DNA of 38,210 nucleotides from IMG/VR virus record IMGVR_UViG_3300044728_000098, positions 1 to 38,210 of that record. One strand, written 5' to 3'. A program made the position numbers and the translations under genes. The stretch is from a virus. Taxonomy: Duplodnaviria > Caudoviricetes. Position 1 is the first letter of the stretch, and every line of letters begins with the position of its first letter. This document shows, one piece after another, positions 1 through 38,210 of the stretch. The notes below the pieces were generated by a model. The model made no database searches. It worked only from the letters and a program-made list of their open reading frames with translations, and had not been told where the DNA came from.

Positions 1-280
1 ATAGATGGCACATTTTCGGGGCGGCACAATTACTCTCCTCATTATGCCCATGAATGATAGTGGCGTGTTTATTGAGAGATGCCGGCTCGGAATTGGGGAT
101 AAAAAAATGACCAAACTCTTTTACCTGAAATTTAGTCGGCAATTCCAACCCTACAGGCATTAAATATTCCATCCAGAATACATGCCTGTAGGGTTGAAGG
201 TAATCTTTCCGATCTAATTCCTGGCGTGCAGAGTCTAGGTCAATCTTAGTTTGAAGTAAGAATTGATCCAAAGAATCCAT
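1..280 (-). CDS. 5' part of a ~184 aa hypothetical protein spanning the circular junction (continues at 38210..37936)
   Basis: ATG at 280 reads MDSLDQFLLQ...CAAPKMCHL, then CRINSHFQT-MEQYV across the junction, in frame with ORF 37936..38184 and without a stop. Confidence 0.75.
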   Translation of the reverse strand, partial: MDSLDQFLLQTKIDLDSARQELDRKDYLQPYRHVFWMEYLMPVGLELPTKFQVKEFGHFFIPNSEPASLNKHATIIHGHNEESNCAAPKMCHL

Positions 281-296
281 GATAATGCGACCGAAA

Positions 297-2090
297 TCAG
301 ACCTTTCCCTTTAGGTACTGTTTCCAATCGTGCCTAACTGCTTCACTATTCGTGATAGTGTTGAATGATGCAGTCTTTTCATCATTGAGGATATTGATGA
401 AGGTATCTACAGAACTTTCGTTCTCAAGGAAGTAGAAAGCACCTTTATCATTGGTCCCTGGACGAACAATACGTCGATAGCATTGTTCATTTCGAGCGGG
501 AGAGTACCACTTATCAAGCATGATACCATATCTCGCTCCACCAGGCCATTTAGCCTTATCCTTATGAAGATTCAAGCCCTCGCCTACAGCACTATTCATT
601 AGCAGGACTTTCAATTCACCTTGCTGGAACTTCTTTTCGAGTTGTCCAGTTTCCCAGGTATTATCTCCAGTTAATGTTCTAGCTGAATAGCCTGCTTCCT
701 TTAGACGCCTTTCCATTTCAATGAGTGGCTCATTAAAGGTGGAGAAAAGGACGACTTGCTCATGCTCCTCTAATTCATCAATGATGTCAAAGGCTTCATC
801 GAGCTTGGAGCTTTCTTTGATGTTCAAGGTATTCTCACCAATTACATTGCCCTCTTCATCTTTGATCTTAAAGACAATGTTATCAGGCCACACATTGATC
901 TGACGAAGCCGAATCAATTGAGCAAGAATTGCTGTTGCAGTCAATGGTTCATCCTCATGCTCATCCAACCAAATGTAGAAATACTTCAACATTTGATCGT
1001 AAGCCTCACGTTGCTTAGGCAATTGCTTAAGAACACGAGTGATCTTCTGAATGTCAGGCAATTCCATTCCAACTTCCTCACAAGTACGTCGGAACATTTG
1101 TCCTCGAAGCAATTGGAGCAATGTTGTAGAGGCTCTCGCAGTACCGTCCGAATAGGACTTGAATACATTGAACTGCCGAATGAATTGCCGAAGATTTGGG
1201 AATCGTACCGGATCGAAGATATGTAGATATGCCCACATTTCTTCTGGCCTATTCACCATCGGAGTACCTGTCAAATAGATTGAGAACTTCATGTTCTGGC
1301 TCAATCTATTTACTGCTTTCCAGATGTTTGTAGGACCACCAGGATTAGCACCACCTTTGAGCTTATGAGCCTCATCAATGATTAGATAATCGAATTCAGT
1401 CTCGAATATCTTAGGTGTTGATGTAACAAACTCATAGTTGGCAACCATGATGTTGAATCCCATATCCATGAATTCCAACAGCATTTCTCTTTCTTTCTTG
1501 CCGGTCATTACAGCAGAGGTAACAATCTTTGCATCCGGCCACCAACGCATAATTTCATGCGGAGTAGAAAGAGTCAATGAATCCTTTGTGAGCCAGAGGA
1601 ATTTAGCCTTTGGATTTAGAATCCAGAGAACAATCATTGTCAAGACTGCCTCGAATGTTTTACCCATTGACATATCATTGGCATTGATGACTCCCGAACG
1701 ATTATCCTTAATCGCTTTAAGAGTAACTGCCAAGTCCTCTTTCTGATATTGCCTTGACTGACTCCAGGCTTCATAGCCCTTTAGCATTGTGTCAAGTTCA
1801 ATGGAATATTCTTCCATCTCATTAGCTTCAGCTCGCAATTTTTCGAGCCTTTCCTTTTCAGCATCAACTTTTCTCTGTTCTCTTTCGAGTTCATAGATAG
1901 ATGTGCGAAGCTTTTGAGTTTCTCCTGCTACAACTACTTTCTTCTCTTTCAAAGCATTGAGCAGTTTGAAGAGCTTTGTCTCTTCATCTTGAATGTGATT
2001 CAGTTCATCCAATTTCTTCTTCATTGCCTCTTGAGCAATAGCCAAAGGAGTTGGCTGACTGAATAGAGTTTCGATATCGAGTTCCATCAA
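297..2090 (-). CDS. SNF2-family (SF2) helicase/ATPase with N-terminal coiled coil
   Basis: Motif I ANDMSMGKT, motif II LIIDEAHKLK, motif III LTGTP, LIRLRQ, GEGLNL, motif VI QCYRRIVRPG. Confidence 0.93.
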   Translation of the reverse strand: MMELDIETLFSQPTPLAIAQEAMKKKLDELNHIQDEETKLFKLLNALKEKKVVVAGETQKLRTSIYELEREQRKVDAEKERLEKLRAEANEMEEYSIELDTMLKGYEAWSQSRQYQKEDLAVTLKAIKDNRSGVINANDMSMGKTFEAVLTMIVLWILNPKAKFLWLTKDSLTLSTPHEIMRWWPDAKIVTSAVMTGKKEREMLLEFMDMGFNIMVANYEFVTSTPKIFETEFDYLIIDEAHKLKGGANPGGPTNIWKAVNRLSQNMKFSIYLTGTPMVNRPEEMWAYLHIFDPVRFPNLRQFIRQFNVFKSYSDGTARASTTLLQLLRGQMFRRTCEEVGMELPDIQKITRVLKQLPKQREAYDQMLKYFYIWLDEHEDEPLTATAILAQLIRLRQINVWPDNIVFKIKDEEGNVIGENTLNIKESSKLDEAFDIIDELEEHEQVVLFSTFNEPLIEMERRLKEAGYSARTLTGDNTWETGQLEKKFQQGELKVLLMNSAVGEGLNLHKDKAKWPGGARYGIMLDKWYSPARNEQCYRRIVRPGTNDKGAFYFLENESSVDTFINILNDEKTASFNTITNSEAVRHDWKQYLKGKV

Positions 2091-2812
2091 TCTTCCTCTT
2101 CTTCCTTATCCTTTGAAACATCAACGAGCTTTACTTCGTGCCCATTGATCTTTTCATCACCATTGGGTTGAAGTTTGCGGATAGCATCTGGAAGATCCAT
2201 GTAATGCTTCATTTCAATATTCAATAATTTAGCGACTGGAAATGGGTTAATCCATTCCTTGCCATCAATCATGAATATGAATGTCTTGATTCCCGATGAC
2301 ACCGAATGATCGGAGTAATTACCTTTCTTCGGTGGAATTACCGGCATGTTTTTGTAGAGCTTTTCCGGTGTGAAGAATTCCATGAACGTGACATACGTTT
2401 CATATGTTTTCTTCAACTTGATGTAGAGCATATTGATCTGCTTCTTACTCAAGGTTGTGACATTGCCAGAGCGCATTGACATACTGCGAATTGAAGAACT
2501 CATCATCGCAGTAACATCTGTCATCAAAGGAAGGAGGTTAACTAAAACCTCAGCATCTTGCTCAGCAATGAGTTGTGAAATGGTTTCGTAGATTTCCTCA
2601 GCCTTAGCCTTAGCATCTACATTCTTCACAGCATTCTCTTTGAACAATCTTTCATGTTCAGCAAGAGTTCCACGAGCATCCAATTGCTTAGCCAATTCCT
2701 TTGACTTAGCAATCACACGATCTATGAAAGGCTTTGGATTATCCATCATATCTGATGAATCAACTTCCAAGTCTGCTAGGACTTGATTGAACATTTCTTT
2801 CTGGTTTGGCAT
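2087..2812 (-). CDS. Hypothetical helical protein (start revised to MPNQKEMF)
   Basis: Long ORF with AAGAAGGA upstream of ATG 2812; stop overlaps the helicase start. Confidence 0.75.
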   Translation of the reverse strand: MPNQKEMFNQVLADLEVDSSDMMDNPKPFIDRVIAKSKELAKQLDARGTLAEHERLFKENAVKNVDAKAKAEEIYETISQLIAEQDAEVLVNLLPLMTDVTAMMSSSIRSMSMRSGNVTTLSKKQINMLYIKLKKTYETYVTFMEFFTPEKLYKNMPVIPPKKGNYSDHSVSSGIKTFIFMIDGKEWINPFPVAKLLNIEMKHYMDLPDAIRKLQPNGDEKINGHEVKLVDVSKDKEEEED

Positions 2813-2816
2813 TTTG

Positions 2817-3005
2817 TTAGCATCCTTCTTTGTTGATGTATTGCATGATTTGGACTGAACTGATGAGGTTTTCATTCTCTTTAACCGCATCATAAATTTG
2901 ACCCATCACCTGTAGAAATTCTTTCTTACCCTCTACAGTTTGTTGACCCTGGAAATGTTGAGGATTCCAGCGTGTTCGGTTATTCATTAGAAGAAAGAGT
3001 TTCAT
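2817..3005 (-). CDS. Small hypothetical protein
   Basis: GGAAAGGA SD upstream; tiles between neighbours. Confidence 0.6.
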   Translation of the reverse strand: MKLFLLMNNRTRWNPQHFQGQQTVEGKKEFLQVMGQIYDAVKENENLISSVQIMQYINKEGC

Positions 3006-3120
3006 CTTCTATGTCCTTTCCTACTAGGTCGTAGTGTTCATCACAAAGGTGGCGCCTTTCGCCCCAATATACTTCATGATTTGTTGCTTGCTTGTGGCAA
3101 TTGCACCATTCACATATCAA
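2980..3120 (-). CDS. 46 aa zinc-finger-like microprotein (not in ORF track)
   Basis: TTG start after AAGGAG; MICEWCNCHKQATNHEVYWGERRHLCDEHYDL... carries CxxC and CxxH. Confidence 0.6.
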   Translation of the reverse strand: MICEWCNCHKQATNHEVYWGERRHLCDEHYDLVGKDIEDETLSSNE

Positions 3121-3352
3121 TTTCCCACTCCTTTTTCAAAGAGAAGATTGGAGTCTCTGCAATTCGGCCAAGAGTATAAACCCTTGCTTGAAACGGGGAA
3201 AGTAAAAGGATTCTACGAGCACGCTTGTAGTAATTGCGAATGTTATTTCGCGCAAAAACCGCCGTTCCTTGTGTAAGCCAGAAATTCACAACATTGAACT
3301 CAGGTTCCAATTTCCGTTGGTGAATTGGTCGGCTGTTAATCTTGTGCATCAT
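3110..3352 (-). CDS. Hypothetical protein (start revised to MMHKINS)
   Basis: AAAGGA upstream of ATG 3352; tiles with 3336..3527. Confidence 0.55.
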   Translation of the reverse strand: MMHKINSRPIHQRKLEPEFNVVNFWLTQGTAVFARNNIRNYYKRARRILLLSPFQARVYTLGRIAETPIFSLKKEWEIDM

Positions 3353-3527
3353 ATTCCTTTCGGGGAAAGTTGACTGTTCGTGGATTCTTTCGAGTGTAGA
3401 TACCCGAGAATGTTTCAGCACCACAATCACAACAGATTTCAAAGTCTGCTGTAATTAATACTGTAGCACGTCTATCTGGATTCTCTTTATCCCAACACTC
3501 ATTGCATTGAGCTTGTGTCCAACTCAT
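3336..3527 (-). CDS. Small zinc-finger-like protein
   Basis: CNEC and CCDC motifs; coupled to the upstream gene. Confidence 0.65.
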   Translation of the reverse strand: MSWTQAQCNECWDKENPDRRATVLITADFEICCDCGAETFSGIYTRKNPRTVNFPRKEYDAQD

Positions 3528-3721
3528 TTAATCTTCTTTCTCCTTACTGTTGAATTCATCTGAGCGAATTTGTCATTCGCTGCAACGTACATGATGTTCT
3601 TCTTTGGATTGTTTACTACATCCTCATCAAACCAATCACAACCAAGTGATTTAGTCTTGAAGATTGCACCATCTTTCCATTGAGTGATTAGAAACTTCTC
3701 CCTGTAGAACTGGAGAACCAT
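3524..3721 (-). CDS. Small hypothetical protein
   Basis: TAATG coupling with the upstream gene. Confidence 0.65.
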   Translation of the reverse strand: MVLQFYREKFLITQWKDGAIFKTKSLGCDWFDEDVVNNPKKNIMYVAANDKFAQMNSTVRRKKIK

Positions 3722-4299
3722 TATTTAATACCTGCTTTCTTGAATAGTTCTTCCATTGTTGTGAGGAACTGAATCGTTCCTTTCATTTCAGACCATTGCG
3801 AAACATCACCCGCCATGACACTACAGAAAGCTAAACCATTCTGCATTTCATAGAGCATAGGCAACATCTCTACAGGGTCGATTACTTTCTTGATAGCTTC
3901 ACATACCTCAATTGGATTAGGAAGTGTAGCTATGTATGCAGCGATATGAGTCCATTCATATCTAAAAGCATCTTCTGGCATGATTCGCTCACGCACAAAC
4001 GAAACTAATGGATAGCTGATTCGCTCACCATTTATCTTTGGAATCATATCAGCAGACTTCATTTTAATGTGACCTTTGCTATCAATCACATCACATTCTT
4101 TCAGTTTGCTGTAGGCCTTATAAACAGCGCTCTTTGATATTCCATTCGACTTAGCGAGCATATTAGCTACAGCTACTGCTCGAAGTCCTGAATGTTTAAT
4201 ACACAGAGACACTATCATAAGTTGGGTATGCGTTACAACTTTGATACCAAATTTATTTTGGAGAGCGTAACGAATTCCATTCAGGTTATCGGCGTCCAT
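3721..4299 (-). CDS. Putative winged helix-turn-helix DNA-binding protein (start revised to MDADNL)
   Basis: AVANMLAKSNGISKSAVYKAYSKLKECDVI resembles an HTH recognition helix plus wing; GAGGA before ATG 4299. Confidence 0.6.
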   Translation of the reverse strand: MDADNLNGIRYALQNKFGIKVVTHTQLMIVSLCIKHSGLRAVAVANMLAKSNGISKSAVYKAYSKLKECDVIDSKGHIKMKSADMIPKINGERISYPLVSFVRERIMPEDAFRYEWTHIAAYIATLPNPIEVCEAIKKVIDPVEMLPMLYEMQNGLAFCSVMAGDVSQWSEMKGTIQFLTTMEELFKKAGIK

Positions 4300-4498
4300 A
4301 CTTCCTCTTTCTTTCGAGTTGAAGTTGCTTAAACCGAATTTCTTTTCGTCGCTTTCGAGCTTCATAACGATCCTCGAACAATTGTCTATCAATTGGCTCG
4401 ATATCGTAATGATATGCGTGGTAGGTCTGATAGAGATTATCAAGTAATTGATCGCATCTATCGTTGAAATCTTCATCTTGGATGTTAATCATGGGCAT
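4286..4498 (-). CDS. Small hypothetical protein with basic C-terminus
   Basis: Same frame as ORF 4286..4594; internal ATG 4498 or 4492 tiles with neighbours. Confidence 0.55.
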   Translation of the reverse strand: MPMINIQDEDFNDRCDQLLDNLYQTYHAYHYDIEPIDRQLFEDRYEARKRRKEIRFKQLQLERKRKYGRR

Positions 4499-4658
4499 GT
4501 ACCAAGTACTTTCCGTTATGCCTTTTGTCATTGTGTTCATTTGCGACCTTGATAGGATCAGCAGAACCAGCGCCGAATTTATCCATATAACCACATGGAC
4601 AAATTACTTTGACGTCGCCAAATCTCCCATCTTTGCGCACGACTATTTCTTTGTTCAC
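4485..4658 (-). CDS. 57 aa C2H2-like zinc-finger microprotein (not in ORF track)
   Basis: GTGA overlap with the upstream stop; MNKEIVVRKDGRFGDVKVICPCGY...ANEHNDKRH. Confidence 0.6.
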   Translation of the reverse strand: MNKEIVVRKDGRFGDVKVICPCGYMDKFGAGSADPIKVANEHNDKRHNGKYLVHAHD

Positions 4659-4921
4659 ATCCATCCCTTTCTCCTTGCGAATTCATTGGTGCAAATTCTT
4701 GATCCGTCAAGAGAAGCAGATGTACCATCATCGTGAATGAAATTGAACCAGTGATTACTCCATTCACTCTGAGGAGTAGATGAGTCTTGACCTTTCATTG
4801 TGTCAGGTTGCGGCCAAGCATCAATCTTTCCAACTATTCCCGATTTCATATCGTAATAGTTGAATGCCATATCCCCTTTTCTTAGTTTCTTTCCATCGGC
4901 TGTAGTGATTTCGTCCATCAT
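4655..4921 (-). CDS. Hypothetical protein, possibly SH3-like beta fold
   Basis: ADGKKLRKGDMAFNYYDMKSGIVG pattern; coupled to both neighbours. Confidence 0.7.
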   Translation of the reverse strand: MMDEITTADGKKLRKGDMAFNYYDMKSGIVGKIDAWPQPDTMKGQDSSTPQSEWSNHWFNFIHDDGTSASLDGSRICTNEFARRKGWM

Positions 4922-5037
4922 TCCGTGGGCTCCCTTGTGATTACTCGCATTACCATTTGGATCAATTCGCTATGCGTAAGCATTCCACGCTTAGCTTGAG
5001 CAATTGCTTTCTCGAGAAGTCTGATTGTTTCTTCCAT
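4918..5037 (-). CDS. 39 aa helical microprotein (not in ORF track)
   Basis: MEETIRLLEKAIAQAKRGMLTHSELIQMVMRVITREPTE fills the gap exactly, with ATGA overlap downstream. Confidence 0.55.
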   Translation of the reverse strand: MEETIRLLEKAIAQAKRGMLTHSELIQMVMRVITREPTE

Positions 5038-5038
5038 T

Positions 5039-5263
5039 TCAGAAGTCTACTTTCTCGCAAGTCCAGATGATTGTGTATGGATTGTAGATCAATTCCCCGC
5101 CCATATCCTCGCAGGTATTAATCATGTCTTGTGTTTCACGTGGTTCCATAACCAGAATGATTATGTCTCCATGACGTGCATCGAATTGATGCGCGTAATT
5201 CTCAGGCACAGTAATTACCTGTGCAGGACGGTCATTTTCAATGAGCATGTGTGTATACATCAT
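5039..5263 (-). CDS. Small hypothetical protein
   Basis: Tiles in the early operon. Confidence 0.65.
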   Translation of the reverse strand: MMYTHMLIENDRPAQVITVPENYAHQFDARHGDIIILVMEPRETQDMINTCEDMGGELIYNPYTIIWTCEKVDF

Positions 5264-5269
5264 GTTGTT

Positions 5270-5446
5270 TCAGTCTTTCCATTCGTTGGGATTGATACTC
5301 TGAAGCTGGCTCCAGATAAAGTCGCGAGCTACGACGAGCTTATTAATATTCATTCTTTCAACACCCTTAAGGTGTTCACGCATTGCTTCCTCAGGCAAAA
5401 GCCTATTCAATGCATACAACGCATCTGCTAATTGCTTCTCATCCAT
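5270..5446 (-). CDS. 58 aa hypothetical protein (not in ORF track)
   Basis: AAAGGAGA SD; MDEKQLADALYALNRLLPEE... Confidence 0.65.
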   Translation of the reverse strand: MDEKQLADALYALNRLLPEEAMREHLKGVERMNINKLVVARDFIWSQLQSINPNEWKD

Positions 5447-5468
5447 TTCGTTTCTCCTTTGTTGTAAA

Positions 5469-5523
5469 TGGAGTACCCTGGAAAGGAGTCGAACCTTTCA
5501 ATTACTACCGCTACAGGGTGACC
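5469..5523 (-). ncRNA. Mini tRNA-like element (acceptor stem, T arm and CCA; no anticodon arm)
   Basis: GGTCACCCTG-TAGCGGTAGTAATT-GAAAGG-TTCGACT-CCTTTC-CAGGGTACT-CCA fills an intergenic gap. Confidence 0.55.
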
Positions 5524-5528
5524 AGTAT

Positions 5529-5672
5529 CTATTTACAGATACTCAGGATTACTGCTTCATGCTTCTCGTATACTTCGAGAATTGGATAGCCCAATTCATT
5601 GTCATATACGTAGTTGTTGTACTCTGCGAGAGCGATCTCAAGTGCAATCTTGAGTTTCTCAAATTCACTCAT
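5529..5672 (-). CDS. 47 aa hypothetical protein (not in ORF track)
   Basis: ATGA overlap with 5669..5896; MSEFEKLKIALEIALAEYNNYVYDNELG... Confidence 0.6.
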   Translation of the reverse strand: MSEFEKLKIALEIALAEYNNYVYDNELGYPILEVYEKHEAVILSICK

Positions 5673-5896
5673 TGGATTTCCTCTTCCATGATTCGTCGGA
5701 TCTTTCTGAAGGTACTGAGGAGGAGTTCTTTCTCGGTTCCATTCTCATACACATCTTCATTGTGGAAGTCATCAATCCACGTTGCAATGTAAGCAATTGA
5801 ACCTTGCAATTGCTTGAACTCCATCAATAGCCGATCGTGAAGATTTGGCTCTTGGTTTGCAATGATGTGAATGAACTTCATATCATCATCGGTCAT
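5669..5896 (-). CDS. Small hypothetical protein
   Basis: AAGGAG SD; tiles in the operon. Confidence 0.7.
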   Translation of the reverse strand: MTDDDMKFIHIIANQEPNLHDRLLMEFKQLQGSIAYIATWIDDFHNEDVYENGTEKELLLSTFRKIRRIMEEEIQ

Positions 5897-5908
5897 TTCA
5901 TTTCTCCT

Positions 5909-6226
5909 TTATTTGCGACCCGGGATAGGGTTTAACTTGAGCCAATCACGCTTAGCGTAGAATTGGTCCCATTTAACTTGGGCTTGTTCTGTAGTCTCTC
6001 TGTTGATACAAACTACACGGTACTTATCTCGCTTACCAGTACCGTAGATAAGAACTTCTCTATCCTCTCCGATGAAATCAAGGAGTTTAGCTGGAGTTGC
6101 AAGACTTTGCTCGATTAGGTGGTTTCTTTCATTCCACCCCAATTCAAAAAACTGGATGATTTCTTTGGCGCTGAATGTTCCTACCTCAGTAGCAATTCCA
6201 CCATATGTGTGTTGATATCGCTTCAT
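5909..6226 (-). CDS. Hypothetical protein
   Basis: AAAGGAG SD; 105 aa ORF. Confidence 0.75.
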   Translation of the reverse strand: MKRYQHTYGGIATEVGTFSAKEIIQFFELGWNERNHLIEQSLATPAKLLDFIGEDREVLIYGTGKRDKYRVVCINRETTEQAQVKWDQFYAKRDWLKLNPIPGRK

Positions 6227-6393
6227 TTCTGCTCCTTTGCATATTGGAAAAAAGTAGGACCAACTCTACAGGTCACTCCATCCTGGAGATGTTGAATTAC
6301 CCAAGTGAATTCATTGAGTTGTTTGATTACCCTGTAGGTTTGAGGGTCATCTTCGTCAATCTCTTTCCAGATTGAATTCAGCTGTATGTTCAT
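6223..6393 (-). CDS. 56 aa hypothetical protein (not in ORF track)
   Basis: ATGA overlaps at both ends; MNIQLNSIWKEIDEDDPQTYRVIKQ... Confidence 0.65.
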   Translation of the reverse strand: MNIQLNSIWKEIDEDDPQTYRVIKQLNEFTWVIQHLQDGVTCRVGPTFFQYAKEQK

Positions 6394-6596
6394 CCGTACC
6401 ACAACTCCACATTGAATCCTTGAGGATCAATGCATTGAATTCCACGAATGAGTGGCTCAAACCAGAAATATTGGAAGTTTGTATACCCAAGCTTCTCTAA
6501 TTGAGGTTCGATGATAGCTTTCTCATCTCTCCGAAACTCTGCGTATGAGAAACCGCTCATTTCGATTAAGTCATCTAGGTGCGTTGTTTGTTTCAT
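6390..6596 (-). CDS. Small hypothetical protein, first gene after the long leader
   Basis: AAGGGAG SD upstream. Confidence 0.7.
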   Translation of the reverse strand: MKQTTHLDDLIEMSGFSYAEFRRDEKAIIEPQLEKLGYTNFQYFWFEPLIRGIQCIDPQGFNVELWYG

Positions 6597-6675
6597 GTTT
6601 AAAACTCCCTTTCTGAAGAAGTTTGTGTGAATAACTTAAGTGAAGTTTGGACTTCCTTTTGAAATAGCAATTACG

Positions 6676-6709
6676 AAAAAAGTCTCGCCTAGTGGAAGAT
6701 GGAGACTTT
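6676..6709 (-). terminator. Terminator/attenuator-like hairpin in the leader
   Basis: Minus strand AAAGTCTC-N15-GAGACTTT followed by more T; the large loop makes it atypical. Confidence 0.4.
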
Positions 6710-6764
6710 CGCTACATAAGCCCAGGTCAGAGGTGGTGGAACGGAGTGGAAAGGTTCCACTAGG

Positions 6765-6803
6765 GGTATTTAGGTCTAGGGGTTTCACCCCGACCTAAAT
6801 ACC
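6765..6803. repeat. 12-bp inverted repeat with an internal GGGG/CCCC stem
   Basis: GGTATTTAGGTC (6765-6776) / GACCTAAATACC (6792-6803). Confidence 0.8.
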
Positions 6804-6964
6804 TATACCCCGGAGAAATTAACTCCTCAAATAGCCCGGCGAATTAGCCAAGCTAAGAATTTTTCCTTTGAGCAGGTAGTTTAGAGGAATTCATTAACCT
6901 TAAAGGCAATTAAATAAACCACAAACCGATTAACCCTTTCTTGATAGTTCTTTCCCACCAACTA

Positions 6965-6993
6965 AGTATAGCACAACGCTCCCCGGTTGTCAA
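6965..6993 (-). promoter_or_regulatory. Strong sigma70/SigA-type early promoter
   Basis: Minus strand TTGACA-17 bp-TATACT with extended -10 TG. Confidence 0.88.
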
Positions 6994-7058
6994 GTCAGGA
7001 TTTCATTGCGGGGAAACAATAACTGCCCTTTCTTTTAGGCCTAAAATTAATTAACACC

Positions 7059-7234
7059 GGCAGATTTATTGATGAATGCGACCGAACGAGTTCGCGAGTT
7101 CAGCGGATTTATTTTAGTAGAACTGATTAGGCCGCTCAATCTTTTCATATAAACTCCTGTAGGTATTTTACTCGCATTAAATAATGCACTAACATAATTA
7201 TTGATTAATTTTAGCATTGGCAGATTTATTGATG
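7059..7234. repeat. 16-bp perfect direct repeat GGCAGATTTATTGATG, 160 bp apart, in AT-rich DNA
   Basis: Copies at 7059-7074 and 7219-7234; partial GATTTATT near 7106. Confidence 0.8.
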
Positions 7235-7306
7235 GTTTAGCGACGCCGGAGGCACGAAGGGCGAAATGCAAATACCCCCAAACCCATTGGGCTTGAGGGT
7301 ATTCGC

Positions 7307-7540
7307 TCATCGGTCTCGCCAGACGTGAATTGAATCGCCGGGAAGAATTGTCAACACTTCGCCGTCGGTCTCATCTGTGAATTCATGGAAACCCTTGAAA
7401 GTGTAGGCATCCATCGTAAACCAGCTAGCATCATTCCGCCCGGTTTCGAGCTCGAAGGCTTCGAGGAAACGGTTTAGATGCCAGTATCCCCACCTTAGGG
7501 ATATCGGTTTCTTGTCTCGCACAAACGATGTGCACATCAT
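7307..7540 (-). CDS. Small hypothetical early protein
   Basis: ATGA overlap with the upstream gene. Confidence 0.65.
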   Translation of the reverse strand: MMCTSFVRDKKPISLRWGYWHLNRFLEAFELETGRNDASWFTMDAYTFKGFHEFTDETDGEVLTILPGDSIHVWRDR

Positions 7541-7746
7541 TTCGGCATTTCCTTTCTGAGCTTATTTACCATCCGGTAAATTCGCTTCATTTCTTTCGGG
7601 TCTTGTATTTCCCTAGCCTCTTTCTGAAGCTCGATTGTCCAAACCCGAATTTCATGGCAGATAGCTTGCACAGCGGCAAGATCTTTCATTCTTTCCTTTC
7701 TGCCTAGAACCTTTCTAGGACTTAGTGGTCCTGATAGCCACGACAA
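7537..7746 (-). CDS. Small helical protein (true start probably the internal MKDL)
   Basis: GAAAGGAAAG precedes the MKDL codon; the annotated start lies inside an 11-bp hairpin. Confidence 0.55.
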   Translation of the reverse strand: MSWLSGPLSPRKVLGRKERMKDLAAVQAICHEIRVWTIELQKEAREIQDPKEMKRIYRMVNKLRKEMPK

Positions 7747-7757
7747 CTATCAGGACC
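7727..7757. repeat. 11-bp perfect inverted repeat (hairpin)
   Basis: GGTCCTGATAG-N9-CTATCAGGACC. Confidence 0.75.
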
Positions 7758-7763
7758 GCCCGA

Positions 7764-7919
7764 TCAACCTACCGGGATTCTTTCCACCGTTTCACCTTGT
7801 ACCCTCAAGGCTTGCACACACTTTCGGCACAGTGTCATTTCGGCATTATCGTCGAATAGATACCATGCCACGTGGACGTTAGTTTGCGATCGTCCACAAC
7901 ACTCGCACGTTTCGATCAT
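7764..7919 (-). CDS. 51 aa zinc-finger microprotein (not in ORF track)
   Basis: AAGGTGGTG SD; MIETCECCGRSQ...MTLCRKCVQAL has two CxxC pairs. Confidence 0.7.
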   Translation of the reverse strand: MIETCECCGRSQTNVHVAWYLFDDNAEMTLCRKCVQALRVQGETVERIPVG

Positions 7920-7952
7920 TTCGTTTCACCACCTTTCTTAGTGAGGATAACC

Positions 7953-7979
7953 GTACTAGGGGGATAGTCCCCCTAGTAC
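7953..7979. terminator. Perfect 12-bp hairpin downstream of the first early gene (terminator or processing stem)
   Basis: GTACTAGGGGGA-TAG-TCCCCCTAGTAC; no U-tract on the minus strand. Confidence 0.55.
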
Positions 7980-8002
7980 CTTTGACCTAGCTCTAGGCTA
8001 GA

Positions 8003-8326
8003 TCAGCAATCATCGGCAGGATCAGCCTTTGGTGCAGCCTTACGGCCACGAGGCTTATCCGGATCTTTCTTGACCAAACGCTCAAGACCCTTTGCCCAGC
8101 TAGCATCCGTATAACCGGAAGTCAGCATATCGTACTGCTTATTATCAGCTGCACGATATTCGGCGAGAACCTTTGCGAGTGATTCATAGAAAGAACGCTG
8201 AGCCGTGATTACCTCAAGGTCTTGATCGGCATACGCCTTAACCAAGATCACTTGATTAGAACGGATAACCGGACCTGCACCTTTGACAGTCATCGGACGG
8301 TCAGCGGGAAATTCTTTCTTTGCCAT
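8003..8326 (-). CDS. First leftward early protein with an AT-hook-like C-terminus
   Basis: Perfect SD AAGGAGGTG before ATG 8326 (MAKKEF); C-terminal KPRGRKAAPK. Confidence 0.8.
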   Translation of the reverse strand: MAKKEFPADRPMTVKGAGPVIRSNQVILVKAYADQDLEVITAQRSFYESLAKVLAEYRAADNKQYDMLTSGYTDASWAKGLERLVKKDPDKPRGRKAAPKADPADDC

Positions 8327-8657
8327 TGTGAACACCTCCTTTCTTTGGTTTGTCATCTTCACTAGGGACTATCCCTGGCAGTAATACTTAGGTGAGTCAG
8401 ACCACAGATGTCAGACTGAATTTCCGGTAGCGGCAAAGTGAAAGTCACGCCATGCGCCTAGAAATTTCCCGATCAATCGCCCGGCGTGATCGGCTCGTAT
8501 GGGGCCGGGCGAGAAGTACGATGTAATTAAACCACGAAACACCGAGATGCACAACCTTTCCAACCTATTTACTTTGTGCGGTAACAAAGAATCTTTATAC
8601 ACCGAGGCGCATAGTAATTCACGGTACGAGTGTACCGCTTATAGATACTTCGATACC

Positions 8658-8763
8658 CTAACTGTTGCGAGACACAACCGTTGCAGTATGCAATAGTTTA
8701 TAAATGAAACTATTGTAAGGTGCAATAGTTGCGGGGTGCAAAGGTTGCGAGCGCAACTATCCG
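8658..8763. repeat. Array of GCAA-N3-TTGC quasi-palindromes with 16-bp periodicity
   Basis: Units start at 8658, 8674, 8690, 8706, 8722 and 8738, with a degenerate half-site at 8753. Confidence 0.8.
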
Positions 8764-8821
8764 GTTGGTCCCCACAGTATGCGACTGCCTCTTTTGGCTG
8801 CTACGCAGACAGAATAAAACA

Positions 8822-8895
8822 AAACATTTGAGCAGACACAAACCATTATTTTACGAAATTTTGACAAACATTTGAGCACGTGATACACATACATC
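8822..8895 (+). promoter_or_regulatory. Candidate promoter for a leaderless terS transcript with a 13-bp direct repeat
   Basis: TTGACA 8861-8866, 17 bp, TACACA (non-consensus -10), 6 bp, then ATG 8896 with no SD. AAACATTTGAGCA at 8822-8834 and 8866-8878. Confidence 0.45.
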
Positions 8896-9564
8896 ATGGA
8901 GCTAGTTTTCGATCGCCCTACAGAAACCACCGAAGTGGTTGAAATACTGTATCCGAAAGAAACACTCCAACAAGTTGTCACACAGATTGAAGCTCGATAT
9001 TGGCTCACTGGAGAATACCCTATGGGCACACAGTTAAACGAAGCTTTCAGCACTGACTTCACAATTCTCAAGGCGATGCTACCAGCGATAAATAAAGCTT
9101 TAGAAAAACGGGAACTACCGCCTTATGATCCTTGGAAAAGAATTCCTAAGAAAGACGAGCTAGACCCCGCATTCGTAATAGCTGTAAACAGTTTAGTTGA
9201 TATCTCAGATAAAAGAAGTAAGGCCATTAAGCTCAAGGCTGTAGGGATGACGACGCACAAATTTAATGTGCTTCTTAAGTCAAAGCAGAATAAAGCTTAC
9301 TACGAAGCTCGTGCGGAAACTGCTTTTCAAGATGTCCAGCCTGTAGCAAAAACGTCTCTCGGTAGATTGGTCGATTCTGGAGATTTGCAGGCAATTAAGT
9401 ACTACCATGAATTTACTGGAGTACATGACCCAAACAGAGAATTGAACCAGAACTTGAACAAGATCATTTTTCTGTTTATGGAAGTTTTAGTAAGACACGT
9501 CGATCCAAAACTTGTGGATACAATTTCGCAAGAGTTTGAAGTCAAACTTCTGGAGCTAAAATGA
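8896..9564 (+). CDS. Putative terminase small subunit
   Basis: First late-arm gene; helical with an HTH-like segment and GDLQAIKYY. Call is mainly positional. Confidence 0.55.
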   Translation: MELVFDRPTETTEVVEILYPKETLQQVVTQIEARYWLTGEYPMGTQLNEAFSTDFTILKAMLPAINKALEKRELPPYDPWKRIPKKDELDPAFVIAVNSLVDISDKRSKAIKLKAVGMTTHKFNVLLKSKQNKAYYEARAETAFQDVQPVAKTSLGRLVDSGDLQAIKYYHEFTGVHDPNRELNQNLNKIIFLFMEVLVRHVDPKLVDTISQEFEVKLLELK

Positions 9565-10343
9565 ACATAACATCGAGGACTGCATGGGGATCAAAAAAGA
9601 CTTCAATTCCAGTGTTAAATGGGGCTCTTCCTAGAGTTTACATACATCACACCGCAGGCCATTTCCCCAACTCTGTTGAGGAAGAAATTACGCAGATGCG
9701 TACTTTACAGAACTACGCCATTAACACGAAACATTACACAGACATAGATTACAACTGGTTAATTGGTCCCTCAGGAACTGTGTATGAAAGTCGTGGACTT
9801 AATAGAAAAAGCGCCGCAACTTTGGGAGAAAATGAAGTCTCCCGTTCTATATGTCTCATGGGAAATTTCCAAGGAGATATACCAACTACACGAAGTGTGG
9901 AAGCTGTAGCAGACTGTATTAAATTCCTGATAGATCATGGAGATTTAGCAGCGGCTCGTCAGTTAGAAATTCTTGGTCACCGAGACAACCCAAAGCACCC
10001 AAATGCTACGGCTTGTCCAGGTGACCATTTGTATGCATACCTACCAAAGATTCGTGATGCAATTATTGGTCATGAACCCAATCCTGATGGAGATGATGAA
10101 ATGCTCAAGGCAAGATTTGTAAGGCAAAAGGGCTACACCAACGTTTTTGTCGTTGGAGGAGGTTTCCCAGTTCTCCATTGTAGTGGAGAATTGATGAGTT
10201 CGATTGAAACTGAAGATCCTTCAACACCGAAGATTTTCCAAGACAACATGGCTGCAATGCATGGACTTTGCACACAAGCTGGATTGGATATCAATGATCC
10301 AAAACAAGTAGTTCCAGGAGGACCAAATGACCGTTTTGGCTGA
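9561..10343 (+). CDS. Endolysin, N-acetylmuramoyl-L-alanine amidase (PGRP-like Amidase_2)
   Basis: ITSRTAWG, YIHHTAG, DIDYNWLIG..G.VYESRG, GHRD, TACPG. Confidence 0.93.
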   Translation: MNITSRTAWGSKKTSIPVLNGALPRVYIHHTAGHFPNSVEEEITQMRTLQNYAINTKHYTDIDYNWLIGPSGTVYESRGLNRKSAATLGENEVSRSICLMGNFQGDIPTTRSVEAVADCIKFLIDHGDLAAARQLEILGHRDNPKHPNATACPGDHLYAYLPKIRDAIIGHEPNPDGDDEMLKARFVRQKGYTNVFVVGGGFPVLHCSGELMSSIETEDPSTPKIFQDNMAAMHGLCTQAGLDINDPKQVVPGGPNDRFG

Positions 10344-10344
10344 G

Positions 10345-10443
10345 ATGATTGCAGCGGAGGATAGTTCGGCACAGACTATTCTCATCATTATTGCAGCTGT
10401 AGTGCTAATCCTGTGCGGAATCATTTACATAGTCCGTAGATGA
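10345..10443 (+). CDS. 32 aa single-TM microprotein in the lysis cassette (not in ORF track)
   Basis: MIAAEDSSAQTILIIIAAVVLILCGIIYIVRR; its stop overlaps the holin ATG (ATGA). Confidence 0.65.
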   Translation: MIAAEDSSAQTILIIIAAVVLILCGIIYIVRR

Positions 10444-10772
10444 TAACAGTAAGCAACCCCGTTTATCTTTTGATAACAGGTCTAATACCCCTTTTGACTG
10501 GACTCATCACAAAGATAAACCTTAAAGGGTCATGGAAAGGACTAATCACACTTTTTCTAAACAGCGTACTTGCATTTTTAACTGCAAACGTGGTAAAAGG
10601 TAGTGACTTCGCAGCTTTCAGTTGGCAAACCTTAGTTACTGCCTTCATTGGATTTGCAATCAGTGTTTCGACATACCAAGCAGTCTGGTCAAAGACTAGA
10701 CTCACATCATCCAAACCAGATAGTTTACTCTTACCGAATTTCGGAATAGGAAAGGAAGAACCAAGTGAGTGA
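10440..10772 (+). CDS. Holin
   Basis: Three hydrophobic segments, LIPLLTGLITK motif, charged C-terminus, next to the amidase. Confidence 0.8.
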   Translation: MITVSNPVYLLITGLIPLLTGLITKINLKGSWKGLITLFLNSVLAFLTANVVKGSDFAAFSWQTLVTAFIGFAISVSTYQAVWSKTRLTSSKPDSLLLPNFGIGKEEPSE

Positions 10773-11238
10773 TTTCGTTCACGACCCCAATCCAACAGTA
10801 GCAGTAATCAATCAGCCAGAAGGCTCTGTATTGGTTACAACTGAGAACAGTGACTTCATGCATAGGACAGCAGAACAAACTGCTGAGGAAATGACTTTGA
10901 AGGCAGAGCAAGCAGCAGAAGTTGCTGAGCTACAGGAAAAGCATGTAGAGGAAAATGCAAAGGTAGAAGAAGGCGAGCCTTTGGAAGAAGTAGAGCCACC
11001 AGTTCCTTATCGTGCATCAACTCCTGAAAGTGATAAGGCTGCAACAGATCAACTCCTTGAAGAAGGAAAGATCACAGAAGATGAGCACAAAGAGCGAGTT
11101 GCAGAAATTGCAAAGATCGCAAAAGACGAAACTGTGAGTCCCCAAGAGCCAAAAGAAGAAGCGGCTCCAAAAGCTAAGACCGCAGACCATAAGGAGGACG
11201 ATACGAAGAACCTCAAAACAGATACAACAAAGAAATAA
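10765..11238 (+). CDS. Acidic low-complexity hypothetical protein
   Basis: E/K/A/T-rich 157 aa ORF coupled to the holin. Confidence 0.75.
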   Translation: MSDFVHDPNPTVAVINQPEGSVLVTTENSDFMHRTAEQTAEEMTLKAEQAAEVAELQEKHVEENAKVEEGEPLEEVEPPVPYRASTPESDKAATDQLLEEGKITEDEHKERVAEIAKIAKDETVSPQEPKEEAAPKAKTADHKEDDTKNLKTDTTKK

Positions 11239-11250
11239 TTCAGCTACCCC

Positions 11251-12774
11251 GTGAGTAAAAAATTCATAGCTCCGTCCCTGAGTATGACTGCGGACGTTTT
11301 TCGTTCGTCGTTAAAGCGAATAATTACTCACCCCACAATAGCTGGCTACACTCCACAAGAACAACAACTTCCCTTTCACACCTCACACGCGAAAGGAAAA
11401 GTTGCCTTGGGTGGTAACCGTGCGGGTAAAACTGTTGCGGGAGCCACTGAAACTACGTGGAAAATGACAGGGACTCATCCGTGGAATCAAAAGAAGAAAC
11501 CTCCAATAGCCTGTAGAGCAATTGGTTCCTCGTTTGAGGAAGGAATTAAGAAGATTATCATTCCAGAACTAGCTAAGTGGATTCCACCTAGTCAGTTAAA
11601 GAATGGTAGTTGGGAGGCAAGTTATGATGCAGCCGCTCGTAACTTAACTCTGGAAAATGGATCGACAATTGAATTTCTGACTTACGAGCAAGAAGTTCAA
11701 AAGCACGCTGGTACTTCTAGGGATCACATTTGGTTCGATGAAGAACCGCCTCAAGCAATTTTCAACGAAAACATGATCCGTCTAGCAGATGTAGATGGTG
11801 AGTGGATTCTAACAATGACGCCATTGTTAGATATGAGTTGGACATACAACCGACTTTATTTAGAGGGACTGAAACCTGAGAACGAAGGCTTGGCGATATT
11901 TCATCTGGATACTCTTTCTAATCCTTATATTACTGCTTCTGTTCTAGAGGAACTGCTAGAGGGAATGACAGATGAAGAAAAGAACGCAAGAACCCACGGA
12001 ACTTACTACAACCTTTCAGGGGGAATTTACACTAAAAGTTTGTCGCAAGACAACTTCATTGACCCAATTATTGGAACTCCCATGTGGGATGCCTACAAAT
12101 ACAATTGGGGACATTTTGGGATGTTGGATCACGGATACACAAATCTTACAGCATTCCATCTTGCGTGCTACAACGAGCATGGACAGGTAATTGTCTATGA
12201 GGAATACACATCGACGAAAACTTTGGTTAAGGATAATGCTCGGGCTATCCTGGGCCTTATTCGTCGTCTTGGTTTGCACGAAATAATTGATTACACGGTC
12301 GCTGATCCTTCAATCCGTAACACTCAACCGATTGAAGGCAAAAGTATTCACGAAGAATATGGAGAAAATGGTCTGTACTTGGTCCTCGGTAACAATGACG
12401 TAAAGGCAGGAATTCTTCGAGTAAATGGGATGATCGCACGTAATGAACTAAAGTTCACTACGAACTGTGAGAATCTCATTAAAGAGATTCCACAATACCG
12501 TTGGGCCAAGTACACTTCTAGCAAGACGGCTGATAGGAACAACGTTCAGGAACAACCTACCAAAAAAGATGATCATTCAATGGATGCCATTAGATATGGA
12601 ATGATGAGTCGTCCAGAAATGTTTGAGTCGAAAGACACACCTGTAGGAAATGTTCTGAACGCTCCAGAAGCCATTGTTCATGAAGAATACAGAGATAGAG
12701 AACTAATGAAGTTATCATACAAAGAGTATGATGACCCGGCAATTTGGGATGATATCCTAGGATCGGATTGGTAA
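11251..12774 (+). CDS. terL: Terminase large subunit
   Basis: Walker A GGNRAGKT, Walker B IWFDEEPP, LTMTP, nuclease motifs MLDHG, ADPS and DDHSMDAIRY. Confidence 0.96.
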   Translation: MSKKFIAPSLSMTADVFRSSLKRIITHPTIAGYTPQEQQLPFHTSHAKGKVALGGNRAGKTVAGATETTWKMTGTHPWNQKKKPPIACRAIGSSFEEGIKKIIIPELAKWIPPSQLKNGSWEASYDAAARNLTLENGSTIEFLTYEQEVQKHAGTSRDHIWFDEEPPQAIFNENMIRLADVDGEWILTMTPLLDMSWTYNRLYLEGLKPENEGLAIFHLDTLSNPYITASVLEELLEGMTDEEKNARTHGTYYNLSGGIYTKSLSQDNFIDPIIGTPMWDAYKYNWGHFGMLDHGYTNLTAFHLACYNEHGQVIVYEEYTSTKTLVKDNARAILGLIRRLGLHEIIDYTVADPSIRNTQPIEGKSIHEEYGENGLYLVLGNNDVKAGILRVNGMIARNELKFTTNCENLIKEIPQYRWAKYTSSKTADRNNVQEQPTKKDDHSMDAIRYGMMSRPEMFESKDTPVGNVLNAPEAIVHEEYRDRELMKLSYKEYDDPAIWDDILGSDW

Positions 12775-13262
12775 TGAGACCTGTAGCACTGACATATGAT
12801 CCACCTGCAATGCCTCACACTTGTATTAAATGTGGAGCACATGCACAGATACGAGATTGGTTTGTAGACATTGGCGCAGAAGTCGAATGGGAGGGATACA
12901 TTTATCTTTGTAACAGCTGTCTTGCTGATATCGTCAGAGTTACTCCTGATTTTCTTAGCGTGGATGCTCACCGTGAAATTGTAGCTGAATACATGGCTAG
13001 AATGGATGAACTTTCAGAACTCAAAAAGAAATTTAATACAATGAGTGAGTTGTGGTTTGAAATGACAGGCAACTCACTTGAAGTATTCATGGACAACCTA
13101 GTGAAAGTGAATGACTATGCAAGATTGGAACTTTCAAGAACTGTACCTAGCACAGTTGGGGATTTGCCAACAATTGTCAGCAACAGTTCAGAACCAGAGC
13201 GTGATAATCGTGAATCTGACGAATCAGAACCTCTTGTTATCCCAGATGTCGAATTCGCTTGA
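12768..13262 (+). CDS. Zinc-finger plus coiled-coil hypothetical protein
   Basis: CIKC and LCNSC; lies between terL and portal. Confidence 0.75.
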   Translation: MVMRPVALTYDPPAMPHTCIKCGAHAQIRDWFVDIGAEVEWEGYIYLCNSCLADIVRVTPDFLSVDAHREIVAEYMARMDELSELKKKFNTMSELWFEMTGNSLEVFMDNLVKVNDYARLELSRTVPSTVGDLPTIVSNSSEPERDNRESDESEPLVIPDVEFA

Positions 13263-13404
13263 ACCCACACCATTTAAAGATGGAGATACTTTCTCAATGG
13301 AAGCTAATGATGGTGTCTATGAAGAAGGTCATACTATCTTTGAGTTGGATGAGTTCGATAAAGACTTGATTGGAGAAGCGGAAAATGTCGAAGAAGCCGT
13401 TTGA
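13246..13404 (+). CDS. Small acidic hypothetical protein
   Basis: Internal ATG of ORF 13111..13404 tiles the gap before the portal. Confidence 0.5.
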   Translation: MSNSLEPTPFKDGDTFSMEANDGVYEEGHTIFELDEFDKDLIGEAENVEEAV

Positions 13405-15559
13405 TACTGTCAAGGAAGAAGTCGACTATTGGGAGAAGAAGTTTAAAACTTGTGAGAATCTTCGCAAGTCCTATGAACAGCAATGGTATATGAACCTTGC
13501 GTTCTATTTCAGTAAGCAATGGGTTGTATGGCAACAAAGTATTGGTGGTACTGGTGGGCGACTATATAATCCTCCTACTCCTAGAAATCGTGTTCGTCTT
13601 ACGGCAAATCGTGTCAAGCCGATTGTAAGAGATGAACTGACAAAGTTGATTAAGCAGGAACCTCAGTTCTATGCTAAGCCAAATACAACAGACCCTATGG
13701 ATGTTTCAGCAGCTAGAGTGGCAGAAAGTTTAGCTGAATACTGTCTAACTTCTGGTTATTATAACAGAATTAGACGGCAAGCCACATTCTGGATGCTTCT
13801 TTGTGGTACAGGGTATATCAAGACAACGTGTAAGGCGGAGAATACTCCTCTCATTTATGAGAGGATTCCTGCATTTAATATGTACTTCCCGAATCTTGAG
13901 GAAGAAGATATCCAAAATCAACGTTTCGTTATGCATGTTCGTGGCGTTGATCCAGAGGATATTGAGGAAACCTACGATATCAAAGTCAAGACTGATATGG
14001 ATATCGTCAACACGAATCTTGAAGCTAGATTCTTGAGTGCAATTGGAGTTCAGAATCAAGCAGCAGGTGCAAAAGCTGTTCTTGTTAAGGAAATCTGGGT
14101 AAAGCCGTGTAAGAAATACCCAGCTGGTGCAATGCTTGTTATTGGGGATGACAAAATCCTCTACAGGTATAGCCCAGAAGGAACTAAAGTTGATGAAGAT
14201 ACTGGAGTAGAAACTCAAGGTGCAGATGAACTTCCATACGATCATGGAAACTATCCATTTGCTAAAATGGATCACACAGCTAGTGGTCGCTGCTACGGTA
14301 TTTCAACAATCGAGGACATCATTCCACTTCAAAAGGAGTATAACAAGACTCGAAGCCAGATAATTGAAGCAAAGAATCGTATGGCAAAGCCACAAATGGC
14401 TTATACGAAAGGTTCCATTGATGTCACGAAAGTTACTTCTGAAGTGGGGCTTTATATTGCTGTTAATCCTGGGTTCAATCCTCCTACTCCAATTCAAATT
14501 GAGCCCTTACCTCAATATGCATTAGAAGAACCACAACGAATCATCGACGATATGGATGAGATTGCAGGTAGGAATGAAATTTCACGAGGTACTGTGCCTA
14601 CAGGAATTGAAGCTGCGTCGGCTATCGCGTATCTTACTGAACAAAATGATTCCAAGATATATAACACCGTGGCATCCATCGAGGAAGCTACCACAGAGGT
14701 TGGTAAACAGACTTTAGCTTTGATTAATCAGTTCTGGGATGAAGAATACATCGTAAACATTGTCTCTAAGAACAATTCATTTGAAGCTACTCTGTTCAAG
14801 CAGAGTAATCTCACCAACAATATGGATATTGCGGTTGAGCCTGGTTCTATGGCTCCCAAATCCAAAGCTGCAACTCAAGCATTCATTACTGATCTAATGA
14901 AGAATGGGTTGATTCCGCCCGAAAAGGGACTCCGTTATCTGCAAATGAATGAGACTTCTAGGCTTTATGAAGAACTGCAAGCTGATTCAAAGCAGGCGCA
15001 ACGGGAAAATCACGCAATGGCTATGGTGCAAGATCCCACGGCAATGCCCTTTGGAATGCCAAATATGGGAATGGATCAAGGAATGGCGGGGGCAATTGAT
15101 CCTAGTATTAATCCTATGCTTGATCCTATGGGTGCGGGACTAAATGGTGGAGGTATGCCTCCATTAGATATGTCTGGAATGCAAACACCACCAATAAATG
15201 GGATGCCTGTAGACCCAATGGCTATGGGTGGAATGCCTCCAATGAATGGTATGCCTCCACAAAATGGAATGCCTCCTATGATGGGAATGCAACCACCAGG
15301 ACCACCCCAGCCACAAGTATTTCAGCCTAATTCATATGACAATGATGCTGTTCATGTTTATGAACACGAATTGTTTATGAAGTCTCAACAATATGAAGGA
15401 CTGTCTGATTACGTTAAGTCAGTCTTTGAACTTCACCTTACGTTAACTAAGCAGAAAGTGGTGGCCGCACAAAATGTCGGACTTCAACAATCCGGAAATG
15501 CCGGACCTGATAATTCCTCCGTTCCAGCCAACGGACAGCCCCAACCAGTCCCAGCCTGA
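13385..15559 (+). CDS. Portal protein (P22-like podoviral type) with an M/P/G-rich insertion
   Basis: Follows TerL; NRVKPIV, G.GYIK, YPF, YGISTIEDIIPLQKEYNKTRS and SRG...ASAI motifs; GGAG before ATG 13385. Confidence 0.9.
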   Translation: MSKKPFDTVKEEVDYWEKKFKTCENLRKSYEQQWYMNLAFYFSKQWVVWQQSIGGTGGRLYNPPTPRNRVRLTANRVKPIVRDELTKLIKQEPQFYAKPNTTDPMDVSAARVAESLAEYCLTSGYYNRIRRQATFWMLLCGTGYIKTTCKAENTPLIYERIPAFNMYFPNLEEEDIQNQRFVMHVRGVDPEDIEETYDIKVKTDMDIVNTNLEARFLSAIGVQNQAAGAKAVLVKEIWVKPCKKYPAGAMLVIGDDKILYRYSPEGTKVDEDTGVETQGADELPYDHGNYPFAKMDHTASGRCYGISTIEDIIPLQKEYNKTRSQIIEAKNRMAKPQMAYTKGSIDVTKVTSEVGLYIAVNPGFNPPTPIQIEPLPQYALEEPQRIIDDMDEIAGRNEISRGTVPTGIEAASAIAYLTEQNDSKIYNTVASIEEATTEVGKQTLALINQFWDEEYIVNIVSKNNSFEATLFKQSNLTNNMDIAVEPGSMAPKSKAATQAFITDLMKNGLIPPEKGLRYLQMNETSRLYEELQADSKQAQRENHAMAMVQDPTAMPFGMPNMGMDQGMAGAIDPSINPMLDPMGAGLNGGGMPPLDMSGMQTPPINGMPVDPMAMGGMPPMNGMPPQNGMPPMMGMQPPGPPQPQVFQPNSYDNDAVHVYEHELFMKSQQYEGLSDYVKSVFELHLTLTKQKVVAAQNVGLQQSGNAGPDNSSVPANGQPQPVPA

Positions 15560-16277
15560 TCCAGTTGATTATGCTGATTACTCTGATTTTACTCGTGGAG
15601 TTTTAAGTTCAATTCCCGAAGATGATCGTCCAATCGTGGCAAAGTATGTAAAGGATTGGGATGGGAATGTAACAAGGAAGTTTCAAGAGATTCATTCTCA
15701 GTATCGTCCATATCTCGAACTTGGTGATATTGATGATTTGAGATACTCTCAGTATTACACATCCATGATGCAGAGTGATCCTGCACAATTTATCCGTGAA
15801 CTAACAACAGCTATGAGGGAAGCAGGAATGTCAACAGACGATCTTTTTGTAAATGATGGGGAATATGAGCCTCAGCAAGAATCGCAGCAAGATCAATTGG
15901 TGCGAGAGCTATTGGCAAAACAGGAACAGTACGAATCAATGCTCGGAACTGTTTACCAACAGCAACAGGCATTTCAACAGTCGCAGATGGAAGCGCAGCA
16001 AATGCAGCAACTTGACAGATTGATGCATGATATGCATACTCGGCACGGTGACTTTGACGATGACTGGTTTTTGCTTCAGCTAGAAAAGGGAGCAACTCCA
16101 GATCAAGCAATCAATGCTTACAAAGAACGGTTTGGCAGTCCTGAACGCAAACCAGCTCCAAGACTTTTGAATGGTAATGGAGCTGTAAGGCAGGACCAGG
16201 TTGATCCTTCTAGGTTAAGCGATTCGGATAGAAAAGCGTACGCGCTTGCAATCCTTCAAGCTAATCAACAATCCTAG
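15474..16277 (+). CDS. Capsid scaffolding protein
   Basis: Acidic, Q-rich and helical; between portal and MCP. Confidence 0.75.
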   Translation: MSDFNNPEMPDLIIPPFQPTDSPNQSQPDPVDYADYSDFTRGVLSSIPEDDRPIVAKYVKDWDGNVTRKFQEIHSQYRPYLELGDIDDLRYSQYYTSMMQSDPAQFIRELTTAMREAGMSTDDLFVNDGEYEPQQESQQDQLVRELLAKQEQYESMLGTVYQQQQAFQQSQMEAQQMQQLDRLMHDMHTRHGDFDDDWFLLQLEKGATPDQAINAYKERFGSPERKPAPRLLNGNGAVRQDQVDPSRLSDSDRKAYALAILQANQQS

Positions 16278-16293
16278 GTAAAGGAAAAATCAA

Positions 16294-17505
16294 ATGCCAG
16301 CAACCCTAGCCACTGTTAATGGCATCCTCAAAGAAGTATATGAGGGTGGCGTTACCGATCAGTTGGATGAGAACGCAGTTGCTATTAAGAGAATTGAAAA
16401 GTCCTCAGAAGGAATTTTCTCTACTCCTGGTGGTAAGTACGTTGTCTTTCCACTCCACACCCAGCGTAACTCTGGTATTAGTTACCGCGCAGAAAGTGCA
16501 CAACTTGGTCCGGCAGGTCAGCAAGGATACGCACAAGCGCAAGAGCGTTTGAAGTATGGATATGGCCGAATCAAGATTACTGGCCCGACAATCGCTTTGG
16601 CAGATTCTAATCCCAAGTCTTTCATCAATGCACTTGATGGTGAAATGAATGGTTTGAAGAAGGATTTGACGAAGGATTGCAACAGAATCGCATGGGGCAA
16701 CACAGCCTCATTTGTCTCGTCTGGAAAGACTGGAGGCATTTCGGTTCTCACGGCTCCAAGTGCAGCTTCAACAACTGTTACTGCTCCAACAGCATTGCTT
16801 CAAGTTGGTGAATATATTGACATTGCAGCAGGTGCTACAGGCGTTCCTGTAGCTGGTAGTACCGGCCGTACAATTGTCTCTATTACTTCACCAACAGCAT
16901 TTGTTGTTGATGCTGTGGTAACAAATGCAACAGGTGATTTTGTTGTTCGTAACGGCAACACCGATAATGAGCCTTATGGGTTGGCTCAGCTTGTTGATGA
17001 TGCAGGAACACTTCATGGCATTAACTCTGCAACAGCCGGTAATGAATACTGGAGAAGCATTGATGATGGTGCCACTACTGCCCTGACTGAACTCGTTGTC
17101 ATTAAGATGATGGACGATATTAAGCAGAAGAGCGGTGGAAAGCCAAGTGTTCTTTTCTCAGCACTCGGAGTTCGCAGGACTTACTTCAACCTCCTCACAT
17201 CTTTGCGCCGATACAATGAGCCAAAGCAATGGGATGGTGGTCTTGTTGGTCTTGCATTCATGTACGAAGGCGATTTGCCTTTCGTTGCCGACCCAGATCA
17301 GCCTCCGAAGTCTTTGTACGCAGTACAAGAGTCGGAAGTAATGATCTACCGCGATAAGCCGTGGTATTGGGAAGATATTGACGGATCGGTTCTTAAGTAC
17401 GTGCATGACTATGACGTATTTGAAGCACTGATGAAGCAGTATTGGCAGATTGTTACCCACAAGCGTGGTGCTCACGGTAGGTTCACAAACCTTACTGAGT
17501 CCTAA
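16294..17505 (+). CDS. Major capsid protein (HK97 fold) with a beta-rich insertion
   Basis: AAAGGA SD, ILKEVY N-terminus, size and position, followed by a strong terminator. Confidence 0.9.
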   Translation: MPATLATVNGILKEVYEGGVTDQLDENAVAIKRIEKSSEGIFSTPGGKYVVFPLHTQRNSGISYRAESAQLGPAGQQGYAQAQERLKYGYGRIKITGPTIALADSNPKSFINALDGEMNGLKKDLTKDCNRIAWGNTASFVSSGKTGGISVLTAPSAASTTVTAPTALLQVGEYIDIAAGATGVPVAGSTGRTIVSITSPTAFVVDAVVTNATGDFVVRNGNTDNEPYGLAQLVDDAGTLHGINSATAGNEYWRSIDDGATTALTELVVIKMMDDIKQKSGGKPSVLFSALGVRRTYFNLLTSLRRYNEPKQWDGGLVGLAFMYEGDLPFVADPDQPPKSLYAVQESEVMIYRDKPWYWEDIDGSVLKYVHDYDVFEALMKQYWQIVTHKRGAHGRFTNLTES

Positions 17506-17511
17506 CAATTG

Positions 17512-17560
17512 GTGCCAGGTAGTATCGGTGTTGCCACTTCTGATACTACCTGGCACTTTG
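17512..17560 (+). terminator. Intrinsic terminator after the MCP gene
   Basis: 15-bp stem GTGCCAGGTAGTATC / GATACTACCTGGCAC followed by TTTG. Confidence 0.85.
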
Positions 17561-17576
17561 TCATTTGGAGGCGATA

Positions 17577-18068
17577 ATGGTTATTCTAGATGATGGAAAG
17601 AATTATCTAGATATGGGTGGAGTTTGGGTGGAGTCTGATGCTTTGCGGATAGCCCAAGCAGTTAAAGATTACGACGACAATCTCGAAGTAATTTGTCTTG
17701 ATCCTGCTGATCCCAGGGTCAAAATTACTTCTGCGCCATTTATGGTCATTCAGAGAATGGCAAATGGTACATACCAAAAGGTCTTGGAAGCGTGGGAACT
17801 CGATAATCGCATTATGGAGCGAATTTGGGCTGCCGATCAACAAAAGAACGATCAACTTGATACTCTTGAAAAATGGGAGAAGGCGATCAAAGATGGTCAA
17901 GACAAGCGATATCGCGAACAGCTTGATGAAGCCAATGAGTTGTCTCTTGACATTCTCGCATCAAAGGCTTCTGGATATTCATTTAGGAACAAGATCGGTG
18001 ATAAAGTCAAGCTACACGAAGATCAGCCAATTCCTACATTGAATGATGGGAAAAAGAGCTTCTCATGA
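17577..18068 (+). CDS. Hypothetical morphogenesis protein
   Basis: GGAGG SD before ATG 17577; ATGA overlap downstream. Confidence 0.8.
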   Translation: MVILDDGKNYLDMGGVWVESDALRIAQAVKDYDDNLEVICLDPADPRVKITSAPFMVIQRMANGTYQKVLEAWELDNRIMERIWAADQQKNDQLDTLEKWEKAIKDGQDKRYREQLDEANELSLDILASKASGYSFRNKIGDKVKLHEDQPIPTLNDGKKSFS

Positions 18069-18709
18069 ATCTAACTACTGTAGTGCGGAAAGTTCAAAGA
18101 TTGTTTGGTGACACAGCAGCAGAAATTGTCATTCAATCAACTGACATTTTTGATTGGGTAGATGAAGCTCAGCTTCAAATTACTCGAAAGACTCACTGTC
18201 TTACTAAAAGCACTACAGGAATCGCTGCTTCGACTTTTCCTCTTAACCTCCCTGCTGATTGGATTATGTCGAAGCGGCTTGTTTATGGAAAGACAATTCT
18301 CAAGTTCGTAGAGATTGATGATCTTGATGGACTAAGTTATGATGCGACCGTGCCTGTAGATACTCCCACGGTGTATTATATCTTCAACAAGCAATTGAAT
18401 TTGTACCCTAATAAGGGTGCAAATGATAATACACAGTTGCAACATGATTATGTGTGCTCCCCCACGCTAATTGCTACAATTGCAACTCCCTTAGATGTTC
18501 CCTTGTCATATCACGAGGACATTGTACGTTATTGTATCATGCGAGCGCATGAACGTAACGAGAACTACAAGGCTCAGCAGATTAGTTCTGATACTCTGGA
18601 AGCTTATTCTGGAGAGAGAATGCAAGAATCTACTAATCCTAATGAGGAAAACTATGTAGTTCGGGATGACCCCGGTGAGAATGAAGTGTTCTCTGCCTAT
18701 ACATACTAA
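18065..18709 (+). CDS. Head-tail adaptor (tail tubular protein A-like)
   Basis: WVDEAQLQI, LPADW, LNLYP and YHEDIVRY pattern typical of podoviral adaptors; position fits. Confidence 0.75.
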   Translation: MNLTTVVRKVQRLFGDTAAEIVIQSTDIFDWVDEAQLQITRKTHCLTKSTTGIAASTFPLNLPADWIMSKRLVYGKTILKFVEIDDLDGLSYDATVPVDTPTVYYIFNKQLNLYPNKGANDNTQLQHDYVCSPTLIATIATPLDVPLSYHEDIVRYCIMRAHERNENYKAQQISSDTLEAYSGERMQESTNPNEENYVVRDDPGENEVFSAYTY

Positions 18710-18717
18710 GGGTTCAA

Positions 18718-20340
18718 ATGGCTGTCTTTGGAGAAGAGACTTTCGAGCTTCCTATCTTTTCGGGACTTGGCATAACTGATAGACCCACCGAAACTCTTTG
18801 TCCTCAGCTTCAAAATCTCTTTTTAAGTTCTGAGAAAGAGTACCGTCTGCGTGAAGATTTCGTTCTAATTCAGCGAACCACAAAAACGCCTATCGCTATT
18901 GGGGTTGCTCAACCAGTTCCTAGAACACTGTTTGAGAATAACATGGAAGTGTTCACGGCTGTAGGTATTGAGACTGCGGATACTCCTACGATTTTACAGT
19001 TCTTTGATGATGGAGCGTCTAGAGACTGTAGATGGTTGAACTGTAATGCAATCACTCCTACATCAGTAGTTCAAACATTAGCTGCGGGTTATGGTGTTAA
19101 AGCCTTCTGTCAATACAAGGATCGCTATTACGCATCTAATGGTACTACAGTTGGTAAAATCTTCCGACTCTCTAATTTTGTATCTGCTGGTGGAGCTTTA
19201 ACGGTTACTGATCTGAACACTATTACTAAAGGTGTAGATATTCTTCTCACCTTCCGTTCTCGGGTGTTTGGGATTAAGAAGAACCGTATTTACTATACTG
19301 ATCTTCCAGCCATTGCGGGTTATCCTGAGGTTTGGAATGAGAATATCAATGTCATTGAAATCCCTTCTGTAGACTTTGACGTTACAGTACATAACGCATT
19401 TGTCTATAGGGATAAGATCTATATGTTTACAGATAAGGGCATTTATGTTCTTGCTGTGAATGGTGCCCCTGTAAACTGGAGTATTCAGCCGGTAAGTACC
19501 AACTACCCAATCTATGACAGAGACTCTGTATGTCTTAACAAGAATGTGGTTTTCTTGACAGATCAACAGAGTGTAACGATGTTTGATGGTTCACAATTTA
19601 AGCCTGTTTCCAACAACATTCGTTCCGTTTTCCACAATAATAGTTCAAGTTATTGTTGGTTTAGTGTGTATGCTTGGGAAGATGGAATTATTCTTACTAG
19701 AAATAGCTTTAATGCTCCTTCTGGATTTTACACACGAAGTACAAACACCAATAATAACAAAAAAATGCTCTATTTCAATATGTTTATTTGGTCTGAGATA
19801 GAGTTTGCTGATAACTATTGGGCTACGATCAAAGCTGGTCGTAGTCTTTTGCCGTATAGAGGCAAGGTTGCTAGTAGTTGGGTTTGTGGAGTTACTGGTG
19901 CTACAGAACAATCTATTTATTTCTATGACGGAGGTTATTGGAAAGGAGATTGTTCTAATAGTACAGATCATATTGGTGGTACTAGGTCAAAGAAACCTGT
20001 GTATCTTCAAACACCCGCTCCATTCCTAAAGAGTAGGACTTTTAAGAAGTACAAGTACGTAGATATCTATGGTTACTTGAATGACTTGAACTCTGGGTCT
20101 AATCTTTACTTTAATAATGAACTAGTTACGGCCGCTGATAAAGGTAAGTCTATCTTTAAAGCGCCTATTAGTTCAACTGAAGGTTCTTCATTTCGAGGAA
20201 TGCCCTCCATTCCTTTGGTAATTTCTGGAGTAGTGGATGCTAATCTAAATGGATTGCCTAATGATCCACCCTTTCTAATTACTGGAGTTGATTTGATTTA
20301 TAATCAGGACAATCGTGGTAGAGATGGTATGGGAACATGA
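18718..20340 (+). CDS. Tail nozzle / tubular protein B-like (beta-propeller)
   Basis: Beta-rich 540 aa; FRSRVF...RIYYTD...PEVW; follows the adaptor. Confidence 0.75.
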   Translation: MAVFGEETFELPIFSGLGITDRPTETLCPQLQNLFLSSEKEYRLREDFVLIQRTTKTPIAIGVAQPVPRTLFENNMEVFTAVGIETADTPTILQFFDDGASRDCRWLNCNAITPTSVVQTLAAGYGVKAFCQYKDRYYASNGTTVGKIFRLSNFVSAGGALTVTDLNTITKGVDILLTFRSRVFGIKKNRIYYTDLPAIAGYPEVWNENINVIEIPSVDFDVTVHNAFVYRDKIYMFTDKGIYVLAVNGAPVNWSIQPVSTNYPIYDRDSVCLNKNVVFLTDQQSVTMFDGSQFKPVSNNIRSVFHNNSSSYCWFSVYAWEDGIILTRNSFNAPSGFYTRSTNTNNNKKMLYFNMFIWSEIEFADNYWATIKAGRSLLPYRGKVASSWVCGVTGATEQSIYFYDGGYWKGDCSNSTDHIGGTRSKKPVYLQTPAPFLKSRTFKKYKYVDIYGYLNDLNSGSNLYFNNELVTAADKGKSIFKAPISSTEGSSFRGMPSIPLVISGVVDANLNGLPNDPPFLITGVDLIYNQDNRGRDGMGT

Positions 20341-21764
20341 CTGATTTTACTAAACCAGAGGAAACTGCCCTTAATCCTATTCAACCTGTCTCTGATGATT
20401 TCTCTACAGACGGCTATCTTCCTGAATTTGCAAAGATAGATCATCAACATCCTCTCTCTGAGAGTTTGAGACAAGCCATTTTTAATGCTGGTGTTGGAAC
20501 GTATGTTCTGAAAACCGGAGATACAATGTCCGGTAACCTTACAATGAATGGCAACGTCATTCTGAATGGCAGTAACTACATTTCATTCAACAGTCTTAGT
20601 AATCGAATTTACTATCTTTCATCTCCTGGCGCTACTCCTTGGATGGTTGGTCCTAGAATCATTGGAGAGACTGGTTTTTCTTTCTATAATGCAGCACAGG
20701 GTATAGATGTTTTAGGTTATAGAGGCGCATCAGCTTATTATATGTGGATTGCCAATAAGCTAATAGTTGGTTCAACTCCTAGTGATGCTATGGCCTATCA
20801 AGCTCTGAATGTTAATGGGCATATTAGTATGCAGGGCACCTTTGGTGTTGGATGGTCCTCTTACTATAACGCTGCTGCGATTTGGATGCAAGATTCAACT
20901 TGGGTAAGAGTTACACCTAATCTCTATTCCTCTGGAATTATTGGTGGAAATGCAGGTATTTCTGCTGGTGGTGCTGGTGGATCAATGGGTGGTTATACGG
21001 GACTTTATTGTCCAGGTACTGCATATCATGGCACAACTACTTTTGTAGGTCATGTAACTGGTTCTGGTATTATGTTCCAAAGTACACGAACTGGAACACT
21101 AGCTTGGGGAGATTCACCTTTCTTTGCTAATCCTGGTGCAACAAGAGCGCAATATTGTATGCACCCAGGTGGAGTTGCTGGTAACTTGCGAATGGATCAA
21201 TCCTTCGCTTCTTTTTTATGTGTAGACCTAAATGGTACTGCATATTACTCAGTATCAGCATCTGCGTTTGCTGTAGGTTCTAAGAGAAGCTACAAGCAAG
21301 ATATTAAAGATTGGCCGCCAAAACCTGGTCCTGGTTTAAGTGCAGATGAGCAGCCAATCAAAGCTATGGATTTGGTTCGAGAGTTAAATATTGTGTCTTA
21401 TAGACGCAAAGAAGAACAACTCATGGCTCAAACTTGGAAAACGGAACGTAGGAATCAAGCTCATTCAAGACTTAATCGGTTTAGAGAAAACCGTGGGTTG
21501 GAGCCTTATCCTTATGAAATTCATAGTTGTGATGATCCAATCTGTGATGGGACTCTTGAGAGTCCTTGCGCTTGGAAAAAGAACTGGGCACAAGAACAAC
21601 TAGGTTTAATCGTAGAAGATACTATTGGAATCGCCCCTGAGATAATTCAGTACGATCAAAAGGGAGAAGCTGGATTCATTGATGTTCATTCTCATGTATC
21701 TCTACTACATGCCGCAATCAAAGAACTGGAAGAACGAATTTACTTCCTAGAGAGGGTAAGCTAA
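20337..21764 (+). CDS. Tail fibre / receptor-binding protein with C-terminal intramolecular chaperone (peptidase S74-like)
   Basis: YVLKTGDTMSGNL motif; S-KRSYKQDI, LGLIVED and terminal coiled coil AIKELEERIYFLE. Confidence 0.85.
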   Translation: MTDFTKPEETALNPIQPVSDDFSTDGYLPEFAKIDHQHPLSESLRQAIFNAGVGTYVLKTGDTMSGNLTMNGNVILNGSNYISFNSLSNRIYYLSSPGATPWMVGPRIIGETGFSFYNAAQGIDVLGYRGASAYYMWIANKLIVGSTPSDAMAYQALNVNGHISMQGTFGVGWSSYYNAAAIWMQDSTWVRVTPNLYSSGIIGGNAGISAGGAGGSMGGYTGLYCPGTAYHGTTTFVGHVTGSGIMFQSTRTGTLAWGDSPFFANPGATRAQYCMHPGGVAGNLRMDQSFASFLCVDLNGTAYYSVSASAFAVGSKRSYKQDIKDWPPKPGPGLSADEQPIKAMDLVRELNIVSYRRKEEQLMAQTWKTERRNQAHSRLNRFRENRGLEPYPYEIHSCDDPICDGTLESPCAWKKNWAQEQLGLIVEDTIGIAPEIIQYDQKGEAGFIDVHSHVSLLHAAIKELEERIYFLERVS

Positions 21765-21991
21765 TGGCTCAAATGACAATCAACATTCCAGATAATCAGC
21801 TGGATAGGGTTATGGAAGCTCTTTGTGCAAATTTGCCAAACATTGATAGCTTTTCGTCTGGTGTGACACCTACTCCTGCTTTGGCAAAGCAAGTCGTTCT
21901 TAACATGATTAAAGAACGAGTGAAGATGTACGAGGAAGCAAAGAGAGCTACAACAATTCCACCCATAGATGTGTCGAACATCATAAGTTAG
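21764..21991 (+). CDS. Small hypothetical protein after the tail fibre
   Basis: TAATG coupling. Confidence 0.75.
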   Translation: MAQMTINIPDNQLDRVMEALCANLPNIDSFSSGVTPTPALAKQVVLNMIKERVKMYEEAKRATTIPPIDVSNIIS

Positions 21992-21997
21992 GAACAC

Positions 21998-22162
21998 ATG
22001 GACCCGCTAGAAATTGATCCCAACAAGCTTCTTGAAGCCATTAATGCTGAATTCCCAAAGGAGTTCATGATTTGTGCTCAAAGACTTCATATTTTGAAGT
22101 TGCAAGAAAAGCTTCAAGAGGCCGAGACATTCAACGAAGTAGTAAAGGAGCCTAATGCCTGA
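21998..22162 (+). CDS. 54 aa coiled-coil microprotein (not in ORF track)
   Basis: AGGA SD; MDPLEIDPNKLLEAINAEFPKEF... fills the gap. Confidence 0.65.
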   Translation: MDPLEIDPNKLLEAINAEFPKEFMICAQRLHILKLQEKLQEAETFNEVVKEPNA

Positions 22163-22400
22163 TATGCTGGGTAAGAAATCAGTTACAGACCGTTATGCAC
22201 GAGGAAATACTGTGTATAATGGTACTGGAGCTTCACCAAATCCGATGGGAAGAAATCAAAACAAACTAACACCACTACAGGCTGCTGCTAAATTGCAGCG
22301 TAAGCGCAGGAATGCAGTTATGAATCCTGGTCCGATGAAGCCTAAGCCAACAACAAATCCTAATTCATTGTTAACCGACCGAGGAGGTACATACACCTAA
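22155..22400 (+). CDS. Small basic putative internal virion protein
   Basis: AAAGGAG SD; K/R/P/N-rich. Confidence 0.7.
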   Translation: MPDMLGKKSVTDRYARGNTVYNGTGASPNPMGRNQNKLTPLQAAAKLQRKRRNAVMNPGPMKPKPTTNPNSLLTDRGGTYT

Positions 22401-23104
22401 TGCCTGAATACATTTCACCAGGACTTACAATCCAAGAACCGCCAACTATTGCAGCTGGTAGAAATGCTCCTGTTGGACCATTGGCTAGTGATGCAAGTGT
22501 CGCTGCTGCTTATCAAGCATTGATGCAAGCAATCACTAATGCTGATTTGGATAAGGGAGTTTTCCAACGTCAGCTTACAGACAATCTCACACGTTCAAAG
22601 TCTGATCGTCAAAAGGCTTTGTTAATGGGCAATCAAGGTCTTGCGGATCGTGGTTTGCTTAATAGTGGTGCAGCTTTGCAGCAACAGCAAGATATTGGAA
22701 CTCAATGGGATGCATACGATAGTCAACTTCAAGACCTCTATAATCAAGGAGTTACTGGAGTTGATCGTGGTATTACTGCTTTGGAATCTGGCTATAATAC
22801 TTCGCAATTGGATGCTTCTCACCGATGGACACAAGATCAAGCCGCTGCTGCTGATGCAGCAATTAAGCACCAACAGAGTATTGATGCTATCAATGCTCAA
22901 ACTGCCCAATTGATGTCAATCATTCAGCCTCAAATTGATCCTGCAATGGCTGCGGCTGCTGCTGCACCACAGCAATCATATACATCGCCCGTTTACAATC
23001 CGCAGGCACAAGCGGCATCAAAGCCAAAGGTTACAGTTAAGGCAACTACTCCTTCTGGAACAACTGGTAAGTTGATTCAGTCTAGATTGGCTGGGCCTCA
23101 ATAA
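22400..23104 (+). CDS. Putative internal virion (ejection) protein
   Basis: A/Q-rich helical; LADRGLLNSG motif; AGGAGG SD. Confidence 0.7.
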   Translation: MPEYISPGLTIQEPPTIAAGRNAPVGPLASDASVAAAYQALMQAITNADLDKGVFQRQLTDNLTRSKSDRQKALLMGNQGLADRGLLNSGAALQQQQDIGTQWDAYDSQLQDLYNQGVTGVDRGITALESGYNTSQLDASHRWTQDQAAAADAAIKHQQSIDAINAQTAQLMSIIQPQIDPAMAAAAAAPQQSYTSPVYNPQAQAASKPKVTVKATTPSGTTGKLIQSRLAGPQ

Positions 23105-23535
23105 TGCCTAAGAAACCAAATGGCCCTAATGTAGGTGTAAGGGCTGAGGATGGAAGTATTGTACCTCCAAAATTCTACAAGAAAATGGGTACAACACGTA
23201 AGACTCTTCCTAAAAAGATTCTCAAGAAAGCACAGTATCCAACTGGAATGATGGGTACTAATGCAGATCAACGTGGTGCAAAAAAGCTTAAGGGCTTTGA
23301 TTACAGCGGTAGCAAGAATGGTGGGATTTGGAAGAATCCTAATGGCGTTCAAGTAGGACGTTCAGCACAAGAGGATTCTACAATCTATCCTCAAAAATCT
23401 ACAGGTGATACTGCTACACCTGCAAGTTTGCAGAATGCTATCCATATTCATCTGCATGGAAGTAAAACTGATGGTGGGGCTAACTACCAGAAATTGGCTA
23501 AAACAGCAAATAAGTTGAGAGGTAGGAAAAAGTAA
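23104..23535 (+). CDS. Basic low-complexity putative internal protein
   Basis: TAATG coupling; K/G-rich. Confidence 0.7.
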   Translation: MPKKPNGPNVGVRAEDGSIVPPKFYKKMGTTRKTLPKKILKKAQYPTGMMGTNADQRGAKKLKGFDYSGSKNGGIWKNPNGVQVGRSAQEDSTIYPQKSTGDTATPASLQNAIHIHLHGSKTDGGANYQKLAKTANKLRGRKK

Positions 23536-23723
23536 TGCCTCCTGGAAAAAGACCCATACATATGCCCAAAACGGTACCGATAAGTGAGAGAGGTATCTTT
23601 GGTCCTATGAAAACAATTTCTAATGCCATTGGTCTTACCGATGACAGAGATTGGCAAAACAAAGCTACGGATATGCAAAAAGCCGCCCGAACTAAAAGGC
23701 GGCTTAGAGGGAAAGGTGGTTAG
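23535..23723 (+). CDS. Small basic putative internal protein
   Basis: TAATG coupling; R/K-rich C-terminus. Confidence 0.65.
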   Translation: MPPGKRPIHMPKTVPISERGIFGPMKTISNAIGLTDDRDWQNKATDMQKAARTKRRLRGKGG

Positions 23724-23725
23724 TT

Positions 23726-24955
23726 ATGCCTACGCCAAAGAAACCTGCCCGTGTAGTAGATGAAAGAGTCTACGAAGCTGATATTATCAGGAATGCTAAA
23801 AGGCCGAATGCCCCACCTGTAGTTCTTTCTCCACCACCTTTAGGTACTACTTCTCGTGCATATGCTAATGCTCGTGGATCACAATCAGGATTAAATATCC
23901 CTAACTCTACTAATGCAACTACTCCTGGAAGTGGTTTAGCTGGAGCGGCTGCTGTAAGATTAAGTGGTGGAGGAAGTGGTGGAGGCGGTGGTGGCGCTGT
24001 TGCTCCTGTTGATCCTTTAGCTGGATATGTTGCGGATAAAGCTGATCTGAGTAAGAATCCAATCCCTGCTTTGTATGATACGCTTCTTGCATATACAAAA
24101 GCAAATGCAGATGCTCGCCCTGCAATTTATCAGCAGTATTCTGATAAATTCAAAGTGAATCAGGAAGCTGCGAATAAGCAGTTGTATGATGCTTATTTGG
24201 GTTCTCGTACTGAACAGGATGCACAAGCTACAGCATTTGGAGTTGATCCAGCAATTGTTGCTCAGGCTAGAGATTTAGCTATGCGAAAGAGTCAAGAGAA
24301 TTCAGATCAAAGCCTTGCTGATAATCAAGCATGGTTGCTTAAGTCTGGACTTCTTTCTCAACAGCAAGCTATGGCAATGGGCGATCAATATGCAAAGGAA
24401 AGAGTAACTCAATCTAGTGCATGGGATCAACTGGAAGAAGAAAGAGTTTCACAACTTAATCTTCTTAGATTGCAATTGCTTGCGGATCAGATAAGTGCTA
24501 AATCTAAAGGTGGCGGCGGTGGTGGAGGTAGACGTGGTGGAGGAGGAAGTTCTAGTAGTGGAGATACAGGAGTTACTGAAACTATGACTTCTGATAATCC
24601 TGAGATGGATTTAGCTCTCATGGAACTAAAGAGAACTAATCCAGCTTTGGCTGCAATTGCTGAAAGGACTCTTAATCTGAGTGGTCGTGGAGATACGGTT
24701 AAAGCTGCTCAAGAGGAATATGATCGGCAAGTTCAAATTGCCAATACAAGAGCTAAGCCTTTGGGTGGTCGTAATCCTACAGGACTTATTGGTAAAGCTT
24801 TAGGAGCGGCTAAGACTAACATAGCATCAACTAGGGCGAAGATTCAACTTCCCACTCTATATGCTCCAAATATCCAATTCGCTAAGACGTTTAGTGGAAC
24901 TGGTAGTAATCCTAAGAAGAAGGTGACCCAAACTACTAAAGGTAGAGCCGGATGA
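23726..24955 (+). CDS. Putative ejection protein with two glycine hinges
   Basis: A/Q-rich helical core flanked by poly-Gly tracts. Confidence 0.7.
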   Translation: MPTPKKPARVVDERVYEADIIRNAKRPNAPPVVLSPPPLGTTSRAYANARGSQSGLNIPNSTNATTPGSGLAGAAAVRLSGGGSGGGGGGAVAPVDPLAGYVADKADLSKNPIPALYDTLLAYTKANADARPAIYQQYSDKFKVNQEAANKQLYDAYLGSRTEQDAQATAFGVDPAIVAQARDLAMRKSQENSDQSLADNQAWLLKSGLLSQQQAMAMGDQYAKERVTQSSAWDQLEEERVSQLNLLRLQLLADQISAKSKGGGGGGGRRGGGGSSSSGDTGVTETMTSDNPEMDLALMELKRTNPALAAIAERTLNLSGRGDTVKAAQEEYDRQVQIANTRAKPLGGRNPTGLIGKALGAAKTNIASTRAKIQLPTLYAPNIQFAKTFSGTGSNPKKKVTQTTKGRAG

Positions 24956-27900
24956 CTATAGCAGAGGATAATAGACTAAGGTTTGTTGCCAACTTTAATG
25001 CAGCTATTGGCGATAAACATGGTCGTCCTTTGACTTATGTTAATGACAAGCAATTGGCTAGAATCATCAGTGAAAAAGATCGACAGAAATTTTCTCTACA
25101 ACTAGGCAAAAAGTTGAAGGAAACTTCGGCTAAGACAGCTAAGGCACCAAAAGCAGCAAAGGTAGTTCCTGGACCTACATCTGCTGCGGATATTCAGAAA
25201 CTTCTTAAGGGAGAATCTGGAGGAACCCAGAAACTTTCTGGGGGTATTACTCTAGGTGGTTCTCCTTCGGCTCAAGGACCAGAAGAACAGCCAGGAGATA
25301 AAAGTCTCTTGAAAGCTCTTTGGCATAAGATCGACACATCTACGGATAACGTCACAGATATAGCCAAAATTCCCCTCCGTTTAGGCGGAGATGCTGTAAT
25401 GAGAGTTTCAGATGTAATGTCTCGTCCTGACTATGCTCTTGCAGAAGCAATGAGGCGTGGAGTAGAAGCCATTAACAGTGGCTCAAATGTTTGGGATATT
25501 GCTGATGATGTAGGTGAGGGTGCTTTAGGTGGTGTTACAGGAAAGAAGAAAACTGGTTGGGGAAATGTAGCTGAGGAACAACTAGACCCTGATAATAATA
25601 GAACTGGCCTTAGTGAACTTCTTTTTGGAAGAACTGGTAACACTCAAGTAATCAATGGACCTGATGGAAAGCCTAAGATAATTGAACAAGGTGATCCTGA
25701 ATGGGACAAAGATGTTTACAAATGGGATAACCGAATCAAGGGTTTGGCTGGAGATATATTCTTATCGCCTACTTCTCATGGTGGAGCAAAAGCTGGAACT
25801 ACTGTAGGTAGAGAATTAGCTGAAGCAGGTGGTAGATCATTAGGTAAAGGAATTGCAAAAGGAGCAATAGTAACTGGAAAAGATGCATTTAGAGCCGAGG
25901 CTAGAAATGCAATTAAGAAAGTAATGGGTGAAAAAGGAATTGCAGATACTCCACGACTAAGAAGTGGAAGTACTGTTACTAAGAATCTTTCGGATCATTT
26001 AGCTGATGTTGCTGATGAGCAAATTGATAAGATGACCCATGAGCTTCGTAATGGCAAATTGATCGGTGCTGGCAAAAATGAAATGGATGTTGTAGCGCGT
26101 ACAATTGCTGAAGCTCATCGTGCTGATATTGTTAGTCGTGTTCAATCATCCGCAAGGCGATATTCTGAACAACTTGCAAATGGTAAGAAATATTTACCAT
26201 CTGAGCTAAAGAGAATCCGTGAGCGAAACCCAACATTTGGCAAGTGGCTAGATACGGCAGACGAGATTATTAAGGAAGGTGAAGTAACAGCCGACGAACT
26301 CTTTGATGCAACTAATCAGCGCTTCCTTACAAAACTTGATCCTGACATTCGAGATATCTATACTGCAACTAAAAGTAAACTTGATGATGCTTTGATGAAG
26401 GTGCCTACAGTAGAATTCATGGGGAAGAAAATGTATATTCCCTCTTTGAATAAGCTGACGCCTCATATCAAGAGATTGCCAGGCGCAGAAGAAGTTAGTG
26501 TTGCTGTTAATAAAGCTCTCCGTTACTCCTCGCATTTCCCAGGAGATACATCTCATATTGTTCAGAAACGTAGAGTTTCTGAAATGGAACAATTGGATGC
26601 ATATGGTAAAGAACTAGAATCTCTATTTGAGGGCACTACAGCAGAACAACGCAAAGCTATCCATCTAGCTATTGAGGAAGGAACTGAACTTACTGGCGTT
26701 GAGGGAATGATTCAAAAAGAAGTCAAGCGTCGCTACAAAGAAATGTATGATGACGAAGTTGGTCGTGGTGTTAGATCACGTGCTGAAACTCCTGAGGCAG
26801 AGAACTATGTCTTTAATTACTTGAATTCTCTTGGACGTACCCACGGTAAATTGGATGAAGTTTGGCGTAATCCAAAGAAACTACAGGTCAAGCATACTGG
26901 CGGTGTAGGTGAGTTTAATTCTATTACTGCTAAGGCTAGACACTGGAATCCAGAAATAGATGCTGGTAGAGCATTACTTAAGCGTAAGGCTAAGTCAATT
27001 AGAAAAATGTCTAAGGTAGATTTCAAAACTGATTTAGCTACGCAATATGGTATTCGCTCCTTTATTACACCGAAAGCTGCACATGCAGCTGGTATGAAAG
27101 AACTTGATGCAAAAGACTTTGCTCATCTCTACAAGGATTTAAAGCCTGGTGAGAGATTGTACTTGGACAAGAACTTGCATGGTGTGTATGAGAACTACTT
27201 GGGTTTAATGGATAGTAGTTTGAGTAGGAACATCTTCCTTAAGTCTCTTGTTAGTACAACTAAGGCATTCAAGTTACTAAACACTATCTCTTTCCCTGCG
27301 TATCACGTCAAAAACTTTCTCTCTGACATTATGCTTAGCTCTATGGATGGAGTAACTCCAAACAAGTATGGACAAGTCGTAAATGCGTTCATCCATAAGA
27401 ATTCAGCTAAACTAACTGTAGGTGGGGAAAGGATTCCATTTAGTAGAGTTCATCGTTCATATTTAGATAATGCTGCGGGTGGTTATCTAAATACTGAATT
27501 GAACTATGGTAAGACAGGACATATACTTGAACAGACCCCTAGACAAATTGCTAGAGCAGGGGCTAATGTTGTAAGTAAAATAGGTGAGAAACGAGAGAAT
27601 TTTGGTAGACTAACTCACTACTGGCACGCCCTTGATGAGGAAATGACTTTCCAATTGAAGAAAGGTGTTCCTAGAGAACAGGCTTGGAAGAATGCAGAGA
27701 AATCTGCTACAGAACGAGTAAATAAGTATCTGTTTGATTACAACGCCTTGACTCCAACAGAGAGAAACATCCGTGCTTATGGAGTTCCGTTCTATACATT
27801 CGCTCGTAAAGCTGCCCCTATGCTTACGGAAGCAATGTTGATGCATCCTAAGCACTTTGTCATGCCCTTCAAACTACAGAAGGCTTTAGCTCCCTCTGAC

Positions 27901-28494
27901 GAATATCAGAATGACAAACTTCCTTCGTGGGCAAAAGAATTAGGGTATAGTGAAGTAGACCCCGATAGACATATTGGTTTCACTAATCAATTGACGCCTG
28001 GTGGAATGTTGCAAAATATGTTCTCCAAGCCCGCTGCACAACTTAACCCGTTAGGTCAACTTCCCTTTGAGCTTAACTCAGGGAAGGACACTTATTCGGG
28101 TAAGCCGGTGAATAACATTGGAGATTACCTCAAGAACAAGATGAGAGGTGTCTCTACATATCGTTCAATTGAGTCTGATACCAAACCCACTCTTGAAAAG
28201 TGGGCTAATCTCTTTGGTATTCCACTTACTCAAATCACTCCAGTTAGAGAAGGCCAAAGACTGAGTGAGTTGGAACAAGAAGTAACTGATAGATCAACTA
28301 AACTCAACAAAGGTCTTGATGACCTAGGGTTGAAGGTAAGAGTTTCTAAGGGTAAGGTCTATCTTGTTCAACCTAAATCCCCAACCTCATTTGAAATCTC
28401 TCACAACTTACCTCCACGTTATCCTAAGCGGGACAAGGAAGTTATACGTGGGACTTATGACTCATTTGTAGAGATTGAGAAATTACTCAAGTGA
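24952..28494 (+). CDS. Large internal virion / DNA ejection protein
   Basis: 1180 aa, last structural gene; YHVKNFLSD, FDYNALTPTER..VPFYTF and ELNSGKDTYSGKPV resemble large podoviral ejection proteins. Confidence 0.7.
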   Translation: MTIAEDNRLRFVANFNAAIGDKHGRPLTYVNDKQLARIISEKDRQKFSLQLGKKLKETSAKTAKAPKAAKVVPGPTSAADIQKLLKGESGGTQKLSGGITLGGSPSAQGPEEQPGDKSLLKALWHKIDTSTDNVTDIAKIPLRLGGDAVMRVSDVMSRPDYALAEAMRRGVEAINSGSNVWDIADDVGEGALGGVTGKKKTGWGNVAEEQLDPDNNRTGLSELLFGRTGNTQVINGPDGKPKIIEQGDPEWDKDVYKWDNRIKGLAGDIFLSPTSHGGAKAGTTVGRELAEAGGRSLGKGIAKGAIVTGKDAFRAEARNAIKKVMGEKGIADTPRLRSGSTVTKNLSDHLADVADEQIDKMTHELRNGKLIGAGKNEMDVVARTIAEAHRADIVSRVQSSARRYSEQLANGKKYLPSELKRIRERNPTFGKWLDTADEIIKEGEVTADELFDATNQRFLTKLDPDIRDIYTATKSKLDDALMKVPTVEFMGKKMYIPSLNKLTPHIKRLPGAEEVSVAVNKALRYSSHFPGDTSHIVQKRRVSEMEQLDAYGKELESLFEGTTAEQRKAIHLAIEEGTELTGVEGMIQKEVKRRYKEMYDDEVGRGVRSRAETPEAENYVFNYLNSLGRTHGKLDEVWRNPKKLQVKHTGGVGEFNSITAKARHWNPEIDAGRALLKRKAKSIRKMSKVDFKTDLATQYGIRSFITPKAAHAAGMKELDAKDFAHLYKDLKPGERLYLDKNLHGVYENYLGLMDSSLSRNIFLKSLVSTTKAFKLLNTISFPAYHVKNFLSDIMLSSMDGVTPNKYGQVVNAFIHKNSAKLTVGGERIPFSRVHRSYLDNAAGGYLNTELNYGKTGHILEQTPRQIARAGANVVSKIGEKRENFGRLTHYWHALDEEMTFQLKKGVPREQAWKNAEKSATERVNKYLFDYNALTPTERNIRAYGVPFYTFARKAAPMLTEAMLMHPKHFVMPFKLQKALAPSDEYQNDKLPSWAKELGYSEVDPDRHIGFTNQLTPGGMLQNMFSKPAAQLNPLGQLPFELNSGKDTYSGKPVNNIGDYLKNKMRGVSTYRSIESDTKPTLEKWANLFGIPLTQITPVREGQRLSELEQEVTDRSTKLNKGLDDLGLKVRVSKGKVYLVQPKSPTSFEISHNLPPRYPKRDKEVIRGTYDSFVEIEKLLK

Positions 28495-28527
28495 GGATTA
28501 CCACTATCCACCGTTATCAGGTTAAGG

Positions 28528-28539
28528 TATAATGGCGCT
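28528..28539 (+). promoter_or_regulatory. -10 box of a leaderless whiB promoter
   Basis: Perfect TATAAT 6 nt upstream of ATG 28540; no SD. Confidence 0.65.
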
Positions 28540-28956
28540 ATGCGTAAGGCCACCGGGTTTTTTTGTCAGGATAACAGTATTCCAACGGCTATCTTTTTCC
28601 CAAAGAGTTACACGGTAGAAGAATCAGCCCAAGCTATTTACTATTGTAATTTATGCGACCGGAACCAGGATTGCCTCAAAATAGCTCTAGGGTTTAAACT
28701 AAATGAGGGTATATTTGGAGGGTTGAGGCCCCAAGATAGAGACAGGGAACTAGTTAAAGAAGCTTCCCAGGCAGCGCGAGCTTTTGTTTCACAGCGAAAT
28801 ACATTGCGTGAGCAGCAGCGTCTTGAATATGAGTCCCAGGCTTCCCCTTCTTATACTCAATATGAGCAAAACCATACCCCATTGGTTTTATCGTGGGCTG
28901 TTGAAGAACAACCTTCTTCCCCAAGAGGGCCGCTAGAGTTTGAATTGATCCTATGA
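28540..28956 (+). CDS. whiB: WhiB-family Fe-S transcription factor
   Basis: C9...FFP...C36xxC39-x5-C45...AL...GIFGG matches the Wbl signature (usually G[VI]WGG). Confidence 0.88.
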   Translation: MRKATGFFCQDNSIPTAIFFPKSYTVEESAQAIYYCNLCDRNQDCLKIALGFKLNEGIFGGLRPQDRDRELVKEASQAARAFVSQRNTLREQQRLEYESQASPSYTQYEQNHTPLVLSWAVEEQPSSPRGPLEFELIL

Positions 28957-29194
28957 GCTTAGGAGTTTCCATAGGGCTCCAATCAAAACTCCCACCTTTT
29001 GCTTTTCCCGGCCTAACCTTAAAATCCTCAACAATGATGTGATCCGCAGCTTGCAGGAACTCATTATATTCAATTCCAGTCAAATCTTCCGAAGTCCACG
29101 CTTTATCAAGCGTGGCTTTTTTCGTTTCTGGGTTGATGAGAATTACGGCCAGTCCTGTAGTTTTTCCTGGGTCGATTCCTAGTATGTTTATCAC
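28754..29194 (-). CDS. RuvC-like Holliday junction resolvase
   Basis: ILGIDPGKTTGLA, IIVEDF, HIQDAAAHA. Confidence 0.85.
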   Translation of the reverse strand: MINILGIDPGKTTGLAVILINPETKKATLDKAWTSEDLTGIEYNEFLQAADHIIVEDFKVRPGKAKGGSFDWSPMETPKLIGSIQTLAALLGKKVVLQQPTIKPMGYGFAHIEYKKGKPGTHIQDAAAHAMYFAVKQKLALPGKLL

Positions 29195-29403
29195 TTAGGA
29201 TTCCTTATAGCCTCGAAATCACGCAATTGGTCCCCAATTTCCATATACAAAGCTCTAAGACCAGGCAGGCTAAGACTGAATTTAAAATACTCCATTCCCT
29301 CATCAATGATACAAATATCAGTATGGTCCTCATCCTTACAAGATGTGAGTCTACCTTCAATGTGAATCTTTCCTACGTTGATGATGTCAAATTTCTTCTT
29401 CAT
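29191..29403 (-). CDS. Small hypothetical protein
   Basis: 4-bp overlaps with both neighbours. Confidence 0.7.
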   Translation of the reverse strand: MKKKFDIINVGKIHIEGRLTSCKDEDHTDICIIDEGMEYFKFSLSLPGLRALYMEIGDQLRDFEAIRNPK

Positions 29404-31061
29404 GAAAGCCTTTTCGCTTCGGTAGAGAATCGCAATCCAAACATTTCTACAGTCCAGTCACTAAGTAGGCTTTGGGCTTCTTCTAATTGAGATTCTATAC
29501 TACGCTTGCTAGGATCGAGATTGAGCCATACCGCATCATGCACCTGATTTCGCATATCAAAGTTATGCTCTCGAAGTTTGAGCATTCCAACTTTGACGAT
29601 TTGGAAAGAGCCTCCTTGGATACAGGCAGACCATGCAATGTGATATTGCGAACTATGCTGAAAATGTCGATATCGTCCATGCCACATCTTTACCTTTCCG
29701 CCTTGGGCTTGGCAAACTAAAGCCGCTTCTTTGGACTTACGATACATATCAGAATAAGTACGACGAAAATCCGCAACAATAGATTGAGCTTGCTCCACAG
29801 GAATACCCATAGTGTCAGCGAGAGTATCAGCGCCAGAACCATAAGCAAGAGCGAAGTTAATAGTTTTACCTTCTTGCCGTGGGACGCCCAAAGACGAAGC
29901 GGTAAGTTGGTGAATATCTCCCTCTTGTTGAAAAATTTCAAGGGCATTTTGTTGTTTGCCATAAACAGCCCCTAGTCGAAATTCCAAGGTTTTGTAGTCA
30001 AGCTCCCACAATTCGCATCCATCCTCAGGCATGAAAAAACCCTTGATATCCGAATCCCTAGGAATTTGCTGCATGTTAGGGTCGGCACAAGAAAGTCGTC
30101 CTGTAACAGTTCCATGTTGTTTGAATTCAGGATGAAATCGTCCATGTGGAGCCAACCTTAAATATGGTCTGTAGTAGGAAGTGAGTCGCTTTTGTTGTTG
30201 CTTGAATCCACGGAATTCTTTACACCAAGGGTGATCTGTTCGCTCCAGAAATTTAGTATTGATTTGAGGTTTTCTTGTAATCTTTGTGTAGCTAAGAGGC
30301 GTGAGTCCGAGGGTTCCGAACACGTATTCTTCCAGTAAAGACTTCTTTCCAGGGTCAAACCCCAATTTCTTAACGTAGTCATTACACCACTCCTGAGTTT
30401 CTAGTAGCGAAACTTTTACCCTCTCTTTATTGACTCTAATCCCTTTGACTTCCATTTCCTTAAGGAGATACATGAAGTCACGGTCGGTAGCATCATACAG
30501 ATTCTTGTACTCGTCAAATTTGTTCAATAGGTAGTAGAACAGATTCCAAGTAACAATGGCATCCTGTTCGGAGTATTTACCCATAATCTTGACTGGCACA
30601 TGCTCCCATTTGTAAGCATCCATAGCCTTAGCTAGCTTGGTATCTTTGTGAATTCCAAGGTACTTACTTACCAAGTAGTCAAGACTGTAGTTAAACTCAT
30701 TTTCATCTATCAAATGAGCCATAACTAAAGTACAGAATACTTGATTCGCAGGAAGTGTTATCTTCATCTGTTCAAGTACGTCAACGTCCCATTTTGCGTT
30801 GTGAAACACTAATGGTACGTTCGGAAGAACGTCGAAGAACCCGGTAATATCCACACCTGTAGGTTCTTCTGCTCCCCATTCATAATGTTCTACAGGAATG
30901 TAGAATGTTTCTCTGTCAATGCATAATGAGAAGCCCATGCAGTACCGTTCTTCACGAACAATCCAATCCTTGTTCGTTTCAGTATCAATTACAATTGGAT
31001 TCTTAGTTGAAGTTAAGATCAATCGTACCTGATTTAACTGGTTCTGGTCCATTACTATCAC
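29400..31061 (-). CDS. polA: Family A DNA polymerase with 3'-5' exonuclease
   Basis: Exo I IDTET, Exo II FHNAKWD, Exo III YSEQD; TGRLSCADPNMQQIP; motif A DYKTLEFR, motif B KTINFALAYG, motif C VHDAV. Confidence 0.96.
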   Translation of the reverse strand: MIVMDQNQLNQVRLILTSTKNPIVIDTETNKDWIVREERYCMGFSLCIDRETFYIPVEHYEWGAEEPTGVDITGFFDVLPNVPLVFHNAKWDVDVLEQMKITLPANQVFCTLVMAHLIDENEFNYSLDYLVSKYLGIHKDTKLAKAMDAYKWEHVPVKIMGKYSEQDAIVTWNLFYYLLNKFDEYKNLYDATDRDFMYLLKEMEVKGIRVNKERVKVSLLETQEWCNDYVKKLGFDPGKKSLLEEYVFGTLGLTPLSYTKITRKPQINTKFLERTDHPWCKEFRGFKQQQKRLTSYYRPYLRLAPHGRFHPEFKQHGTVTGRLSCADPNMQQIPRDSDIKGFFMPEDGCELWELDYKTLEFRLGAVYGKQQNALEIFQQEGDIHQLTASSLGVPRQEGKTINFALAYGSGADTLADTMGIPVEQAQSIVADFRRTYSDMYRKSKEAALVCQAQGGKVKMWHGRYRHFQHSSQYHIAWSACIQGGSFQIVKVGMLKLREHNFDMRNQVHDAVWLNLDPSKRSIESQLEEAQSLLSDWTVEMFGLRFSTEAKRLS

Positions 31062-32643
31062 TTGTTACCTCCTTTGCCGGTGTAGCTAGCTCAAATGTCA
31101 AGCTAGTGGTTCTGATAAGATTAATGGTTCGTTTTTCAGCGAATCTGGCCTTAAGAAGGTCAAGCTCCAAACCCATTCTTCCATCCTCATGCCAGAGGCT
31201 TGCCACTGTTTCGGAATTCTTTGCAAAGATAAAAGATCCATACAAATCTCCCAATTTTCTGGGCTTCTTATTTGTATCAGATGCTTTTCGATTGTGGTGC
31301 ACGGCAATAATAGCAATGTTGTAGACCTTTCTGATCTTTTTCATCCACTTCATGATCGTTCTAGATTCAGTTTCATTCAGATCATCTGTTGCCAATTCAC
31401 TGATGGAATCTATGATTAGAACGTCGGGATTGATCTTCTTTAACGTCTTTTCAAAGCCTTTCATATCAGAATCTATGTCAGGGGATATGATATACATATT
31501 CTGGTTCCATAGACCCTGTTGTTTGAATACCTGACTCTGATGTTGGAAGATGTACTTGAGTTCTACTACATCCATCTCCAAGGAAAGATATGCTACAACG
31601 TATGGTCGTAATAACTCTAACCCTAGAATCGGCAGCCCTGTAGATAGACGATATGCCCAATCAAATGTTAACTGAGTCTTTCCTACTCCCGGTTGACCTG
31701 ACACTATGAACATACCAGATGTGTGAAGCAAATTAGGAATAACCCACTCCAATTGAACTGCATGTGTTATAATGTCGCTAGGAGAGTAAACTGAAATATA
31801 GCTTGCTCGTTCAACCTTGAATAGGGCAATAGAAGCTATCTCAGATAATCGTCTTAGTTGATCCTCTCGACCTACGAATTTCTTGATTCTGGCATCTACA
31901 ACATAGAGACAGGAAACTATCTCCAAACCACTTAATCCCGCTTCTGCAAGATAGTAGCCTGTAGCCATTAGAAATTCTGAACGATGAGGATGTTTAACAA
32001 TCTCAACGTTCACTTTATGGAGTAGGGATGGATCTAATTTAATTGCACTAACTGGTACCAAACCTTCGTAAGTATAAGTCTCTACAGGCTTTGCTATACT
32101 GGGGGCTGGATCAAAGTCACTTGGTTGATGTAAACCTTCCAAGTGTTTGATAGACTTTACAGGTACGTTGTGTTTGTAGTTGATTGTGTTTGGTGGTCTT
32201 AAAACTTGGGTAGAATCCCACCCACTGGAGTCCGCTTCTAAGTAGTATGTGATGCGTCGATTTATGTCCTCTAATGAGTCCACAGACAGCGCGTCCATCT
32301 GCCAGAAACAATGCAAATGCGTAGAAGTGCTGGTTTGAATAATGGCGTCTGGTTCTGGTAACTTTTGCCAATTGATGTCCTCTTTCCCATCAAATTCAAT
32401 CCATACAACATTTGAATGATCTATAGAGTCCTTACTTACTTTCTTCTCTTTGTAGAGTACCGGACCTATATAGACATCACTCTCCAGACTTTCAGTGATA
32501 ATCCAATCAACTAGTTCAGTTCTTTCTGTGGGCCAAGTAAACCATTGCTGCCTCCATTCTTGGGACGATTTCTTAATGGGCGCATAGACATAGCCTAAAT
32601 CCTCTTTGAAGAGAAAATCTAGATGCCTAATCAGATCTGTCAT
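31003..32643 (-). CDS. Primase-helicase (RepB-like AEP primase plus RecA-like/AAA_25 helicase)
   Basis: VWIEFD, IQTS..HLHCFW, DSTQVLRPPNTINYK; Walker A GQPGVGKT, LSLEM, LIIDS, VHHNRK. Confidence 0.9.
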   Translation of the reverse strand: MTDLIRHLDFLFKEDLGYVYAPIKKSSQEWRQQWFTWPTERTELVDWIITESLESDVYIGPVLYKEKKVSKDSIDHSNVVWIEFDGKEDINWQKLPEPDAIIQTSTSTHLHCFWQMDALSVDSLEDINRRITYYLEADSSGWDSTQVLRPPNTINYKHNVPVKSIKHLEGLHQPSDFDPAPSIAKPVETYTYEGLVPVSAIKLDPSLLHKVNVEIVKHPHRSEFLMATGYYLAEAGLSGLEIVSCLYVVDARIKKFVGREDQLRRLSEIASIALFKVERASYISVYSPSDIITHAVQLEWVIPNLLHTSGMFIVSGQPGVGKTQLTFDWAYRLSTGLPILGLELLRPYVVAYLSLEMDVVELKYIFQHQSQVFKQQGLWNQNMYIISPDIDSDMKGFEKTLKKINPDVLIIDSISELATDDLNETESRTIMKWMKKIRKVYNIAIIAVHHNRKASDTNKKPRKLGDLYGSFIFAKNSETVASLWHEDGRMGLELDLLKARFAEKRTINLIRTTSLTFELATPAKEVTSDSNGPEPVKSGTIDLNFN

Positions 32644-32661
32644 GGCATCTCCCGAATTGCA

Positions 32662-32700
32662 AAGAAAAGGGGAGAGAGCCGTTAGACTCTCTCCCCTTTT
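32662..32700 (-). terminator. Intrinsic (possibly bidirectional) terminator after the SSB gene
   Basis: AAAAGGGGAGAGAG-N8-CTCTCTCCCCTTTT. Confidence 0.85.
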
Positions 32701-32702
32701 AG

Positions 32703-33116
32703 TTAGCTGGTTGCTTCGAAAACGTTTACAACGTTTTGCATCTTATCAGGATCATCGCTACGAGGTTGTGTCGTAATATGTCCGATGACCTTTCGTCCAA
32801 CCAAATCCTTTGGATCAAGCTGAACACTACCTGATAGAGGCGCATCGTAAACGGCCTCAAGGAATTCACGGAGGAAAGCCATTGAAAGATCATTCTCCTT
32901 GTCAAGGTAGAAATACTTCCAGATGTTCTTCTTCTCATCCTCGACGAGCTTCATTGTGATCTTCAGAGAAGGCTTCTTACCTTCCTTCTTTGAAGGATTC
33001 ACTTCTGCGTCAGCGATAATCAGAAGATACTCCCCGTCATCTACCGGGGAATACATTTCCTCCAGAATATCTGCACTCGATCGCTCGGAATCACCCGAGA
33101 AGTCAAGGTCAATCAT
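32703..33116 (-). CDS. Single-stranded DNA-binding protein (DUF669-like)
   Basis: PVDDGEYLLIIADAEV...SKK.GK, DLVGRKV; directly after the Sak4-like ATPase; AAGGAG SD. Confidence 0.75.
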   Translation of the reverse strand: MIDLDFSGDSERSSADILEEMYSPVDDGEYLLIIADAEVNPSKKEGKKPSLKITMKLVEDEKKNIWKYFYLDKENDLSMAFLREFLEAVYDAPLSGSVQLDPKDLVGRKVIGHITTQPRSDDPDKMQNVVNVFEATS

Positions 33117-33142
33117 TTACTTGCTCCTTTGTTTGTTGTTGG

Positions 33143-33868
33143 TTAGATAAGGAAAATTTCGTTGAAGTTTGGGTTTTTGATTGAGGTTTCCTGAATGTCT
33201 AGTCTGTTCTTTGCCTCGATATTCTGGTATGGGTTGACAGTGAGTTTCCTCACCCTTTCTCCCCTGATGTTAGTTTCAACTTCAAGGAAGGCTGCTATGT
33301 TTATCAAACCCATGATTGACTTCTTCAAGGTTGGAGTAATGTCAGGAGTAATCCTGATTACGTTACCTTCCTTGTCAGTATCAATTCGCTCATGGGCAAT
33401 GATAATCACATGAATGTTTGCTTTCTGTAGGAACATGAACATCTCATCAATCTTATTGGTAGAGACTCGATAGTCTCCCCAAAGAGGTAGATAAGGGTCA
33501 CGCTTAAACACTCCAGGCTTTCCAGGTGTTTGAGCATCTTTCCTAAGATCGCTTTGGATTTGATCGTCTTGTGCTCTACCAATCGTATCTATCACGATTG
33601 TTTCATAGGCTTTCTTGCGAACAACCTCACGACAAAATTCGAACATTTCGTCAAAGTTAGTTGGCACAAACAACGGTGTGTTCTGTAGTGCATCAATTCG
33701 TCGGAATGTTTCAGCACTTCTTTCAGTATCTATCCATACTGGATTAGGTGCTGCGGCTGCAAATCTTGTTTTACCCGCACCATAACGTCCGTATAGAAGA
33801 AGTTTGATGAAATACTCAGTGTCCTTGATTTGCTGAACTCGGTCCAGTAGGCCCATCTTTTTCTCCAT
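33143..33868 (-). CDS. Sak4-like (AAA_24) ssDNA-annealing ATPase
   Basis: LLYGRYGAGKT, IDTERS, TIVIDT, IIIAHE, AKNR. Confidence 0.88.
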   Translation of the reverse strand: MEKKMGLLDRVQQIKDTEYFIKLLLYGRYGAGKTRFAAAAPNPVWIDTERSAETFRRIDALQNTPLFVPTNFDEMFEFCREVVRKKAYETIVIDTIGRAQDDQIQSDLRKDAQTPGKPGVFKRDPYLPLWGDYRVSTNKIDEMFMFLQKANIHVIIIAHERIDTDKEGNVIRITPDITPTLKKSIMGLINIAAFLEVETNIRGERVRKLTVNPYQNIEAKNRLDIQETSIKNPNFNEIFLI

Positions 33869-34073
33869 AGGTTAGGTATACTTCATGGACAAAGCATTTA
33901 CCACGCGCACCAACATATTCACTAGTTCGATGATAGCCTTGCTCATCTATAATGAATAACTCCATTGTGGAGTCGTCATCATAGGTCAGTAAAACTGATT
34001 TCAAATTTCGTGTTGTCATTGGCGTGTTTATTGCTCGTTTGGGTTGGCGATTGAAGTCCAGCGTCACGTTCAT
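33816..34073 (-). CDS. Small hypothetical protein
   Basis: Fills the gap between exonuclease and ATPase; start uncertain. Confidence 0.55.
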   Translation of the reverse strand: MNVTLDFNRQPKRAINTPMTTRNLKSVLLTYDDDSTMELFIIDEQGYHRTSEYVGARGKCFVHEVYLTYGEKDGPTGPSSANQGH

Positions 34074-34905
34074 TTACCTTAGTCCTAAAGTGTAGAGATT
34101 TGATCTTCTCGACATTAATTCCACGCGTTTCAGCATGGCATATCTCGAAGAACTGGCAGTTTGGACAGGTAGGACTATAGTTCTTTAGAGGCTGTGTGTC
34201 AAGTATCCTATCAATTTTATCTAGGATGTTCTGCTTGATAACCGAAAGACCTACAGGTGTGTGACGATATCTATGCAAAGCAAACAAGCTACTTGGTGGT
34301 GGCTGTGTTTTACCTTTGTGTAGATATGAGTTAAGGAAACTGACCTCTACATCAAAGATGTTCAATGATACTGCATAGTGGCCTAGTTGATCGTCCAACA
34401 TTACTGATTGACTGGTATGAGTCTTTACATTCGTCCCCGTCTTATGATCCCTAATTCGGATGTTACCTGCACTATCTCGATAGATCAAGTCAATGATTCC
34501 ATGAAGGATCACTTTATGTCCATGAGGAGTAACTACCTCTACATGGAATTCATGTTCTACTTCAAGGACAGTGATTCCTTTATCAATCTGTGGTGATTGG
34601 AAGGTAAAGAACACATACAGTCTAGGCCATACCAATGAGACCAATTCAATGTTCTCAAAATCGGCAGCTAGTAAGTCGTTCTTAACCCTTTGTTCCATCA
34701 TTTTGATTAGGAAATCAGAGCCAGGCTTTGCCCCAGCTTTAACCGCCTGATAGTACACATGCATTAGCTCATGTGCATAATTTCCAAAATCAAAACGACG
34801 TCCAACCCTTAGGGTTCTTTGGATACCTTCCTTATAAGAGTACGCGTGTTCTTGTGCACACTTATCATATACTCTTAATTGGCTAGGGCTGTAGGTATCA
34901 CCCAT
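33979..34905 (-). CDS. PD-(D/E)XK Cas4/RecB-like exonuclease
   Basis: SPSQL...C, FGNYAHELM, EVE, GIIDLI, IRDHKTG, QLGHY, C-terminal CPNCQFFEIC. Confidence 0.9.
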   Translation of the reverse strand: MGDTYSPSQLRVYDKCAQEHAYSYKEGIQRTLRVGRRFDFGNYAHELMHVYYQAVKAGAKPGSDFLIKMMEQRVKNDLLAADFENIELVSLVWPRLYVFFTFQSPQIDKGITVLEVEHEFHVEVVTPHGHKVILHGIIDLIYRDSAGNIRIRDHKTGTNVKTHTSQSVMLDDQLGHYAVSLNIFDVEVSFLNSYLHKGKTQPPPSSLFALHRYRHTPVGLSVIKQNILDKIDRILDTQPLKNYSPTCPNCQFFEICHAETRGINVEKIKSLHFRTKVNERDAGLQSPTQTSNKHANDNTKFEISFTDL

Positions 34906-35239
34906 TGTACCCTACTAGATCAAGGAAACGAAAGAATAGCTCACTTGCTTCTTCTTCTCTCTCCCTGTTATAATCGTCTGACTCTCCAAGTAGGAACTTG
35001 AATTCTGAACCAAACTGATCTTGAATTTTGAGCAGGTACATTGTTTCAGTTCCATCATCAGTACCTCTAGTGATAGAACCGAAATCAAACTCCTCAACTT
35101 TGCTTATTACTTGCAATGGTATGGAGTTCCCCGAGGACAACCTTGAACCATCTGGCAAGCTGCCATTCCGATCCTTCATCCAATAGCCATTCCAATTGAT
35201 GTATCGACCCGCTTTTCTTAAAATATTCTGAAATATCAT
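34898..35239 (-). CDS. Acidic hypothetical protein (true start probably further downstream)
   Basis: C-terminal half fills the gap; N-terminal half overlaps 35094..35360. Confidence 0.55.
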   Translation of the reverse strand: MIFQNILRKAGRYINWNGYWMKDRNGSLPDGSRLSSGNSIPLQVISKVEEFDFGSITRGTDDGTETMYLLKIQDQFGSEFKFLLGESDDYNREREEEASELFFRFLDLVGYNG

Positions 35240-35360
35240 CGGTTCTCATTTCGTCTAGGTTTAGTATTTTCGCTGTTGGGTTTCTTTTAATCGTACGCAC
35301 AATGGCGTCATTCATTTCGATTCGTAGGACTTCAGAAATGTCAAAGTCACTAGCCATCAT
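35094..35360 (-). CDS. Hypothetical protein
   Basis: AAAGGAGAGG SD; ATGA overlap. Confidence 0.7.
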   Translation of the reverse strand: MMASDFDISEVLRIEMNDAIVRTIKRNPTAKILNLDEMRTDDISEYFKKSGSIHQLEWLLDEGSEWQLARWFKVVLGELHTIASNKQS

Positions 35361-35620
35361 TTTGCCTCTCCTTTCTTTGAGATGTGGTATTCGTAGGTGA
35401 ATGGTGTTCTGATTTTCAACACAGGAAGAACAATGGGAGTGAAGTTATCTTCATCTCCAAACCATTGTCCCCCACATTCTTCTATTCCGTAACAAGTGTG
35501 AGGTTCATCCTCTGGATGACCAATTGGAAGTCCACAGATGCAGGCTTCAATCTTTGCACCGCACATTACGTATTCCGCTGCATTGATAACGATTACTTCG
35601 TCATCGTCGTAGTTTTCCAT
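35357..35620 (-). CDS. Cys/His-rich small protein
   Basis: C...CIC...H...H.C...C; GAAGGGA SD. Confidence 0.65.
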   Translation of the reverse strand: MENYDDDEVIVINAAEYVMCGAKIEACICGLPIGHPEDEPHTCYGIEECGGQWFGDEDNFTPIVLPVLKIRTPFTYEYHISKKGEAK

Positions 35621-36210
35621 GTATTCCCTTCTCTGTAATTCATCAATCGACCGAACACTACAGCCTGAGCAATTGCATCACTCAAAGCATCGTGTGGCAT
35701 TTCTGGTACGGGCTCAAACCAATCAGGAAGTTCTGATCTATCACAGTCAAATGGAAGGCCAAGAACTCCACATGCATAGGATTTAACATCCACAGTCCTG
35801 TAGTTGAATGGATTGTCTAACCCTGCGTTCTTGAAGAACAATTGACAGTATGGGTAATCAAAAGATGCAGGCCAACCTACAAACATAAGGTTCCCACCTT
35901 CACCTTTAATTGCCCAGAGCCAATCGTAAAATTCCTCTGCTGCATTAAGCAGCTGGGTTTTATACGGAACTACATGAGAGGCAAGAGCATTGATTCTATG
36001 TCTTGCATCTGTTTGATCTGGATGAATCCACCAATCATATGTTGCAGGTTCCCATTCAATATCAGAGGTTTGAATCCCTCCCATAACTGAATGGAATGTA
36101 TGTTCATATCCTTCATCATCCATTAATACGGCACCCACACTAAGTAGGCTATAGGTATTTGGTATCAGACTTGCAGTCTCCACGTCAACTGAAATGTAAT
36201 ATGTGGTCAT
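35593..36210 (-). CDS. DEDDh 3'-5' exonuclease (Rv2179c/RNase AS-like)
   Basis: SVDVET, ASFDY, HDALSDA. Confidence 0.88.
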   Translation of the reverse strand: MTTYYISVDVETASLIPNTYSLLSVGAVLMDDEGYEHTFHSVMGGIQTSDIEWEPATYDWWIHPDQTDARHRINALASHVVPYKTQLLNAAEEFYDWLWAIKGEGGNLMFVGWPASFDYPYCQLFFKNAGLDNPFNYRTVDVKSYACGVLGLPFDCDRSELPDWFEPVPEMPHDALSDAIAQAVVFGRLMNYREGNTWKTTTMTK

Positions 36211-36386
36211 GAGTTTTCCTCATTCCACTTATTTGTCCAGGTCATGATTTTACTGATATCTTCCTCAGCTTCTCCTGGATCAACCCATTGTTGTCCCAAT
36301 ACTTCAACAGTATGGTCTGGATTGAGTAGGACTATCTTGTAGCAACCTGATTCTTCATCGAATTCAATTGCGTATGTTTGTTCCAT
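36207..36386 (-). CDS. 59 aa acidic protein (not in ORF track)
   Basis: TAATG and ATGA couplings; MEQTYAIEFDEESGCYKIVLL... Confidence 0.65.
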   Translation of the reverse strand: MEQTYAIEFDEESGCYKIVLLNPDHTVEVLGQQWVDPGEAEEDISKIMTWTNKWNEENS

Positions 36387-36595
36387 TATTGCTTAACTCC
36401 GTTTCTAAAGCAAATCGCATCTGGAAATGCTTTCTTGATTTCACGAAAGGCTGTATCAAACACTCTGTCAAAGTAGTTCTCCAGCTTATAATTTGCCTCC
36501 ATTACTTCCTCAGTAGTGAAATCTGTAGACAAACCTTTAACTGAGATTTGTTCGGAACGTAGAGTGTATGAAACTTCTGTGTTATTCTTACCCAT
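36386..36595 (-). CDS. Small hypothetical protein
   Basis: TAATG coupling; GGAGG upstream. Confidence 0.7.
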   Translation of the reverse strand: MGKNNTEVSYTLRSEQISVKGLSTDFTTEEVMEANYKLENYFDRVFDTAFREIKKAFPDAICFRNGVKQ

Positions 36596-37044
36596 TAACC
36601 TTGCCTCCAGGGTACTAATCCGGATATTTCGTAGGCTACTTTAACCGCACATGCTTGGCTAAATTTCTGTCGATCAGATAGCCCATAAATGCTTGCAACT
36701 CCTGTAATTCCGCAACGCTCAATGAGAGTGTCTCGGTAGGAGGATTTAGGCGAAAGCCAAAGTGAAATGTAGACTTGCCAGTATCCATAGCAACAGAATG
36801 TTCTGACGTCATTTCTACAGTTAGATTCCCTCCATCCAAGGCTATCGAAAATCTCTGGCAATCCGACATATTTCCTATACCACTCCATTTCTTCACAACC
36901 TACCAAACCCTCTGGATTGAATTCTTTTGGAGGGGGTGGTGGTAACGGGGTTTCTTGATACATATTACCTACTCTAACTGCTGGACGCAAATTAGAATCT
37001 ACAGGGGTAATAAGTGATAGTAATACCACTATGAGGTTAATCAA
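36595..37044 (-). CDS. Secreted lysozyme-like / lytic transglycosylase (SLT/Rpf-like) protein
   Basis: N-terminal hydrophobic signal, poly-Pro linker, WRESNC catalytic Glu motif, YGYWQV, terminal G..PW. Confidence 0.7.
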   Translation of the reverse strand: MINLIVVLLSLITPVDSNLRPAVRVGNMYQETPLPPPPPKEFNPEGLVGCEEMEWYRKYVGLPEIFDSLGWRESNCRNDVRTFCCYGYWQVYISLWLSPKSSYRDTLIERCGITGVASIYGLSDRQKFSQACAVKVAYEISGLVPWRQG

Positions 37045-37361
37045 GGGCGATTACTTTTCAGTCGTTCAACCTCGGACTGGAGTTTCTCAATTTGAGCATG
37101 TATCTGAGTCTGCCTATTTGCACAGAACTGCAATACATCTCTTTGAGCAACTCCAGCTGTAGGTGATACAGGCTCATTAGAATGAACTCTGTCCGCAAGC
37201 TTATGAAATTCCTCAGAAAGTTCCTTAGCTTTCTGAACCTCCCTCATTGCTTCACCTACTTTTTCATCCCAGTAGGTTCGTTCTTGTGAAAGTGATCGCT
37301 CCATCATTTTGTATCCCCGTTCTGTAGCAGATATTGAACTCTCCATTGTGAACGAGTCCAA
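37041..37361 (-). CDS. Coiled-coil hypothetical protein
   Basis: Heptad-like C-terminus; tiles in the operon. Confidence 0.65.
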   Translation of the reverse strand: MDSFTMESSISATERGYKMMERSLSQERTYWDEKVGEAMREVQKAKELSEEFHKLADRVHSNEPVSPTAGVAQRDVLQFCANRQTQIHAQIEKLQSEVERLKSNRP

Positions 37362-37615
37362 CCATCAGTATCTCTGTAAAACTCAGGGTACTTGTACGAA
37401 CCCTTTTCGATGTTTCCGTATCTATCCACGATTTGTGTACGGATAGTACCGCATTGCGAACAACGCATTGTAAGATACCATCCACCACCTTTGGGATTTC
37501 TTTCTGCTTCTGTCTCTACCCAATCGTGGTTAAATGGAGGTCTACAATCCCTAAAAGAAACGGGAGTTGCTCGACCTTTCTTTACTTTGTTGACGGACTT
37601 TCTATCGCCTCTCAT
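37304..37615 (-). CDS. Zinc-ribbon-like hypothetical protein
   Basis: C....HDW...CSQCGT; ATGA overlap. Confidence 0.7.
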   Translation of the reverse strand: MRGDRKSVNKVKKGRATPVSFRDCRPPFNHDWVETEAERNPKGGGWYLTMRCSQCGTIRTQIVDRYGNIEKGSYKYPEFYRDTDGWTRSQWRVQYLLQNGDTK

Positions 37616-37935
37616 TGGATAGCCCTCAACATAGCCTTACGAAGTTCTGCCACTTCCTCAAACCTTTCGTAAAAGACTCTAGGGTCTGGGAATAGAATCT
37701 TTGTTGCCTTCTCCACTCGCTCAAAGATATCATCTGCTGTAGGCTTTGTAACTCTGGAAACTTTGGTAGGCTTGATAGCCTCCAATTTCGCAGCCTTATT
37801 TGCCCTTATAGTTGCCAATCTCTTGGCAACTCGTGCAGCCTTTTCCTCTTGAGGAATATGCTTCACTTGATGTGCATTGATACCTTGTGGCTTTTCTGAT
37901 GTGAAGTCGCAACCAGGATGGTCGCATTTGTACAT
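37612..37935 (-). CDS. C2H2 zinc-finger protein with basic helix
   Basis: YKCDHPGCDFTSEKPQGINAHQVKH is a C-x4-C-x12-H-x3-H finger. Confidence 0.8.
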   Translation of the reverse strand: MYKCDHPGCDFTSEKPQGINAHQVKHIPQEEKAARVAKRLATIRANKAAKLEAIKPTKVSRVTKPTADDIFERVEKATKILFPDPRVFYERFEEVAELRKAMLRAIQ

Positions 37936-38210
37936 TTATCTCATCCATTTCTCGTATTTGACTCTGACTTGATCCACTGAAAAGTTATTCAATGCTTGAT
38001 TGATTGACAGTGGCTTTTGGACTGCATAGAATATATATCCATGCTGTTGTTTTACTTCTTCTACCTCCCTTTGGCTTGCTTTGATTAAGATTGAATAGAG
38101 TTGCTTGTCTGTTACAAAATCTGGAGCGTCATCAATTTGCGGCATATATGCAAGCATTGAATTGATGGTAACATATTGCTCCATTGTTTGAAAATGGCTA
38201 TTAATGCGAC
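37936..38210 (-). CDS. 3' part of the junction-spanning hypothetical protein
   Basis: Frame is open to the window end and continuous with 280..1. Confidence 0.75.
   Translation of the reverse strand, partial: RINSHFQTMEQYVTINSMLAYMPQIDDAPDFVTDKQLYSILIKASQREVEEVKQQHGYIFYAVQKPLSINQALNNFSVDQVRVKYEKWMR

What the first reader, a model, noticed from the sequence alone, without database searches (positions are those of the whole stretch)
5469..5523. Anticodon-less mini-tRNA ending in CCA inside the early operon
Seen (minus strand): ACCCTG pairs with CAGGGT. It stacks on GAAAGG/CCTTTC closing a canonical TTCGACT T-loop and is followed by ACTCCA. The 14-nt connector starts TAGC (like U8-A9-G10-C11) and contains GG (like D-loop G18-G19), but there is no D stem or anticodon arm. 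The 6+6 bp helix equals the canonical 12-bp acceptor-plus-T length. Established: RNase P and CCA-handling enzymes recognise this top half of tRNA. Inference: either a tRNA-mimic processing signal that cuts the polycistronic mRNA, or a decoy small RNA for tRNA-binding or tRNA-targeting host factors.
Basis: partly seen in the sequence, partly recalled or inferred. Interest (0 to 1): 0.78.

Follow-up and report, generated by a model that had tools for sequence, protein, structure and literature searches.

The report
Anticodon-less tRNA mimic punctuating phage operon
An uncultured phage carries, between two small early genes, a 46-base stretch shaped like the top half of a transfer RNA with no anticodon, and because related phages put normal or anticodon-damaged tRNA genes in similar gaps between genes, it likely marks where the host's tRNA-trimming enzymes cut the long viral message.

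Summary
The element is real: minus strand 5519-5474, a perfect 6+6 bp helix closed by a TTCGACT T-loop, no anticodon arm, intergenic, 1.4 kb behind a strong promoter. Such a descriptor hit occurs 2 times in 400 window shuffles. Three other assemblies carry the same stems, so it is no assembly deletion. One correction: in the 12-bp register the 3' end reads A73-C-T, so the CCA lies 2 nt too far out, and 0 of 34 tRNA or tRNA-like elements in this actinobacterial-type podovirus family encode CCA. The family supplies the main evidence. All 34 elements lie on the early/middle strand, and 14 are followed within 2-4 nt by a start codon (background 2.6%). One relative has an anticodon-less element exactly where another has tRNA-Ile. 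A further slot keeps acceptor and T stems while the anticodon arm varies freely. Best reading: a tRNA-derived punctuation mark cut by RNase P and RNase Z, like plant mitochondrial t-elements (0.55). Rivals: decaying remnant (0.22), decoy RNA (0.15). Cutting is inferred, not shown; this copy has no compensatory change and folds only modestly. The scan noted similar mini-tRNAs and tRNA-ATG junctions earlier on other DNA.

The parts
5514..5519 (-). Acceptor-like stem, 5' strand (ACCCTG); A5519 is the predicted +1 and the predicted RNase P cut lies between 5520 and 5519
   Evidence: Sequence; pair probabilities 0.87-0.99; cut site inferred from the 12-bp ruler (PMC11143913, passages)
5500..5513 (-). 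14-nt unpaired connector in place of the D and anticodon arms; starts U8-A9-G10-like and holds a D-loop-like GG; C at 5510 is T in the three relatives
   Evidence: the D-loop reading is an inference
5481..5499 (-). T arm: 6-bp stem GAAAGG/CCTTTC with canonical TTCGACT loop
   Evidence: identical in 3 relatives; ensemble probability only about 0.5
5474..5480 (-). Acceptor-like stem, 3' strand (CAGGGT), and discriminator-like A73 at 5474; predicted RNase Z cut just after it
   Evidence: cut inferred from RNase Z behaviour on CCA-less precursors (PMC1874595, passages)
5469..5473 (-). Start of the trailer, CT-CCA; CT matches the family's usual trailer, CCA is 2 nt out of tRNA register
5520..5528 (-). 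9-nt leader between the upstream stop codon and the helix; identical in the three relatives
5529..5672 (-). Upstream 47-aa ORF of unknown function; travels with the element as one cassette in G003, where both neighbouring genes are replaced
   Evidence: no PHROGs or Pfam hit
5454..5459 (-). Shine-Dalgarno AAGGAG of the downstream gene
   Evidence: Sequence
5270..5446 (-). Downstream 58-aa ORF of unknown function; a different gene follows in G003
6965..6993 (-). Sigma-70-type promoter (TTGACA-17-TATACT, extended -10) heading the leftward early operon
   Evidence: a like promoter lies upstream of the element in all three relatives

Best explanation
The element is an anticodon-less top half of a tRNA sitting between two genes of the phage's early operon, and it likely acts as a punctuation mark at which host tRNA-processing enzymes cut the long message. 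Shown: the 12-bp acceptor-plus-T helix with a canonical T-loop, its intergenic place on the sense strand behind a conserved promoter, and a family habit of putting CCA-less tRNAs or anticodon-damaged tRNA look-alikes between genes of the same transcript. Inferred: co-transcription from the promoter at 6993; RNase P cutting between 5520 and 5519; RNase Z (or another nuclease) cutting after A5474; the result being separate upstream and downstream mRNA pieces with set ends and a released 46-nt RNA that may receive CCA; and descent from a family tRNA gene that lost its D-stem and anticodon arm while the processing handle was kept.
For: (1) Not chance: 1 hit in the window against 2 in 400 shuffles; 29 hits in 22 family records against 0-6 in six shuffles. 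(2) Same stems in 3 of 3 relatives that hold it; contigs of two other studies span it without an indel (runs X3 and X4). Against G003: 1 difference in the 60 nt from stop codon to CCA, 6 in 48 third codon positions of the gene before (Fisher p 0.04), 6 in the 22 trailer columns after. (3) Family: 34 tRNA or tRNA-like elements kept of 38 hits in 34 record sets (1.02 Mb), all on the early/middle strand; 0 of 34 encode CCA, 26 of 34 have C74, and 14 of 34 have an ATG 2-4 nt after N73 opening 31-172 codons against 2.6% at random places (470 of 18,000). Two of these junctions are annotated gene starts in MW202795. (4) Slot swap: G018 has an anticodon-less element where MW202795 has tRNA-Ile(UAU), with homologous genes on both sides (42% over 192 aa, 65% over 201 aa). 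(5) A slot behind the helicase in G001, G003, G004, G012 and L430 keeps the acceptor and T stems (47 of 48 pairs in four lineages, different pair types at 10 of 12 positions) while the anticodon loop is 8, 11 or 13 nt or a long arm. (6) The trailer in G003 resembles the trailer of a true tRNA-Leu in G021. (7) Enzymology: bacterial RNase P cleaves acceptor-plus-T-arm hairpins and measures 12 bp from the T-loop (PMC11143913, PMC4919922; passages); RNase Z cuts CCA-less precursors after the discriminator and RNase P also cuts them (PMC1874595; passages); t-elements work this way in plant mitochondria (PMC1920247, section 35).
Against: No compensatory change among the four copies; they are too close to test pairing. 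Folding is modest: z -1.0; T-stem probability 0.52-0.54 in the window and 0.28-0.29 with the relatives' U variant, against 0.46-1.0 for 8 family tRNAs, because the connector can pair with the T-loop instead. The downstream gene has its own strong Shine-Dalgarno site, so unlike the 14 tRNA-ATG junctions it does not need a cut to be translated. The element was found in no family member beyond the three close relatives; many of those records are fragments. The family elements were picked by pairing and several are close kin, so counts 3 and 5 are not independent events and not a blind covariation test. RNase P works less well without a 3' CCA in register (PMC1874595, passages).
Confidence: 0.55

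Rival explanations
1. A decaying tRNA pseudogene: a family tRNA gene lost its middle by deletion and the rest simply has not eroded yet; it may still be cut, but nothing depends on it.
For: The family carries and loses tRNA genes. Only four near-identical copies are known, with no compensatory change. Folding z is only -1.0. The trailer looks inherited from a tRNA gene.
Against: All 12 pairs are Watson-Crick and the helix is rebuilt as 6+6 rather than 7+5. It differs less than the third codon positions and the trailer beside it. Anticodon-less or anticodon-damaged elements with intact acceptor and T stems recur at other slots of the family across 29-94% protein identity, which pure decay would not favour.
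Confidence: 0.22
2. A decoy small RNA: it is excised like a tRNA, receives CCA, and the stable product titrates host proteins that bind the tRNA elbow or acceptor end, such as tRNA-end-modifying defence toxins (this class of toxin is recalled, not from a call).
For: Early expression behind a strong promoter. The family keeps tRNA shapes that cannot decode. A precedent for a truncated tRNA-like phage RNA as inhibitor is proposed for the TLD-only tmRNA of phage DS6A (PMC4131195, passages). M. smegmatis YrlA is cut by RNase P and receives CCA in vivo (PMC4201824, passages).
Against: Stem sequences of the family elements vary freely, which fits shape recognition by housekeeping enzymes better than a fixed target. 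No alanine G3-U70 identity pair. An RNA without anticodon loop cannot bait anticodon nucleases (inference). One copy per genome. The tight tRNA-ATG junctions point to the mRNA as the product that matters.
Confidence: 0.15
3. An uncut or singly cut structural element that shields or pauses: after a single RNase P cut it stays as a structured 5' cap of the downstream mRNA, or it blocks 3'-5' decay of the upstream part.
For: The downstream gene keeps its own ribosome-binding site 15 nt behind the discriminator, so a retained 5' helix would not block it. The acceptor helix forms robustly in 200- and 400-nt context.
Against: A plain hairpin would do; the canonical T-loop and 12-bp length are not needed for it. 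At the family's tRNA-ATG junctions a 3' cut seems required.
Confidence: 0.06
4. An attachment-site tRNA fragment, an intrinsic terminator or an assembly artefact.
For: Integration leaves tRNA fragments in genomes (PMC9897764, passages); the record is about 89% complete.
Against: Both acceptor strands are present; no integrase among the 29 window proteins scanned; no exact match of the T-arm-plus-acceptor motif in the GTDB genome collection; no U-tract after the helix and no terminator call; four assemblies and two further runs agree.
Confidence: 0.02

Closest known systems
t-elements of plant mitochondria (Forner et al. 2007, PMC1920247; abstract and section 35 read)
   Same: tRNA-like structure with the GGTTCRANYCC T-arm motif, not a decoding tRNA, placed at gene borders of long transcripts; proposed RNase P and RNase Z signal; CCA not encoded.
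   Different: Phage rather than organelle; more reduced (no arm between acceptor and T stem); transcript ends are mapped for t-elements and only predicted here.
Mitochondrial tRNA punctuation (named in the abstract of PMC8601606 in search listing; original papers recalled)
   Same: tRNA genes butt against protein genes and their excision would set mRNA ends; seen at 14 of 34 family elements.
   Different: Uses decoding tRNAs; here the mark has no anticodon and the next gene has a Shine-Dalgarno site.
Acceptor/T-arm hairpin model substrates of bacterial RNase P, and phage-induced RNase P substrates such as P1/P7 C4 RNA (PMC11143913, PMC4919922; passages and reference lines)
   Same: 12-bp coaxial helix with a T-loop.
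   Different: The model substrates are synthetic, continuous hairpins with RCCA in register; this is natural, has a 14-nt internal connector and no in-register CCA.
tmRNA tRNA-like domain and the TLD-only RNA of mycobacteriophage DS6A (PMC4131195, passages)
   Same: tRNA top half without anticodon stem-loop, in a phage of Actinobacteria.
   Different: No G3-U70 pair, no P2 helix, no CCA in register, no Rfam or ARAGORN tmRNA match.
Bacterial YrlA Y RNA (PMC4201824, passages)
   Same: tRNA mimic that is cut by RNase P and receives CCA in an actinobacterium.
   Different: YrlA has D and T stems within a longer RNA next to a Ro60 gene; none of that is seen here.

Membership tests
canonical tRNA | Cloverleaf with D arm and anticodon arm | tested here: not met
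   14-nt connector only; ARAGORN and Rfam negative
canonical tRNA | T arm with TTCRANY loop and 12-bp acceptor-plus-T helix | tested here: met
   TTCGACT; 6+6 bp rather than 7+5
canonical tRNA | NCCA directly after the acceptor stem (encoded or added) | tested here: inconclusive
   Encoded 74-76 is CTC; CCA is 2 nt further; family tRNAs are CCA-less too, so addition after trimming is possible
t-element (plant mitochondria) | T-arm motif GGTTCRANYCC inside a tRNA-like fold that is not a tRNA gene | tested here: met
t-element (plant mitochondria) | Element ends coincide with mapped mRNA ends | not testable with these tools
   Needs RNA end mapping
t-element (plant mitochondria) | Encoded in a plant mitochondrial genome | tested here: not met
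   Tailed-phage genome; it may work like a t-element but is not one
tmRNA tRNA-like domain / TLD-only RNA | Alanine identity: G3-U70 pair and A73 | tested here: not met
   Third pair is C-G; A73 present; identity rule recalled
tmRNA tRNA-like domain / TLD-only RNA | P2 helix below the D-loop analogue; match to RF00023 | tested here: not met
   No helix in the connector; no Rfam or ARAGORN call
YrlA-type Y RNA | D and T stem-loops in a longer RNA beside a Ro60 gene | tested here: not met
   No Rfam match; no Ro60 hit among the proteins scanned, 29 against PHROGs and 17 against Pfam
att-site tRNA fragment | 3' half identical to a host tRNA, with an integrase nearby | tested here: not met
   No exact match in genome contigs; no integrase among 29 proteins scanned; record about 89% complete
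RNase P / RNase Z substrate | Cleavage at +1 and after N73 | not testable with these tools
   Predicted from geometry only

The most novel reading that the evidence does not exclude
This podovirus family runs a mitochondrion-style tRNA punctuation system in which decoding has become optional: tRNA genes in the early/middle transcript are being replaced by dedicated non-decoding processing handles, of which this 46-nt acceptor-plus-T-arm element is the most reduced form. That would mean some phage tRNA genes are kept to cut mRNA rather than to read codons.
Probability: 0.4. Interest if true: 0.75.

Novelty: new variant of a known kind. Interest (0 to 1): 0.52.

Why it matters
Why phages carry tRNA genes is an open question usually answered by codon supply or repair of host tRNA cutting. 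This family shows a graded series at gene borders, from normal tRNAs through ones with 8-13-nt anticodon loops to elements with no anticodon arm, including a swap of tRNA-Ile for a mini element at the same slot. If the cuts are confirmed, tRNA shape itself, as an mRNA-processing handle, is a third reason, and the 46-nt element would be a natural minimal RNase P substrate. Such elements are missed by ARAGORN and Rfam, so they are absent from annotations.

Tried and rejected
ARAGORN and Rfam: nothing at the locus; Rfam gave no family for the mini-like element itself in 15 look-alike loci, apart from a weak T-arm tmRNA hit in L084. blastn of the region against GenBank phages: no match; the element alone gave only chance-level hits (E 0.7 or worse). 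Sequencing runs: no RNA holder listed; run X5 had no contig across 5484-5527; the substitution table was cut, so changes inside the element in X3 and X4 were not seen. Pattern scan of viral contigs with AGTGGTA plus T-arm stopped at 120 of about 560 stretches; 85 of 120 were ARAGORN-called tRNAs at relaxed threshold. The metagenome scan stopped at 120 of about 260, and most hits were, by their codon-like pattern, the antisense of one protein-coding family; it gave no new copy of this element. The upstream 47-aa ORF has only 2 homologues and led back to the same three contigs. A second handle search of 38 records found 3 matches, none an anticodon-less element. MAFFT could not put the family's aberrant elements in register, so no covariance model was built. 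Four of 38 descriptor hits were dropped as likely chance (no ARAGORN call, non-canonical T-loop closure, three inside ORFs of 268-421 codons); keeping them gives 0 of 38 with CCA, 14 of 38 with a near ATG and 2 hits on the other strand. The acceptor pair indices were off by one and were redone; the second Fisher test used 7 trailer differences where the alignment shows 6, and is not used. A 14-bp register (G-C, U-A, bulged C, U73-CCA) puts CCA in place and appears in the energy-minimum fold; I rank it lower because the family trailer A-C-T and the 12-bp ruler both fit the shorter register, but it is not excluded. Literature: ten searches listed no paper on anticodon-less tRNA mimics as processing marks in phage operons; the library lacks most subscription journals, and no supplements were read.

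Full report
Setting. The window is a 38.2-kb virus record, about 89% complete, with terminase, portal, major capsid protein, DNA polymerase, primase-helicase and a helicase. Its capsid protein is 35-37% identical to those of Arthrobacter phage Jasmine, Microbacterium phage Shocker and Cellulosimicrobium phage DS1, and 56% to the metagenomic record MW202795. It encodes a WhiB protein. The host is therefore likely an actinobacterium (inference). A near-consensus promoter at 6993-6965 on the minus strand heads a run of small leftward genes; the scan lists no minus-strand terminator between it and the element.

The observation. The element lies in the 82-nt gap between the stop codon of a 47-aa ORF (5529) and the ATG of a 58-aa ORF (5446). 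It reads ACCCTG, a 14-nt connector, GAAAGG, TTCGACT, CCTTTC, CAGGGT, then ACTCCA. ARAGORN and Rfam do not report it. A structural descriptor finds it once in the window and twice in 400 shuffled windows, so it is more than chance. Its folding energy is not unusual (z about -1.0). The acceptor pairs have probability 0.87-0.99, the T stem only about 0.5, and about 0.3 with the relatives' U variant, because the connector can pair with the T-loop. The model omits tertiary contacts (recalled), and 8 family tRNAs range from 0.46 to 1.0, but this remains a weak point.

Close relatives. An exact scan of viral contigs found three more copies. All have identical stems and one C-to-T change in the connector, and a like promoter upstream. 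Contigs from runs X3 and X4, two other studies, span the element with no indel in it. It is not an assembly deletion, and no relative has a full tRNA here. In G003 the 47-aa ORF and the element travel as one cassette between different genes. Against G003 there is 1 difference in the 60 nt from stop codon to CCA, 6 in 48 third codon positions upstream (Fisher p 0.04) and 6 in 22 trailer columns downstream. This is mild evidence of constraint; there is no compensatory change. Further searches found no more distant copy.

The CCA. In the 12-bp register the base after the helix is A73 and positions 74-76 are CTC; CCA starts two bases later. I then examined the family, gathered by capsid and helicase alignments. 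The motif GGTTCRANTCC occurs in 19 of 36 records, 27 matches against 3 for the control. In 22 records the general descriptor gave 29 hits against 0-6 in six shuffles. In 34 record sets (1.02 Mb, many partial) it gave 38 hits; I dropped 4 as likely chance and kept 34, of which ARAGORN (3 without a readable anticodon) and misses 12. None of the 34 encodes CCA at 74-76; 26 have C74 and 15 read A-C-T, three of these being the window's element and its copies. A 14-bp register with a bulged C that would put CCA in place cannot be excluded.

What the family shows about function. All 34 elements are on the early/middle strand (for G025 by the capsid orientation). Fourteen have an ATG 2-4 nt after the discriminator opening 31-172 codons, against 2.6% of random positions; two such junctions are annotated gene starts in MW202795. 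These are not 14 independent events, since some are kin. With the start codon pressed against the acceptor helix, a cut after N73 would give a nearly leaderless mRNA (inference; that leaderless mRNAs are common in actinobacteria is recalled). Second, G018 carries an anticodon-less element (acceptor, short D-like hairpin, T arm) exactly where MW202795 carries tRNA-Ile(UAU), with homologous genes on both sides. Third, 2.1-3.6 kb behind the helicase and after a shared gene (29-94% identity), G001, G003, G004, G012 and L430 hold elements whose acceptor and T stems stay paired with different sequences (47 of 48 pairs in four lineages, registers set by hand) while the anticodon loop is 8, 11 or 13 nt or a long arm. 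Since these were selected by pairing this is not a blind covariation test, but it shows the top half kept while decoding is lost. The window's record stops before that slot. Fourth, the G003 trailer resembles that of a true tRNA-Leu in G021, which suggests descent from a family tRNA gene.

Mechanism. [quoted passage not shown] In Bacillus, RNase Z cuts CCA-less precursors 3' of the discriminator, and RNase P still cuts them, less efficiently (PMC1874595, passages). Plant mitochondrial t-elements use both enzymes to set mRNA ends (PMC1920247, abstract and section 35). I therefore commit to a punctuation role: cuts at 5520/5519 and after 5474 would split the early transcript and release a 46-nt RNA. 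Every cut is inferred. For this copy the benefit is less plain than at the tRNA-ATG junctions, because the next gene has its own Shine-Dalgarno site; set ends and separate decay rates are the likely gain. Confidence 0.55; decaying remnant 0.22; decoy 0.15; retained structural cap 0.06; att fragment, terminator or artefact 0.02.

Comparison and novelty. It is not a tRNA, not a tmRNA TLD (no G3-U70 pair, no P2 helix; PMC4131195, passages), not a YrlA RNA (PMC4201824, passages) and not an att fragment. It most likely works like a t-element without being one. Ten literature searches listed no description of such marks in phage operons; the library is incomplete. Earlier notes of this scan describe anticodon-less mini-tRNAs and tRNA-ATG junctions in other genomes; they are unchecked and are not counted as support, though they gave me the t-element and DS6A leads; no look-alike stretch of this locus had been noted. 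What this case adds is a single family that shows both features, with a slot-for-slot swap of a tRNA for a mini element. I class it as a new variant of a known kind, interest 0.52.

Noticed in passing
L381:385-454 (G001), L382:7538-7608 (G003), L420:7184-7253: Closest relatives carry, behind the helicase in the part missing from the window, a tRNA-like gene with an 8-nt anticodon loop around CCC, followed 2-3 nt after the discriminator by an ATG.
   Followed up: partly
L396 about 10295-10345 (G018) and MW202795:22964-23037: Anticodon-less element and full tRNA-Ile(UAU) occupy the same slot in front of an oligoribonuclease-like gene.
   Followed up: yes
L390 about 1510-1580 (G011), L394 about 13835-13915 (G012), L430 about 9065-9155, L404 about 1165-1245 (G019): tRNA-like elements missed by ARAGORN; the first three share a D-arm start TAGCAT while the anticodon arm is absent, has an 11-nt loop or is long.
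   Followed up: partly
L216 and L231, about 590-650: An unrelated phage lineage has an 11-bp acceptor-plus-T-arm element with a similar TAGTGGTA connector, one compensatory change (C-G to A-T), NCCA directly after the helix, a promoter just upstream and a ribosome-binding site just downstream.
   Followed up: partly
L023, L031, L056 and like loci, about 290-340: A group of phage contigs has a perfect 7+6 bp acceptor-plus-T-arm element with a 9-nt connector, preceded by a varying hairpin, between a stop codon and an ATG; no Rfam family.
   Followed up: partly
L505:394-437 (Listeria phage P100, record 126,772-126,815 approx.): An unannotated, imperfect element with a T arm and a connector like the window's lies in the tRNA cluster on the tRNA strand; the stretch is 96.7-100% identical in 38 Listeria phage records, but its fold is no better than shuffles (z 0.03).
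   Followed up: partly
L136:24380-24490 (phage DS1): A second short T-arm-plus-stem unit follows directly on tRNA-Glu.
   Followed up: no
L431:11124-11208: A family member carries a tRNA with a CUA (amber) anticodon call, followed closely by an ATG.
   Followed up: no
family records: The family's normal tRNAs mostly read A/T-rich codons (UUA, AGA, AAA, AUA), as expected for A+T-rich phages of a high-G+C host (inference); the window has none of them although it uses these codons.
   Followed up: no
window 28540-28956 (+): WhiB-family transcription factor at the end of the structural arm, overlapping the last leftward gene on the other strand.
   Followed up: partly
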